Below, one piece after another: positions 1-64,000 of a stretch of DNA of 64,000 nucleotides. This stretch comes from an uncultured Gemmatimonadales bacterium (GTDB taxonomy: Bacteria > Gemmatimonadota > Gemmatimonadetes > Gemmatimonadales > Gemmatimonadaceae). The notes below the pieces were generated by a model. The model had not been told where the DNA came from, did not search any database, and saw nothing but the letters and a program-made list of their open reading frames with translations. Position 1 is the first letter of the stretch, and every line of letters begins with the position of its first letter. A program made the position numbers and the translations under genes. The stretch is taken from the NCBI GenBank assembly GCA_963701965.1, contig OY969695.1:1248001-1312000 (forward strand), in the 5' to 3' direction.

Positions 1-322
1 GGTACATCTCGATCAGGGCGAGGACGAGGGCCTGTTCACTGCGTTGGTAGCGCGCGAACAGCGACGGCTGGAACTGGCCGGCGCGGTCCCGGGGGACGCG
101 GAGCGTGAGGGCGCCAACGCGCGTCAGCAGCGTGCGGCGCCGGTAGCCGTTGCGGACGCCGCGGCGCTCGGCGGTCCGCGCGAACTTGGCGGCCCCGAGG
201 AACTGGGCGAACTCCCGCTCGAGGGTGTCGTGGATCAACTGGCCGAGCATGGCGCGGAGGGCGTCTTCCGGGGTGGATTGTGCGAGGGGCAGGACGGTAG
301 CATTCTTGAACGGACTGGTCAT
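1..322 (-). CDS. IS256-family transposase, N-terminal part (5' end in window; not in the ORF track)
   Basis: Manual translation from ATG 322: MTSPFKNATV...EREFAQFLGAAKFARTAERRGVRNGYRRRTLLTRVGALTLRVPRDRAGQFQPSLFARYQRSEQALVLALIEMY. The RNGY, VPRDR and F.P.LF.RYQR motifs are typical of IS256. Confidence 0.9.
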   Translation of the reverse strand, partial: MTSPFKNATVLPLAQSTPEDALRAMLGQLIHDTLEREFAQFLGAAKFARTAERRGVRNGYRRRTLLTRVGALTLRVPRDRAGQFQPSLFARYQRSEQALVLALIEMY

Positions 323-478
323 CGGCTATCCTCTGGGCATCGCGGCGTTCGCGCGCCGCTGGTTGCGCTTGACACCCAGAAAGGATGGACGGTGGCCAGT
401 TCGCGTTCGAGTGGCTCCCAATGAGCTCAGCTCAGCCGACCCTCCGTCCCGATTCTACACAAATCTCTGCACACTCCC
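1..478 (-). mobile_element. IS256-family insertion sequence, left end (continues beyond window start)
   Basis: Minus strand encodes an IS256/Mutator-type transposase N-terminus. The segment ends in an IS256-like terminus (revcomp GGGAGTGTGCAGAGATTTGTGTAGAATC) at 478, after which composition and reading frame change. Confidence 0.85.
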
Positions 479-829
479 TCGTCCCAAAGTGCTATCACGA
501 GCATCCGACAACGAAGTGCGCTAAATCCTGCTCTTTATTTGTGTGGTATTGTTTCGATTCCAGCCTGGGGGTTAGCTGTATTCGCGCCCCAGGCAATACC
601 TGTCGCGGTACGGGTCTCCCTGCTGGCACTTGGTGCACTGCCAGTCGTGCTTATCATCGGCGCATTTCTGTACTTTATGTTCAATGATCGCGATCGCCTT
701 CAAAGTGAGGAGTTCGTGATCAAGAAATCAGAATTGGAGTACATTCACCGCAAAGGCGAACAAGGGGGATACCCCGCAGCACGCGTGAACCTGATTACGA
801 ATCCTGACGCCAAGGACACGGCGACATGA
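479..829 (+). pseudogene. Small two-TM membrane protein, 5' end probably cut off by IS256
   Basis: The frame of ORF 539-829 is open back to the IS end (SSQSAITSIRQRSALNPALYLCGIV...) with no ATG. It has two hydrophobic helices followed by DRDRLQSEEF. Confidence 0.55.
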
Positions 830-1170
830 CGAAGATAGTATCCCGGCCGCTATTGATTTCGTTTGCAAGTGACTTCGCAGCGGACGAACAGTTGCGGAAG
901 GTAGTCGACGGTCTGTCAGAGATCCTCTCCTGGTATCAGTGTCTCCCCGGCCAGCTCTTTGTAGTGAGCACTACGACTGCACTCGACTTAGCGGAGACCA
1001 TAGAGATCCTTTTCAAGCAGAATGGGATGCGACACATGTTCTACGTGGCCGAACTAAACCCAATTGCCATTCAGGGAAGATTGCCCAACGACGCCTGGGC
1101 AGTCATCACGCAAGCCCAGGCGTGGCTCGAGTTGAATCCTTCCCCTGAACGGACACCGAGTACTCAGTGA
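826..1170 (+). CDS. Hypothetical 114-aa alpha/beta protein
   Basis: ATGA overlap with the upstream gene. The pattern W.QCLP..LFVVS....DLAE.I....FYVAEL.....GRLP..AW resembles small ferredoxin-like island proteins. Confidence 0.6.
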   Translation: MTKIVSRPLLISFASDFAADEQLRKVVDGLSEILSWYQCLPGQLFVVSTTTALDLAETIEILFKQNGMRHMFYVAELNPIAIQGRLPNDAWAVITQAQAWLELNPSPERTPSTQ

Positions 1171-1410
1171 GCGACGACGCTGTGCTTCGAACTTGCTGCG
1201 CTCGATTCGTGGTCTGGCAGGAGCATGCAATGATTTCGATGCATTTCAATGGCCTCTCAATGCACTTGCGAACCCAGTCGTTCGGAGGCGTCGCGGCACA
1301 GGGGAAGAGAGAAGGCCCACTAACTCGCCGCTTTTGTTCGCAGGCACGTTCCTTTGGAAAGCTGTTCATTGCAGTGGATGGTTCTAGATCACCGGAATTA
1401 GGAGTGCACC

Positions 1411-1752
1411 ATGGCGTCTGCCAGACTAACAATCTCCGCGTACCGTCTACGAGAAAGCGTTCCGAGAGAATCTGCGGGCCCGTCGACTATCTCTGTAATC
1501 GACACTCAGATGAGAACGGCTCTGCCGTTGACCAATGTTGCGTTATCCTCGCCAGGCGCTTACGCGATCGAAGTATTGTTCGAACCACTTGACACGGAAA
1601 TGCCAACGAGAAACACGTCGGGGGCGCAGGGCTTCACCGCTGAGATGGTAGCTCAGATTCGCCGAGCTGCCAAAGACACGCTGAGCACAGATCTCACGAA
1701 GAAGCGCTTTCACGAACTGGATGCAATCGCTAACCTCATGGAGCGCGTCTAG
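1411..1752 (+). CDS. Hypothetical protein
   Basis: AGGAG RBS upstream of ATG 1411; 113-aa ORF. Confidence 0.55.
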   Translation: MASARLTISAYRLRESVPRESAGPSTISVIDTQMRTALPLTNVALSSPGAYAIEVLFEPLDTEMPTRNTSGAQGFTAEMVAQIRRAAKDTLSTDLTKKRFHELDAIANLMERV

Positions 1753-2227
1753 ATAAAGGGTGAACCCTCCGAGACTTGTTACATCGCAATCTGCGGCGAG
1801 GGTTCTGATTTGCCATGGGGCATTCGTCCCGCGTCTTCTCGAGATTGACGCGTCCGGTGCAGACCTGCCGGGCACGCGCGAACAGTTTAACCCACAAGAC
1901 CGATTCATGACGACTGTTGTAGAGCAGCGCGGCAAGCGCTGTCATTTCTCGAGGCAAGTCAAGGTTCGATCGCCTGATAACTCTACGACGCACTCTAAAA
2001 TGACCGAGGTTGTTGGGCGATATTGGTCTCACGGTTGATCGGCAACCTCCCGACCTCGCGTCACCCGATCTACGACGGATTCAGCGCGTTGTCACAATGA
2101 AGCGCATCGCCATGCTGGAGATCGGAGGTCACACGTTTAGCGAAACCCGAGGCACCAAGGCTAGCGTGAGCCATGTTCGTCTATTCTCTCGGCGCCATCT
2201 CAGTACCTCGGCGATTGACATGATTTA

Positions 2228-2957
2228 ATGATGACGCACATCGTCGCCTTTCTTGATCACAACTGGGTCGGCACCGTCGTCGGTATCGCCAGCTGGATAT
2301 TGGCTTACCTCTTTTACTCCAAGAGCAAAGCTTTCACCCGCCTGTCGTTTAAGACCGATTGTACGTTCTTGCTTGGCGGGCTTCAGAGCACTCTCCCATC
2401 CAATGTATGCGTCATGGTCGGAGGAGTCTCCGTCCCAATGTTGGCGAGGGCAACACTGTTTCTCTGGAATTCCGGCAAAACGACAATCAGGGGAACAGAT
2501 ATCGTTGCAAGCGACCCATTACTGATCCGATGCGCGAATGACGGTCGTATAATCGACTGCCGCATAGTCCGCAGCACCCGCACGGCGAATGCATTCGAGA
2601 CCTCGGTCGACACTGTGGCTCCTAATTCCATCCGCTGCAGCTTTGACTACCTCGATCCCGGCGATGGTGTCGCAGTAGAGTTGCTTCACACCGCGCAGGT
2701 CGTGCGGCCCGACATCCGCGGAAGCATTCGAGGATTGGGGCAGGGCCTAAGCAATTGGGGTGAAATGCCCTTTCGTTTGCTAAAGCCATCACAGCTCAGG
2801 CACATCAGGAATCCCCTGGTTCGTATTCGTCTCAAGCTGACGGACAATGTTAGACTATTGGTCACCATCCTTTGGACTATGGCTGCGATCATACTGCTTA
2901 CGGGTCTCCTTCCCGACGCAGTCCTCTATCTATTCCCAAGTCTCGCCAGAGAAGGGT
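2228..2957 (+). pseudogene. Hypothetical membrane protein (N-terminal TM, beta-rich domain, C-terminal TMs), interrupted by IS30/IS3
   Basis: The first ~243 aa of ORF 2228-4411 are non-transposase and lower in GC. The frame runs straight into the IS30 left IR at 2958. Confidence 0.7.
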
Positions 2958-4415
2958 GGATTCAATCGGTCGTCGCAACACCTAGCAGAGGGGTTGCGAT
3001 GTCGACGAAAAGACAGCGGTCTTCAGGTCGAGCCGGGCGAGTCGTCGTGTTGCGCTCACCGGGCCGGCCCTCGGTGGCACAGCGGGACGAGCGGCGACGA
3101 TTCTGGGTCGCGATCGCAGTGGGGTGCTCCAGTGATGACGCCGCGATCGCCGTCGGAGTGTCGCCCGCTGTGGGCAGACGATGGTTCCGGGAGACTGGCG
3201 GGATGCCCCCATCACACCTTGCGCCGTCATCGCCACCCCGGTCCGGGCGGTACCTGTCGATCGCGGAGCGCGAGGAACTGGCGATCCTGCGCACGCACGG
3301 GCACGGCGTGCGCGAGATCGCCCGTCGCTTGACACGCGCGCCGTCGACGATCTCGCGCGAGGTGCGACGGAATGCCGCGACGCGTGGCCGTGGGTTCGCC
3401 TATCGGGCCACGACGGCGCAGTGGTACGCCGACCGAGCCGCTCGTCGTCCGAGGTCGCCCCGACTGGCGGTCCATGCGGCGCTCCGCACGTATGTGGAAG
3501 ACCGTCTGGCCGGTGTGGTCGTCGCGCCTGACGGCGCCGCCGTCCCCGGTCCCGTCGTGGCGTGGAAGGGTCGTCGGCACGGGCCCCGGCAGCACCGGCG
3601 GTGGGCGTCGGCGTGGAGTCCGGAACAAATTGCGCATCGCCTGCGACTCGACTTTCCCACGGACCCCTCCATGCACATCAGCCACGAGGCCATCTACCAG
3701 GCGCTGTACGTGCAGGGCCGGGGCGCCCGGCGCCGTGAGTTGACCGCGTGCCTGCGGACGGGGCGGGCCCTGCGCGTGCCGCGGGCGCGCAGCCGCGGGC
3801 AGGGCAAGGCCTTTGTCACGCCGGACCTCACGATCACCGCGCGCCCGCCGGAGGCGGCCGACCGCGCGGTGCCGGGCCATTGGGAGGGCGACCTGATCCT
3901 GGGCGTGGGCAGTTCGGCGATCGGCACCTTGGTGGAGCGCACGACGCGGTTCACGCTCTTGCTGCACCTGCCGCCTATGGCGGGCCATGGCCTCGGCGCT
4001 CGCGAGAAGAACGGGCCTGCCCTCGCCGGGCATGGCGCCGAGGCGGTCTGCGACGCGATCACGCGCACGATCGCCACCTTACCCGAGCAGCTCCGACGCT
4101 CGCTGACGTGGGATCAAGGGGCGGAGATGTCGCAGCACGCCCGCCTGCGCATCGACGCCGGCCTGCGCGTCTACTTCTGCGACCCCCACAGTCCGTGGCA
4201 GCGCGGCACGAACGAGAACACCAACGGCTTGTTGCGACAGTACTTACCGAAGGGCAGGGACCTGAGCCTGCACAGCGCGACCGACGTGGAAGCCGTGGCC
4301 CTCAACCTCAACACCAGGCCTCGGAAGACCCTCGGTTGGAGAACACCAGCCGAGGCGCTGGATCAGCTCCTACGTTCCACACATTCAGCCACTGTTGCGA
4401 CGACCAGTTGAATCC
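2958..4415 (+). mobile_element. IS30-family insertion sequence
   Basis: 23-bp terminal IRs GGATTCAATCGGTCGTCGCAACA (2958-2980) and TGTTGCGACGACCAGTTGAATCC (4393-4415), 2 mismatches, enclosing a transposase. Confidence 0.92.
2999..4411 (+). CDS. IS30-family transposase
   Basis: RYLS..ERE.L, STISRE.RRN, WSPEQIA, ISHEAIY, PGHWEGDLI, SLTWDQG.EM, PWQRGTNENTNGLLRQY.PKG, LN.RPRK.LGW.TP. Confidence 0.95.
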   Translation: MSTKRQRSSGRAGRVVVLRSPGRPSVAQRDERRRFWVAIAVGCSSDDAAIAVGVSPAVGRRWFRETGGMPPSHLAPSSPPRSGRYLSIAEREELAILRTHGHGVREIARRLTRAPSTISREVRRNAATRGRGFAYRATTAQWYADRAARRPRSPRLAVHAALRTYVEDRLAGVVVAPDGAAVPGPVVAWKGRRHGPRQHRRWASAWSPEQIAHRLRLDFPTDPSMHISHEAIYQALYVQGRGARRRELTACLRTGRALRVPRARSRGQGKAFVTPDLTITARPPEAADRAVPGHWEGDLILGVGSSAIGTLVERTTRFTLLLHLPPMAGHGLGAREKNGPALAGHGAEAVCDAITRTIATLPEQLRRSLTWDQGAEMSQHARLRIDAGLRVYFCDPHSPWQRGTNENTNGLLRQYLPKGRDLSLHSATDVEAVALNLNTRPRKTLGWRTPAEALDQLLRSTHSATVATTS

Positions 4416-4739
4416 GGGCAGTACGCGGGGCACACCTACCAGGCGCAGCTCGCGACGCACGGGGTCGTGTGCAGTATGAGCAAGAAGGGTGACTGTTGGG
4501 ACAACGCGGTCGCCGAGTCGTTCTTCGCGACGTTGAAGACGGAGTTAGTCGCGAGCGCGGACTGGCCGACGCGCGAAGCGGCGCGAGCGGCGGTGTTCGA
4601 GTACGTGGAGATCTGGTACAATCGACGCCGCTTGCACTCGTCGTTGGGCTATGTGACACCCATGGCGTATGAACTCATGCAAGCAACGAAGAACAGCAAA
4701 GCGGCCTAACTCACCTGTCCACGAATCGGGTCAGGTCCA
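4416..4739 (+). mobile_element. IS3-family remnant (transposase C-terminus and right end)
   Basis: QYAGHTYQAQL...SMSKKGDCWDNAVAESFFATLKTE...WYNRRRLHSSLGYVTP, stop at 4709. Right end ...CCTGTCCACGAATCGGGTCAGGTCCA ends in CA at 4739. Confidence 0.88.
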
Positions 4740-4970
4740 AGTCACGTGTTGACCGCGGGTCATGTGAACTGGTGGCTGACGTTTTTTGGCGTATTGATCG
4801 TGCTACCAGGGTTGCCGTTTCATAAAGAGATCCGACGGACTGTTCCGCGGAATCTCTCAGACGAAATGTCTTTGTTGAACCACCCTTGTAAGGCACAGAC
4901 AGTTCGGCGGGGCGCAACACTCACCGGATCTTACGGCCTCACTTGGCCGGGCAACGTTCCCTTTCCTTAG
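4740..4970 (+). pseudogene. Probable C-terminal remainder of the membrane protein starting at 2228
   Basis: The open frame starts right at the IS3 end (SHVLTAGHVNWWLTFFGVLIVLPGLPFHKEIRRTVPRNL...): a TM helix plus basic tail with no start context of its own. Confidence 0.5.
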
Positions 4971-5332
4971 GACGGGTCCGGCAACGACTCCGGTACACGC
5001 GTTCTCGGCGGATCCCAACGTCGCCATTGAGCAGATGGCACAGCGGATCGTTGCAGGCTTGAATCCGGATATGGTCGTCCTTTTCGGGTCGTACGCGCGC
5101 GGTAACGCGCGAGCTGATAGCGATGTCGATTTGCTCGTCGTGATGTCCTTCACAGGCTCAGCTCGGGCAGCAGCCACGTGTGTCTACGGTACAATCATGA
5201 GCGGACCTTCCCCGTTGACACCTCGGTGGACAGTCAAAACCGGCCACTGATCGACGGCTGAAAACCGGCCACCAGCCGGGGGGACGTCCGAGGCGTTGAC
5301 GCCGAGGCGGCGGGCATTGTCCCTCCGCCGGC

Positions 5333-6874
5333 ATGAGCAACGTCTTGAAGGCTGACATCCAACAGCAGATCGTGGCGTTGGGGCGACTGGGGTGGTCGCT
5401 CCGGCGGATCGAACAGGCGACCGGCGTGCGCCGGGAGACGGCGAGCGCGTATCTCAAGGCGGCGGGCATTCCGGTGCGGGGGCGCGGCGGCCGGCCGCGC
5501 GCGTGGCCGCCGGCAAATCCGGCCACCACACCGGTGGTGTCCACCGACTCGACGGCGCCGACCGCGTCGCGGCGGGCGAGTGCGTGCGAGCCGTACCGCG
5601 AGCAGATCGTGGCCGGGGTGGCGCAGGGCCGCAACGCCATGGCGATCTGGCAAGACCTGGTCGACACGCACGGCTTCGCGGCCCGCTACGCGAGTGTCCG
5701 CCGGTTCATCCGGACGCTCCACGATCCGGCGGCCGTCGAGGCGCGCGTGGTGATCACGACCGCCCCGGGCGACGAGGCGCAGGTCGATTACGGCGAGGGG
5801 CCAATGGTGCGCGACCCCGCCACGGGGAAGTACCGGCGCGTCCGGCTCTTCGTCCTGACGCTCGGCTACTCGCGGAAGTCGGTCCGGCTCCTCGTCTGGC
5901 GGTCGAGCACCCAGGTCTGGGCCGAGCTGCATGAGCGCGCCTTTCACCGGCTGGGCGGGACCGTCCGGGTCGTGGTGCTCGATAACCTGCGCGAAGGCGT
6001 CCTCACGCCCGACGTCTACGACCCGACGCTCAATCCGCTCTATCGCAATGTCTTGGCCCACTACCACGTCGTCGCCTTGCCGTGTCGCGTGCGGGATCCG
6101 GATCGCAAAGGCAAAGTGGAATCGGGCGTCGGCCACACGCAGCGGACGCCGCTCAAGGGCCTCCGCTTCGAGTCACTGGAGGCGGCGCAGACGTATCTCG
6201 ATCAGTGGGAGACGCGCTGGGCCGATACGCGCATCCACGGCACGACCAAGCGGCAGGTCGCGGCAATGTTCGCCGAGGAACAGCCCACGCTCGGGCCGCT
6301 CCCGCTCGAACCCTTCCGCTACTACCGCTACGGCACCCGTACCGTGCATCTCGATGGGTGCGTCGAAGTCGAGGCGGCGTACTACAGTGCTCCACCCGGC
6401 TGGATCGGCCAGCGCGTGCAGGTCCAGTGGAACGATCTCTGGGTGCGCCTCCTCGCCCCCGACACGGGGCAACTCCTCCGGGAGCATCGGCGGACGGCCC
6501 GCGGCCGGCATCGGGTGCACGACACCGATCGGCCCGCCCGGACGCCGCTGACGACCGTCGCCCTGCTCGCGCGGACCCAGCGCGCCGGCCCCCACATCGG
6601 GACCCTGTGCGACACGATCCATCGCCACGACGGCGCGCTCGCTGTCCGCCGCATCCTCGGGGTCCTCGCCCTCGCCAAGCGCTACGGCCCGGCCGTCGTC
6701 GACGCGGCCGCGCACGCCGCCCTCGAGCTGGGCGTGCCCACCTATCGCTTCCTCCGCCGCTACCTCGAGCACCGCGTCCCCGTCCCCCTCACGCTCCGCC
6801 AAGTCGATCCCCTCATCCGGCAACTCACCCTCTACCGCGACCTCATCGATCGCACGCTCGGAGATCCCCCATGA
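5333..6874 (+). CDS. istA: IS21 transposase IstA
   Basis: N-terminal HTH; PGDEAQVDYG, LGYSR, VVLDNL, DPDRKGKVESGV, RIHGTT motifs. Confidence 0.95.
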   Translation: MSNVLKADIQQQIVALGRLGWSLRRIEQATGVRRETASAYLKAAGIPVRGRGGRPRAWPPANPATTPVVSTDSTAPTASRRASACEPYREQIVAGVAQGRNAMAIWQDLVDTHGFAARYASVRRFIRTLHDPAAVEARVVITTAPGDEAQVDYGEGPMVRDPATGKYRRVRLFVLTLGYSRKSVRLLVWRSSTQVWAELHERAFHRLGGTVRVVVLDNLREGVLTPDVYDPTLNPLYRNVLAHYHVVALPCRVRDPDRKGKVESGVGHTQRTPLKGLRFESLEAAQTYLDQWETRWADTRIHGTTKRQVAAMFAEEQPTLGPLPLEPFRYYRYGTRTVHLDGCVEVEAAYYSAPPGWIGQRVQVQWNDLWVRLLAPDTGQLLREHRRTARGRHRVHDTDRPARTPLTTVALLARTQRAGPHIGTLCDTIHRHDGALAVRRILGVLALAKRYGPAVVDAAAHAALELGVPTYRFLRRYLEHRVPVPLTLRQVDPLIRQLTLYRDLIDRTLGDPP

Positions 6875-7638
6875 ACCTCGTTGAACTCGATCACGCGCTC
6901 CGCCAACTCCGCCTCTCTGGCATGGCTGCGGTTCTCGAGACCCGGCTGCACCAAGCCCAGACCGAACGCCTCGCGCCCATCGACCTGCTCTCGGCCCTGG
7001 TCAGCGACGAACTCCTCCGCCGCCAGGATCGCCTCCTCGAGCGCCGGCACAAGCACGCCCGCTTCCGCGATCCCGACCGCTCGCTCGACACCTTCGACTT
7101 CGACTTCAACAAGAAGATGAACCGCGCCCTCGTCTACGACCTCGCCACCGCCCGCTTCGTCGCCCAGCGGGAGGACGCCCTGTTCGTCGGGCCACCCGGC
7201 AGCGGGAAAAGCCATCTCGCGCAAGCGATCGGCCGCGCCGTCATCCATCAAGGCTACCGCGTGCTCTATCGCGAGGCCCACACGCTGCTCGAAGAACTGG
7301 CGGACGCCACGCTCGACGGCACGCGCAAAGCGTACCTCGCCGAACTCGCCGCCGTGCCGCTCCTCATCATCGACGATCTCGGCATGCGCAAGCTCCCCCA
7401 CACGGCGGCTGAAGATCTCCTGGAACTCATCATGCGCCGCTACGAACGGGCGTCCACACTGCTCACCTCCAATCGCCCGGTCGAGGACTGGGGCAAGCTG
7501 CTCGGCGACACCGCGGCGGTCACCGCGCTCCTCGATCGGCTCCTCCACCACGCCCACATCCTCAAGTGCGGGCCCCGCAGCTGGCGCACCAAGGTCCAGG
7601 GTGACAGCTTGTCCACCGACGCGACCGGGCTGCGCTAA
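6871..7638 (+). CDS. istB: IS21 helper ATPase IstB
   Basis: ATGA overlap with istA; LRLSGM, Walker A GPPGSGKSHLA, LLIIDDLG, TSNRPVEDWG, LDRLLHH. Confidence 0.95.
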   Translation: MNLVELDHALRQLRLSGMAAVLETRLHQAQTERLAPIDLLSALVSDELLRRQDRLLERRHKHARFRDPDRSLDTFDFDFNKKMNRALVYDLATARFVAQREDALFVGPPGSGKSHLAQAIGRAVIHQGYRVLYREAHTLLEELADATLDGTRKAYLAELAAVPLLIIDDLGMRKLPHTAAEDLLELIMRRYERASTLLTSNRPVEDWGKLLGDTAAVTALLDRLLHHAHILKCGPRSWRTKVQGDSLSTDATGLR

Positions 7639-7912
7639 CCCACTCACCAGTCTCGGACGCCCCACCGTGGTGGCCGGTTATCAGCTGTCCATCAGTGGCC
7701 GGTTATGAAGTGTCCACCGAGGTTGACATCGTCGTGGTTACCCCGAAGCAAGTGCAGCGCTACCGCGACCAGGTGGGGACGATTGTCTACCCCGCGCTCC
7801 GGGAGGGGCGCGTGTTATACCGGCGCGCCCACTAGGGAACCCCGACAACGGCCGAGATTGTCGCAATGTGCATTGCGGATGCCGGACGCGTTGGCGCCTT
7901 TAAGACCCTTGT

Positions 7913-8281
7913 ATGAGTGACGCAGACAGCACTGCCATCTTGAGTATTAGAACAACGCGACTTTCGGCAACAATAAGGGCCTTCCTCGACCTATATCCGT
8001 CGGCTGTCGCCAAGGTTGATGGTCGGGTCCAGAGAGCAAGCATCGATACATGGTGCACCAATAGAAACCTTCGCGCCGCCATCGATTTCTCTCTCACGAA
8101 GAACGGCAGTGAACTTCTATGCTTCCACGATGGCCCGTGGAATATGTGGGCGGCTAGGGAGACCTTGCCCTTGCTACAAGCTCTGCAACGGCAGAAGGTG
8201 CTGCGGTTCCGGAGCTACGCGCCGCTCGGCGGTCAGCTTCCTTGTCCCATCCGGGAGACTCGTGGCCGAGATTCACCGTGA
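7913..8281 (+). CDS. Hypothetical protein
   Basis: 122-aa ORF with ATG start and protein-like composition; no recognised motif. Confidence 0.45.
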   Translation: MSDADSTAILSIRTTRLSATIRAFLDLYPSAVAKVDGRVQRASIDTWCTNRNLRAAIDFSLTKNGSELLCFHDGPWNMWAARETLPLLQALQRQKVLRFRSYAPLGGQLPCPIRETRGRDSP

Positions 8282-8379
8282 AGTCTTCTCGATCCTAGCG
8301 CACAGCGCGTCTACGCCTGAATTCAATGTGTCGCCGCGGGACCAACAACAATAACTCAACGACTATGCAGGAAAGTACG

Positions 8380-8856
8380 CTAATAACGCCAACCTTCCTG
8401 TTTTAGTAGCGCCTGAACATTCACATAAGGCACCTTGAAGTGAACGCAAACGTTCGGAATTTTCGCGGCGTTGGGCTTGAGCGCCTCTTCAGTCACAACG
8501 CATGCCCCATCGACCATCGCGCGCGCGATTAGAAACGGGTCTGCGACGGGATTCCCGCGTAGGCGCGCGGTCTTGCCGATCAACTGCTGAAAGTGATCTA
8601 CACCGAGAATTTGGGCGACCGCAGTCATTTCATCTGCTGTAGGCGTGCGAAAGATCTGCGCGTTTCGCTCGACCCAGTCTATGACGTGTTCGCTGGCGTC
8701 CTGAAACTCGATCTCTTTACGTACCTCGCTCACGGAGACAAGTCTACCGTCGGCGACCAGCGCGTCGAGATTGGTCCAGAACGTTGGGAAGATGTCTGGA
8801 TAGTAGTTGCCGAACACGCGGAACGAATTCGTGTCGACCACATAGATCTGGTCCAC
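8380..8856 (-). CDS. DUF4411-family PIN-like domain protein
   Basis: YVVDTNSF, YYPD.FP.FW, SV.EV..E, ADPFLIA.A, VVTEE, KIPNVC pattern. Confidence 0.85.
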   Translation of the reverse strand: MDQIYVVDTNSFRVFGNYYPDIFPTFWTNLDALVADGRLVSVSEVRKEIEFQDASEHVIDWVERNAQIFRTPTADEMTAVAQILGVDHFQQLIGKTARLRGNPVADPFLIARAMVDGACVVTEEALKPNAAKIPNVCVHFKVPYVNVQALLKQEGWRY

Positions 8857-8857
8857 G

Positions 8858-10008
8858 CTAGGCGCGGGTCAGAAGATAGTCCTCCAGCTTCAGGACGTTT
8901 CGCGCCTTCATGTCCAGGTGCTCGGAGAGTTCGGCGAGCGTAACGTTGCCCGCGCGGTACTGGGAAAACGCGAGGTCGAGGAATGGCCGGCCGAGATACG
9001 CTGCACGCGTGGCGTAGTAGTTGCCTCCGCCAGAGTTAAATGCGTCCTCCTCAGCGGCCTTGTTCCATTTTTGCCGCAGCCTGTCGTAGCGCGCCTGTGT
9101 GACGAGTTGCCGATCCAGCAGCCGGCGCAGAACGACTTCACGACTCACGTTGAACTTGTCAGCCACATCGGAGACGTGTCGCTCCAGATCACCTTCTGCT
9201 ACTACTTTCCATTCGACCGCTGTCGACGGTAATAAGATTTCGGCGGCAAAACGATTGCACGCGACTTCGACTGGTTTGTCAAGGCCAATAAAGTGTGCTG
9301 CGTCGGATGCGGTAACACTATTGATTCCATACAACAAATGCGCCAGCTCGTGAAGCATCGTGAAGATCTGCCGAGTGAACGCGGTGCTGTTGTTGACCAC
9401 AATGATCGGAAATGTCGGGTCGTCTAGTGAGAATCCCGAGATTTCGCGTTGTTTGAACGAGCGCTTGAACACGAAGATTCCCGCGCCCTGTATAGCTTCG
9501 CGCCAGCCATTCGCGGCTTCGCGGTCGCCCTTCCAATCCTGCTGCACGTGCAGCGTCACGCCCAGGACCGCTCGGACCGCAGCGGCGAGCTTAGCGATGT
9601 TGTGGGTAAATTTGGGATGGATCTCTTGGGTGATCGGATGGGTAACGGGATTGCGGCCACCCGTGAGCTCACGGAGCGACTGTTGATACGCGTGAGCATC
9701 GCGAATGGCGAATCGCGTGTCGTTTGCCAGTGCATCGAGGTCCGCATCGGGCAGGGATCGGAACTCGTGCTTGATGGGTGGTTCGTCCGGCGGACTCGGT
9801 AAGAAAAAAGAGCGACCGGCCGGTGGTAGATGCGCTCGGCGAGAGTTTCGAGCTGCTTGAATGTCGGCGCTTGTTGCCCTGCTTCCCAGGCAGCGAGTAT
9901 GTCAGAGGGTTTGCCGAGTGCTTCCGCCGCTGCCTCGACCGATAGGCCGGAGCGCTCACGTGCCCAGATCAGCAGTGCCGGCGTGATGGCGGTGGCACGG
10001 TCGGACAT
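8858..10008 (-). CDS. XRE-HTH + ImmA/IrrE (DUF955) Zn-metallopeptidase, one frameshift at 9804-9809
   Basis: N-terminal HTH (LLIWARERSGLS..AA...WEAG...PTFKQLE.LA). Adding one T to the T6 run restores ALFFLPSPPDE... and joins the frame with RQIFTMLHELAH (HExxH) and E..CNRFAAEILLP. Confidence 0.88.
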
Positions 10009-10125
10009 GCTCTAAAACATAATGGCGGCTGCGTCGAGTCCGCACGCTCCTGGCAGATCGGGAGATTCATCGATCGCCAGGCAGCGGGGGGCACCGTTGC
10101 CACATGGTCGATATCCGCTGGAGCT

Positions 10126-10310
10126 GTGACCGCAAACGCCAGCACGCCTACCTCTGAGCGACGCTCCTCGGCTCCAGACTGGCTTGACCGCTACAACACC
10201 CAGCGACCGCACGACATCCTCGGTTACGTGCCGCCGTTCACCTATCGACCGACACCCACTGCACTCGGCGTCCATTTCGAAACGGTGAGCTTGATGGGGG
10301 AGCTTACCCG
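10126..10310 (+). mobile_element. Degenerate IS3-family transposase C-terminal remnant
   Basis: DWLDRYNTQRPHDILGYVPP matches the IS3/IS481 YN..RPH..LG..PP end motif. Confidence 0.6.
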
Positions 10311-10341
10311 TCATGAAAGTTCACCTCGATAGCTTTCCACC

Positions 10342-10929
10342 ATGACCAACCCCAAACCCGCCGACCTGCCCGTGCGCCTGTTCAAGGATGACGCGGCATG
10401 GGAAGCGTGGCTCGCCAAGCAGCACGCCAAGTCCGCCGGCCTGTGGCTGCGGCTCGCCAAGGCAGCGTCGAACGTCAAATCGGTGTCGTACGCCGAGGCG
10501 CTCGACGTCGCGCTCTGCTACGGCTGGATCGACGGGCAAAAGAAGACGTTCGACGACGCGACCTGGCTCCAGAAGTTCACGCCGCGCGGCAAGCGGAGCA
10601 TCTGGTCGAAGATCAACCGCGAGAGAGTGCAGCGTCTCGTCGAGAGCGGCCGCATGCAGTCACCCGGCCTCGAGGCTGTGGACCGCGCGCAGGCGAACGA
10701 TCAGTGGGACTCCGCGTACGACTCGCATCGAACCGCCGGCGTGCCGGACGACCTTCAGCGCGCGCTCGACGAACACCCGAAAGCGAAGGCGTTTTTCGCG
10801 ACCCTGAACAGCGCGAACCGGTACGCCATCCTGTTCCGGATCCAGACGGTGAAAAGAGCCGAGACGCGCGCGAAGAAAATCGCGCAGTTCGTCGGCATGT
10901 TGGAGCGGCACGAAGTGATCCACTCGTAG
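10342..10929 (+). CDS. YdeI/OmpD-associated (bacteriocin-protection) family protein
   Basis: WEAWL..H....GLWL, Y.EALD.ALCYGWIDG, FTPR.KRS.WS.IN, VP.DL..AL, K.AETR..KI. Confidence 0.9.
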   Translation: MTNPKPADLPVRLFKDDAAWEAWLAKQHAKSAGLWLRLAKAASNVKSVSYAEALDVALCYGWIDGQKKTFDDATWLQKFTPRGKRSIWSKINRERVQRLVESGRMQSPGLEAVDRAQANDQWDSAYDSHRTAGVPDDLQRALDEHPKAKAFFATLNSANRYAILFRIQTVKRAETRAKKIAQFVGMLERHEVIHS

Positions 10930-10987
10930 CAATCAATGGCTGAGCCCGTTGGTGTCAAGCGATGCCAAAGGTGCCCTGGAAGGCAGA

Positions 10988-11034
10988 CGCGCCTGATAAG
11001 CGTGAGGTCGGTAGTTCAACTCTACCCAGGCCCA
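10988..11034 (+). tRNA. 3' half of tRNA-Ile(GAT): pseudo-tRNA, att-like site
   Basis: Anticodon arm CGCGC-CTGATAA-GCGTG, variable loop AGGTC, T arm GGTAG-TTCAACT-CTACC, 3' acceptor CAGGCCC-A. No D arm or 5' acceptor (GGGCCTG) upstream. Confidence 0.85.
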
Positions 11035-11156
11035 CTACTCTAAACATCGAGCCTCGTGCGGTCTCCGGACCGCGCGGAGTATTTCGTTGGAGCTCGGCGT
11101 GGATACGCGTCGAGCCGCGTTGACCGGAGCCGGGCGGCCCGTCAGGTTGTCAGGCT

Positions 11157-12758
11157 ATGATGACCCTCGTCCCCGTAGCGCTCGCGCTCGCGATCTCGGC
11201 GCAGCCGCCGGACTCCACCCTCCGGCACATTTGGACCATCGGTATGGACAGCTCGCGCACTGAGCAACTGTCGCATACCCTGTTCGATTCCATTGGGCCG
11301 CGCCTCACCGGGACCCCGGACTTGAAGCGGGCCAACGATTGGTTGGTACGCACCTACCGATCGTTCGGCATCGATGCCAAGAACGAGCAATATGGCACGT
11401 GGCGTGGGTGGCGACGCGGCTACTCGCACATCGACCTGATCGCGCCGCGGGTCCGGTCGCTCGAAGGGACAATGTTGGGATACAGCCCCGGCACGAACAA
11501 GAAAGACCTGACGGCGACGACCGTCATTCTGCCCCGATTCGCCGACAGCACGGCGTTCGTCGCCTGGCTCCCCAATGCCAAGGGCAAGTTCGTGCTCGTC
11601 GCGGGCGCGCAGCCGACGTGCCGCCCGACCGAGGACTGGGAGCAGAACGCCACCCCCGCATCCAAGGTGCGGATGGACAGTCTCCGCGACAGCGTTCGCC
11701 GGGAGTGGGGTGGCAAGAACGTGCGCGGCACCGGGTACAGCCTCGCGATCGGAACGGGTGAGCTGGGCCTCAGGCTCGAGGCGGGCGGGGTCGCCGGCAT
11801 CATCACGTCCCGCCCGAAGAACGGGTGGGGAACGATCGAGATCTTCGAGACCTACGACACCCGCGCCCCAGCGATCGCGCTATCGTGCGAGGACTATGGC
11901 CTGCTCTACCGGCTGACGGCCAGCGGCGTCGAGCCCAAGCTGCGTCTCAACCTCGACGCGGAGCTCATGGGCGAGCAGCCGGTGTTCAATACGGTCGCCA
12001 TGGTCCGCGGGAGCGAAAAGCCCGACGAATATGTGGTGCTGTCGGCGCACTTCGATTCGTGGGATGGCTCCTCCGGCGCGACCGACAACGGCACCGGAAC
12101 GGTCACCATGCTGGAGGCGATGCGGATCCTGCGGAAGGTCTATCCGCACCCGAAACGGACCATCATCGCCGGGCACTGGAGCGGCGAGGAGGAGGGCGAA
12201 GTCGGGTCGAAGGCGTTCAGCGAAGATCACCCGGAGATCGTTCGGGGACTCCAGGCGCTGTTCAACCAGGACAACGGCACCGGACGCATCGTGCGGCTCA
12301 ATGCGGGCGGGTTGCCCAACGCGGCGGAGCACATCACCCGGTGGCTGGCGGCCATTCCGCCCGAGCTCACGAGCCAGGTCAATTTTCCTGGGCCGGGGTT
12401 GCCGGCCGGTGGGGGCAGTGATGACTTCTCCTTCGCGTGCTACGGCGCGCCGGCCTTTGGGCTGGGAGCCCTGCCCTGGGACTACGGGAACTACACCTGG
12501 CACACGAATCGCGACACCTACGACAAAATTGTCTTCGACGACCTCAAGTCGAACGCGACACTGACCGCGATGTTGGCGTACCTGGCCTCCGAGGATCCGA
12601 CGCTGATCACGCGCGAGCGCATCGATCTCGCGGCCGCCGCCGCGGCGGCCCAAGCCGCCCCAGGGAGCGGCGCTACTGGCGCGCGGCAACGTCCCATCCC
12701 GACGACCTGGCCGGTGTGCGCGAAGGCGCCGCGGACCACCAGCCCACGACTCAAGTAA
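11157..12758 (+). CDS. Secreted M28-family (M20/M25/M40 clan) metallopeptidase
   Basis: Signal peptide; DSIGPRLTG, LSAHFDSWD, GATDNGTG, WSGEEEG, WHTNRDTYDK. Confidence 0.9.
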   Translation: MMTLVPVALALAISAQPPDSTLRHIWTIGMDSSRTEQLSHTLFDSIGPRLTGTPDLKRANDWLVRTYRSFGIDAKNEQYGTWRGWRRGYSHIDLIAPRVRSLEGTMLGYSPGTNKKDLTATTVILPRFADSTAFVAWLPNAKGKFVLVAGAQPTCRPTEDWEQNATPASKVRMDSLRDSVRREWGGKNVRGTGYSLAIGTGELGLRLEAGGVAGIITSRPKNGWGTIEIFETYDTRAPAIALSCEDYGLLYRLTASGVEPKLRLNLDAELMGEQPVFNTVAMVRGSEKPDEYVVLSAHFDSWDGSSGATDNGTGTVTMLEAMRILRKVYPHPKRTIIAGHWSGEEEGEVGSKAFSEDHPEIVRGLQALFNQDNGTGRIVRLNAGGLPNAAEHITRWLAAIPPELTSQVNFPGPGLPAGGGSDDFSFACYGAPAFGLGALPWDYGNYTWHTNRDTYDKIVFDDLKSNATLTAMLAYLASEDPTLITRERIDLAAAAAAAQAAPGSGATGARQRPIPTTWPVCAKAPRTTSPRLK

Positions 12759-12844
12759 GCAGCGCGGCGACACCACGACGCGTAGTACTAGCGACGACCT
12801 GAATGAATTTTCGCGTCTTTACACGCAACCCGAACCTGATTTTC

Positions 12845-13601
12845 ATGCGAATCGTACGAGTGTTGTGCTTGGCGTTTGTCGGCGGAGCGGCGATGTCGGC
12901 CCGTATGGCCGGAGCCCAAGACATCCATGACGTGGTGATCCGCCTGCACCGGTCGGGTGACACCGCGTCTGTCCGGGGCGCGGTCGTCACGCTCGATCAC
13001 GACCTCGAGGCGGGCAACACCGATTCCGCTGGCATCGTGCGGGTGCCCGATCTGGACGATGGTGGGCACATCATCGAGGTGGTCGCGCACGGCTACCAGT
13101 CGTATTGAGTACAATTTCAACACCGGGCCGAACATCAAGCAGCCCATCCAGCTCGAGCTCATCCCCATTCTGGCGTCGGACACGGCGAAGGCCAAGGGAC
13201 AAAAGACGGACCTCACGCTCGCGGGGTTCGACGCTCGGCGAACGAAGGGACAAGGCAAGTTCTTCACCCGCGCGCAGCTCGATGCGGCCACCGGACGCCC
13301 GCTGGCGAATGTGCTCAACGTGGATGCGGGAGCGTTTATCGTTCCGGGACCACACGGAGAGTCCTTGCTCGCCATGCGGTCGTCGGGGAGCGCGTCCTCA
13401 CGCTGCTACGCTGCGGTGGTGCGCGACGGCGTTCGGGTCTATCCGTATGCCGGCGCCCAGCCGCCCAACCTCGACAAGATCTTCCCCGAGGATCTCGCCG
13501 GGATCGAGTTCTACGCGCAGTCCGCGACGGTGCCCTCCGAGCTTCACGATGCCGCGACCTGCGGGGCACTCGTGCTCTGGAGCCGTAACGGGTCCCACTA
13601 A
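12845..13601 (+). CDS. Exported carboxypeptidase-regulatory-like + TonB-plug-like protein, frameshift near 13105
   Basis: Signal peptide and GA.V.L....TD..G domain in ORF 12803-13108. Continues in ORF 12957-13601 with GF..RR..G.G.F.TR..L and LAGIEFY....P...CG.LV.W. Confidence 0.65.
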
Positions 13602-13622
13602 CCGACCTACCGCCGAGTACAC

Positions 13623-13662
13623 AAACGAAAGGCGCCCGGAGAACCGGACGCCTTTCGTTTTT
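13623..13662. terminator. Bidirectional rho-independent terminator
   Basis: AAACGAAAGGCG(C)CCGG-AGAA-CCGG(A)CGCCTTTCGTTT hairpin with A and T tails, between convergent genes. Confidence 0.85.
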
Positions 13663-13681
13663 CCGCTGCGTGCCGCCCGCG

Positions 13682-15574
13682 TTACTTCGATGCCACCGCC
13701 AACTGCTTGATCGCGCCGGACATCATGCGCACGCGCGCCGCGTCTTTGGCCCCGCTCGCGTCGGCGTCCACCTGCTTCGTCGAGCGCGGTGAGCGCCGCG
13801 GCACGCGCCGCACCGCTCTTCTTCTCCGCGGCGTCGAGCGCGGCCGAAATCGCCGAGGTGCGATCGGAGGAGAGACCTTCGTTGCGCACGAACTGGTCGA
13901 GGTACGAGCGCACCACGACGAACGCCGCTGGCCAGACGAGCTTCGGCTGGCTCTGCGGGTTGTACTCCTTCATCGTCACCAGCTTTGCCGCGGCGATCTC
14001 GTTCGCCGAGAGCTGCGCGCTCGGCGTGAGCTCCATAGACGTCGAACCCGCGGTCGAGCTCCGACGAGTAGATATAGCCGTTCCAGTAGTACGCGCCCCA
14101 TGATCCGCCGATCGTGTAGCGTGAGCGCGAATTCGCGTTCGTCGTATCGTTTGGCGGGTCGATCGGACCGCGATCGAAGTACGCGATCTCGGACGGATGG
14201 TTCGCGTCCGTGAAGTCCATGATGTCGACGCCACCTTGGTACCAGCCCTGCACGTAGAGGTCGCGCCCCGGCACCGGGACGAGGCCCCCGTTGTGCGAGA
14301 CGCAGTTCTCCTGCGCAGTTTGCGCGTCGGGAAGCTTGAAGTAGGCGTTCTGGGTCAGCTTCTTGTTGTCCGCGCTGGAGGTGACGATCGTGTTGCCGCC
14401 CAGCTCCATGATGCTGCCGGCCTGGCACATCGGGCCCGTGCCACCGCCCCACTCATCGGTCCAAGGGTCTTCTTGCCATCGTTGCTGAACCCGGCGGTGT
14501 GCCGGCCCTGGAAATTGTTGGTGTCGGTAATGGCGGACAGCCGCACCGGCTTCTCCGGGTTCGAGATATCGACCATGATGGCATGGCTCGAGCATGCGGC
14601 GGCGAGCAGGTGCAGCGCCGGGTACGCGGTCACGTCGTGGCAGTTGTGCGGGCCCGAGTGCTGCAACGGTCGGCATAGACCGCCGAGTCGGGACCACCAC
14701 GTACGCGGCCACCCCGCTGGACGGTTGGGATCCGTCGGGAGCGCAGAGCGTGGCGCACGCCGGGGCCACATCGAGGCCAGTGAAGATCCGCGCGCCCGGG
14801 ATCACTTCGGCCCGCTCGGGGTGATCGAGCGGCACCTTGATGATGTCGAGCTGATACAGCGAGTTCGTGGGGTCCGCGGGGTCAGTGCCGTTTTTACACC
14901 CGGCCATTTCCGTGGTCCGGCCGCGCGGCCTGCTGTCCCGAGACGTAGATATAGATGATGTTCTTATCCGTCGGGCTCGGGATGACGGTGTGCGTGTGTG
15001 AGCCTTTGCAGGTCTGCACGTTCTTGATCAGCTTCGGCGCGTGCTCGGTTAGAGACGTCGATAGATGCGCACGCCCGCCATGTGGTCCTTGGGGTCCTGC
15101 ACGCCGCCCTTGCCGCAGTCATTGCGATTGCCCGCGCCCTCGGCGGAGACGAACAGCAGGTTGCCGACGATCGACGGGTCGCCTTGCGACGTGATGCACT
15201 CCACGACCGACGCGACGACCGGCTTGGCCGGGTTGGCCACGTCCCACACCGTGAACCCGGCGAAATTGCCCTGGTACGCGTAGTGGTTGTTGCCGAACGC
15301 CAAGTCGGAGTTGATGAACGTCAGGCCGCGCGCCGTGTCGAACTGCGCGCGGCTTGGGCGAGAACGACACGAGGCGCATGTTGCTCTCCGCCTCTCCGGC
15401 GTCGAACCGGCCCGGCTTGAGGGTGCTCCGCGGATCGGTGGCGCTCGGATAGGTCTGTGCCGACACGAGCGCCGGCGCGACGAGGGTCGCAACGAGGCCT
15501 ATCAGCTTGCATCGAACTGCGCATCGGGACGGACTCCGGTGGCTGGGGTGATACGGGCGACTACGGCAGTTCAC
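13682..15574 (-). CDS. LVIVD-repeat beta-propeller protein, multiply frameshifted
   Basis: Pieces in several frames: NSDLAF..HYAYQGNF.GF.VWDV.NP, CITSQGDPSI.GNLLFVS, NCHDVTAYP, ENCVSHNG, QGWYQGG, EIAYFDRGP, GSWGAYYWNGYIYSSE. Confidence 0.75.
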
Positions 15575-16195
15575 TTCGCGGGCAGCTGCGTGAATACAAC
15601 TTCTGCATGATGCCGATCTCGACGGTTTGCATCGTGACGACGTCGTTCGCGAACACGTTGACGTCGACTTCCTGTCCGGCGACCGGGGCGTTGAAAAGGT
15701 CGTCGCACCATCTTCAGCGCGCCGGCGTGGTGCTGGATCATCAGGCGGAGGTACGCGCGGTCGAAGTCGACCCCCTTGGCCGCTTCGAGCTCGGTGAGTT
15801 GAGCGGGCGTCAGCATGCCCGACATCATCACGTGGTGCCAGGACGCCGTGTCGGGCGCGAACTGGTTGTTGCGCCGGAGCCAGGCCTGCATGATCCGAAT
15901 CTCCGGCACCTGCGACTGATCGATCTTGTTCGAGAGCTTCAGCACTTGTGGATTGGCGCCGTGCGACTCCGCCAGCCGGGACATGACGATCGCCTGCGCG
16001 TGGTGCGCGATCATGCCCTGCATGAACTCGACGTCGGCCTTGGTGTACAGAGCACCGCTCGGGATCACGATGTCATGCCCCATGTCCATGCCGCTCATTC
16101 CATTCATGCCGCCAGCCTGGCAGAGCGCGAGCGATGGGCCGCCGAGCAACACGGCGGAGAATACGCAGCGCGCCGGCAAAGCGTTTGGTCGTCAT
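15571..16195 (-). CDS. DUF305-domain (ferritin-like) exported protein, frameshifts near 16165 and 15710
   Basis: ADVEFMQGMIAHHAQAI.MS, Q..EI..MQ.W, FDR.YL.LMI.HH.GA..MV; GAAGGAG RBS before ATG 16195. Confidence 0.8.
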
Positions 16196-16544
16196 GATGA
16201 CTCCTTCAGTCAATGGGCTTGGCAAGGGGGAATAGATACGCGGTATCGGGTTCGCTCACCAGAATGTGGTCACATCGACGGAGCGACTGCTCAAGACCAC
16301 GAAATTTTTTGCAATCGAATTGCGCTGCGTCTCGGCGAATCATCTCTCGAGAAGCTCAATGACGGAGCAGTCTCCTGCCCCTCACGGACCAACGGCCTAC
16401 GTGTTGGTGAACGCCACAGGCATCGGGATCGTTGAGACCGGTCGCGAATTTTCTGACGAACATTTGACTGCCCGCGGGCGTGCTCACCAACCCCTGTCGG
16501 CACGTCGGATCGCGCGGGGAACGCGGTATGCGGCGTTCACTGAT

Positions 16545-16829
16545 ATGGGCGCCAACACGAAAAAGCGGATCGTAATCACCGGCGAAACCGGACTCATTGG
16601 GTCGAAGCTCGCCGTACGTTTACGGGATCACGGCCACGACGCCGTCCCGGCGGCGCCGAACACGGGCCTCAACACCCTCGCTGGGGAGGGATTCGACGAC
16701 GGCGCAATGCCGCTCGCCGAGGGCAGACTCGGTGCCCCGCTGCGCGCGCAAGAACCCGCGCCGGCCAACCTCCTGGCGATGCTCGTGAAGGACAAGGGCG
16801 CTCCGGCGCTGGTGCCCGTCAAGGAATGA
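16545..16829 (+). pseudogene. Chimeric remnant: SDR/NmrA-like N-terminus joined to a cupin-like C-terminus
   Basis: RIVITGETGLIGSKLA.RLR.HGH.AV.AAPNTG.NTL.GEG followed directly by PANLLAMLVKDKGAPALVPVKE; only 94 aa. Confidence 0.55.
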
Positions 16830-18142
16830 GCGGTCGCCCGCGCGTCGTCATCGTTGGCGGCGGGTTCGGCGGACTCAGCGCGGCGCGCGCATTCGCCCGG
16901 GCACCCGTGCAGGTGACGCTGATCGATCGCCACAACTATCACCTGTTCCGGCCCCTGCTTTACCAGTCGGCCACAGGACTTCTTTCCGCCGACGAAATCG
17001 CGGTGCCGCTGCGCGCTATCCTGCGCCGGTCTCCAAACATCGAGGTCCTGATGGCCGAGGTGACGGGGGTAGACGGCGAGCACCACGCCGTCTTGGCCGG
17101 CGATGATCGCATTGCCTACGACTACCTCGTGCTGGCCACCGGCGCCGAATACAACTACTTCGGCCACGCCGACTGGCAGCGGGTGGCGCCCAGTATGATG
17201 TCGGTGTGGGATGCGGGAAGGGTCCGTGGGCATATTCTGCGCGCCTTCGAAGTGGCCGAAGGCGCGGCCCGGGCGGGCGCCGACCAGACGGTTCTGCGAG
17301 AGTGGTTGACGTTCGCCCTGGTGGGCGGCGGGACCACGGGCGTGGAGCTCGCGGGGTCGATCGCGGAGCTCGCGCACCAATCACTCGCGGGCGACTTCCG
17401 GCATATCGATCCCAAAGCGGCGCGTATCGTCCTGATCGAAGCTGCCCCCCGGCTCCTTCCCGACTTTCCGGAGTCCCTGGCCACCGCCGCGCGGCGGCGG
17501 TTGGAACGATTAGGGGTGGAGGTCCGCACCAACACATCGGCCCAGCACATCGACGGCACCGGTCTGACCATCGCGGACGAGCGCATCGCGAGCCGGACCA
17601 TCCTGTGGGCAGCGGGCGTGCATGCGTCGCCCGCGGGCCGGTGGCTGTCCGCGCCGATGGACCGCAACGGCCGCGTCTTGGTCAATCCCGACTTCACGGT
17701 TCCCATGCAACCCGACGTGTACGTCATCGGTGACGCCGCTCACCTCGTAGCACCCGCCCGCAACCTGCTCGGGCGTCCGATGCGGGGAGTCGAACAACTC
17801 CCGGGCGTCGCGCAACCGGCGATCCAAGCCGGCCGATATGTGGCGTCGCACATCATCCGGCGCGTTCGCGGGGCGCCGCCGCGCGCATTTTGGTACTGGG
17901 ACAAGGGCAATCTCGCCATCGTCGGACGCACCTTCGCGATCGCCGACCTCAAGGGGGTCCGGTTTTCCGGATTTTTCGGATGGTTGCTGTGGATCGGTGT
18001 CCACATCTACTACCTCATCGGCTTCGGCAATCGCACGGTGGTACTCGCGCAGTGGGCGGGCGCCATCCTGTTCAATCGACGAAGTGTCCGGATCTTTCCG
18101 CCCTCCGGTCGCAATACCACGACGCCCTTCCACGCCGACTGA
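16826..18142 (+). CDS. ndh: Type II NADH dehydrogenase (NAD(P)/FAD oxidoreductase)
   Basis: VVIVGGGFGGL, NYHLF.PLLYQ, VGGG.TGVELAG, WAAGV, VIGDAA, PGVAQPAIQ, F.Y.DKG.LA..GR. Confidence 0.9.
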   Translation: MSGRPRVVIVGGGFGGLSAARAFARAPVQVTLIDRHNYHLFRPLLYQSATGLLSADEIAVPLRAILRRSPNIEVLMAEVTGVDGEHHAVLAGDDRIAYDYLVLATGAEYNYFGHADWQRVAPSMMSVWDAGRVRGHILRAFEVAEGAARAGADQTVLREWLTFALVGGGTTGVELAGSIAELAHQSLAGDFRHIDPKAARIVLIEAAPRLLPDFPESLATAARRRLERLGVEVRTNTSAQHIDGTGLTIADERIASRTILWAAGVHASPAGRWLSAPMDRNGRVLVNPDFTVPMQPDVYVIGDAAHLVAPARNLLGRPMRGVEQLPGVAQPAIQAGRYVASHIIRRVRGAPPRAFWYWDKGNLAIVGRTFAIADLKGVRFSGFFGWLLWIGVHIYYLIGFGNRTVVLAQWAGAILFNRRSVRIFPPSGRNTTTPFHAD

Positions 18143-18185
18143 CGTGGGAGGGCGTTCCCCTCATGAGAGGCATCCCAACCGGATG

Positions 18186-18521
18186 CTACTCGTGATGATC
18201 CGGCACCGTCTGGGCGTGCGCGGCCTTGCCCTGCGCGTACCGCTGCGCGAGGTCGTCGTTCTCGTGGGCGTGTCGCTGCACGCGCTGATCCGACGATTCG
18301 TCGGCGCGAGGGTTCGCGACCTCCTGACTGTGCCGGGCGTCCATCTCGCTCCGCTGGCGATGGTAGTCCTGGTCCAGCGGACCGGAATCCCAGGCGACCA
18401 CCGTGGTCGAGTAACTCGGATCGGGCTCGCTTCGCGCGTGCCCGCCGTAGGAGCTGCAGCCGGCGAGCGTGGCGAGACTGGTGAGGAGAGTCAGGACCTG
18501 CACAGAGCGTGGAACGCGCAT
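18186..18521 (-). CDS. Small lipoprotein, His/Asp/Arg/Gln-rich
   Basis: GGAGG RBS; MRVPRSVQVLTLLTSLATLAGC lipobox. Confidence 0.65.
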   Translation of the reverse strand: MRVPRSVQVLTLLTSLATLAGCSSYGGHARSEPDPSYSTTVVAWDSGPLDQDYHRQRSEMDARHSQEVANPRADESSDQRVQRHAHENDDLAQRYAQGKAAHAQTVPDHHE

Positions 18522-18637
18522 GGGCCCTCCCGGGCCGCAAGTGTGGCACGACGCGCAAGTCGGTAAGTCCGCCATGCGCGCGCGCCATCACTGCCTGGAT
18601 CAATATATTGCGCACAACTATATAATGCCAGGCCAAA

Positions 18638-18666
18638 TTGAATAACATTTACTTTTGCACTATATT
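18638..18666 (+). promoter_or_regulatory. Sigma70-type promoter (leaderless) for 18674
   Basis: TTGAAT (18638-43), 17-bp spacer, TATATT (18661-66), ATG 7 nt downstream, in an AT-rich patch. Confidence 0.6.
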
Positions 18667-18673
18667 ATTGCTC

Positions 18674-18901
18674 ATGACACAGGAGAGGACACGGACCCTG
18701 TACGCCGATCGCCTCGGCACGGCCGTCGACCCACGATCCGCCGTAGGCATGGCGCGCGCGACCCTCGGGCATGACGCGGCACGCGGCCAATGGCGCCGGC
18801 CCCGTGCCTCTCGCGCCGGCGTCGAAGTGGTGGGACTCGTCCTGTGGTGGGGCATCGTGACCGCCGTGCTGATCGCGGGCGTGACGTACGCCATGCGATA
18901 G
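18674..18901 (+). CDS. Small protein with C-terminal TM helix
   Basis: 75-aa ORF behind a good promoter; ends VVGLVLWWGIVTAVLIAGVTYAMR. Confidence 0.5.
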   Translation: MTQERTRTLYADRLGTAVDPRSAVGMARATLGHDAARGQWRRPRASRAGVEVVGLVLWWGIVTAVLIAGVTYAMR

Positions 18902-18909
18902 AGGCTGAC

Positions 18910-19260
18910 TCAGCGTGCCGCGAGCGCCTGCTCCGCCTGCCACAGGTGTCGCCGCTCGTGCGCCAACGTCACCAGAAAGTACGAGAGGAGATTGTAGCGC
19001 ACCCGGGCGTTGAATAGCGACGCCACGCGGATGGCGTCGAGCTGGAGCCCGTCCGCCTCGACGAGGCACGCGCGCTGGCGCTCCTGCGACTGTTGGAACA
19101 GCGGCCACGCCGGTGTACCGTGCGTCGTCACCGCGGGGTCGATGGTCGGGATCGTGTTCACGCGCACGCGATAGGCGGCTCGAGTGTCCAGGCGAGGATC
19201 CGGCCGACGAGGTCGGGGCGGCTCGGTTTGCGCTGCACTACACCGCGGCGCCTGGCGTCG
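18910..19260 (-). repeat. Diverged direct-repeat copy of the 3' ~350 bp of the DinB-family gene (20060-20411); pseudogene
   Basis: Aligns colinearly with 20060-20411, roughly nine in ten bases by eye, with a 1-nt deletion near 19173 and no 5' part. Confidence 0.92.
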
Positions 19261-19324
19261 CCACGCACGTTTGATTTGCTTAGCACCCAGCCGATCCTTC
19301 CGGTGCCTCGACACGGCACCAACG

Positions 19325-19346
19325 GTATTACTATTCTCTGTAATAC
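19325..19346. promoter_or_regulatory. Palindromic operator upstream of vapBC
   Basis: GTATTAC-N8-GTAATAC perfect inverted repeat 18 bp before the antitoxin start. Confidence 0.65.
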
Positions 19347-19364
19347 TCATACCAGGACCGAGCA

Positions 19365-19643
19365 GTGAAAATCACGTCGAAAGGCCAGGTGACGATCCCC
19401 CAGGATGTCCGCGAGCAACTCGGACTGCTTCCCCACACGGAGGTCCGGTTCCGCGTGCAAGGGCGTGTGGCGGTCCTCGAGAAAATGCCCGGGGCTGGAC
19501 GGCGAGGCACGGACCTCGTGAGCCGCATGCGGGCTACCGCCACGGTACGAATGACGACCGATGATATCCTCGCGCTCACGCGCGCAGCATCGCCGGCCCT
19601 CCGCGACACATCGCCAGTTCGGCGGCCCCGGTCTCCCCGATAG
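19365..19643 (+). CDS. vapB: AbrB/MazE/SpoVT-family antitoxin
   Basis: MKITSKGQVTIPQDVREQLGL.P...V.F; M.TDDILALTR. Confidence 0.9.
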   Translation: MKITSKGQVTIPQDVREQLGLLPHTEVRFRVQGRVAVLEKMPGAGRRGTDLVSRMRATATVRMTTDDILALTRAASPALRDTSPVRRPRSPR

Positions 19644-19650
19644 CCGCCCC

Positions 19651-20055
19651 ATGGCCGTGGTCCTGGTTGACGCCAACGTTCTGCTCGACATCGTGACCGA
19701 AGATCCGACCTGGTCCGCGTGGTCGGCGAATGCCCTGGCGACCGCCGCAGACTCGGCGACGCTGGCGATCAATCCCGTCATCTACGCCGAGGTATCACTC
19801 GGGTTCGAAAAGATTGAGGATTTGGAGGCGGCACTCCCGACCAATGCCTTCCGGCGTGATCCGATCCCTTGGGAGGCGGCATTCCTCGCCGGCAAATGCT
19901 TTCTTGCCTACCGCCGGCGCGGGGGCGCGAAACGCACACCCCTTCCCGATTTTTTCATCGGTGCCCACGCCGCGGTGCGCGGCCACACGCTACTGACGCG
20001 CGCCCCCGCGCGCTACCACACCTACTTCCCCACCGTACGCTTGATCCACCCGTAA
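19651..20055 (+). CDS. vapC: PIN-domain VapC toxin
   Basis: VLVDANVLLD, INPVIYAEVS, PLPDFFIGAHAA, LLTRAP.RY (the usual TRD reads TRA). Confidence 0.9.
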   Translation: MAVVLVDANVLLDIVTEDPTWSAWSANALATAADSATLAINPVIYAEVSLGFEKIEDLEAALPTNAFRRDPIPWEAAFLAGKCFLAYRRRGGAKRTPLPDFFIGAHAAVRGHTLLTRAPARYHTYFPTVRLIHP

Positions 20056-20059
20056 CGCA

Positions 20060-20614
20060 TCACCGTCCCGCGAGCGCCCGCTCCGCCTGCCACAGGTGTC
20101 GCCGCTCGTGCGCCAACGTCACGAGAAAGTACGACAGGAGGTTGTACCGCACCCGGGCGTTGAATAACGACGCCACGCGGACCGCGTCGAGCTGGAGGCC
20201 GTCCGCCTCGGCGAGGCGTGCGCGCTGGCGCTCCTGCGACTGTTGGAACAGCGGCCACGCGGGAGTACGGTGCGTCGTCACCGTGGGGTCGATGGTCGGG
20301 ATCGTCTTCGCGCGCACGCGATATGGCGGCTCGAGTGTCCAGGCGAGGATCCGGCCGACAATGTCGGGGCGGCTCGGTCGGCGCTGCACCAAACCGCGGC
20401 GCCGGGCGTCGGCGATCGCGGCGCCGATGATGGGATCGTAGCAATCGGCCGTCAGCGTGAGGTGGGACAGACACTGGTTCGCGGACCAGCGGCCGCCCGG
20501 CGCCGGCGCATCGAGCACCGCGGCATCCGCGCCGCCCGCGTCACTGACGAGCGTACGCGCCCGCTCCGTCGCGGCGTCGAGCGCGGCCATGAGATCGGGG
20601 AGCGGCGGCATCAT
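20060..20614 (-). CDS. DinB-family (DinB_2) protein
   Basis: P.PG.WS..QCL.HL, C-terminal L.HERRHL.QA; TACCTT 7 nt before ATG 20614. Confidence 0.85.
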   Translation of the reverse strand: MMPPLPDLMAALDAATERARTLVSDAGGADAAVLDAPAPGGRWSANQCLSHLTLTADCYDPIIGAAIADARRRGLVQRRPSRPDIVGRILAWTLEPPYRVRAKTIPTIDPTVTTHRTPAWPLFQQSQERQRARLAEADGLQLDAVRVASLFNARVRYNLLSYFLVTLAHERRHLWQAERALAGR

Positions 20615-20739
20615 GTGAAACAAGGTAGCGCCGTGCGCCGCGTGCCGTCACATCGTGAAAGTGGCCGCTGGCGCGATCCGTTCCGCCGCCGGCGACGGGC
20701 GGCGTGGCGCCGCCGCTGGCGCGCGCCGACGTTGGGTCC

Positions 20740-22268
20740 ATGCATCGCACACCCCTCGCCGTACTCGCCAGTCTCGCCGCCGCTGGCTTCGCTGGTGCGC
20801 AATCCCCCCCGCGCCCGCGCCCTGGATAATGTGGCCGCCGGCCCGCGAGACATGCCGGGCGTCCTCCGATGCCGCCGGGCCTACGCTGGCCAAGGCGCGC
20901 AAAGCGCTGGGTCTCGATCGCCCAGCCACCGTGCTCCGCCTCTCGGCGTACGAGATCACGGTCCACAACTACGAGTCGGACCGCCCGTATCGACCGTACC
21001 TCGCATCCGCCGGCGACCAAATCCGCTGGGTCGATCTGGCAACAGGCGTCACGCGCGACTCGACGACCAATGTCATGGGCCCCAGAGGCGTCGTCCTCAG
21101 TGGCGACCGGACCGCGGTCACGCAGAGTGATAGCGGGTGGCACCAGAACGACATCGCCTGGACCGCCGCGGAACGCAAACGCGCCTTCGAGGCGCCACTC
21201 GTCGTGCGCGCCTGGTCAGCGAGCCCGGACGTGCGCGTGGTCGGCCGCTGCCTCTACAAGGACTACGACCGCATCGTCCTCGAACGGTCGGGCGTCTATG
21301 GTCCCGAACGACTCTACATCGATCCCAAGACAGGGTTCCTCGCCAAGCTCGATCGCGACGAGCCGCACTACTTGTGGGGCCAGAACCACGTCGAGTACGT
21401 GTACGCCACGTGGAATCTGTTTGGCGATCTGGTCCTGCCTGTCTCTACGACTCGGGTCATCGACGGCGACGAAGAGGTCGTCCGCACGATCACGGATGTC
21501 ACCCATGTCCGCGCCGACTCGGCGCCGTCCCTCGCGCTGGCTGCGGCGACGAAACCATCCGCCGTCGAGCTCCCGCTGTTTCTCCACCCGGCGCCCGTCG
21601 ACACGGTCCGCCTTGGCCCGCACACCTACGTGCTCAAGAATCGCGGGTACAACGAGGTGATCTCGCTCGAGGGCGACACGGTCTACGTGCTCGACGCCAC
21701 GCAGAGCGAAACCCGCGCCCGCACCGACTCGGCGTGGATCGGCCGGCTCTTTCCGGGACCGCACCCGGTGGTGGTCGTCGTCACCGATCTCGCGTGGCCT
21801 CACGTCGCCGGAGTGCGATTCTGGGTCGCCAGCGGCGCGACGATCGTCTCCCGCGACATCTCGCGCGACTTTCTGCGTGCGGTCGTCGCCCGCCAGTGGA
21901 CGCTCCATCCCGACAAGCTGGCGGCCACCGGCGCGCGCACGCCCTTCCGGTTCCGCGCCGTGCACGACTCGCTGGTGACACCCCACATCGCGCTCTACGC
22001 CATCAATGGCATCGGCAGCGAAGGCGCGCTCATGGCGTTCCTGCCTGGCCTCCACGTGCTGTGGGCCAGCGACTTCGTCCAGCAGCTCCAGGCGCCCGCA
22101 CTATACACGGCCGAGGTGTACGCCGCCGCCTGCCGCGTCGGCATCGCACCGACCCGCGTGGTGGGCGAGCACCAACCGGTGGCCGACTGGTCGACCCTCA
22201 CGACCCTCGTGCAAAGCCAACCGCTCGCGGGCCCCGCGTCGTTCGCCCCGCCAGGAAGGAGCTGCTAG
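20740..22268 (+). CDS. Exported metallo-beta-lactamase-fold-like protein; frameshift(s) near 20805-20830
   Basis: Signal-peptide start MHRTPLAVLASLAAAGFAGAQS lies in a different frame from the long ORF. C-terminal domain YVLDA, VVVTDLAWPHVAGV, LWASD, VGEH is a degenerate MBL motif set. Confidence 0.6.
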
Positions 22269-22316
22269 AACGGCCTGGGCTGGCAGCAGCGATGTCCGAT
22301 ACGCATCGTTGCTGCC

Positions 22317-23192
22317 ATGCCGAACGCCCAGCCCGTTGCACCTGAACCCCCTGTCCCGCGTATCCCTTGGATTGCGGCTCTCCTCACTGTCCCCTTAGCG
22401 GGACTCGGGCATCTCTACGCGGGCGCCCCTCGGCGGGCGCTCGCGGCGTGGTTGCTCGCCTTCGTCACGATCATGCTCGTATTCCCACTCGCGGTCGCGT
22501 TACCCACCCAGGTTGGCTTCGCCGTCCCGTGGGTTCTTCTGCTGTCTCTCGAGGCAGCACTGATCACCGATGCCGTGCGCACGGCCCGGCGCGCGTCTCC
22601 GACGTTCGTGCCGCGCCCGTACAATCGTTGGTACGTCTATGTGTGCCTCATCTTCTTCTCTGGCCAAACACTACACCGCCCGCTCAAGTCGTTCATCGAA
22701 CGCCACATCTATCGTGCCTATCGCATCCCATCGGAGAGCATGGCTCCTACGATCCTGGTTGGCGACCACTTGTACGCAACGCCGTTGCGGGGCGCCATCC
22801 ACCGGGGTGACAACGTGATCTACCCGTACTCCGGAAAGACGTTCGTCAAACGGGTTATCGGGCTCCCTGGCGACACGCTCTCCATGAATAGCGACAGTCT
22901 CTGGATCAACGGCCGTCGCGTGCCAGAGCCTTACATGACCCCGAGCTCAGACGTCGCGTCCCCAACGAGCGTGTCGCGCCACCCGACGATGTCGACGTGG
23001 GGTCCGGTCGTCGTTCCCGCGCACTCGTATTTCGTGATGGGAGACAATCGCGGGTCGAGCCTCGACAGCCGCTACTTCGGGTTTGTGAACGCCGACTCGG
23101 TGAGCGAGCGACCGCTCGGCATCTACTTCTCTCGCGATCCAGTGTCGGGCTCGATCCGCTGGAAACGGCTCGGGGCGAGCGTGGAACGCTGA
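22317..23192 (+). CDS. lepB: Signal peptidase I with extra N-terminal TM helices
   Basis: IPSESMAPT...GD, FVKRVIGLPGD, YFVMGDNR..S.DSRYFGFV. Confidence 0.92.
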   Translation: MPNAQPVAPEPPVPRIPWIAALLTVPLAGLGHLYAGAPRRALAAWLLAFVTIMLVFPLAVALPTQVGFAVPWVLLLSLEAALITDAVRTARRASPTFVPRPYNRWYVYVCLIFFSGQTLHRPLKSFIERHIYRAYRIPSESMAPTILVGDHLYATPLRGAIHRGDNVIYPYSGKTFVKRVIGLPGDTLSMNSDSLWINGRRVPEPYMTPSSDVASPTSVSRHPTMSTWGPVVVPAHSYFVMGDNRGSSLDSRYFGFVNADSVSERPLGIYFSRDPVSGSIRWKRLGASVER

Positions 23193-23268
23193 CGCAAGAA
23201 TGTCACGATTGCGCCGCAGGCCGTTTCGCCCTTGCGGCGCCTGAGCGGCCCGCCAAGTTCTTCGCCGT

Positions 23269-24507
23269 ATGGCGACCAAGCGCACCGTGCACGCCCTGGA
23301 TCCGGCCAAGCTGCAGGCCAGTCGCGTGCACCACCCGGGCCCCGGACGCGGGCGGAACTTCGGCGCCGAGCGGCTGCCGGCGGCATTTCAGACCATCGTC
23401 GATCCCACCAAGCACCCGACGCAACCGTGGCGCGACCTGCCGGCGCCCACCGGCCCCGCGCCCTATCATCTCAATCTGGATACCGTGCTGAGCGACGCCG
23501 CGATCCAGGCCATCAATACGTCCGGGCGGATGGTGTTTCACGCCGTCGGCGATACCGGCGGCGTCAACACCAACACGTATATCGACAACGTCGCCAGCTA
23601 CATGGAAAAGGACTTCGGCGGCGCCGACGCCACGCGGCACCCCTCGTTCTACTACCACCTCGGCGACGTCGTGTATTACAATGGCGAAACGGCGAACTAC
23701 TACGCCGAATTCTACGAGCCATACAACACCTATCCCGCGCCCATCTTCGCCATCCCCGGCAACCATGACGGCGACGTCGACCCCATAGCCAAAGAGCCCA
23801 GCCTCGCCGCCTTCGTCAACAACTTCTGCGCCCAGATCGCGCGCCACACGCCCGAGGCGCAGGACGCGCCGCGCGACGCCATGACGCAACCCAACGTCTA
23901 TTGGACGTTGGCCACGCCCCTGGCGACCATCATTGGGTTGTACAGCAATTGCCCCGAAGGCGGCGTGCTGGCGCCGGCCCAGATCGCGTGGTTCGAGTCC
24001 GAGCTCGCCAGCGCGCCCCACGACCGCGCCCTCATCGTCGCCGTCCACCACCCGCTCTACTCGGCGTACGGACCGCACCCGGGCAGCCAACACCTCTATA
24101 GCGTGTTCGACAGCGCCTGCACCACGACCGGCCGCGTGCCCGATCTCGTTCTCTCCGGGCACGTCCACGACTACCAGCGATTCACGGGCATATTGGCAGG
24201 CCAGCACGTCCCCTGCATCATCGCCGGCGCCGGCGGCTACAGCGCGCGGCTCCACGTCCTCGCCAATGCCTTCCACACCACGAAGCTGCCCATCACCATG
24301 ACGACGGGCACCGGCGTGCTGGAGAGCTTCTGCGACCAGGACCACGGCTACCTGAGGATCGAGGTCACGAAAAAGCACATCGTGTGCGCGTACCACGCCG
24401 TCCCCAAGCCCGGCGCCAAAGCGCCCGCGACCCTCGCCCCGTTCGACTCCGTGACCGTCGCCATCCGGAAGAGCGGCGTCAGCGGGCGCGCGGCAGGTGG
24501 AAAGTGA
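23269..24507 (+). CDS. Calcineurin-like metallophosphoesterase (purple acid phosphatase-like)
   Basis: VGDTG, HLGDVVY, IPGNHDG, VHHP, SGHVHDYQR. Confidence 0.88.
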   Translation: MATKRTVHALDPAKLQASRVHHPGPGRGRNFGAERLPAAFQTIVDPTKHPTQPWRDLPAPTGPAPYHLNLDTVLSDAAIQAINTSGRMVFHAVGDTGGVNTNTYIDNVASYMEKDFGGADATRHPSFYYHLGDVVYYNGETANYYAEFYEPYNTYPAPIFAIPGNHDGDVDPIAKEPSLAAFVNNFCAQIARHTPEAQDAPRDAMTQPNVYWTLATPLATIIGLYSNCPEGGVLAPAQIAWFESELASAPHDRALIVAVHHPLYSAYGPHPGSQHLYSVFDSACTTTGRVPDLVLSGHVHDYQRFTGILAGQHVPCIIAGAGGYSARLHVLANAFHTTKLPITMTTGTGVLESFCDQDHGYLRIEVTKKHIVCAYHAVPKPGAKAPATLAPFDSVTVAIRKSGVSGRAAGGK

Positions 24508-25996
24508 ACCTCGAGCCCTCGCCCACCGTGCTGGCCACCGTCAGCTCACCGCCCATCCCGCGCGCCAACTCGCGGCTGATCGCCAGGCCCAATCCCACGC
24601 CCGCGTCGCTGCCGCCCACGACCCGTCCGACCTGAACGAACGGCTCGAACACCTGCTCCAGATGGTCCGCGGGAATGCCCCGCCCCGTGTCCTGGACGAC
24701 AACGGACAGCATCCCATCGCCATCGGGTGAGTCGCAGCGCAACACGACCTCGCCCCCCGCGCGCGTGAACTTGACCGCGTTGGAGAGCAGGTTCACGATC
24801 ACCTGCAGGATCTTGTCGCGATCCCCGAGCGCCCGAAACGCGGGATCGCAGCCGACAAACGCGAACGCCACCCCTTTGCTGCGCGCTTGCGGTTCGATCA
24901 TCCCCGCCGACTCCGCCAACACGTCCAGAATCGGCAACGGCGCCATCGCGAACTGGATCTGCGCCGCTTCCAGCTTCGCGTAATTGAGGACATCGTTGAT
25001 CAACGCCAGCAAGTGCGTCCCCGCCCGCTTGATCCGGCGCAGATCCTCCGCCTGCTCCGCGGTGACCGGACCGCGCACGCCCGTCTCCAACAACTCGGCA
25101 TAGCCGATCGTCGCGTTGAGCGGCGTCCGGAGCTCATGACTCATCGTCGTCAGGAACTCCGACTTGGCGCGATTCGCCGCCTCCGCCTCGGACCGCGCGC
25201 GCCGCTCCTCGTCCTGCGTGTCCAACAGCTCTTCGTTCGACGCCTCGAGCTCCGCCTGCTGCGTCTCCAACTCCACCGCCTGCTCGTGCAGCTGCGCGTT
25301 CTGCATCTCCAACTCGTGCCGCTGCTCGGTCAAGAGCCCGTTGGCCCGCGTTTGCGCGTTGGCGTACCGCGCCAACAGTCCGTTGACGAGCACCGCCAGG
25401 AACACCGACAGCGCCGTGCCCGCGATGACCACGAAGACGACCATCTGGCGTTCCCGGGTCGCGGCGCCGGACCGCTCGATCAACAACCGCGCCTCCTCGT
25501 CGTCCACGGCCTGCATGGTCGCGCGCAGCTGCTGCATGACCGCGGAGCCGTGGTCGATATGGCGGGTCAACAGCGGAGACCGCGGAGCGGCGCCGGAGTG
25601 GCTCACCGCGATCGTCGAGTCCATCTCGGCGACCTTGGACTCGATCAGCGTCGCCAGGGTATCGAGGCGCGCCAGTTGCCGCGGGTTGTCGTTCGTCAAC
25701 GCGCGGAGCGCGCCGAGATCCACCACGGCTTCCCGCTTCGCGGCGCCCAGCGTGTCCAGGTACGCCGGGTTCCCCGTCAGCAAATAGCCGCCCTGATGGG
25801 TATCCAGATCCTGAAGACTGGAGAGGAGGTCGGCCGATCGCAGCTGGACCTCCAGGGTGTGGCGCACCCACCCCTCGCTCGCGATCGCGTCCCGCATGCT
25901 CCACAGCGTCGCCAGACCGACCAGCAACACGACCAGCGCCGGACCAACGACGGCCGCCAGGTTCCTATACGGCCGCTCCCGCGGAACGACAGTCAA
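24479..25996 (-). CDS. CHASE3-domain sensor histidine kinase
   Basis: TM-CHASE3 (WV.HT.EV, GYLLTG, L.DNP.Q)-TM, coiled coil, KSEFL..MSHELRTPL, NLLSNAVKFT, DTGRGI, G.GLGLAIS. Confidence 0.92.
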   Translation of the reverse strand: MTVVPRERPYRNLAAVVGPALVVLLVGLATLWSMRDAIASEGWVRHTLEVQLRSADLLSSLQDLDTHQGGYLLTGNPAYLDTLGAAKREAVVDLGALRALTNDNPRQLARLDTLATLIESKVAEMDSTIAVSHSGAAPRSPLLTRHIDHGSAVMQQLRATMQAVDDEEARLLIERSGAATRERQMVVFVVIAGTALSVFLAVLVNGLLARYANAQTRANGLLTEQRHELEMQNAQLHEQAVELETQQAELEASNEELLDTQDEERRARSEAEAANRAKSEFLTTMSHELRTPLNATIGYAELLETGVRGPVTAEQAEDLRRIKRAGTHLLALINDVLNYAKLEAAQIQFAMAPLPILDVLAESAGMIEPQARSKGVAFAFVGCDPAFRALGDRDKILQVIVNLLSNAVKFTRAGGEVVLRCDSPDGDGMLSVVVQDTGRGIPADHLEQVFEPFVQVGRVVGGSDAGVGLGLAISRELARGMGGELTVASTVGEGSRFTFHLPRAR

Positions 25997-26128
25997 TTCG
26001 GTCAGAGCGCGGCATTCTCCATAAACGCCGGAATTTCGCCGCTCCTGCCCCCAGGCGCCAGCGGCGATTTAACGACAGTTTGACACTTCCGCATGGCGCG
26101 ATGACACTCGCGTCCCCACGTTGCGCCG

Positions 26129-28510
26129 GTGCTACTCCTCACATTCGCCGCGGGCGCCATCTTGGCGCTGCGCCCCGACACGACGCCGGCGCCGATGGGC
26201 GGCGTTTACAACGGCCGCTCCGGACAACTGACGGTGCGCATCCCGCAGCTGGACGGGGCACCCATCATGGACGGCACGCTCAACGATCCCGTCTGGCAGC
26301 GGGCGGCCGTCCTCACGGGGTTCTCGGAATACACGCCGATGGACGGCCTGCCGGCCGAGGACTCGACCGAAGTGCTCGTGTGGTATTCGCACCGGGCAAT
26401 CTACTTCGGGATCCGGGCGTTCGAGCCGCATGGGAACGTGCACTACAAGCTGGCCGACCGCGACAAGATCGACGCCGACGACAACATCCAAGTCATCCTG
26501 AGTCCGTTCTTGCACGCCCGCCAAGCCCTGGTCTTCGCCGTCAACCCGCTTGGCGTTCAGGAAGACGGCACCATGACCGAGGGCGTGCGGGTCACCGGTC
26601 GGAGCTTCAACACCGGCAACACCCAAACCGGACGCCCATCGACGGACCTGAGCCCCGATTTCGTGTTCGAGTCCAAGGGACACCCCACGACGACGGGCTA
26701 CGAGGTCGTCATCCGGATTCCCTTCCGGAGCATCAAGTACCAGTCCCAGGATCCCCAGGATTGGGGCGTCAACATCATCCGCAAGGTCCAGCATTCCGGG
26801 CACGAGCAGAGCTGGGTGCCCGCCAAGATCGCGGCCGCGTCATTTCTCGCGCAGCTCGGCACCCTCAAGGGCCTGACGCAGCTGCAACGCGGCCTCGTAC
26901 TGGACCTCAATCCATTTGTCACCGAACGGGTGACCGGCGACAGCGCCAATCCCAAGCCCTGGCGCTACGGCACCGACCGGCCCGAGTTCGGCGCCAACGT
27001 GCGCATCGGCCTCACGAACAACCTGACCTTGAACGGCACCTACCGCCCCGACTTCGCCGAGGTGGAATCGGATGCCACGAAGCTGGTGCTCGACCCCCGC
27101 AACGCGATCAGCTATCCAGAAAAACGTCCGTTCTTCCTGGACGGCCTGGAGCAGTTCAGCACTCCGAACAATCTGATCTACACGCGCGCGATCGAGGCGC
27201 CGATCGCCGCCGGCAAACTGACCGGGAAGATCGGGGGCTTCACGGTAGCGTACCTGGGCGCCCAGGACGTCGAGGACTCCTCGGTCACGGGTGCCGGCCA
27301 CCCGATCTACAACGTCCTCCGCATGTGGCGCGACATCGGCTCGGCGTCCCAGATCGGCACGGCGATCACGGACAAGGAACAGGGCGGTGCCTACAGCCGC
27401 ATGGCCAGCGTAGACGGCCGGTTCACCTTCGCGAAGCTGTACACGCTGCAGCTGCAAGGCGGCACCAGTGAATCCCGCGACACCGTCGATGGGCGAACCA
27501 CGGCGGGACCGATCTTCTATGGCCGGTTCACGCGCGCCGGACGCAATTTCGGCTTGGACTACGTCGTCCGGCAGATCGATCCGCAGTTCGAGGCGGCCAG
27601 CGGATTCATCGCACGCGTGGGCCTCGGCACCGTGTCCATCGATCACCGGCTCACGCTGTACAACAAACCGGGCAGCTTCTTCGAGACGTTCGGCGGAGAC
27701 TTCCGCATCAGCGACACGTGGGCCGGCCGGACCCTGACCGACTTCGAAAAAGCCGAAGACCAGCGCTACCAGTTCAACTTGAACCTCGGCTTGCGGGGCG
27801 GATGGCAGGTGGGGGGCGCGCTCTACTTCGAGCACTACGGCTACGATCCGACGCTGTACTCGAACTATTTCCTAGGGAAGATCTCCGGAGTCGACACGAC
27901 CCTCATCCCGTTCTCCAACCGTCAGGAGGCGATCCCCAACACCGATCACGTCATCAACCTCGTCACCCCGCAGTTCGCGCACTTCTCGGCGAGCTTCGTA
28001 TACGTGTGGGGTCCGGACGAGAACTTCTTCGAGTGGGCGTCCGCCGACGTGGATCTACCGCAGATCGCCATCACATGGCAGCCCACCCAACAACTGCGGT
28101 TCAACGGGACGTACACCGCGCAGTTTTATCACCGCCACAGCGACGGCACGACGGTCGCGCGGACGACGATCCCGCGCCTCGACGCCGAGTTTCAGCTTTC
28201 GCGCGCCATCTTCGTGCGGTTCATCGGCCAGTACGACTCCGAGTTTCAGGATAGCCTGCGCGATGACTCGCGCACGAACCTCCCGATCTACATTCGGAGC
28301 GCCACGACGGGCATCATCAGCCGGGCGACGGCCGGGACGAGCAATCTGTTCACGGGCAGCCTGTTGTTCTCCTATCAGCCCGTGCCCGGCACGGTGGCGT
28401 TCCTCGGATACGGCAATGACGCGACCGAGCCGCTCTCCCTGCACTTCACGGGGCTGCGCCGGCAGGCCGACAGCTTCTTCGTGAAGTTCAGCTACTTATT
28501 TCGCGTGTAG
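26129..28510 (+). CDS. CBM9-like / DUF5916 outer-membrane protein
   Basis: DG.L.DP.W, F.VNP.GVQ.D, IPFRSI.Y, PDFAEVESD, PEKRPFFL, C-terminal FFVKFSYLFRV beta-barrel end. Confidence 0.8.
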   Translation: MLLLTFAAGAILALRPDTTPAPMGGVYNGRSGQLTVRIPQLDGAPIMDGTLNDPVWQRAAVLTGFSEYTPMDGLPAEDSTEVLVWYSHRAIYFGIRAFEPHGNVHYKLADRDKIDADDNIQVILSPFLHARQALVFAVNPLGVQEDGTMTEGVRVTGRSFNTGNTQTGRPSTDLSPDFVFESKGHPTTTGYEVVIRIPFRSIKYQSQDPQDWGVNIIRKVQHSGHEQSWVPAKIAAASFLAQLGTLKGLTQLQRGLVLDLNPFVTERVTGDSANPKPWRYGTDRPEFGANVRIGLTNNLTLNGTYRPDFAEVESDATKLVLDPRNAISYPEKRPFFLDGLEQFSTPNNLIYTRAIEAPIAAGKLTGKIGGFTVAYLGAQDVEDSSVTGAGHPIYNVLRMWRDIGSASQIGTAITDKEQGGAYSRMASVDGRFTFAKLYTLQLQGGTSESRDTVDGRTTAGPIFYGRFTRAGRNFGLDYVVRQIDPQFEAASGFIARVGLGTVSIDHRLTLYNKPGSFFETFGGDFRISDTWAGRTLTDFEKAEDQRYQFNLNLGLRGGWQVGGALYFEHYGYDPTLYSNYFLGKISGVDTTLIPFSNRQEAIPNTDHVINLVTPQFAHFSASFVYVWGPDENFFEWASADVDLPQIAITWQPTQQLRFNGTYTAQFYHRHSDGTTVARTTIPRLDAEFQLSRAIFVRFIGQYDSEFQDSLRDDSRTNLPIYIRSATTGIISRATAGTSNLFTGSLLFSYQPVPGTVAFLGYGNDATEPLSLHFTGLRRQADSFFVKFSYLFRV

Positions 28511-30760
28511 CGCGAAGGCCAGCACCGCGGAGCCCGCCGACACGGCCACGTACTGCGTGCCGTTGACGGCATAGGTCATTGGCGAGGCCTTCCACACGGC
28601 GTTGGTGTGGAAGTGCCACAGCGGCGCACCCGTCGCCGCATCGACGGCGGCGAGCGCTCCACTGTCATCGCCGTAAAAGACGAGCCCTCCGGCGGTGCCG
28701 AGGACGCCGCCCCACGACTCGCCGTCGCCCACCTGCGGGATCTCCCAGACGATCTTTCCCGTCTGGACATTGATGGCCCGCAGCACTTTCTGGCGGACCT
28801 CGCCCGGAACGTGATTGGCGCCACCGCCGTAGAACGACTGGCCGCGCTGCCACCACGCCGACGATTTCGTGAAGACGCTGCAGGCCTCCAGGGCCATCAC
28901 GTAATAGAGGCCGGTCGTCGAGTCGAACGCCGTCGACATCCAGTTCGTCGCCCCCTCCAGTGACGGGCAGGCCTTCGTGCCCGGGACCGTCGGATCCGTT
29001 CCCGGGAGCACGAGAGGCCGGCCATCCGGTCCAATGGCGCTGGCCCACGTGAGCTTGTGCACGAACGGACGGCTCAGGAGGACCTTGCCCGTGATGCGGT
29101 CCAACACGTAAAAGAACCCGTTACGATTCGCCTGCACGAGGAGCTTGCGCGGCTGCCCCTGAAACACCGTGTTGATGAGCGCGGGAGTCTGCGTAGCGTC
29201 CCAGTCGTGCAGGTTGTGCGGCGTGAACTGGTAGTACCACGCCAGCTTCCCGGTGTGCGGCTCGAGCGCCAGCACGGAGCTCGAATAAAGATTGTCGCCC
29301 TGGCGTTCGTCGCCGTTGTAGTCCGGGCACGGATTGCCCGTCGGCCAGTACACGAGATTCGTCGACGGGTCGTACGTACCGGTGAGCCAGGCCGCCCCGC
29401 ACCCATGCTCCAAGGCGCGGCCGCGCCACGTGCTGGCGAGCGGCTCGCCGGGTTTGGGGATCGTCCAGAAGCGCCACACGCGGCGGCCAGTGCGGGTGTC
29501 GTACGCCGAGATGAATCCCCGGTCGCCTTCATCGCCGCCGGACGTACCGGAGAGTACGAGACTGTCGATGACCAGCGGGGCGCCGGTGGCGCCGTAGTGC
29601 TGATGGTAGTCGGCCATGGCGACGTCCCACAGCGGCGCGCCGGTGGTACGCGAGAGTGCCACCAAGTGCGCATGGTCCGTCACCATGAACACGCGATCGC
29701 CGCGGACCGCCACGCCACGATTGATGGCGCCGGCGGCGTCGCCAATGACGCCCTTGGTCAACGGGCGGGCGTAGTGCCAGATCGCGCGGCCCGTCGCCGC
29801 ATCCAGCGCATAGGCCTCGTTCGCGGTGGTCACGAACATCATGCCGCCGACGACGATGGGCGTGCCTTCGAGATGGCGGGCCTTGGGAAACGGGAACATC
29901 CAGGCCGGGGCCAGCGTGTGGACGTTGCTCGTGTCGATGGCGCGGAGGGGACTATACCGGTTGCCGCTCGGGTTGCCGTTGTACGTTGGCCAGTCGCCAA
30001 TGGCTGGCGTCTCCGGGCGCTCGGGCGGATCGTGTTGGGGCGTCGCGTGCGCGGTGAGGCGGCTCAGATACGCGACGAGGTCCCGCACGGTGTCGCCTCC
30101 GGCGACGACGGGCGGCATGAGCGACACCGAGTCGTGCGATTCGTGCGCGATCTCCGCCCGCGACAAGAAATGCAGCGTGCCGGTCAGGTCCAACAACTGG
30201 AGATCAAAATTGCTCTCGTTCTTGGCGACGCCGCGCACGGCGCGGCCGTCGCGGAGTTGCACCGTGACGGGCGCGTAGCCGGTGCGTGGGACGGGATGGC
30301 GTAGGGCCTCGGCGATCCGTTCCACCCGGCGTTGGTGACCGAGGTTCGAGAGATCGGGGCCCAGCACGCCGCCTTGGCCATCGACCATGTGGCACGTCGT
30401 GCAGCGGCCGGCGCCGAAGAAGTACTGTTGGCCGGCCGACACATCGCCGGCCGGCGGATGGGCGGCGGCGGTGGCGCGTAGCGACGTGAGATACGCGACC
30501 AAGGCGTCCAGATCCGGCTTGGGCAACGTGAACGACGGCATCCCGGCGTCGGTGATCCCGTGTGTGATGATCTGGGCCAGCGGCGCCGAGAAGAGCGTGT
30601 CGTCCCCGGCGTCCACGAGGTTGGGGCCAATCTCGCCTCCCGTGGCGTCGAGGCCGTGGCAGCCGGCGCAGCGCGCGGCGAACTGGGTCTTGCCGGCCTC
30701 GATCTGCTGGGCCTGCGCCGTCGCGGCGCACGCCAGCAGCACCGCGACCCAACCTTTCAT
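28496..30760 (-). CDS. PQQ-type beta-propeller dehydrogenase with two N-terminal c-type cytochrome domains
   Basis: Signal peptide; CAGCH and CTTCH; DWPTYNG...RYSPL..I, GDNLYSSS, HDWDATQ, ANRNGFFYVLDR.TG, SPMTY...G.QYVAV. Confidence 0.9.
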   Translation of the reverse strand: MKGWVAVLLACAATAQAQQIEAGKTQFAARCAGCHGLDATGGEIGPNLVDAGDDTLFSAPLAQIITHGITDAGMPSFTLPKPDLDALVAYLTSLRATAAAHPPAGDVSAGQQYFFGAGRCTTCHMVDGQGGVLGPDLSNLGHQRRVERIAEALRHPVPRTGYAPVTVQLRDGRAVRGVAKNESNFDLQLLDLTGTLHFLSRAEIAHESHDSVSLMPPVVAGGDTVRDLVAYLSRLTAHATPQHDPPERPETPAIGDWPTYNGNPSGNRYSPLRAIDTSNVHTLAPAWMFPFPKARHLEGTPIVVGGMMFVTTANEAYALDAATGRAIWHYARPLTKGVIGDAAGAINRGVAVRGDRVFMVTDHAHLVALSRTTGAPLWDVAMADYHQHYGATGAPLVIDSLVLSGTSGGDEGDRGFISAYDTRTGRRVWRFWTIPKPGEPLASTWRGRALEHGCGAAWLTGTYDPSTNLVYWPTGNPCPDYNGDERQGDNLYSSSVLALEPHTGKLAWYYQFTPHNLHDWDATQTPALINTVFQGQPRKLLVQANRNGFFYVLDRITGKVLLSRPFVHKLTWASAIGPDGRPLVLPGTDPTVPGTKACPSLEGATNWMSTAFDSTTGLYYVMALEACSVFTKSSAWWQRGQSFYGGGANHVPGEVRQKVLRAINVQTGKIVWEIPQVGDGESWGGVLGTAGGLVFYGDDSGALAAVDAATGAPLWHFHTNAVWKASPMTYAVNGTQYVAVSAGSAVLAFALHAK

Positions 30761-33594
30761 CGCGTGAAGACCAGCGTGCCGAAATGCTCGGGAACATGAT
30801 TCGGATCGCGGTCCGGCCCCGCGCACGTCGGCTGCCAGCACATGAACCGGCGCTGCGGATCGGCCCCCACCCCCTCGATCCGATAGAGATTCATCCGCCA
30901 GCGCGTGCCGGCGGCCACGTGGCCGCCGTCGATGGCGCGGAGCGGAATGCGCGCGGCCGCGTACCACACGTGCGCTTGGCGATCAATGCGGGCCATCGTG
31001 TGCCATCCCGACCGCCACGCCGGCGTCTTGCCGGACGTGTCTGGGTGATCGAGGTCGATCGCCAGGTCGATCCAGTCGGCCGTGGGCGCGATCTCGAACT
31101 CCCGATAATGGCGGATGTTCTTCCAGTCGGAGCCCAAGAAGAGCTCGACGACGTCCCGGTCCCAGAGCTTCATCCGCGGCTGGCCGTTGTCGGCTGGGAG
31201 CCAGAGATTGAGCGCATCATAGGGCGCGTCGAACAGCACGTAGAGATCCGTGTCGCTCCAGAAGGCCCGCACGTCCGTGGCCAACCGCGGATAGTCGACG
31301 GCGTGTGAGCAATCGCGCACGATTGTGGTCCGGCCGGCGGCCGACCACGTGGGCGACGCAGGATCGAGCGACAACGCCCCCGGGTGCGACACATGCGGAA
31401 TCGAGAGCGTGGCGGTGGGACCGGCGACCGCGCAGGCGGGATAGGGATTGATGCCGTGCGTGGCCGTGCGGAGCTTGTAGACCGACGTCGTCGCCGTGAT
31501 ATAGAGCGTGCCGTAGTCGGCATCGCCCCACGTCAGGTTCGCCGGCTGCTCGGGCATGGCGATCGTGCCCAGGTGATGCCCCTCGGGATCCCAGACCCAG
31601 ATGCCGAGTGGGCCGGTGACGAAGATGTTGCCGTGCACGTCGACGCGCATGCCGTCCGGTACGCCGTTCGCCTTGGGACCGGGCTCCGTAACGAAGATGC
31701 GCCCATTGGCGATGGCGCCGTTCGCGAAATCGTAGACGCGGATGTTCTGCTGATCGCTGTCGTCAATGTAGAGCTTCGTGCCATCGGGCGAGAACGCGAG
31801 GCCGTTGGGTTGCGTCAGCTCCTTCGTCAAGAGGGTCACGTGCCCCGCGTGATCCAGGCGATAGACCCCTTGAAACGGGATCTCTTGCGCCTGGCCTTTC
31901 GGCAAATCCAGCGTGGGGTCCGTGAAGTACAAGGCGCTGTCCGGCCCGATCACAATGTCGTTCGGGCTGTTGAACCGCTTGCCCTCGTACCGGTCGGCGA
32001 GCGTCGTGTACTGGCCGTCGGGCGTGATGGCGATGACCGCGCGGAGCGCACTGGCGCCGTCGATCAGGCGGCGTTGGCCATCGAGGATGTTGCCGTCCGG
32101 GTCGCCCAGGTGAATCATCGGCACCTTGCGACCGTCCATGTAGACGCGGAAGATCGAGTCCTGCGTCTCGTCGCTGACGTACAGGAAGTTCGCGGGATCC
32201 CAGGCGGGACCCTCGGTGAAACCAAAGCCCGTCGCGATGCGCGCGAGTGGGGTGCCGGCCGGCACCAGTTGTCCGAACGCCGGCGCATCGACCTCGAGGT
32301 GAAAATCCCGGGACTGGCGGCTGGTGCAACCCGCCGCCGCCAACACCAGCGCCAATGCCGCGACGATCATCCGATCCGGGCGAATGGCGATCCACGCCAG
32401 AGCGCCAATGACGCACAGCGCCGCGGCCACGAGAAACGGCGTCGTCCATCCGTATTTGTCGGCCAGGTACGGCGTGAGCGACACCGTCACCATGCCGCCC
32501 ACCTGGGCCCCCATGTTCACGACGGCGGACACCGCGCCCGTGGAGGGACCGGAGATATCGGCGCTGACCGACCAGAACGAGCTTTGGGCCAGGTACAGTG
32601 TCCCCGCACCGCCGGCCAGCACCAGGCTCGCGAGTTGGGGGCTATCGACGAACATCCCGGCCGCCAGGCAGACGGCGGCCAGGCTGATGCCGACCATCGC
32701 GACGCCGGCCCGGCCAACGCGCCGGCCGTAGCGCTTCGCCAGACGATCGCTCAGGAAGCCGCCCAGCAAGGAGCCCACGGCCATGCCAATGAAGGGCAGC
32801 ATGCCGTACAGAGCGCTCGATTTGAGATCCATTCCGCGAACGGTGCGTAGGTAGATGAAAAACCAGGAGAAGAAGATCCAGGCCGCGTAGCCGTAGCAGA
32901 AGTAGCTGATCGTGAGGAGAATGATGTTGCGATCGGAAACAATCGTACCCCACCGGAGCGGCGGCCCCTGCGGCGCCTGCCGCAGGGTGATGCCGTCATC
33001 GGGCGTGTCGCGCGCGAGTGCATACCAGATGACGCCCGCGATGACGCCAATGGCGGCGCAGACGAAAAACGACACGCGCCAGCCGTGGTAGAACATGACG
33101 TAGGCGACCAATGGCGGGGCGATACCCGCACCGAGGCCGACGCCCGTGAAGATCACACCGTTCGCCAGACCGCGCTGGGGCACCGGAATCCACGCAGCGA
33201 CAATGCGATTGGCGGCCGGGTACATGATGGCCTCTCCGGCGCCCAACGCGCAGCGGACGAGGATGAGCACCGTCAACGCCGAGGCGATGGGAGGCACCGC
33301 CGCGGTGAGAGCGCTGAAGACCGCCCACCAGATGACGGCCAGGGTGAGCGCCGAGCGGGCCCCGAGGCGGTCGGCGATGCGGCCGGCGGGTGCTTGGCAG
33401 ATCGTGTATCCCGCCAGGAACGCACTCTGCACCCAGCCCAGCCTGATGGTGCTCATCCCGTAAGTCTGCATCATCGCCTGGCCGGCGATCCCCAGGTTCG
33501 CACGGTCCAAGTAGGCGATCGCGCTGAGTACGAGCAGCCACGCGATCAGAACCCAGCGAAAACGTCCGGTGCGAGTCACGCGGTGGCCACTCAT
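30757..33594 (-). CDS. Fusion: ACS-family MFS transporter + SMP-30/gluconolactonase + CBM9-like domain
   Basis: AYLDRANL, G.IADRLG.R, GAGEA..YPA; then GFGFTEGPAW, FNSPND..., PNGLAFSPDG, PDGMRVD..GN; then LWDRDVVELF, EFEIAP, WRMNLYR, HVPEHFG.L.F. One continuous frame. Confidence 0.85.
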   Translation of the reverse strand: MSGHRVTRTGRFRWVLIAWLLVLSAIAYLDRANLGIAGQAMMQTYGMSTIRLGWVQSAFLAGYTICQAPAGRIADRLGARSALTLAVIWWAVFSALTAAVPPIASALTVLILVRCALGAGEAIMYPAANRIVAAWIPVPQRGLANGVIFTGVGLGAGIAPPLVAYVMFYHGWRVSFFVCAAIGVIAGVIWYALARDTPDDGITLRQAPQGPPLRWGTIVSDRNIILLTISYFCYGYAAWIFFSWFFIYLRTVRGMDLKSSALYGMLPFIGMAVGSLLGGFLSDRLAKRYGRRVGRAGVAMVGISLAAVCLAAGMFVDSPQLASLVLAGGAGTLYLAQSSFWSVSADISGPSTGAVSAVVNMGAQVGGMVTVSLTPYLADKYGWTTPFLVAAALCVIGALAWIAIRPDRMIVAALALVLAAAGCTSRQSRDFHLEVDAPAFGQLVPAGTPLARIATGFGFTEGPAWDPANFLYVSDETQDSIFRVYMDGRKVPMIHLGDPDGNILDGQRRLIDGASALRAVIAITPDGQYTTLADRYEGKRFNSPNDIVIGPDSALYFTDPTLDLPKGQAQEIPFQGVYRLDHAGHVTLLTKELTQPNGLAFSPDGTKLYIDDSDQQNIRVYDFANGAIANGRIFVTEPGPKANGVPDGMRVDVHGNIFVTGPLGIWVWDPEGHHLGTIAMPEQPANLTWGDADYGTLYITATTSVYKLRTATHGINPYPACAVAGPTATLSIPHVSHPGALSLDPASPTWSAAGRTTIVRDCSHAVDYPRLATDVRAFWSDTDLYVLFDAPYDALNLWLPADNGQPRMKLWDRDVVELFLGSDWKNIRHYREFEIAPTADWIDLAIDLDHPDTSGKTPAWRSGWHTMARIDRQAHVWYAAARIPLRAIDGGHVAAGTRWRMNLYRIEGVGADPQRRFMCWQPTCAGPDRDPNHVPEHFGTLVFTR

Positions 33595-33683
33595 TGCGGC
33601 CATAATAACGCCATCTTGTCGCACGCGCCGTTTGACGGCAGGTTGTCTTGATTCGTGTGACATCTCGCTGACCGGAGGAACAT

Positions 33684-34115
33684 TTGCGTTCGATGCTCGT
33701 TCTGCTCGCGCTCTGCGCGGCACCCTCGCTCCAGGCCCAGGAGCGCCAGGTCTACAATCCCCCTGGCCTTCCCGCCAACCTCCCGTTCAGCAATGGCATC
33801 CGCGTGGGCGACATGCTCTGGATCGCCGGGACCGAGGGGACGGTGACCGGGGACATTGAGTCGGAGACTCGCACCGCGCTCGAGAACATCAAGAAGACGC
33901 TCGACGCGGCGGGGTTCAAGCCGAGTGAGGTGGTACAGGTGACGGTGTATCTCAAGGATATCGAGGATTTCCCGAAGATGAACGCGGTGTATCGCGAGTT
34001 CTTCCCCGATCCCAAACCCACGCGCACGACGGTGCAGATCGCGCGCCTGGTCAACGACGCGCGCATCGAGATCACGTCGGTCGCCGTGCGGGACCACGGC
34101 AAGAAGTCGCCGTGA
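33684..34115 (+). CDS. RidA/YjgF-family protein with N-terminal signal peptide
   Basis: GGAGG RBS; PFS.GI.VGD.L.I.G, V.VYL.DI.DF..MN.VY..FF....P.RTTVQ...L....IEI; MRSMLVLLALCAAPSLQA signal. Confidence 0.88.
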   Translation: MRSMLVLLALCAAPSLQAQERQVYNPPGLPANLPFSNGIRVGDMLWIAGTEGTVTGDIESETRTALENIKKTLDAAGFKPSEVVQVTVYLKDIEDFPKMNAVYREFFPDPKPTRTTVQIARLVNDARIEITSVAVRDHGKKSP

Positions 34116-35353
34116 CGACGCGCCGGGGGTTCGTCGAGCAGACGTTGGCGGCCGGAGCCGCCCTGACACTCCGGTTACCGGAGAGTCAGGCCGTCCCCAA
34201 ACCGGTCGACTACTACGACAAGTTGGGCGTCGCGAAGATCATCAATGCCGCCGGGACGTACACCTACCTGACGGCGTCGATCATGCCGCCGGAAGTCCAG
34301 GCGGCCATTCAGGTCGCCGGGCAACACAACGTCCGGCTGCGCGACCTGCAGGCCGCGGCGGGGACATATCTGGCCAAGCGTCTCAAATGCGAGGCGGCGC
34401 TCGTGTCCTCCGGTGCCGCGGCGGCGCTGTCGCTGGGCACCGCGGGCTGCATGACCCTGGGCAACCCGGATGGCGCCAAGGACGTACCGGCCCGCGCCGG
34501 AGCGTTCAAGCACGAGGTCATCATTCAGAAGGCGCACCGGTTTGTACACGAGCACGCGTTGGAGATGTGTGGCGCGACGCTGGTGGATGTCGAAACGCTC
34601 GCCGACTACGAGCAAGCGTTCAACCCGCGCACGGCGTTGGCGTTTTTCTTCAATGCCGCCGAGGGCGGGCAGATCACGCGCGAAGACTGGGTGCGCGTGG
34701 CGCGCGCGCACGGGGTGCCGACCTTGATCGATGCCGCAGCCGACGTGCCGCCCATCGCGAATCTCTGGAATTTCGCGGCGATGGGGTTCGACCTGGCCGC
34801 ATTCTCCGGCGGCAAAGGCATGCGGGGCCCGCAGAACGCGGGGCTGTTGTTGGGTCGCGCCGATCTCATCGCGGCCGCGGCCGCCAACAACAATCCCAAC
34901 GATCGTTCCGTCGGCCGCGGGATGAAGGTCGCCAAGGAACAGATCATTGGGATGGTAGCGGCGATCGACTGGCTGCTCGCTCGCACCGACGACCAGATCG
35001 AAGCCGAGGCGCGGCAGCGCGCCGAGCGGATCGCCGCGGCGCTGCATGGTTTGCCGACGCTCACCACCGAGATCTTCGTCCCGCCGATCGCCAACCACGT
35101 GCCGCATCTCATGATCCGGTACAACCAGCAACGCATCGGCATCGCCCCCATCAATGTGGCGCAGGCGCTCAGCAAGGGGCAGCCGGCGATCGAGCTGAAC
35201 CCGGGCACGGGGCACGCGTCGGGGGCCGCCGGACTGCACTCCGACGAACACACGATCGTGGTCGGCCCTTGGATGATGCAGCCGGGCGACGACGTTGTTG
35301 TCGGACGACGGTTGCGCGACGTGCTCCACGCTGCCGTGCGCCCGGAGGCATAG
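34112..35353 (+). CDS. SelA-like/DgaE-family PLP-dependent enzyme with twin-arginine signal
   Basis: TRRGFVEQTLAAGAAL; IINAAGTYTYL.AS, IDAAAD, FSGGKGMRGPQ.AGLL.G, GRGMKV.KE.I.G. Confidence 0.85.
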   Translation: MTTRRGFVEQTLAAGAALTLRLPESQAVPKPVDYYDKLGVAKIINAAGTYTYLTASIMPPEVQAAIQVAGQHNVRLRDLQAAAGTYLAKRLKCEAALVSSGAAAALSLGTAGCMTLGNPDGAKDVPARAGAFKHEVIIQKAHRFVHEHALEMCGATLVDVETLADYEQAFNPRTALAFFFNAAEGGQITREDWVRVARAHGVPTLIDAAADVPPIANLWNFAAMGFDLAAFSGGKGMRGPQNAGLLLGRADLIAAAAANNNPNDRSVGRGMKVAKEQIIGMVAAIDWLLARTDDQIEAEARQRAERIAAALHGLPTLTTEIFVPPIANHVPHLMIRYNQQRIGIAPINVAQALSKGQPAIELNPGTGHASGAAGLHSDEHTIVVGPWMMQPGDDVVVGRRLRDVLHAAVRPEA

Positions 35354-35385
35354 CGGGAACAGAACATGCGTTAAATAGCTGGCCT

Positions 35386-36330
35386 ATGCGTGCGGCCGCG
35401 ATCGCGAAGTTTGGTCCTCCGTCCGTCCTGCGGACCATCGACGTGCCCGCACCGTCGATTGGTCCGCGCGACGTCTTGATCGCGGTCCACGCCGCCGGCG
35501 TCGGTGGTTGGGATGCGAGCACCCGCTCCGGGGAGTGGGCCGAGAGGCGCCAGCGTTTTCCGCTCGTGCTCGGCTCCGATGGCGCTGGCGTCGTCGCGGC
35601 GGTCGGAGCGCGCGTGCGCCGGTTCAGGGTCGGCCAACGCGTATTCGCGTTTGCCTATCAAAATCCAAAAGGCGGCTTCTACGCGGAATACGCGGCGGTG
35701 CCCGCGGATCTGGTCGCACCGATCCCCCGGCGCCTCGATATGCGCCAGGCCGGCGCTGCCGCGGCAACGGGCATCACGGCGCTGCAAGGGATCGACGATG
35801 TTCTCCGCATCCGCCGCGGTGAGCGGGTGCTGATCTTCGGCGGCACGGGAGCGGTCGGTACGCTGGCGATCCAGTTCGCGAAGCGCCGGGGCGCCCACGT
35901 CATGTCGACGGCGACGGGCCGCGCCGCGCAGCAGCTGGTGCGGCGCCTCGGGGCCGAGGCGGTCTTGGATGCCCGTAGTGCGCGGGCTCTGGCGCAGTTG
36001 GACGCCTGGGCGCCGGACGGCGTCGACGCGGTGCTCGCGCTGGCCGGCGGGCAGGTCCTCGACGCGTATCTCGATCGCGTGCGTCCGGGTGGACGCGTGG
36101 CGTACCCGAACGGCGTCGCGCCGGCGCCCCCACGTCGACGCGGATACCGGCTACGAGCGTACGACGGGGTCGCCAGCCGGCCTGCCTTTGCGCGCCTGCT
36201 ACGCGCGATCGACGAAGCGAAGCTGCGGGTGCCGATCGCGGCCACGTACCCGCTCGCCCAAGCGGCCAAAGCCCATCAGCGCGTCGAAAAGGGCCATGTG
36301 CTTGGCCGCATCGTGCTGCGGGTCGGTTAG
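35386..36330 (+). CDS. NADP-dependent MDR-family (quinone-reductase-like) oxidoreductase
   Basis: MRAAAI..FG.P.VL, LG.DGAGVV..VG, GFYAEY, GG.GAVG..AIQFAK, G...G.IVL. Confidence 0.9.
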   Translation: MRAAAIAKFGPPSVLRTIDVPAPSIGPRDVLIAVHAAGVGGWDASTRSGEWAERRQRFPLVLGSDGAGVVAAVGARVRRFRVGQRVFAFAYQNPKGGFYAEYAAVPADLVAPIPRRLDMRQAGAAAATGITALQGIDDVLRIRRGERVLIFGGTGAVGTLAIQFAKRRGAHVMSTATGRAAQQLVRRLGAEAVLDARSARALAQLDAWAPDGVDAVLALAGGQVLDAYLDRVRPGGRVAYPNGVAPAPPRRRGYRLRAYDGVASRPAFARLLRAIDEAKLRVPIAATYPLAQAAKAHQRVEKGHVLGRIVLRVG

Positions 36331-37040
36331 TCGAGCAATCCGGCCTCGACGGCGAAGCGCACGTACGCCGTGCGATGGTCGAGTCCGATTTTCTCCCGAA
36401 TGCGACGCTTATAGGCGTCGATAGTCTTGGTGCTGATCGCCAGCCGGCGGGCCATCTCCACGCCGCTGTACCCCTGCGCGATCAGTCGCACGACCATTTG
36501 CTCGCGGTGGCTGAGGCGGTGAAATCGACTGTGGGCCGAGTCGGCCACCCGCTGGGGCACGACGGCGGTCGCGAGCAACCGCGCCGTGGTCGGACGCACG
36601 TACACGTCGCCGGCAGCGACCACCCGTATCGCTTCGATCAGGTCGCGGGACGCCGACTCCTTTGTGAGATATCCCCGCGCGCCAGCCTCGAGCAACGCGA
36701 CGAGACGCTCGTGCTCGGCGTGTACGGTCAGGATGAGCGCCGGCACCGGCGATGAGATCCGCGCCAGATCCCGTACCACGGCCAACCCATCGGCGCCGGG
36801 CATATCGAGATCGAGAATGACGAGGCTGGGCCGAAGCCGCCGCACGAGCTCGACGGTCGCGGCGCCCTCGCCGGCCTCTCCGATCACAACGATATCCGGC
36901 GCAGCGCGCAGCACCAGGCGCAGACCCTCGCGCACCATTGCATGGTCGTCGGCGAGGATGACGCGAATCGTTTCCCCGCGTATCGCCACACCGCGCCGGA
37001 CATATGCGCGGTCTCCGATAAGCGCGTCCGGCAGGGTCAT
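36327..37040 (-). CDS. NarL/LuxR-family response regulator
   Basis: ILADDHAMVREGL, ILDLDMPG.DG, GARGYLTK, LS.RE..V..L.A.G......A..L.IS.KT. Confidence 0.92.
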   Translation of the reverse strand: MTLPDALIGDRAYVRRGVAIRGETIRVILADDHAMVREGLRLVLRAAPDIVVIGEAGEGAATVELVRRLRPSLVILDLDMPGADGLAVVRDLARISSPVPALILTVHAEHERLVALLEAGARGYLTKESASRDLIEAIRVVAAGDVYVRPTTARLLATAVVPQRVADSAHSRFHRLSHREQMVVRLIAQGYSGVEMARRLAISTKTIDAYKRRIREKIGLDHRTAYVRFAVEAGLLD

Positions 37041-37669
37041 GGCGCGGCCGGGATCGTGAACCCACATGAAGTCCCTCTCCCCGCCCCGGTCTTGACGCCC
37101 ATCACGCCCCCATGCGCCTCGATCAACTCGCGCGCGATCCCGAGGCCCAATCCCTGACCGGGATGCCGCGCCATGCCGGGACCGGTATCGCGCACGGTGA
37201 ACCGGACACCCGCCGTACCACGTCGCGCCGACACCCTCACGCGCCCGCCCCGTGGTGTGAACTTGAGCGCATTCCCGACCAGGTTGGCGAGCACCTGGAC
37301 GAGCCGGTCCGGATCGGCGAATACGCAACCCAGGTCGTCGTCGCCTTCGACGACCAAGTCGAGCGCGCGCGCCCGGGCCGCCGGCGCGAACATCACGCGC
37401 ACCGCGACGAGGATGTCCGACACCGCCACCGGCCGCCGTAGGAGACACGTTGGGCCCGTCTCGTGAATCGCCTGGTCGCGCAGATCCACCGTGAGGTGCC
37501 GCATCCACACCGCGGAGCGCCGGATCATCTCGGCCACCCGGCGTGTCTCGACGAGCGATGGCGGATCGTCGGGGTCGAGCAGCGCTCCCGCGCACATCTC
37601 AATGGCCGAGAGCGCGTTGCCAAGATCATGCGAGACGACCTGTACCGCGCGACCCAACGCCATCGACAT
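37037..37669 (-). CDS. Minimal histidine kinase (HisKA + HATPase only)
   Basis: VVSHDLGNALSAI, D.DRL.QVL.NLVGNALKFT, DTGPGM, GLGLGI...LIEAHGG; no sensor or TM part. Confidence 0.8.
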   Translation of the reverse strand: MSMALGRAVQVVSHDLGNALSAIEMCAGALLDPDDPPSLVETRRVAEMIRRSAVWMRHLTVDLRDQAIHETGPTCLLRRPVAVSDILVAVRVMFAPAARARALDLVVEGDDDLGCVFADPDRLVQVLANLVGNALKFTPRGGRVRVSARRGTAGVRFTVRDTGPGMARHPGQGLGLGIARELIEAHGGVMGVKTGAGRGTSCGFTIPAAP

Positions 37670-37774
37670 CGGGGCCCCGGAGTTGTATTCCCAGCAACTC
37701 TCGCGCCGATTTGTCTGACGCCCACTTCGCGATGATCTGGTACCTTCGCGCAAGGCGTTCCGCATTCTTTCGGT

Positions 37775-38359
37775 ATGCCTATCCCCGCGATTGACGTCGA
37801 TGCCCTCGGCAGGAACTGGTGGGCCGTGCTGCTACGCGGCGTGGTGGGCATCCTGTTCGGCATCGTCACGTTCATTGCCCCGGGCCTCAGCCTCGCCGCG
37901 CTCGTGCTGGCGTTTGGCTTCTATGCCATCGTCGACGGGGTCCTTTCGATCGTGAGCGCCCTCCGGCGGCCGAGTGCGGTCGACCACTGGTGGGTCGTGG
38001 TGCTCGAGGGGCTCGTGAGCCTGGCCGCCGGGCTCGCCGTGTTGTTCTGGCCACGCATCTCGGCGCTGGCCTTGTTGTATGCCGTTGCCATCTGGGCGCT
38101 CGTCACCGGCCTGTTCGAGATCGGCGCCGCCATTCGCCTACGCCGCGTAATCACGGGCGAATGGCTGCTGGTGCTGAGCGGCATCGCCTCCATCGTACTG
38201 GCCGTCGCCCTGTTCATGTTCCCCGGCCTTGGCGGGCTCGCGCTCGTCCTCTGGATCGGGGCCTACGCGTTCGTATTCGGCATACTGGTCGTGGCCTTCA
38301 GCCTGAAGCTCCGCTCCTGGGTCCGCACGCACCCCGCGCCGCTCATCGCGCCAGGCTGA
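37775..38359 (+). CDS. HdeD/DUF308-family membrane protein
   Basis: RNWW..LLRG...ILFG; FG.YA.VDG; A.WA.VTG..EI.AAIRLR..I.GEW.L. Confidence 0.9.
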   Translation: MPIPAIDVDALGRNWWAVLLRGVVGILFGIVTFIAPGLSLAALVLAFGFYAIVDGVLSIVSALRRPSAVDHWWVVVLEGLVSLAAGLAVLFWPRISALALLYAVAIWALVTGLFEIGAAIRLRRVITGEWLLVLSGIASIVLAVALFMFPGLGGLALVLWIGAYAFVFGILVVAFSLKLRSWVRTHPAPLIAPG

Positions 38360-40427
38360 ACGTCCCGGTCAGCGGTCCGATCATGACGTCGAAGGCGCCC
38401 GGCTCGATCACCGGGCGGCCATCCTGTCCCACGTAGGAGAGATCGCGTTCCTCGAGCGTGAACGCGAACGTGTGCGACGCGCCCGGCTCCAGCGTCACGC
38501 TGTCGAATCCCTTGAGCCGTCGCACGGCCGGCGTCAGGGACGCGTAGTGCTGGCGCGTGAAGAGGAGCGCCGTCTCTCGGCCGGCGCGATCGCCGGTATT
38601 CGTGATCGTGACCCGCACCGTGAGGCGCTCCCCTGCCCGAAGGACGGACCGGCCCAATCGGAGATCGGCATAGTCGAACGTCGTATAGCTCAAGCCCGTG
38701 CCCAGCAGCCACTGCGGCGCGAAACCGCCGGGCCCCCGCTCGAGACTCGCGTCGAGCGTCTCGGTGAAGCGATGGTCGTCCAGGAGCAGCGCGTGCGGAT
38801 GTCGGGGGTACGTGAACGGCAGCCGCCCACTGGGGTTGGTCTCGCCGAACAACACATTAGCGATCGCGTCCGCGCCTTCCATTCCGGGCCAGTAGGCCAT
38901 CAGGATGCCCCGCGCCACGTCGGCGATATCCTGAATGATCCGGGGCCGGCCTTCGGCCAGCACGAGAACCACGGGTACGCCGGCGCCCGCGAGGTCGGTG
39001 ACGAGACGGCGCTGGGGCTCGGGCAATGTCAGGTCGGCGATGTCGCCGAGCCACTCGGCGTAGGCATCCTCGCCGACGGCCACGATCGCGACGTCGGCGT
39101 CCTGGCCGGCGGCGACGACGTTGCTCGTATAACGACCGACCGCGTCGGCGAGCGTGGCGATGCCGGACGGATAGATCGAGGCATCGGTTCCTTGCCAGGA
39201 GTAGGTCCAACCGCCGTTGAGCATCGTCAGCGAGGTCGCGCCCGGTCCGGTGACCAGGACCCGCGCGTCCCGGCGCAGCGGCAGGATGCCATCGTTCTTC
39301 AAGAGCGTGAGCGACTCGCGCGCGGCCCGGCGGGCGACGTCCCGCGCGGCGGGCGTCGCCAACACGGCGCACGGGTCGGGATGCCACGCGCTGAATAATC
39401 CGAGACGGACTTTAAGGGAAAGAATCCGGGTGACGGAGGCGTCGATGCGCCGGGAGGAAATGGTGCCGTCGCGCACGAGCGCCAGTAGATGATCGGCGAA
39501 GGCGTAGTTGTCCGGAGCCATGCACACGTCGATTCCGGCTTCCACGATGAGGCGCACCGCATCCCGTATCGTGGGCGCGACCCGATGGCGCGTATGCAGA
39601 AATAGGACGTCGGCGTAGTCGGTCACGGCGACACCGGTGAACCCGAGCTCCTCGCGGAGGACGTGGGTCACCCAGTACCGGCTGGCGTGCACGGGCATGC
39701 CGTCGATCTCGCCGGAATTGATCATCACGGTCTGGGCGCCCGCCTCGATCGCGGCGCGGAACGGCGGCAGATAGTGTTCGCGCACGTCGCGCTCGCTGAG
39801 CGCGGCTGGCGTCCGGTCCCGTCCGGTCCGGGAGCCGCTGTATCCCACGAAGTGCTTCATCGTCGCCGCGACGCGGCCCGAAGACTGGAGACCCAGGATC
39901 GCCGCGCGGCCGAGCTCCGCCACGAGATGCGGGGCCTCGCCAAACGTCTCGTAGAACCGGGGCCAGACCGGTTGGCGTCCCGCGTCCAGCACCGGCGCGA
40001 AGTTCCAGGGCAGACCGGAGGCCAACGTCTCCCGCGCGGTGATCTCCGCGGTCTCCCGCACGAGACCGGGATCAAACGTGGCGGCGAGTCCAATGTTGTG
40101 CGGGAAGATCGTCGCGCCGCGCGTGAAATTGGCGCCGTGAACCGAGTCGATGCCGTAGATCACCGGGATGCGGAGTCGCGTCCCGGCGGCCACCTCCTGG
40201 ATCTGCCCCACGACCGCGTGCCACTGATCGAGGGTCTGGGCGACGTCGATGATGTTGAGCATGGAGCCGACGTGACGGTCGACGATCGCCTCCCGCAGTT
40301 TGGCGGCGTCGAACCGGATCGCGCCCGACGGATCACGGGTCGCCACGGCGGCCACCGTGAGCTGCGTCATCTGGCCGATCTTCTCTTCGAGCGTCATGCG
40401 CTCGAGCAACGCGTCGACGGTGCTCAC
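38343..40427 (-). CDS. GH3 beta-glucosidase, no signal peptide
   Basis: MTLEEKIGQM, GID.VHG, FPHNIGLAATF, KHFVGY, GVAVTDY (nucleophile Asp), LLKND..LPL, NPSGRLPFTYP, GLSYTTF.Y. Confidence 0.92.
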   Translation of the reverse strand: MSTVDALLERMTLEEKIGQMTQLTVAAVATRDPSGAIRFDAAKLREAIVDRHVGSMLNIIDVAQTLDQWHAVVGQIQEVAAGTRLRIPVIYGIDSVHGANFTRGATIFPHNIGLAATFDPGLVRETAEITARETLASGLPWNFAPVLDAGRQPVWPRFYETFGEAPHLVAELGRAAILGLQSSGRVAATMKHFVGYSGSRTGRDRTPAALSERDVREHYLPPFRAAIEAGAQTVMINSGEIDGMPVHASRYWVTHVLREELGFTGVAVTDYADVLFLHTRHRVAPTIRDAVRLIVEAGIDVCMAPDNYAFADHLLALVRDGTISSRRIDASVTRILSLKVRLGLFSAWHPDPCAVLATPAARDVARRAARESLTLLKNDGILPLRRDARVLVTGPGATSLTMLNGGWTYSWQGTDASIYPSGIATLADAVGRYTSNVVAAGQDADVAIVAVGEDAYAEWLGDIADLTLPEPQRRLVTDLAGAGVPVVLVLAEGRPRIIQDIADVARGILMAYWPGMEGADAIANVLFGETNPSGRLPFTYPRHPHALLLDDHRFTETLDASLERGPGGFAPQWLLGTGLSYTTFDYADLRLGRSVLRAGERLTVRVTITNTGDRAGRETALLFTRQHYASLTPAVRRLKGFDSVTLEPGASHTFAFTLEERDLSYVGQDGRPVIEPGAFDVMIGPLTGTFSLAR

Positions 40428-40464
40428 CCGACCACAAGACTAACGCGCGGCCTTATACTGCTCC

Positions 40465-42525
40465 ATGGCCGAACACGGGACGCTGGACCGGGCCATCGCC
40501 CACCATCAGGCCGGACGTCTCGCCGAGGCGGCGAAGCTCTATCGCCGCGTCCTGCGCACCGACCCGCGCCAGGCCAATGCGCTGTACCTCCTCGGCGTCA
40601 TCGCCCACCAGACCAACGACCACGCCGGGGCCGTCGCGCTCGTGCGGCAGGCGTTAGACCTCGCGCCGAACCAGGGCCCCTGGCACAATCTCCTGGGCCT
40701 GTCACTCCTGAGCCTGGGCCGCGAAGCGGAAGCCAATGCCAGTTTAGCGCGCGCGACCGCGCTCGATCCCGGCCCCGAGTCATACAATAGCCTAGGCAAT
40801 CTCCGCAAACAGCAGCGCCGCCTCAATGACGCGATCGCCGCCTACGCGCGCGCGATCGGCCGCGAGCCCCGATACCCCGACGCGCATTTCAACCTGGGAC
40901 TCGCGCTGCGGGAAAAGGGCGACGACGTCGCGGCCGCGGCCAGCTTTCGGAAGGCCCTCGAGATCCAGCCCGCCCACGTCGATGCGAAGGCCGCCCTGAG
41001 TCAGCTCCATCTCGAGTCCGGCAACGCGCACCACGCGCGCGGCGCGCTCGACGACGCGATCGCCGCCTACCACGCCGCGCTGGCGGTCGATCCCGCCATG
41101 GCGGTCGCGTGGTACGCCATGGGATGCGCCGAGAGCGCCGCCAAGCACTACGTCGCGGCGACGACCAGTTTCCATCGCGCGCTGGACTTGCAGCCCGCGT
41201 GGCCGGAGGCCGCGCACAACTTCGGCCAAGCGTTGTTCCATCTCGGCCAGATCGAGGAAGCGTTGGCGATGTTTCGGCGGGCCGCGGCCGGCGGGCCGAT
41301 CGAGCTGCCGCTGTCGGCGATCGCCGTGGCCATTCCCGGCAGCCCCGCGAGCGACAATCAGGCCGTGCTCGTCGCCCGGCGGGAGTGGGCGGACCGCTGC
41401 CTCCCGTCCGCTCCCGCGCGTGCGCCCGGCGCACGATCGCCGGGCGGCCGGCTACGCGTCGGATACGTGTCGGCGTTCTTTCACCGGCACAACTGGATGA
41501 AGCCCGTGTGGGGTCTCATCAATCGCCATGACCGGCAACAGATCGCGGTGCATCTCTTCTCCGATGCCGCGGCATCGGCCATCGCCCACGGCTATCGACC
41601 CCAGCCTGGCGACCGATTTACCGAGACCGGTCACCTGTCCAACGAGACAATGGCCGAAGCGATCGCCCGGGCGGAGATCGACATTCTCGTCGATCTCAAC
41701 GGGTATAGCACACCGCGGCGGCTCCCGGTGTTCGCGGTGCGCCCGGCGCCCGTGATCGCCGGTTGGTTCAACATGTTCGCCACCACCGGGATGTCCTGCT
41801 ACGACTGTCTCGTGGGCGACGCGGTCGTGATCCCGCCCGAGGAAGAGCGCTTCTATACGGAGCCGATCGCGCGCGTCCCGGGCAGCTATCTCACATTCGC
41901 CGTCGACTACCCCGTGCCGCCGGTCGCCGATCCCCCATCGTCCCGGACGGACGGCTTCGCGTTCGGATGCCTGGCGCCGCAGTACAAGATCACGCCCGAC
42001 GTCATTGCGGCGTGGTGTCGGATCCTGCACGGCGTCCCGGGCAGCACGTTGCTCCTCAAGAGCACCGCGCTCGCCGGCGCCGGCGAACGGCGATTCGTGC
42101 ATAGGCTGTTCGCGCGTCACGACATCCCGAGTGACCGGGTGCGGCTCGATGGTCCGTCCGATCACTACCGTTTTCTGGAAGCGTACGACGCCGTCGACGT
42201 GGCGTTGGACACGTTTCCGTACAACGGCGGCACGACCACGACGGAGGCCATCTGGCAGGGCGTGCCCGTGGTGACGTTCTGGGGAGATCGGTGGGTCTCG
42301 CGCACCAGCGCGTCAATTCTGCGCGCGGGCAACCTGGGCGACTTCGTCGCCGCCGATGTCGATGCCTACGTGGCGATGGCGATCGGCCTGGCGCACGCGC
42401 CGCTCACGGAGATCCGGCGCACAATGCGCGCTCGGCTGCGCGATGCACCGGTGTGCGACACGCAGAGCTTCGCGGCCCACATGGAAACGCTCTATGCGAG
42501 GCTCTGCGCATCGCGGCAGCGATGA
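40465..42525 (+). CDS. TPR-containing O-linked glycosyltransferase (OGT/SPINDLY, GT41-like)
   Basis: Multiple TPRs; LRVGYVS, IDILVDLNG, PAPV, DVALDTFPYNGGTTTTEAIWQGVPVVT. Confidence 0.9.
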   Translation: MAEHGTLDRAIAHHQAGRLAEAAKLYRRVLRTDPRQANALYLLGVIAHQTNDHAGAVALVRQALDLAPNQGPWHNLLGLSLLSLGREAEANASLARATALDPGPESYNSLGNLRKQQRRLNDAIAAYARAIGREPRYPDAHFNLGLALREKGDDVAAAASFRKALEIQPAHVDAKAALSQLHLESGNAHHARGALDDAIAAYHAALAVDPAMAVAWYAMGCAESAAKHYVAATTSFHRALDLQPAWPEAAHNFGQALFHLGQIEEALAMFRRAAAGGPIELPLSAIAVAIPGSPASDNQAVLVARREWADRCLPSAPARAPGARSPGGRLRVGYVSAFFHRHNWMKPVWGLINRHDRQQIAVHLFSDAAASAIAHGYRPQPGDRFTETGHLSNETMAEAIARAEIDILVDLNGYSTPRRLPVFAVRPAPVIAGWFNMFATTGMSCYDCLVGDAVVIPPEEERFYTEPIARVPGSYLTFAVDYPVPPVADPPSSRTDGFAFGCLAPQYKITPDVIAAWCRILHGVPGSTLLLKSTALAGAGERRFVHRLFARHDIPSDRVRLDGPSDHYRFLEAYDAVDVALDTFPYNGGTTTTEAIWQGVPVVTFWGDRWVSRTSASILRAGNLGDFVAADVDAYVAMAIGLAHAPLTEIRRTMRARLRDAPVCDTQSFAAHMETLYARLCASRQR

Positions 42526-42528
42526 CGA

Positions 42529-42753
42529 CTAGTGGTGATCGTCGTGATCGTGACGCCAATCCCAGTACGCCTTCTGCTCATCGGCATTCCGGTCCCTGAA
42601 CTCCCGGTGGTCCCGATGCGTGTCCCGCTCCCACTGGCCGTAGTACACGACTTCCTGATCGCTCCACTCATCATGATACCGATGACCCCCGGTCGCACAG
42701 GCGCCCGTGGTGGCGATCAGTAACGCAGCTAGAACCGCATATGGAGTACGCAT
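42529..42753 (-). CDS. Small His/Asp-rich lipoprotein
   Basis: AGGAG RBS; LLIATTGAC lipobox; ...YWDWRHDHDDHH. Confidence 0.65.
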   Translation of the reverse strand: MRTPYAVLAALLIATTGACATGGHRYHDEWSDQEVVYYGQWERDTHRDHREFRDRNADEQKAYWDWRHDHDDHH

Positions 42754-42761
42754 ATACGCTC

Positions 42762-44303
42762 CTAATGCACGTAGTGGGCCATCAACATCGGCGGAGGGCG
42801 GTAGGCCACATGTCCCCGGGTGTCGTACGGGACATCATATGGCGCATCGCCGCGCGGCCAGTCTAATGCCTTGCCGGCGAGATCGGGCCGCGGATGCGAC
42901 AGCATGTACGCGGCGAGATCGAACGCGTCCTGATCGGTGAGCGTGCCGGGACGATCGTACGGCATCGCGCGCCGGATGAATGAGGCCGCGCGTCCTTCGC
43001 GCGCCATCGACGCGCCGACACTGAATGACCGCGGCCCCCACAGCGGCGGCGCCATCGCCGTTCCTTCACCGACGGGACCATGACAGCGGCTGCACTGCGG
43101 GCCGTACAGCGTCGCGCCCCGCGTCGTATCGCCCGTGAGCGGCGAGAGCGTCGGGAGGCCGGAGCCTCGCACCTCGGCCCCGCGCGGGATGCCCGTCGAG
43201 AGAAACGCGAGATAGGCGATCATGTCGTGCATGTCGCGGCTCGAGTCCGCGAGCGGCTGACCCGCGAGGCTGCGCGTGAGGCAGAAGTTGATGCGCTCTT
43301 CGATCGATGCCACCGCGCCCTTGCGCTCGATGAAGCGCGGATAGCGCGCGTAGGTGCCGATGAGCATCGCCCCGCCCGCCCGCCGCCCGCCGTCGATGTG
43401 GCAGCTGAGACATCGCAAGGCATTCGCGGCATTGGCGGGAAGACTGTCGTGCGTGTGCGCGATCAACGCCAGCCCGCGCCGGATAGACGCGCCGGCGCTA
43501 TCGTGCGGGATCGTCGAGTCGGACGGCACGACGGATGGTTCGATGGCGACGGCCGGTTTCGGTGCCCGCGTCTTGAAAAACATGAACGCGCCGACGGCGA
43601 GGAGCAGCACGGCGAAACCGCGTTTGAGGCGCGCTGGGGAGATCAGGGCGCAGAGTTGCGTGCCGATCAGGATGCCGATGACCGCCACTCCCGTAAAGAG
43701 GCCGACCGTCGGCCAGGACATTGGGACGTGGCCCAGGTAGCCGACGAGACCCGCCGCGGAGTTCGCGGCGATCACCAAGAGCGACGTGCCGATGGCGAGC
43801 GGCATCGGCACGTTTCCGAACAACACCAACGCCGGGACAATCAGGAATCCGCCGCCCACTCCGACGAGTCCGGTGAGGACGCCGACGCCGGCGCCGACCG
43901 GCGCCAGGCGTAACGGGTGCGGCGCCCGGGTTGCCGCCACCTCCGGGCGGGACGCGTTCCGGAACATTGAGACTGCGGCCACGCAAATGACCAGCGCCAA
44001 CAACGAGAGTTGGACCGGACCGGAGAGCCGCGTCCCCAGACGCGCGCCGACGTACGCCAGCGGGATGGCCGTGACGCCGAAAATGGCGGCCATCCGGAAA
44101 TCCATGCGGCCCGCGCGCCAGTGACCGATGGCGCCGACCAGGCTGACCGTGCCGACGACGACGAGGCTCATCGCGATCGCTTGCTTGGCCTCGAACCCCA
44201 AGACGTACACGAAGATCGGCACGGTCAGGACCGAGCCGCCACCACCCAGGAGCCCCAGCGAAAGACCGACGGCCAGCGCCAGCGCGAGTCCGAGAACCGT
44301 CAC
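42762..44303 (-). CDS. Fusion: TauE/SafE (TSUP) transporter + TsdA-like di-heme c thiosulfate dehydrogenase
   Basis: GLLGGGGSVLTVP and GLVGVGGGFLIVP repeats, AIGTSL; then CLSCH, YPRF..RKG....EERINFCLTRSL.G, CSRCHG..G.G, PPLWG..SF..GA.M.R, FI...MP. Confidence 0.88.
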   Translation of the reverse strand: MTVLGLALALAVGLSLGLLGGGGSVLTVPIFVYVLGFEAKQAIAMSLVVVGTVSLVGAIGHWRAGRMDFRMAAIFGVTAIPLAYVGARLGTRLSGPVQLSLLALVICVAAVSMFRNASRPEVAATRAPHPLRLAPVGAGVGVLTGLVGVGGGFLIVPALVLFGNVPMPLAIGTSLLVIAANSAAGLVGYLGHVPMSWPTVGLFTGVAVIGILIGTQLCALISPARLKRGFAVLLLAVGAFMFFKTRAPKPAVAIEPSVVPSDSTIPHDSAGASIRRGLALIAHTHDSLPANAANALRCLSCHIDGGRRAGGAMLIGTYARYPRFIERKGAVASIEERINFCLTRSLAGQPLADSSRDMHDMIAYLAFLSTGIPRGAEVRGSGLPTLSPLTGDTTRGATLYGPQCSRCHGPVGEGTAMAPPLWGPRSFSVGASMAREGRAASFIRRAMPYDRPGTLTDQDAFDLAAYMLSHPRPDLAGKALDWPRGDAPYDVPYDTRGHVAYRPPPMLMAHYVH

Positions 44304-44319
44304 GCCGGCTGGTACCCGA

Positions 44320-44964
44320 CTACGCGGCGTAGCAGTACGTACAGCCCTTTTCTTGCGCGCGGTTCACGGCCAGCACCCCGATGGGCACCAGGTTCATTCC
44401 CGGCAACAGCGCTTCCGTCCACTCCTGCTTCGCGGCGGCCGCGGTGGTGCCGGCGGCGGGCGCGAATCGCTCGCTGATCTTGGTCAAGGCGACATTGCAC
44501 ACCGTGAAGATGACGCCACGGTTGACCAGCGTGGGAATGTCACTGCCGGGGGCCGGCACGCCGTCGGCGTGAATGAACGGGTTCCGCGTCGCGGGCGCCT
44601 TGGTGGCGGGGTCGTTGACCTTGAAGGCTTCGCCGATCTTGTACTTGCTCCACATTGCGTCGCTGAGTGCCATCGGCATCGCGAAGTGGCGGAAGCCGAC
44701 CACGGCGCTGAGGTCCTTGTCCGTGAGGCCGTAGGCTTCGTGATTCAGATTGAGAAAACCGGCGGCGAATGCCAGACCGAAACCGTCGTTCGTCGAGACG
44801 GCATCGAAGAACTGCTTGTGCTTGCCCGTGATCTTGTCGAGCCAGGCATCGCTCCAAGGTGCGCGGGCGCCGTTCGGCTCTGCCAAGGCTGCGGCGAACG
44901 GCATGGCGAGCGCGGCGGCGCCCACCGATATGCTTTCCAGAAACGCGCGGCGATCAGACTGCAT
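44320..44964 (-). CDS. Tat-exported DsrE-like protein
   Basis: DRRAFL signal; HKQFFD, VVGFRH.A, L..RGV.F.VCNVAL, VP.GV.AV.RAQE.GCTY. Confidence 0.7.
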   Translation of the reverse strand: MQSDRRAFLESISVGAAALAMPFAAALAEPNGARAPWSDAWLDKITGKHKQFFDAVSTNDGFGLAFAAGFLNLNHEAYGLTDKDLSAVVGFRHFAMPMALSDAMWSKYKIGEAFKVNDPATKAPATRNPFIHADGVPAPGSDIPTLVNRGVIFTVCNVALTKISERFAPAAGTTAAAAKQEWTEALLPGMNLVPIGVLAVNRAQEKGCTYCYAA

Positions 44965-45334
44965 GAGTAAGCCCTCGTCACGTGAAGCGGTGGTCGGAGA
45001 ATACTGTGCGCTCCCCCCGATAGCGCGCGACTTCCTCGTTCCAGTTGGCCTCAGTTTGGGCGATCAAAGCCTTGAAGTACGGCACCAGCTCCGGCGGGCG
45101 CAGGAGCTCGGCGTGCGGCGGTGGCGCGCTACGGGGCGTGGGGCGGGCAGTAAGTGTCGTCATGCTGCATAGAGGGAAGCAAAACTCGTGACGGAGGAAC
45201 GCGCAATACAAACGCTTGTCGCGCAGACACTTACGGAATTGCTGCCGCCGCCCCGTGTTGTGACCGCGCTACACTGTCGCGGGGAGTGCCGAAGCATTGA
45301 CAGCCGCGCGCGCCGGGTAGGAATTACTTCGCAC

Positions 45335-46087
45335 ATGGCTCATGCGCCGTTGCCGATCACGATGCGCCGCGATGCTTGGTGGGTCCAGCCGGCCGTCACA
45401 GGGATCATTCTCCTCTCGTTCATTGTTTACGCGACTTGGGCCGCGTTCCAGGGCACCCACTACCGGTTCGGCCCCTATCTGTCGCCCTTCTATTCGCCGG
45501 AGTTTCCGCGACCCGGCTGGTGGCCCGGATGGCTGCCGTACTCGCCGGCGCTGTTGATTTTGCCGTTCCCCGGACTCTTTCGCGTCACGTGCTACTACTA
45601 CCGGGGCGCGTACTACAAGGCCTTGTGGGCCGATCCGCCGGCCTGCACGGTGAAGGAACCCCGGTCGACGTACTGGGGTGAGCAGCGGTTTCCGCTGATC
45701 CTGCAGAACGTGCACCGGTACTTCCTCTACATCGCGCTGGTCTTTCTCATCATTCTCGCGCACGACGTCTGGAACGCGTTGTGGTTCACGGACCCGGCCA
45801 GCGGCCGTGTGAGCTTCGGCATCGGCGTCGGCACGATCGTTCTGGCCGTCAACACCTGCCTGTTGGCGAGCTACACCTTTGGCTGCCACTCGCTGCGGCA
45901 CGTGATCGGCGGCTATTTCGATCGGTTGGCCAACCGGCCGGTCCGGCGTTCCGCGTACGCCTGCGTGAGCTGCTTCAATCGATGGCACATGCGATGGGCC
46001 TGGATGAGCCTGTTCGGCGTGGCCTTTGCCGACCTCTACGTGCGCCTGTGCTCGATGGGCATCTGGCACGACTGGCGTCTTTGGTGA
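45335..46087 (+). CDS. Succinate dehydrogenase membrane anchor, Sdh1 (Rv0249c-like) type
   Basis: R.D.WW..P, YLSPFYSP, FR.TCYYYR.AYY..., Y.GE.RFPLI.QN.HRYF, GCHS.RH; directly upstream of the flavoprotein. Confidence 0.85.
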   Translation: MAHAPLPITMRRDAWWVQPAVTGIILLSFIVYATWAAFQGTHYRFGPYLSPFYSPEFPRPGWWPGWLPYSPALLILPFPGLFRVTCYYYRGAYYKALWADPPACTVKEPRSTYWGEQRFPLILQNVHRYFLYIALVFLIILAHDVWNALWFTDPASGRVSFGIGVGTIVLAVNTCLLASYTFGCHSLRHVIGGYFDRLANRPVRRSAYACVSCFNRWHMRWAWMSLFGVAFADLYVRLCSMGIWHDWRLW

Positions 46088-46093
46088 CCGCAC

Positions 46094-47905
46094 ATGGCTG
46101 AGTACGAGACACTGACGCACGATGTTCTGGTCATCGGCGCCGGCGGGGCCGGCTTGCGCGCGGCCATCGGCGCCGCGGCCGAGGGCGTCCGCGTGGGACT
46201 GGTGTGCAAGTCGCTGCTCGGCAAGGCCCATACCGTGATGGCCGAAGGCGGCGTCGCGGCAGCGCTGGCCAACGTCGACGATCGGGACAATTGGAAGGTG
46301 CACTTCGCCGACACGATGCGCGGCGGGCAGTACATCAACAATTGGCGGATGGCGGAGATCCACGCCAAGGAAGCGCCGGACCGGGTCCGCGAGTTGGAAG
46401 CGTGGGGCGCGTTGTTCGATCGCACGAAAGACGGGCGCATTCTCCAGCGCAACTTCGGCGGTCACCGTTATCCCCGCTTGGCCCACGTCGGCGACCGCAC
46501 GGGCCTGGAGATGATCCGAACGCTCCAGGACCACGGGATCCATCAAGGGATCGACGTGCGCATGGAGTACACGGTCCTGACGCTGCTCGCCGACGGCGAG
46601 CGCGTCTCCGGCGCATTGGCGTATGACCGGGAACGTGGGCGGTTCACCGTGTTTCGCAGCCGGGCCGTGGTGCTGGCGACGGGCGGAGTCGGGCGCGCGT
46701 TCAAGATCACGAGCAACAGTTGGGAGTACACGGGCGACGGGCAGGCGCTGGCGTACGAAGCGGGAGCCGCCCTGCAGGACATGGAGTTCGTGCAATTCCA
46801 TCCGACCGGGATGGTCTGGCCACCGAGTGTCCGCGGCATTCTCGTGACCGAGGGCGTGCGCGGCGAAGGGGGCGTGCTCAAGAACCGCGACGGGAAGCGG
46901 TTCATGTTCGACGATATCCCCGAGAACTACCGCGCGCAGACCGCGAGTGATCCGGAGGAGGGTTGGCGCTATACCCAGGGCGACAAAGCCGCCCGGCGAC
47001 CGCCCGAGCTCTTGACCCGCGACCACGTGGCGCGGTGCATCATGCGCGAGGTCCGCGACGGACGCGGCAGCCCGCATGGCGGCGTGTTCCTCGACATCGC
47101 GTGGATCAAAGAGCGGTTGCCCAACGCCGCGGAGCACATCAAGAAGAAGCTGCCCTCGATGTATCACCAGTTCAAAGCGCTCGCCGACATCGACATCACG
47201 AAGGAGCCGATGGAGGTCGGGCCGACCACGCACTACATCATGGGCGGCATTCACGTGGACGGCGACAGCCAGATGTCGACCGTGCCCGGTCTGTTCGCGG
47301 CTGGCGAGTGCGCGGCCGGCCTGCACGGCGCCAATCGCCTGGGCGGCAATTCTCTGTCGGATCTGCTCGTATTCGGCAAACGGGCCGGAGAGTATGCCGC
47401 GCGCTTCGCGCGCGAGCATGGGGACACGCGCGTGGACGCGAGACAGGTCGAGGCCGCCGAGCATAAAGCCTTGGAACCGTTCGAGCGAGCGCCGGGAGAG
47501 GGACCGTATCAGATTCAGGAAGCCTTGCAGGACGCGATGCAGAACTTTGTGGGTATCGTGCGCCGCGACGACGACATGCGCCGCGCCGTGCAGACGATCG
47601 AGGCGTTGACGGCGCGGGCGGAGCGGGTGGCCGTCAGTGGCAATCGCGAGTACAACCCCGGGTGGCACACCGCACTCGATCTCGGCAACTTGCTCGTCGT
47701 CTCGCGAGCGATCGCGCTCTCGGCGATTGAGCGCAAAGAGAGTCGTGGCGGGCATTTTCGCGACGACTATCCGGAGAAAGACCCGGCCTACGGGAAGTTC
47801 AACATCGTCGTCCGGAAGAGCGCGGACGGTCGCATGGAGCTGACGCGCGAGCCGATCGCGCCGCTGCCCGATGCGCTGGCCTCCGTCATCAAGGAGATGG
47901 GATGA
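46094..47905 (+). CDS. sdhA: Succinate dehydrogenase/fumarate reductase flavoprotein subunit
   Basis: GAGGAGLRAA, KAHTVMAEGG (covalent-FAD His), QFHPTG, TEGVRGEGG, HYIMGG, HGANRLGGNSL, ESRGGH. Confidence 0.95.
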   Translation: MAEYETLTHDVLVIGAGGAGLRAAIGAAAEGVRVGLVCKSLLGKAHTVMAEGGVAAALANVDDRDNWKVHFADTMRGGQYINNWRMAEIHAKEAPDRVRELEAWGALFDRTKDGRILQRNFGGHRYPRLAHVGDRTGLEMIRTLQDHGIHQGIDVRMEYTVLTLLADGERVSGALAYDRERGRFTVFRSRAVVLATGGVGRAFKITSNSWEYTGDGQALAYEAGAALQDMEFVQFHPTGMVWPPSVRGILVTEGVRGEGGVLKNRDGKRFMFDDIPENYRAQTASDPEEGWRYTQGDKAARRPPELLTRDHVARCIMREVRDGRGSPHGGVFLDIAWIKERLPNAAEHIKKKLPSMYHQFKALADIDITKEPMEVGPTTHYIMGGIHVDGDSQMSTVPGLFAAGECAAGLHGANRLGGNSLSDLLVFGKRAGEYAARFAREHGDTRVDARQVEAAEHKALEPFERAPGEGPYQIQEALQDAMQNFVGIVRRDDDMRRAVQTIEALTARAERVAVSGNREYNPGWHTALDLGNLLVVSRAIALSAIERKESRGGHFRDDYPEKDPAYGKFNIVVRKSADGRMELTREPIAPLPDALASVIKEMG

Positions 47906-48684
47906 CCGTGACCGACACGGCGACTTTTCGAGTGTGGCGTGGGGATGCGCGGGGCGGCGCGTTCCGCGACTACACGGCCACGATCACGCCCGGGCTGGTC
48001 GTGCTCGACGTGATCCACCAGATCCAGGCCGAGCAGGCCAACGATTTGGCCGTGCGTTGGAATTGCAAGGCCGGCAAATGCGGCTCGTGCTCGGCCGAGA
48101 TCAACGGGAAACCCCGGCTCATGTGCATGACGCGGCTCAGCGACTTGGCGCTGGACGCGCCGGTGACCGTCGAGCCCATGCGTGCGTTTCCGCTGGTCAA
48201 GGACCTGGTCACCGACGTATCGTGGAACTTCCGCGTCAAGCGTTCGATCGCGCCCTTCAAGCCCCGGAAGCCGGACGCGCCCGACGGCACGTGGCGCGTG
48301 CAGCAGGCCGATGTCGATCGCGTGCAGGAGTTCCGCAAGTGCATCGAATGCTTCCTCTGCCAGGATGTCTGCCACGTCCTGCGCGAGCACCAGGACATGG
48401 ACCGTTTCATCGGACCACGGCACCTGGTCTACGCGGCGGCCTTGGAGATGCACCCCCTCGACGTCGCCGACCGGGTGCCCGATCTCAAGCAGAAGAACGG
48501 CATCGGGTACTGCAACATCACGAAGTGCTGCACGAACGTCTGCCCGGAGGGTATCACGATCACGGACAACGCGATCATTCCCCTCAAGGAGCGGGTGGTC
48601 GACGCGTTCTACGATCCATTGGGGAAGCTGGTGCAGATTTTCTCGAGGAAGCGCGATGCACAAACTCAAGTCGATCACTCTTGA
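47902..48684 (+). CDS. sdhB: Succinate dehydrogenase iron-sulfur subunit
   Basis: CKAGKCGSC..LMC, CIECFLCQDVC, CNITKCCTNVCP. Confidence 0.95.
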   Translation: MTVTDTATFRVWRGDARGGAFRDYTATITPGLVVLDVIHQIQAEQANDLAVRWNCKAGKCGSCSAEINGKPRLMCMTRLSDLALDAPVTVEPMRAFPLVKDLVTDVSWNFRVKRSIAPFKPRKPDAPDGTWRVQQADVDRVQEFRKCIECFLCQDVCHVLREHQDMDRFIGPRHLVYAAALEMHPLDVADRVPDLKQKNGIGYCNITKCCTNVCPEGITITDNAIIPLKERVVDAFYDPLGKLVQIFSRKRDAQTQVDHS

Positions 48685-49156
48685 CGGCGTGGGCGGCGCG
48701 CTGTCCAAGGCCGAGCGCTATCGGCTGATCGGCGACCCAACGGGCGCCGAGAGCATTTGCCTGGACGTGCTGGCCATCGATCCGGGCAATCAGCAGGCCG
48801 TGGCGACGCTGCTCCTGGCGATCACCGATCAGATGCACGACGGGATGGCGGAGGCCGTGCGCCGCGCGCGCGACGTGCTGCCGCAGCTCACCGACGCCTA
48901 TCGCCAGCAGTATTACGCGGGCATCATTTGCGAGCGGCGCGCCAAAGAGCACCTGCGGCGCGGGGGCCCGCGCTCCCACGAAATCGCCGCCGAGTGGTTG
49001 CGGGAAGCCATGGAGTGGTACGAGAAGGCGGAGGTGAGGCGCCCGGTGAATGATGACGGCGCCATCCTCCGGTGGAACACGTGCGCCCGTTTGTTGGATC
49101 GTGGCGAAGCGTTGCATCCCCGGGTCGAGCAGGAGTACGAACCCAGCCTGGAGTAG
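48656..49156 (+). CDS. Hypothetical helical (TPR-like) protein
   Basis: GAGG RBS inside sdhB; AL.KAERYRL..P..AESICLDVL, YYAGIICERRAK, AILRWN.C.R. Confidence 0.75.
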   Translation: MHKLKSITLDGVGGALSKAERYRLIGDPTGAESICLDVLAIDPGNQQAVATLLLAITDQMHDGMAEAVRRARDVLPQLTDAYRQQYYAGIICERRAKEHLRRGGPRSHEIAAEWLREAMEWYEKAEVRRPVNDDGAILRWNTCARLLDRGEALHPRVEQEYEPSLE

Positions 49157-49159
49157 CGT

Positions 49160-50503
49160 ATGTCGTCGCCAGCGCCGTCGCCCTTGTTGTTCCGTTGCAT
49201 CGCGGGACCCGATCAAGGCAAGCGCCTGGCAGTGGGCCAGACGTACGTCCGGATCGGCCGCGCCGCCGACTGCAATGTCCTCTCCGACGATCCGGACGTC
49301 GCCGCCAAACACGTCGTGTTGGCCGCGGACGGGTTGCGCGTCGCCGTGGAAGTCGTCGCCGGCGCGGCCGTCTACGTGGACGGCGTCGAAGTGCGGACGA
49401 CCATCACCGTGGGACACGGGCAACAAGTGCGGGTCGGCCGCTCGCTGTGGGAAGTGGACGCATCGAGCGTCCAGGAAGCCATGCGCACCGGGTTCTTCGG
49501 CAAGGTCGGCAAAGGCGTCGCGGCGGCGGCCGGCGTCGAGCGGCTCCGCGGCTGGAGCGCCGAGCAGATGTTCTCCGATGTCTTCAAGGGTCGCACCGAC
49601 GAAGAGCAAGAGGAGTACTTCAACGTCGGCACGCGCACGACCACGCCGCCATTGGAGGCGATTGACGCCAGCGGATGGCCCAAGCCCTGGGCGTTCGTGC
49701 GGTTTCTCCTGCTGTCGGCGGCCGTGTTCGGATTGTTTGCCTGGGCCTGGTTTCGATTCGGGAACCGCTATCTGATCCCCGGGATGATCCTCGTCGGGTC
49801 GTTCGCGATTCCCTGCTCGATCCTGGTGTTCTTCTTCGAGATGAACGTCGCCCGGAACGTGTCGCTGTATCAGATCATCAAGCTGCTGCTCGTCGGTGGG
49901 ATCGTCTCGGTCGTCGTGTCGCTCCTCTTCTTCCAGTGGACGTCGCTCGACAACTGGCTCGGCGCCATGAGCGCCGGCGTCATCGAGGAGTCCGGCAAGG
50001 CGCTCACGCTGCTCCTCGTCGTGCGCAAGCGGCGCTACCCCTGGACGCTGAATGGCATGCTGTTCGGCGCGACCGTGGGAACCGGCTTCGCCGTGTTCGA
50101 GACGTCCGGCTACGCGCTCGTCAGCGGCATCGACAACGGCCCCGACGCCATGTTCCAGACGATCTATCAACGCGGGGCGTTGAGCGTCCTCGGCGGACAC
50201 GCGCTGTGGACCGCGCTCGTGGGCGCGGCGCTGTGGCGCGTGCGCGGCCAGCGTCCGTTCACGCCGAACATGCTGCGCGATCCGGCGTTCGTCCGGGTGC
50301 TGCTGCTGTGCATGGGACTGCACATGCTCTGGAATTCGCCGATCACGCTGCCCCTCGACATCAAATTCATCGCCATCGGGTTTCTGACGTGGATCGCGGT
50401 GCTGAGCTACATCCAGCACGGCCTCAAGGAGATCCGGCTCGCCCAGACCGCGGGCGGCGGAGCGGACGCCATCGTGCTGCCATTGGAAGTCCGGGCCGGA
50501 TGA
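49160..50503 (+). CDS. FHA domain + PrsW-family glutamic intramembrane protease
   Basis: IGRA.DC...SDD.DV...H (FHA-like); AGVIEESGK, G..VG.GFAVFET.GY, GH..WTA..G, LH.LWN. Confidence 0.85.
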   Translation: MSSPAPSPLLFRCIAGPDQGKRLAVGQTYVRIGRAADCNVLSDDPDVAAKHVVLAADGLRVAVEVVAGAAVYVDGVEVRTTITVGHGQQVRVGRSLWEVDASSVQEAMRTGFFGKVGKGVAAAAGVERLRGWSAEQMFSDVFKGRTDEEQEEYFNVGTRTTTPPLEAIDASGWPKPWAFVRFLLLSAAVFGLFAWAWFRFGNRYLIPGMILVGSFAIPCSILVFFFEMNVARNVSLYQIIKLLLVGGIVSVVVSLLFFQWTSLDNWLGAMSAGVIEESGKALTLLLVVRKRRYPWTLNGMLFGATVGTGFAVFETSGYALVSGIDNGPDAMFQTIYQRGALSVLGGHALWTALVGAALWRVRGQRPFTPNMLRDPAFVRVLLLCMGLHMLWNSPITLPLDIKFIAIGFLTWIAVLSYIQHGLKEIRLAQTAGGGADAIVLPLEVRAG

Positions 50504-51975
50504 GCCGCGGCCGGGCGGCGTTCCTGATCGCGCTCGCCGCCAACGTCGCGATTGCGGTCGGTGTCCGGTATTTCCCGTTCGAGGATGCAACCAATCACCT
50601 GGCGCGCTACGTCCTGCTGGAGCGCGCCTGGTGGGGCCCCGGCACATCGTTCATCGCCACGCATCCGGTCCCCGGACCGTACGTCGCTCCCAATGTGATT
50701 GGCGCGCTCCTGGTGCACGCGCTGGGGCCGGCGTGGGCGATGCGGGTCGTCGCCGCGCTCACCGTGAGCGCGATCCCGTTGGGCTTCTACTATCTGCTGA
50801 CGGCGGTCGGCAGCGACGCCGCCGCCTGGGCGGTCGCCGGAGTCCCGATCGGCTTCGGGTTCTTCGTCCACGCGGGATTCATCAACTATGTGATGGGCGT
50901 CGGGACGGCGCTGGCGTTTCTTGGCTTCTGGTGGCCGGCGCGGGCCCGCCCCGGCGCCGGCCGGGTCGTGGCGCTGATCGCCGGTGTGGCCTTGTGCTAC
51001 CTCACGCATCTCTCCGCGGTGCTCATGGTGCTGACCGTCGTCTGGATCGATGCGCTCCTGGCGCGCGATCGCCGCGTCGTGGTCGCGCTCCTCCTGTCCG
51101 CCGCCGCGGTGGGGATGCTGGTATGGACCAAGCGGGCCGCCCCGCCAGCGCCGGCGTCCGACACGGTGATCACGATGGGATCGGTCTGGTGGAAGACGCG
51201 GAATATCTTCGCGCCGTTCTACGTGTACTCCGTGCCCCAAGCCGCGCTCATGTTCGCCGTTTACGCGCTCGCCGTCGGCCTGTTCGTGCGCGCCAACGCG
51301 CCGCTCGTATGGCGGAGCACGTGGGGCGCGGCGATCGGGGCGTTCGCGCTGTTGTACGTGACATTCCCCGTGATGGGCACGGGCGGCGGATACCTGGACA
51401 TGCGCTGGCTCGTTCCCGCGTATCTCCTCGTGTTCTGCCTGGCGGCCGCGGCCAAGGCGCCGACGACCCGCGGGTTGGCGGCGCTGGTCGGAGGCAGTCT
51501 CCTGTCCACCGCGGTGTTGTTCGTCACGATCGTCCGCATCAACCGCGTGCTTGGCGATTACGCGGCCGTGTTGGCGGCGCTCCCGCCGGGACGGACCGTG
51601 TTTCCCATCGTCGCCGATGACCGGAGCTTCGGCGGGCGCGTCATCCCGTACCGGCATTTCGCTTTTTGGTACGAGATCGAGCGGGGCGGGCGAGTGCCCG
51701 CGCTCTTCAACTACGGCGGGGACGGCGGGGGCGCCGAGGTGAACTGGTTCATGCCCTATTTCAATGAGCCGTCGCATCTCTACGCACCGCCCATTGGATG
51801 GTTCGGCGGCGGGATCGTGCAACTGGGACCGCTCGACTGGCCACGCATCGCGCGCGAGTACGACTACGTGGTCGTGGCGGGGACCGACCCGGCCATGCGC
51901 GCGGACGTGGCGGCGCATGCCCGACCCCTGTCGCACTTAGGCAACGTGGCGGTCTATGACCCCAGGTTATATTGA
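50500..51975 (+). CDS. Polytopic membrane protein, possibly GT-C-fold glycosyltransferase
   Basis: ATGA overlap with prsW; P.ED..NHLAR loop after TM1, GF.NY..G, ~11 TMs and a C-terminal soluble domain. Confidence 0.6.
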   Translation: MSRGRAAFLIALAANVAIAVGVRYFPFEDATNHLARYVLLERAWWGPGTSFIATHPVPGPYVAPNVIGALLVHALGPAWAMRVVAALTVSAIPLGFYYLLTAVGSDAAAWAVAGVPIGFGFFVHAGFINYVMGVGTALAFLGFWWPARARPGAGRVVALIAGVALCYLTHLSAVLMVLTVVWIDALLARDRRVVVALLLSAAAVGMLVWTKRAAPPAPASDTVITMGSVWWKTRNIFAPFYVYSVPQAALMFAVYALAVGLFVRANAPLVWRSTWGAAIGAFALLYVTFPVMGTGGGYLDMRWLVPAYLLVFCLAAAAKAPTTRGLAALVGGSLLSTAVLFVTIVRINRVLGDYAAVLAALPPGRTVFPIVADDRSFGGRVIPYRHFAFWYEIERGGRVPALFNYGGDGGGAEVNWFMPYFNEPSHLYAPPIGWFGGGIVQLGPLDWPRIAREYDYVVVAGTDPAMRADVAAHARPLSHLGNVAVYDPRLY

Positions 51976-51979
51976 ACGT

Positions 51980-52669
51980 ATGGTACGCTACTTCGCGGCA
52001 ACCCTGGTCACTCTGGCGGCGTTCGCCGGCATGCGTGTAGCCGGCCACGGCGCCACGGTCAAACTTCCGGAGCCGGCGGTCGACGCGCCGCTGGCTCAAC
52101 GGTCTGGGCAGGAGCACGCGGTGCTGTCAGGCGGCTGCTTCTGGGGCGTGCAAGCAGTCTTCGAGCACGTCAAAGGCGTCACGCGCGTGACGTCCGGGTA
52201 TGCGGGCGGCAAGGCGGACCTCGCGATCTATCAGGTGGTCAGTACCGGGTTGACGGGCCACGCCGAGTCGGTCCAGGTCGACTACGACCCGTCGGTCATC
52301 TCGTACGGTCAGCTGCTCAAGGTGTACTTCTCAGTGGCGCACGACCCGACCGAGCTCAACCGCCAGGGGCCGGACGAGGGGACGCAATATCGGTCCGCGA
52401 TCTGGTACGCGACGCCCGATCAGCAACGGATCGCCAAGGCCTATGTCAAGCAGTTGGAGCAGGCGAAGGTCTTTGACAAGCGGATCGTCACCCAGATCAA
52501 TCCGCTCCAGGGGTTCTATCCGGCCGAGGACTATCACCAGGATTACTTCGTCCACCACCCGGACTACCCGTACATCATCGTCAACGACCGGCCCAAGGTC
52601 GAGCACTTAAAGGACGAATGGCCGGCGATGTACAAGAACTACCCGGACGCAGGGTCCGCGGCGCAGTAG
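51980..52669 (+). CDS. msrA: Peptide-methionine (S)-S-oxide reductase with signal peptide
   Basis: GGCFWG, SGYAGG, GHAESV, NRQGPD.GTQYRSAI, FYPAEDYHQDY. Confidence 0.95.
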   Translation: MVRYFAATLVTLAAFAGMRVAGHGATVKLPEPAVDAPLAQRSGQEHAVLSGGCFWGVQAVFEHVKGVTRVTSGYAGGKADLAIYQVVSTGLTGHAESVQVDYDPSVISYGQLLKVYFSVAHDPTELNRQGPDEGTQYRSAIWYATPDQQRIAKAYVKQLEQAKVFDKRIVTQINPLQGFYPAEDYHQDYFVHHPDYPYIIVNDRPKVEHLKDEWPAMYKNYPDAGSAAQ

Positions 52670-52675
52670 CCGCCG

Positions 52676-54439
52676 CTAAGAGGCCGCCTCGAGCGTGAAC
52701 CGCCGCATCGAGGCGATGAGCTGACCGGCAATGGCGGCCAACCGGTCGCTCGACTGCGCGACCTGGCCCATGGACGCGGTCTGCTCCTCGGCCAGCGCCG
52801 ACACCTGCTGGGCCGTCGCCGCATTCTGCTCCGCCGACGCCGCCACTGAGGTCACCTCGCGCGCGAGGGCATCGGCATCGCTGCGTTGCACGGCGGCCGC
52901 CGTCGTGATGTTGGCCACCGCATCGCGATTCGCCTCCATGTCGCGGACGATGGCGGCCAATGCCTCCTGGGAGGCATCGATGACCGCCTGGCCTTCGCGC
53001 ACGCGCTCATCCACGCTTCCGATGGACCCCGCGGTCCGCGACGCCGCCGCGGCCAGCTCGCCGGCCAGCCGGCGGACCGTCTCTAGCGCCGCGGCACTCC
53101 GCGCGGCCAACTGCTTGACATGTTCGGCGACCACGGCGAACCCGCGTCCACTCTCGCCGGCCCGCGCCGCTTCGATCGCGGCATTCAGCGCCAACAGGTT
53201 CGTCTGCCGCGCGATCCCCTCGATGGTCTGCGTGACTTCGTCGATCTCGGCCGCCTTCCGCGCCAGCTCGGTGACGATGGGCACCGCCTCACGAGTCACG
53301 GCGCTGATCGCCGACATGGCCGTGCGCGCCGCCTGCCCGGCGGAGGCGCTCTCGGTCGCCGACCGGCTCACGGTCATTGCCAGACTGGCCGCGGTCTCGG
53401 CGTGGGACGTGAGCCCTGCCGCGCTGCCGGCGACGCGCTCCGCGGACGCCCCGGCCGTGGTCATGCTCGACGTCTGCTCGGCTGTGGAGGCCGCGATCTG
53501 CTGCGCCGCGCTGGCCACCTGCCCCGCGGAGTCGACCATCTGGTCGGCCTCGGTCCGCAGCACCGTCGCGGTCGTGTGCACCTCGGCGGCCACCGCCGCC
53601 GTCTCGCCCACCAACGTGCGCAAATTCCCCGTCATGTTCCGGAACGCGTCAGCCAGCGCTCCGATCTCGTCGTCCGACTGATAGGCTAGCGCGTGCGTCA
53701 GGTCGCCGCCGGCGATGCGCTTGGCGGCATCCCGCAGCCCGCGCAAGCTGGCCAGCAGCCACCGCACCAACAGCACGAGGATCACAGTCAACACCGTGAA
53801 CGTCAGCGCGGCGAGCGCCGAGCTGTAGGCCACGGCCCGCGTCGCCTCGCGACTCACGGTGGCCAGACGGATGGCCGCCAGCGAGTCCAGTCGCTGCAAC
53901 AGATGCGACAGGAGCTCCGTCGGCACCTTGTCTTGGTCGCGCACGCGGCGGTCGATCTCGCTGGCGTTCCGCCCCCCGGCGGCGTTGAACGCCGCCATCG
54001 CGCTGGCGTATCGCACCGACATGCTGTCGTAGGCCTGGGTGAAGCGCTCGATCTCGTCCGAGGAGACCGGGTCGGGCAGCCGCGTCGTCAGCATGCTGCG
54101 GACGGTGTCCACGTGTTCGCGCACTTCGCGCCCACGGTCGTAAAACGTCCGTGTAAAGTGACTCCGATCGGCGGTATCGGCTCCGCGCAGCAGGAGATTG
54201 CTCCACTCCTGCACCTGCATCTTTTCGGCGACTTCGATCTTGCGCGCTTCCGACCGGGCTTTGACCTCGGTCGAGAAGACGGCGGCGTAGGCGTGCGCGA
54301 CGTGGCGGAGCTCAGTCCACAGCACCGCGCTCACAATGGCACCCGTACAAAGACTCGCCCCGAGCAGCAAGTACAGCTTCGAAGCCAGCGTCAGCTTTCG
54401 CATTTCGTCATATGACGGCCCCGCCTGCGCCGAAGTCAC
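52676..54439 (-). CDS. Methyl-accepting chemotaxis protein (start at GTG 54439 or ATG 54403)
   Basis: TM-periplasmic-TM, HAMP (IA.GDL....DEIG.LA.AF..M), [30 protein letters not shown]. Confidence 0.93.
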
Positions 54440-55698
54440 CGCCGCGTCAAGAGTCCGACTATCAGCCGCTCGATGTCCCCGGCGGTGCTGGCCACACCGA
54501 ACGACGCCCGGAGGGCCCCGGTCGCCCCATCGCCCTGGAACGCGCGCTCGCCCGCGCCGGGGTTGCAGAAGCATCCACCGCGTACGGCGACGTGCCAGGG
54601 GCGGAGGGCGCACTCCACGCGGTCGAACGCGACAACGTCCCCGTCGGGGTCGAGGATATTGAATGCCACGACCCCACCCCGATCGGGGGCCGGTCCGGGG
54701 CCGTAGACGCGGACCATGGGCGCCCCGCCCGGATGCCGGGCGTCGGCGAGCGCGTCGAGCAGAAGCCCCGTGAGGCAGGCGACGCGCCGTTGCAAGCGGT
54801 CGACGCCCACCTCCCGCACGAACTCCAGTCCGTGCTCCACCGCCGCCAGGGCCAGAAAATCCGGCGTGCCGTCCTCGAAGGCCTCGGCGCCGGCCTTGAG
54901 GCGGTAATCCGGCGTGGCGACCCGCACGTACTCGACGGTGCCGCCGGCGAACCACGGGCGCTCGAGCCGTTCCAGCGCGTCGGTCCGCGCGATCAACGCC
55001 CCCACGCCCGTGGGATAGCCCAGGACCTTGTACAGCGATACGACCACAAACTCCGGCATGAGCTCCCGGAGACGGAGCGGGTTCGTCGGGACATAAGCGG
55101 CCGCATCCAGCAACACGTCGTATCCCCGCTCCCGCGCCGCGCCAATCCACGCGGTGGGGTGCCGGACCCCTGAGAAGTTGGACTGGGCCGGGAACGCGAA
55201 CAGTCCCCGACCCTGCGCCACGGGGGCGAGGTCGGCGGGCGTGGCCGCCAGACGGAGCTCCGCATCGAGCGGGAGATAGTGGACGGGCGCGCCGCCGCGT
55301 TGGGCGAACCGGCGCATGCCATTCACGGAATTGTGGTTGTCGGCCGACAACACCAACGGCGCCTCCGGACCGAACGGGTAACTCTCGCCGATGATCCGGA
55401 TGGCCGCGCTGGCGTTGGCGGTAAAGATCACCGTGTAGTCGGCGGGGTCGGCATCGAGCCACCGCAGCACACTGGCGCGCGCACCCGCAATGACGTCGGC
55501 GCTGGCCCGCGACGCCGCGTGATCGGAGTGCGGATTCCCATGGATCGTGCCCAGCAGGCGGTCGGCGTGGGCGCTCACCCGCGATGCGGGAAAGAGCGCG
55601 GCGCCCGTGTAGTCCAGATACGCGCCCTCCTCGACATCGAGGCGGGCGAACTCGCGCCGACGGAGCGCCGCGAAGTACGGGTCGTCGGGCGTCAACAT
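54436..55698 (-). CDS. Class V PLP enzyme resembling the N-terminal cysteine-desulfurase domain of molybdenum-cofactor sulfurases
   Basis: [73 protein letters not shown]. Confidence 0.88.
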
Positions 55699-56159
55699 CC
55701 CCGTCGCCAGGAGCGCGTACGGGTCATCGTGGTGTCGGCGCTCAGCCACTCGTCTATGCCGCCGCGCAGCGAATACACGCGCGGGAGACCGGACGCGCGG
55801 AGCAAGAACCAACCTTGGGCCGCGTGCGCGCCGCCCGCCGAATACAGCACGATCGTTTCGGTGGGCCGGAACCCGGCCGTGCGCAGTTGAGACAACGTCA
55901 TGTGCTCGGCGCGCGGAATGTGGCCCACGCGGTAGTCGCTGTCCGACCGGACGTCGATGACCCGGAGATCGGTTCGCCGATCCCGGATCCACGCCGCCAA
56001 CTCCGGCGCCGTCACGTGATCCTCCTCGTGGTCCACGATGCGCGCCAAGGCGTCGAGGTCGACCGCGGTCGTCGCGGGCGGCGCCGGGCTCCGCACGACG
56101 GCGGCGAGCCCCCCGAGCGCGAGCGCGAGTCCGAGGAGCGCGCGATTGACTCGGCTCAC
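55692..56159 (-). CDS. Membrane-anchored/exported rhodanese-like protein lacking the active-site Cys
   Basis: N-terminal hydrophobic helix; VIDVR...[14 protein letters not shown] (Ser where Cys is usual), L.GG..EW; ends RRGC. Confidence 0.8.
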
Positions 56160-56680
56160 CGGCGCTCGATCCGACTGGCGACGAAGAAGGCCGCCAGGCC
56201 AAGCACGACGACCAGCGCGACGACGGTCCCGTACGGCAGATGCGTCAGGCCCGGAAGCGTTTCGGGACCTCGCGGCATCGCCTCGTAGAGCGGACGCAGC
56301 GCGGCGAATGACTCGTGAAAGGCGAATACGCCGGCACAAAGGCCCGCCATGACCGCGACCCCATCGATCCGGCCGGTGGCGGCGGCCACGCAGGACGTCC
56401 CCGGACAGAGGCCGGCCGTCGCGAATCCGATCCCGAAGATCGCGCCGCCGATCGCTTGCGCGAGGACGAACGTCTCGGGCACGAAGACCCGGGAGATGTC
56501 CAGGAGTCCCAAGCGTCCGAGCCAGAAGAGGCCCAGCATCGCCGTGACGATCGCGCTGAACATGAGGCGGAGCACCGTGAAATCCGTGGCCGTGAACTGC
56601 CCCGCGAGCTTGGGCGCGTTGGACATGCCGCCGCGCTCCAGCAGGAATCCAAATCCCATCCCGAGCAGCAGCGGCGTCAC
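56156..56680 (-). CDS. YeeE/YedE-family sulfur transporter half (second)
   Basis: G.GFGF.LERGG, F...DF.V...MF.AI, GG.IFGIGF..AG.CPGT. Confidence 0.88.
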   Translation of the reverse strand: MTPLLLGMGFGFLLERGGMSNAPKLAGQFTATDFTVLRLMFSAIVTAMLGLFWLGRLGLLDISRVFVPETFVLAQAIGGAIFGIGFATAGLCPGTSCVAAATGRIDGVAVMAGLCAGVFAFHESFAALRPLYEAMPRGPETLPGLTHLPYGTVVALVVVLGLAAFFVASRIERR

Positions 56681-57183
56681 GACCAGAGCCGCCGGCAGAG
56701 GGGCAACATCGCGTATCCCGCGGCGAACGCACAGGCGATGAAGAGCCAACTCCCGACGCTCAACACGGCGCCTCCGCTCAGACCGAGGCCGCTGGTACAC
56801 CCGCGGGCCAGCTTGGCGCCCACCCCCATCGCCGCGCCGGCCGCCATCGCGGTGAGCAACCGCGTCGCCCGACCCGTGCGCGGCCCGCGCTCGAGACCCA
56901 CGCGCAGGCGGCCGGCCAACACCGCGGAGAGGAGGCCGCCGGCGGCGATTCCGATCACCTCGACCACGAGCCAGTCGTCGAGCGGGCGACCGGTATAGCC
57001 GTCATAGGAAGGGTTGGCCGACACGTGGCCCGGCGCCGCCGCGGCGACCGCCGCGGTGACGGCGCTGGAATACGCGCCCGAGGCCCCCAGGCCGCGGCCC
57101 GTGAGCGCGAAGCTCGCGATCAGCACGAGGCCGATCCCCGTACCGGCCAGGTACGCGCTGAGATAGGGCCGCGCCACGACCAC
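56677..57183 (-). CDS. YeeE/YedE-family sulfur transporter half (first)
   Basis: PY..Y.AG..IG, GRGLGASG, G...GG.LSA, G.GAKLARGCTSG..LSGGA.L. Confidence 0.88.
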   Translation of the reverse strand: MVVARPYLSAYLAGTGIGLVLIASFALTGRGLGASGAYSSAVTAAVAAAAPGHVSANPSYDGYTGRPLDDWLVVEVIGIAAGGLLSAVLAGRLRVGLERGPRTGRATRLLTAMAAGAAMGVGAKLARGCTSGLGLSGGAVLSVGSWLFIACAFAAGYAMLPLCRRLWS

Positions 57184-58080
57184 TATCGCCCCGCGGGGTT
57201 GTCGACTGGCAGATCGCGACGCCGTGACCAGTCCTCGAACGACCCGTCGTACAGGCGCACAGGATAGCCAACCAGGTTGGCGGCGAACAGCATCGCCGTG
57301 GCCTGCATCCCAATGTGACAATACCCGACGATCGTGTCGCCGGGCTGCGCGCCGGCGGCGGCGAACAATGCCCGCAGCTCGGCCGGACTCTTGACCTTCG
57401 TATGCGCGTCGAAGATCGACGAGAACGGAATGTTCCGCGCGGTGGGAATGTGGCCGTAGCGGGACTCGCCTTGCTCGACGCCATCATAGAACGAACGGTC
57501 GCGGGCGTCGACGATGACGACACCCGGCTGGTTGAGATGCGCGCGCACCCAAGTGTGATCGACCACCAGCGCCGGCACGGGGGTCGCGGTGATCGTGCCG
57601 CGGGCCACGGTCGGAACCACCGCCGTCACCGGGCGCCGCTCGCCCTGCCATGCGGCCAGGCCACCGTCGAGCAGCAATGCCCGGGCCCCGAGACCGGCGA
57701 CCCGCAGCGTGAAGATCACGCGCGTCGTCGCGGAGATGTTCTCACCCGCCGCGTACACGACAATCCGCGACCCGTCGGAGATACCCAAACCTTCCAGGCG
57801 CTCGCGCAGCACGTTGGGAGGCAGCATCTCCAACATGAGCGGCGACGAGTCGCTCATCGCGCCGTCGGGCATGTTTGTGTTGGCCGAAATCCGGCCGAGG
57901 TCAACCCACCGCGCGCCGGGGATGTGCCCCTTGGCGTAAACGTCGGCGGGACCATTGTGGAGAATGACGAGCGTGGGATCGTTCAGAATGGTCGGCGAGC
58001 CAGGCCGTGGTGACCGTGCCTTGGGCCGGCAGCGGCGCGGCGGCGATGATGCCCAGAAGGGCAAGCAGGGATGAGCGCAT
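57183..58080 (-). CDS. Exported tandem-domain sulfurtransferase (rhodanese), 1-nt frameshift near 57988
   Basis: Signal peptide MRSSLLALLGIIAAAPLPAQG; removing one T gives WLADHLNDP; GHIPGA, LDGG..AW, GHIP.A, YCHIGMQA (active Cys), LYDGSFEDW. Confidence 0.88.
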
Positions 58081-58134
58081 GGCCACACGATACGCGCCAT
58101 CGACGCTCCGGTGGTGATGGAAGATTTCGGAGTG

Positions 58135-58149
58135 TGTGGCGGAAGTGTG
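58135..58149. promoter_or_regulatory. Putative OmpR/PhoB-type direct-repeat box upstream of the sulfur operon
   Basis: TGTG-gcgg-AAG-TGTG with 11-bp period; similar to 60484-60498. Confidence 0.35.
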
Positions 58150-58150
58150 A

Positions 58151-58819
58151 TCAGCTGGCGAACCGATACCCGATCGTCCAGACCGTCACGATGTGCCGCG
58201 GCTTCGCGGGATCCTCCTCCAGCTTGCGCCGGAGCTCGGCGACATGGGAGTCGACGGTGCGGGACAGCACCTGCTCGTCGTATCCCCAGACTTCCCGCAA
58301 CAACTCGGCGCGCGACGCCACGGCGCCCCCGCGCCGCACCAACGCCAGGAGGAGCGTGTACGCTTTCGGCGAGAGCGCGCAGGGTCGGGCGTCGCGGGTC
58401 ACGGTGCGCCGCACCGTGTCGATCTCCACGGCGCCGAAGCGGACCGTGTGGTCCTCCCCGCTCCGGCGCAGCAGCGACCGCACGCGCTCGATGAGCTCGA
58501 GCACGCCGAACGGCTTGGTCACATACTGGTCCGCATCGAGACGAAACCCGCGGACTTTGTCTGCTTCCTCGGCGCGCGCCGACAGGATGATGACGGGGAT
58601 GGCCACGCGCTTGGCGCGCAACTGCTGCAACACCTCGTACCCATCCATGAGTGGCAACATGAGATCGAGAATGACGAGATCGGCCGGCCACTCGGTCGCG
58701 GCCTTGAGACCGGCCGGCCCGTCGCCCGCGATGCGCACGTCATAGCCCTCGAACCGCAGGTTCTCGGCGATCCCGTCGGCGAGATCGGCGTTGTCTTCGA
58801 CGACCAGGACGCGCGCCAT
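58151..58819 (-). CDS. OmpR/PhoB-family response regulator
   Basis: VLVVEDN, ILDLMLP..DG, AD.YVTKPF...EL, R.ELL..VWG, RTVD.HV..LR.KLE.DP..P..I.TV...GY. Confidence 0.95.
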   Translation of the reverse strand: MARVLVVEDNADLADGIAENLRFEGYDVRIAGDGPAGLKAATEWPADLVILDLMLPLMDGYEVLQQLRAKRVAIPVIILSARAEEADKVRGFRLDADQYVTKPFGVLELIERVRSLLRRSGEDHTVRFGAVEIDTVRRTVTRDARPCALSPKAYTLLLALVRRGGAVASRAELLREVWGYDEQVLSRTVDSHVAELRRKLEEDPAKPRHIVTVWTIGYRFAS

Positions 58820-60439
58820 TCAGCCGACCGCCGGGAGCTCGACGATGAATATCGCGCCGCCGCTCTGGCCGCCTTCCACCAGCGCGCGTCCCCCGTGTTG
58901 CTCGGCGATCTCGCGCACGATCGTGAGTCCCATGCCGCTGCCGCCCACGCCATGCCGCACGGCGCCGGCGCCGCGCCGGAACGGCTGCCAGATCAGCTCG
59001 CGTTCGGCCGCGGGCACGCCCGGCCCCTCGTCGCTGACCGAGACGCGAATCGTCGCGCCATTGGACACACCCACGCGAATGGTTTGACTCGGCGGTCCGT
59101 ACTTGACGGCGTTGTCCAGCAGGTTGAGCACGAGCTGGCGCAACGCGTCGCGATCGAGCATGGCGATGGGTTGGGCCGCGATATCGGTGGCGATGGTCGC
59201 GCGGCGCCCGGCCGCCAGCGGACGGAATTCGTCGACGATCCGGACCGTCTCGGCCGCCACGTCCGTCGCGTGCCGCGCCGACCCAGCCTCCGTCCGCCCC
59301 CGCCGCGAGAATCGCAAAACGTTCTCGGCCAGGAATGCCAGCCGCCGCGCCTCGCGGTCCACGCGATCGAACGCCGCCAGACGTTGGGCGTCGCTGGCGT
59401 ATCGCCCGAGGCGGATGGTGTCGAGATCCAGCCGCATTTGCGCCAGAGGCGTGCGCAACTCGTGCGAGACGTTGGCGACGAAATCGGCCCGCAGCTGTCC
59501 CAACTCCCCTTCCCGGCGAATCTGGGCCACGGCGACCACCGCGAGCGCGGCGGCGACCGTGATGAGCGAGAGGAGCAACGGCAGATGGGAGCGCGGCAGG
59601 CCGCCGATCACGAGCTGACTCGCGATCTCGGGCTTGATCCCCGCCCAGACCGCGATGCCCCCGTAACTGGCAGGCATCCGCGCCGCCGCGGCGATCGCCG
59701 GCCGCGTGCCTGGTTCCGACGCGAACAATACCGCGTCGCTCGCGTCCCGGATCTGCGCGTGCAGCAGCTCGCGGTTGGCATGCCGCCGCGTGAAAGTCGA
59801 CGGGAGGAGGTCGGACGCGTCGAGCACGCCCCCGACGAAGGCCGCCAGCGTCTCCGGCCGATACTCGGCGCCATAGACGATCGTGTCGCCCCACACCGTC
59901 GGCATCAGCACATAGGAAAAATCGCGCGCCTGACCGTCATGACGCGCGATGATGTACGTGAATCCCCAGTCCGACTGGTACTCGCTGTGCACTTGGCGGC
60001 GGATCGTGTCGGTGAGCCACGCGCGGTCGGCCCGGAGATAGTCGCCGGTGGCCTGGTTGTAGGGCGCGACCGCCACCGTGTCGGCCGCGATGTTGAACCC
60101 GAAGAACGCGATCGGGTCCGGTCCGCTTCGCAACCGATGGCAGAGACACGCCTGGTCATACGGCAGGTACCGTACGAGGTCCGACACATCGGGAATCTGC
60201 GGATTCACGTGCCGCACCGCTCCGTGATACACGGGGCCCAGCGCTTCCTGCGCCGCCGCCGCCATCGCCTCGCGCAGGTGCTGGCGATAACTCCAGGCGG
60301 CGAAATTCGCATAATCGCCCAACGCCCTGGATGCCACCCGCTGCTGCGACCGCACGGCCGCCAGCGCGTCGATGACGGCAACGGCGGCCAGCCCGGAGCT
60401 GACCAGGAGCAGGGCGAGCGGCCAGCGGGAATGTCGCAC
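58820..60439 (-). CDS. Membrane sensor histidine kinase
   Basis: TM-extracytoplasmic-TM; DFVANVSHELRTPL, NLLDNAVKY, D.GPG, GSGMGL.IV. Confidence 0.92.
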   Translation of the reverse strand: MRHSRWPLALLLVSSGLAAVAVIDALAAVRSQQRVASRALGDYANFAAWSYRQHLREAMAAAAQEALGPVYHGAVRHVNPQIPDVSDLVRYLPYDQACLCHRLRSGPDPIAFFGFNIAADTVAVAPYNQATGDYLRADRAWLTDTIRRQVHSEYQSDWGFTYIIARHDGQARDFSYVLMPTVWGDTIVYGAEYRPETLAAFVGGVLDASDLLPSTFTRRHANRELLHAQIRDASDAVLFASEPGTRPAIAAAARMPASYGGIAVWAGIKPEIASQLVIGGLPRSHLPLLLSLITVAAALAVVAVAQIRREGELGQLRADFVANVSHELRTPLAQMRLDLDTIRLGRYASDAQRLAAFDRVDREARRLAFLAENVLRFSRRGRTEAGSARHATDVAAETVRIVDEFRPLAAGRRATIATDIAAQPIAMLDRDALRQLVLNLLDNAVKYGPPSQTIRVGVSNGATIRVSVSDEGPGVPAAERELIWQPFRRGAGAVRHGVGGSGMGLTIVREIAEQHGGRALVEGGQSGGAIFIVELPAVG

Positions 60440-60483
60440 TCCTTACCATGATTCTGTCACGCCCGCGATGCAACGGTACGGTC

Positions 60484-60498
60484 TGTGAAGAAAGTGTG
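60484..60498. promoter_or_regulatory. Putative OmpR/PhoB-type direct-repeat box between the kinase and MBOAT genes
   Basis: TGTGAAGA-aag-TGTGGAGA, 11-bp period. Confidence 0.35.
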
Positions 60499-60543
60499 GA
60501 GATGCCGCTGTTACCGTTGCCTCCAACCGGTTAACCTGGGTCG

Positions 60544-61935
60544 ATGCTGTTCGACAGCGCCATCTACCTCGTTTTCCTGGCTCTCGTCGTCCTCGTCTAC
60601 TGGCGATTGTCCCACGGAGCGCAGAACCGGTTCCTCCTGGCCGCCAGCTATTTCTTTTACGGATGGTGGGACTGGCGTTTCCTGTTGCTCATGATCGCGT
60701 CGACGGCGATCGACTATCGCGTCGGCCGCGCCATCGCATCGAGCCAGGACCCGCGCCACCGGCGCACGCTGCTCGTCCTGTCGCTGATTCTCAATTTCAC
60801 CATCCTCGGGTACTTCAAGTACTGCAATTTCTTCATCGACTCGTTCGTCCGGCTCGCCGGCCTGTTGGGCGCGCACCAGATCACGCACGGCCTGCTCAAC
60901 ATCATTCTGCCGCCCGCGATCTCGTTCTACACCTTCCAGGAAGTGGCCTACATTGTCGACGTCTATTTCGGCCGCGTCGCCGCCGCCGAATCGTTCGTCG
61001 AGTATGGCCTGTTCATCTCGTTCTTCCCGCATCTCATTGCCGGGCCTATCCAACGCCCCTCGCATCTCCTGCCCCAGGTACAACGGCCGCGCTCGCTCGA
61101 CCTGCAGCGGTTCTACGACGGATTCATGCTGATTCTTTCCGGGCTTTTCCGGAAATGCGTGATCGCCGACAGTTGCGCGCTCCTGGCCAACGCGGCGTTC
61201 GGCGGGCGGATGGGTTCCAGCGGATGGGTGACGTTGATCGGCGTGTACGCTTTCGCCTGGCAGATCTACGGGGATTTCAGCGGATATAGCGACATTGCGC
61301 GCGGCAGCGCGCAGCTGATGGGATTTCACTTCATGGTGAACTTCCGCCAGCCGTATCTCGCCGGGAGCCTGCAGGACTTCTGGCGGCGGTGGCACATCAG
61401 TCTCTCCACGTGGCTCCGCGACTACCTGTACATCCCGCTGGGCGGCAGTCGCCATGGCGAGGCCAAGACGTACCGGAACCTCTTCACGACCATGCTGCTC
61501 GGGGGGTTGTGGCACGGGGCGAACTGGACATTTGTGTTCTGGGGCGCGGTACACGGCGTGGTGCTGGCCATCGAGCGTGCGCTGGGACTGGCCGAGCGCG
61601 TGCTGCCGGTCTGGTGGCGGCGGATCCTGATTTTTCAGATCGTGTGCTTCGCGTGGATCTTCTTCCGGGCGCCGTCGTTCGGTGACGCCGCGGCAATGTT
61701 GGGGAATCTGGCGCACTGGTCGTGGCGCCCGACGTACGCCTCGGCGCTGGCCTACCTGGCCGTGTTCACCCTGCCCCTGTTCGCCATGGATCTGCGGCTG
61801 GAGAACGCCGACGAGGAGTACGTGTTTCAGCGCGCGAACTTCCGGTGGCAAGTGGCCGCGGCGGGCGCCGCCATCATGGCCGTCGCGTTCCTGGCCGACG
61901 CGCAGTCGAACGTCTTCATCTACTTTCAGTTCTGA
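60544..61935 (+). CDS. MBOAT O-acyltransferase (AlgI/DltB-like)
   Basis: MLF.S..Y..F, ASYFFYG.W, ISFYTFQ, FFP.LIAGPI, QIY.DFSGYSD, FWRRWHISLS.WLRDYLYIPLGG, GLWHGA.WTF, FIYFQF. Confidence 0.93.
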   Translation: MLFDSAIYLVFLALVVLVYWRLSHGAQNRFLLAASYFFYGWWDWRFLLLMIASTAIDYRVGRAIASSQDPRHRRTLLVLSLILNFTILGYFKYCNFFIDSFVRLAGLLGAHQITHGLLNIILPPAISFYTFQEVAYIVDVYFGRVAAAESFVEYGLFISFFPHLIAGPIQRPSHLLPQVQRPRSLDLQRFYDGFMLILSGLFRKCVIADSCALLANAAFGGRMGSSGWVTLIGVYAFAWQIYGDFSGYSDIARGSAQLMGFHFMVNFRQPYLAGSLQDFWRRWHISLSTWLRDYLYIPLGGSRHGEAKTYRNLFTTMLLGGLWHGANWTFVFWGAVHGVVLAIERALGLAERVLPVWWRRILIFQIVCFAWIFFRAPSFGDAAAMLGNLAHWSWRPTYASALAYLAVFTLPLFAMDLRLENADEEYVFQRANFRWQVAAAGAAIMAVAFLADAQSNVFIYFQF

Positions 61936-61937
61936 CC

Positions 61938-62864
61938 GTGAAGAACAAGATCCTGATCGTCCTCGGACTGTGCGCGGCGCTGCTGGTCGTCTGCGAGATC
62001 AGCGCGTCCTGGATGTTCGCGCACCTGCGCTCGAATCTGAGCGTACGCGGCGAGATCCGGACGGCCGAAGCGCTGCGCTCGACCCCGGGCGGCCCGCGGC
62101 CGGTGCTCGTCGTCGGCAACTCCCTCGTCTTGCACGGCATCGACGTGGCCGCTGTCGAGCAGGGATTGGGTCCGGGGTATGAGACGACGAAAGTCGCGAT
62201 CGTGGACTCGGGCTACGAGGACTGGCTCTACGGCGTCATGTCGCTGTTGGATCGCGGGAGCCGCCCCGATGCCGTGGTGCTGGGCATCAGTCCGGCGCAG
62301 CTGGTGACCGACCGGCCGCCGACCGGCACGACGGCCCGCTTTCTGTGGACGGTCCCCAATCTCACCCGCTACGCGATCGACGCGCGGCCGGGCTTGACCG
62401 CGGCCACAGATCTCCTGTTCGAGCACGTGTCGCAGTTTTTCGCGCTCCGCAACCAGGTGCGACAGGACTCGCGGCGACTCTTGGTGCCAGGGTATGTCGA
62501 GATGTCGCGCGACTTTTTCGTCCGGGCACCGATCGCGCCCGACGTCCACGTCGACGCACCGATCGCCGAAGCGCGCCTCCGCGCCCTGTCCGCGGCCTGC
62601 GCGGCGCGCGGGGTGCGTTTTGTCTATCTCCTCATTCCCACGCACGCGCCTGACGACGCGGATCTCGAGGCGACGCTGGAGGATGCGGGGCAGCGCGCGG
62701 GAGTCCCCGTGCTAGTGCCCCTCTCCAACCACGGTCTCGACCCCGCGTGGCTGCTCGATGGTTATCACTTGAATGTCGCCGGCGCGTCAGCGTTCAGCGC
62801 CCGCGCGGGGCAGGCCCTGCGGGCGCTGCTGGCGCCGGGAACCATGGTCGGGTTCGGCCGCTAG
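61938..62864 (+). CDS. SGNH-like periplasmic acyltransferase partner (AlgJ/DltD-like)
   Basis: N-terminal TM; VVGNS and LDGYHLN..GA (DxxH) motifs; directly after the MBOAT gene. Confidence 0.65.
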   Translation: MKNKILIVLGLCAALLVVCEISASWMFAHLRSNLSVRGEIRTAEALRSTPGGPRPVLVVGNSLVLHGIDVAAVEQGLGPGYETTKVAIVDSGYEDWLYGVMSLLDRGSRPDAVVLGISPAQLVTDRPPTGTTARFLWTVPNLTRYAIDARPGLTAATDLLFEHVSQFFALRNQVRQDSRRLLVPGYVEMSRDFFVRAPIAPDVHVDAPIAEARLRALSAACAARGVRFVYLLIPTHAPDDADLEATLEDAGQRAGVPVLVPLSNHGLDPAWLLDGYHLNVAGASAFSARAGQALRALLAPGTMVGFGR

Positions 62865-62884
62865 CAGCGCCCACCCCGACCCAC

Positions 62885-63298
62885 TCAATCCGGATCGTAC
62901 TGGGAACGGCCCGGTAGAGGCTGGTTCTCGGTCTCGCTGTCGTACTCGTCGTCGAGGTCGACGATGTCGCCATCGTCGTCGTCCAGCTCGTCGAGGAGAT
63001 CTTCCTCGTCGACGTCTTTGTCCTCCTCGTCGTCGTCGAGATCCTCGTCGTCCTCTTCGTCTTCGTCCTCGTCGTCCTCGTCTTCTTCGTCGTCGTCGTC
63101 GAGGTCCTCGTCATCGAGGTCCTCGTCGTCATCAAAGTCGAGGTCGTCGTCCACATCCTCGTCGTCCAGATCCTCGTCGAGATCTTCGGGCTCGTCCTCC
63201 GGGTCGTCATCATCGGCGCCCCGTCGTTTCGCGCTGAGGTGACCGCTCAGCCCCATCCCCCACTCGTCGGGATCAGACGCACTATGCGCGTGCGCCAT
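62885..63298 (-). CDS. Extremely acidic low-complexity protein
   Basis: About 90 consecutive residues dominated by D/E with periodic L (DEDLDD-type units); GGAG-like RBS upstream. Confidence 0.6.
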   Translation of the reverse strand: MAHAHSASDPDEWGMGLSGHLSAKRRGADDDDPEDEPEDLDEDLDDEDVDDDLDFDDDEDLDDEDLDDDDEEDEDDEDEDEEDDEDLDDDEEDKDVDEEDLLDELDDDDGDIVDLDDEYDSETENQPLPGRSQYDPD

Positions 63299-63350
63299 GC
63301 CACGGCTCTCCGTCACAGAAAAGGTCAGTGCAAGTAGATGGTTGGACTGC

Positions 63351-64000
63351 CTACAGGGAAGCACGCTCCCGCTTCGCATCCCGCGACAACTTCTTTCGAT
63401 CGTTCGCGCTCAAGAACCGCTTCCGGAGTCGGATCGCCTGGGGGGTCACCTCGATCAGCTCGTCATCCTCGATATACTCCAACGCGCCCTCCAGCGTCAA
63501 CTCCCGTGGAGGTTCCAGTTGAACGTTCTCATCACTGGCTTTGCTGCGCATGTTGGTGAGCTTTTTCTCCTTCGTCGGATTCACATCCATGTCGCCGGGC
63601 CGGGAGCTCTCGCCTACAATCATCCCTTCGTACACCGGTGTACCCGGAGCCACGAACAAGGTCCCCCGTTCCGCCAGATTTGCCAATGCGAACGCGACGA
63701 CCGTGCCACCCTCCATGGAAATCAACGTTCCCCGTGACCGGCCGGCCAGCGGCCCGGCCCATGGCCCGTATTCGAGGAAGCGGTGGTGGATGATCCCGGT
63801 TCCACGCGTGTCCGTCAGGAACTCGGAGCGATACCCGAACAGGCCGCGGGCGGGGATGCGGTAGAGGAGCCGGACCAGCCCCTGCCCCGGGTTTTTCATC
63901 TCCAGCATCTCGCCGCGCCGGGGGCCCAGCTTCTCGATCACCGCGCCCAGGTGTTCCTCGGGAACGTCGATCGATAGCTCTTCGTACGGCTCCAGGCGTT
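63351..64000 (-). CDS. typA: Translational GTPase TypA/BipA, C-terminal part
   Basis: EPYE.L.IDVPEEH.G.VIE.LG.R.G, IPARGLFG.RSEFLTDTRG.G, K.LTNMR, LE.ALEYI.DDEL.EVTP..IRLRK. Confidence 0.97.
   Translation of the reverse strand, partial: RLEPYEELSIDVPEEHLGAVIEKLGPRRGEMLEMKNPGQGLVRLLYRIPARGLFGYRSEFLTDTRGTGIIHHRFLEYGPWAGPLAGRSRGTLISMEGGTVVAFALANLAERGTLFVAPGTPVYEGMIVGESSRPGDMDVNPTKEKKLTNMRSKASDENVQLEPPRELTLEGALEYIEDDELIEVTPQAIRLRKRFLSANDRKKLSRDAKRERASL

Follow-up and report, generated by a model that had tools for sequence, protein, structure and literature searches.

Four linked genes of an uncultured Gemmatimonadales bacterium (Gemmatimonadaceae) likely encode a periplasmic pathway that oxidises a hexosamine, opens its lactone and removes the amino group, all without phosphorylation, before the keto-deoxy sugar acid so formed is taken up; we put the probability of this reading at about 0.55, and infer a substrate of the glucosamine or galactosamine type. 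The genes lie in a window of 64,000 nt (the whole stretch of DNA analysed; OY969695.1, 1,248,001–1,312,000, assembly GCA_963701965.1) from a genome that is 95% complete and has 4238 called genes. The layout given in the initial annotation, two divergent pairs of overlapping genes some 90 bp apart, is present in full: the open reading frames are there, the start of the dehydrogenase gene overlaps the end of the MFS fusion by 4 nt (ATGA), the Rid stop overlaps the PLP-enzyme start by 4 nt (GTGA), and the divergent starts are separated by 89 or 80 bp, according to which MFS start holds. Profile searches also recovered the domains it had named: MFS_1 and SGL in the fusion, two cytochrome c domains and a PQQ propeller in the dehydrogenase, Ribonuc_L-PSP (PF01042) in the Rid protein and a DgaE-like domain in the PLP enzyme. 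Neither a sigma-70 consensus promoter nor a conserved operator was found in the intergenic gap. A foreign composition of the locus was rejected, its GC content of 65–69% being like that of the flanks.

Coordinates of the module within the window
Feature	Position	Strand	Remarks
PQQ dehydrogenase	28496-30760	-	754 aa
MFS fusion	30757-33594/33603	-	945/948 aa by start chosen (33594 possible)
Divergent intergenic region	33604..33683	.	between MFS fusion and Rid
Rid gene	33684-34115	+	TTG start, GGAGG ribosome site before TTG
PLP enzyme	34112-35353	+	Tat signal, DgaE/Cap15 fold

Export signals were judged by motif and by conservation across homologues. The twin-arginine motif occurs in 75 of the 77 PLP-enzyme homologues with a visible N-terminus, against a genome background of 48 in 4238 called genes, and tatC is found in the source genome. 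The Rid N-terminus has a Sec signal with an AxA motif and that of the dehydrogenase a Sec signal, while the MFS fusion carries, between its MFS and SMP-30 parts, a retained lipoprotein-type signal with Cys426. Export of the module enzymes, as originally proposed, is well supported by these predicted signals.

The PLP enzyme belongs to fold-type I and has the DgaE/Cap15 fold: Cap15 (8T7J) heads the fold search (TM 0.79/0.89), DgaE (7LC0) aligns at TM 0.78/0.87, and the PLP lysine, Lys235, is kept in all 85 family rows. Scores against the curated DgaE models are under cut-off (NF047797, 119.5 vs 600 bits; TIGR01437, 152.4 vs 385). The original label, SelA/DgaE-like, keeps its DgaE half by virtue of fold and lysine and loses the other: a SelA role was rejected, since the protein scores 25 bits against a TIGR00474 cut-off of 268 and a full SelA is encoded at C1:830252. 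Arg301, Arg332 and Arg346 of DgaE have been modelled at the substrate phosphate, the role of the cluster resting on manual docking in that paper (PMC9529869); the aligned positions here are His332, Asn363 and Trp387. None of the three arginines is present in 45/49 short-form and 31/36 long-form homologues, the remainder keeping one, and all three are present in an Enterococcus DgaE-family control. This loss fits an unphosphorylated substrate, and with the true SelA lying elsewhere it lends support to the unphosphorylated route first suggested. The His-His loop of DgaE (His162/His163) is likewise found in 0/85 family rows vs 2/2 cytoplasmic controls, with a single His at the site in 2/49 rows. 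H163A DgaE is still active yet releases enamine (PMC9529869), and the loss of both enamine-handling histidines fits a Rid helper. To judge from the structure, the reaction is probably a DgaE-like beta-elimination.

The dehydrogenase combines a di-heme c region (CxxCH at residues 31 and 120) with an 8-bladed PQQ propeller. Its closest model is TIGR04528, acido-empty-quinoprotein A (528 bits, cut-off 650), and it scores 477.4 bits against TIGR03075, PQQ alcohol dehydrogenase (cut-off 480); among solved structures, alcohol dehydrogenases come closest to it. Membrane glucose dehydrogenase, which oxidises hexosamines in acetic acid bacteria, is of a different clade (TIGR03074, 199 bits vs a cut-off of 833). 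The mark of PQQ alcohol dehydrogenases is a vicinal Cys-Cys at the active site; neither the dehydrogenase nor any of the seven most frequent variants in 81 rows of orthologues has this pair, which is present in three paralogues in the source genome. Extra cysteines are conserved. Hosts of TIGR04528 proteins are presumably unable to make PQQ; an "empty" quinoprotein lacking a cofactor supply was rejected here, as the genome has pqqBCDE above cut-off and a PqqA-like ORF. The motif Asp520-Trp-Asp522 is a D-x-D of the lanthanide type (PMC11996626), the usual metal Glu being replaced by Asp. The clade to which the dehydrogenase belongs is uncharacterised.

The fusion begins with a 12-helix ACS/DgoT-like MFS domain (residues 11-408), for which DgoT is the top match both by sequence and by fold; against TIGR00893, the ACS-family D-galactonate transporter, it scores 220 bits (cut-off 395). 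SMP-30 proteins bind metal through Glu/Asn/Asn/Asp, and all four are present in the SMP-30 lactonase part (about 430-715; Pfam SGL). The C-terminal part (about 728-948), whose structure model is low in confidence, had been called CBM9-like: Pfam CBM9_1/2 gave no match on the protein and a PDB sequence search with this part found nothing, whereas Atlas CBM9 clusters match it at 0.96 and its homologue P0116 passes CBM9_1. An assembly artefact was rejected, since the fusion recurs in 8 further clusters that align over 98-99% of its length with 63-66% identity. The remaining gene product is, to judge from its sequence, a Rid-family imine/enamine deaminase of uncertain subfamily: it has the conserved Arg and Glu, which we take to be catalytic, and scores 93 bits against TIGR00004, below the cut-off of 106. 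It appears dispensable to the module, a close orthologue occurring in only 5/13 lyase-bearing Gemmatimonadota.

Neighbourhoods searched from both ends, together with gene fusions, establish that the module genes are linked beyond chance, and the co-occurrence in other genomes that had been predicted is borne out by reciprocal linkage in three phyla. Of the three outcomes named at the start as refuting the pathway (no co-occurrence elsewhere, export signals not predicted or not functional, a PLP enzyme confined to phosphorylated or tRNA-linked substrates), none was encountered. Counts across genomes overstate independence, as the genomes are related. Among the 120 matches listed, fusions join Rid repeats to SMP-30 (25), cytochrome-PQQ to SMP-30 (8), CBM9 to cytochrome-PQQ (34) and MFS to SMP-30 (9). 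From the dehydrogenase side, a lyase-family gene was found in 14 of 80 metagenome loci vs about 0.34 expected, many of these neighbours being the longer paralogue; long and short paralogue labels in this survey depended in part on the length of the query and were disregarded. In 200 sampled Acidobacteriota the lyase family occurs in 7/8 genomes with the dehydrogenase vs 18/192 without it, and the two genes adjoin in only 2 of 10 regions around the sampled dehydrogenases. A close dehydrogenase accompanies the lyase in 6/13 lyase-bearing Gemmatimonadota. Of 38 close loci, only 3 combine all four parts, and 14, mostly from Alphaproteobacteria and some on short contigs, have none of the partners. 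A related cluster in the cultured Granulicella tundricola has a flavo-oxidase of the BBE type and another kind of lactonase in the corresponding slots.

The fate of the product is indicated by genes for later steps. DgoK and an aldolase are encoded about 160 kb from the module, in an operon that also holds a signal-less fold-type III PLP enzyme of the D-TA family. DgoK is present in 7 of the 13 other lyase-bearing Gemmatimonadota, while 5 more have a KDG/KDGal-like PfkB kinase next to the lyase, so that 12/13 have a 2-keto-3-deoxy-sugar-acid kinase-like gene; DgoK was found in 0/32 family members without a close lyase. These kinase and aldolase neighbours favour the 2-keto-3-deoxy acid named as product in the initial annotation. 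Its description of the pathway as self-contained fails: kinase and aldolase are distant, Rid is missing from 3/4 lyase-bearing congeners, and the four-gene layout is rare. No NagA, NagB or DgoD scored over cut-off in the source genome at its 95% completeness, a PF01182 match being rejected as NagB because the gene is Pgl, and the module contains no deacetylase.

In the proposed route, the PQQ/heme-c dehydrogenase would convert a free hexosamine of gluco or galacto type to the lactone, its two c-hemes receiving the electrons; the membrane-tethered SMP-30 domain would, as its family suggests, open the lactone, with the CBM9-like domain probably keeping the sugar close by. The PLP enzyme, loaded with cofactor in the cytoplasm and exported by Tat, would then eliminate water from the 2-amino-2-deoxyaldonate, as its structure implies, and release the enamine, since it lacks the histidine that protonates this intermediate in DgaE. 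Exported Rid would speed hydrolysis to 2-keto-3-deoxyaldonate and ammonia, a helpful step and not an essential one; the DgoT-like MFS would import the keto-deoxy acid, to be finished by cytoplasmic DgoK and a DgoA-type aldolase encoded elsewhere. We extend this only tentatively, with more doubt than confidence, to periplasmic amino-sugar mineralisation by soil Gemmatimonadota and Acidobacteriota, in which a new, possibly lanthanide-using quinohemoprotein takes the hexosamine electrons, a Tat-exported PLP lyase that has ceded its enamine step to exported Rid frees ammonia outside, and a transporter with its own tethered lactonase (possibly a polyprotein cleaved by signal peptidase II) imports the nitrogen-free product. 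Much soil nitrogen is stored in amino sugars from the cell walls of microbes. A periplasmic route, if true, would free ammonia at no cost in ATP and with no need for uptake; it would also assign a role to the many orphan PQQ proteins that form a clade in Acidobacteriota, and show that Rid proteins control enamines outside the cytoplasm too.

The D-TA-family enzyme suggests another division of labour, unlikely though with some claim to attention: the amino-aldonate would be made outside, imported by the MFS and deaminated in the cytoplasm by this OngC-like fold-type III protein, leaving the exported lyase and Rid to serve small D-hydroxy amino acids or a different epimer. The D-TA gene is the first of the operon with DgoK and the aldolase here, and in congeners it is convergent with the dehydrogenase gene; OngC carries out this deamination in the cytoplasm (PMC9537276). 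However, the MFS gene is head-to-head with the exported lyase in 11/13 Gemmatimonadota loci, 7 of them without a nearby lactonase or dehydrogenase, and in PfkB-bearing loci the kinase directly follows the lyase and no D-TA gene is visible. We give rather little credence to a route of the same logic with a different substrate for the dehydrogenase, whether a neutral aldose, an alcohol or a modified sugar (muramate, an Amadori compound, an amino-pentose), with the module a loose sugar-acid toolkit; the dehydrogenase active site is uncharacterised, each genome has several paralogues of both enzymes, and mandelate-racemase-type dehydratases also recur close by, but the kinases belong to the 2-keto-3-deoxyhexonate type, and in Acidobacteriota both enzymes repeatedly have exported deacetylases as neighbours, a sign of N-acyl-amino sugars.

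Decarboxylation of the amino-sugar acid with oxygen by the PLP enzyme, to an amide one carbon shorter, is improbable: it would accord with the first place of Cap15 in the fold search, and with the D-configured beta-hydroxy amino sugar acid that is the Cap15 substrate (PMC6384614), but Cap15 retains arginines at the three sites lost in the exported family, and a Rid partner and keto-deoxy kinases suit elimination, not amide formation. That two unrelated operons merely share a short promoter region seems most improbable; the exact four-gene layout, seen only in the source genome and one congener (L006), would allow it, and the cross-pair fusions of Rid with SMP-30 and the reciprocal linkage in three phyla argue against it.

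The chemistry of the periplasmic route is already known, from the Ong pathway, the dga system and acetic acid bacteria; what is new is the compartment and the enzyme families. Amino-sugar deamination is described only inside cells in the literature searched, and the earlier statement that no pathway with this exported architecture had been described agrees with that search, which covered the main texts of mostly non-subscription papers, included a term search of PMC12017989, and gave no exported DgaE-like/Rid pathway; supplementary gene-cluster lists such as those of the Ong paper may hold such clusters. In the Ong pathway of Pseudoalteromonas prydzensis ACAM 620 (PMC9537276), a PLP enzyme converts amino-aldonate to KDG and ammonia, phosphorylation coming last; the proposed route would share the deamination of an unphosphorylated amino-aldonate, and has in common with Ong a KDG kinase and a gene of the RidA family. 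It differs in that OngB and OngC are predicted to be cytoplasmic and OngC is of fold-type III, unlike the fold-type I lyase with its Tat signal, and in that Ong uses LPMO oxidation and an SSS importer of the amino acid in place of a PQQ dehydrogenase, lactonase and MFS. With none of the Ong hallmarks (OngB deacetylase, fold-type III OngC, SSS importer, cytoplasmic location), the module is analogous to that pathway and not a member.

Salmonella DgaE/DGL shares with the module lyase its fold, PLP lysine motif and an Arg226 equivalent, but is cytoplasmic and PTS-linked, acts on a 6-phosphate and protonates its own enamine (PMC9529869); the lyase has lost the Arg triad and His pair and gained a Tat signal and Rid, and the loss of the histidines paired with the gain of Rid makes the published His163 idea directly testable. 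Cap15, alike in fold, is a biosynthetic, phosphate-dependent oxygenase-decarboxylase (PMC6384614), with no export signal seen at its aligned N-terminus. Acetic acid bacteria convert glucosamine, mannosamine and galactosamine to amino-aldonates as proposed here and stop at the acid (PMC9171043). PvdN and PtaA are PLP enzymes that Tat exports in the folded state with the cofactor bound, as we propose for the lyase, but they serve siderophore tailoring, not catabolism, and have no Rid partner (PMC6206403). A predicted GlcNAc route in Natrarchaeobius clusters a deacetylase, a glucose dehydrogenase, a DgaE homologue and a RutC-family gene; it is hypothetical and assumes a phosphorylated intermediate (PMC12343721).

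The four ORFs of the module, both 4-nt overlaps and the divergent gap of 80-89 bp were all borne out when the sequence was re-read, in a host genome that is a single 5.1 Mb contig, 95% complete. The domains assigned by the initial annotation hold overall, the CBM9 label being based on Atlas plus one homologue, and the full-length MFS-lactonase-CBM9 fusion recurs in 8 further sequence clusters at 63-66% identity. The module is real; its logic is conserved, its gene content fluid. Elsewhere, the same CBM9-like domain is joined to TPR proteins in 14 of the matches listed (proteins P0078, P0116 and others).

Around 38 close homologues of the PLP enzyme (the lyase), many on short contigs and one (locus L027) from a genome flagged as unpublished, we found an MFS orthologue in 13, a lactonase in 9, a dehydrogenase in 10 and a Rid in 13; all four parts are present in 3 and no partner in 14. 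Starting from the dehydrogenase, a lyase-family gene is present at 14 of its 80 metagenome loci, where chance would give about 0.34; the neighbour clusters that recur most often are lactonase/CBM9, lyase, TonB receptor, deacetylase and Rid. Among 200 evenly drawn Acidobacteriota genomes, with 7-9 candidates scored in each, the lyase family occurs in 7/8 with the dehydrogenase and in 18/192 others, counts that include kin, which are not independent, and one positive genome flagged as unpublished; the lyase is adjacent in 2 of 10 regions around these dehydrogenases. In Gemmatimonadota, 6 of 13 lyase-bearing genomes have a close dehydrogenase and 5 a close Rid, invariably adjoining the lyase, compared with 0/32 family members without a close lyase in each case. 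Fusions of Rid with SMP-30, SMP-30 with dehydrogenase, and CBM9 with dehydrogenase also occur. Gemmatimonadota lyases form a single branch (100/100) inside a mainly Acidobacteriota group, in a tree of 62 rows with long-form paralogues sampled 1 in 4. Rhizomicrobium-like alphaproteobacterial orthologues (L028, L032-L034, L037, L040, L041, L047) keep the Tat signal and lack partners; close dehydrogenases lie elsewhere in their genomes.

The lyase begins with a twin-arginine motif, as do 75 of 77 homologues with a visible N-terminus (80 loci retained of 141 found, the N-terminus missing in 3); the two exceptions are an apparent frameshift and an apparent partial match. The background is 48 of 4238 genes called for this analysis. 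The host has tatC and pqqBCDE, and PvdN and PtaA are precedents for Tat export of PLP enzymes (PMC6206403, excerpt). The module Rid has a predicted Sec-type signal, and most Rids of neighbouring clusters show predicted Sec or Tat signals, L043 being an exception. In those clusters signals are found on deacetylases and most RraA aldolase-like proteins and are missing from kinases, DHDPS-like proteins and D-TA enzymes (signal-less, fold-type III PLP enzymes), a distribution that would place the ATP steps inside and the remainder outside. In the predicted structure of the fusion, the MFS part consists of 12 helices modelled with high confidence, and after them comes a hydrophobic stretch that ends in Cys426. 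Because this Cys is kept in 8/8 fused homologues and the same lipoprotein-type signal forms the N-terminus of 6 unfused lactonase-CBM9 proteins, the lactonase should face the periplasm, held by a 13th anchor or as a cleaved lipoprotein, across a linker modelled with low confidence. Cleavage may make the fusion a transporter-enzyme polyprotein.

Initially described as SelA/DgaE-like, the lyase is DgaE-like in structure (DgaE and Cap15 are closest) and scores below both the DgaE and SelA cut-offs; a separate, true SelA is encoded elsewhere in the genome. In DgaE, docking places the substrate phosphate at Arg301/332/346, and His163 has been shown to protonate the enamine; the H163A mutant is still active but lets the enamine go, a release its authors tie to RidA (PMC9529869, excerpt). 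Profile alignment sets His, Asn and Trp of the lyase opposite these arginines, and a loop without histidine opposite the DgaE His pair. Across 85 homologues (49 short-form, 36 long-form) the arginine set is entirely absent in 76 and reduced to one in 9, and His-His is missing from all of them. Both controls keep His-His, together with three of the arginines in Enterococcus and two in Rhizobium. Numbering agrees except for the catalytic lysine, 217 in that paper and 213 on the 7LC0 alignment. To judge from the alignment, these changes are as would be predicted if the substrate is unphosphorylated and an external Rid takes part, and do not specify which substrate.

The substrate of the dehydrogenase is the weakest link of the proposed chain. 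Its best profile matches, TIGR04528 and TIGR03075, score under both cut-offs, and its closest structures are alcohol dehydrogenases. It lacks vicinal cysteines, and Asp stands in place of the usual metal Glu, a motif shared by 67 of 81 orthologue rows. An additional Cys motif is conserved in 70 of 81, and the enzyme also has a D-x-D motif, regarded as a lanthanide marker (PMC11996626, excerpt).

DgoK and a DgoA-type aldolase lie beside the dehydrogenase in three congeners, with a D-TA gene visible in two; in a fourth, all three genes share a separate contig. DgoK occurs in 7 of 13 lyase-bearing Gemmatimonadota genomes and 0/32 others, and in five of the six without it the lyase is followed by a PfkB kinase whose best matches are KDG/KDGal kinases, at scores under cut-off. 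Profile search of the host genome gave no DgoD, NagA or NagB over cut-off. From this kinase distribution and these absences, the product is likely 2-keto-3-deoxyhexonate, gluco or galacto. The main rival has deamination performed by the cytoplasmic D-TA enzyme rather than the exported lyase, as OngC, of the same fold, does in the cytoplasm (PMC9537276, excerpt). We judge the PLP enzyme quite probably to be a periplasmic lyase for an unphosphorylated sugar-type amino acid; for the full chain of periplasmic hexosamine oxidation, lactone opening, deamination and import, we put the probability at roughly 0.55.

Hexosamine oxidation to amino-aldonates is already known (PMC9171043, excerpt), and a related archaeal route has been published as a hypothesis (PMC12343721, excerpt); the literature searched yielded no description of an exported version. 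The module works similarly to the Ong pathway yet is not a member of it, and its catalyst is DgaE-like yet the module lies outside the DgaE pathway.

Features of the window and of related loci (C1, host contig)
Feature	Position	Strand	Remarks
Internal lipoprotein-type signal of fusion	window 32326-32370	-	residues 412-426, ends in Cys
DgoK-aldolase-D-TA operon	C1:1118047-1120609		host genome
pqqBCDE (L091)	G000:C1:3672084-3675300		complete; PqqA-like short ORF upstream; biotin genes adjoining
Methanol-dehydrogenase-like PQQ gene (L092)	G000:C1:2655413-2657273		D-x-D motif; in two frames, probably a sequencing frameshift; clusters with second PQQ enzyme and cytochrome
D-aminoacylase-like lipoprotein (L203)	G000:C1:3942864-3944550		broken into two frames; if intact, candidate exported deacylase
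Granulicella tundricola plasmid cluster (cultured strain)	L093:14107-24787		exported RraA-like protein, two lyase paralogues, Tat Rid, deacetylase, 7-bladed lactonase, BBE flavo-oxidase, amid glycoside hydrolases
DUF5916 exported protein	window 26129-28510	+	convergent with dehydrogenase, 15-nt overlap; homologue near lyase at L019
GH3 glycosidase	window 38343-40427	-	no signal; near module, not conserved with it
O-GlcNAc-transferase-like (GT41) TPR protein	window 40465-42525	+	near module, not conserved with it
TauE/SafE exporter fused to SoxA/TsdA-type di-heme cytochrome c	window 42762-44303	-
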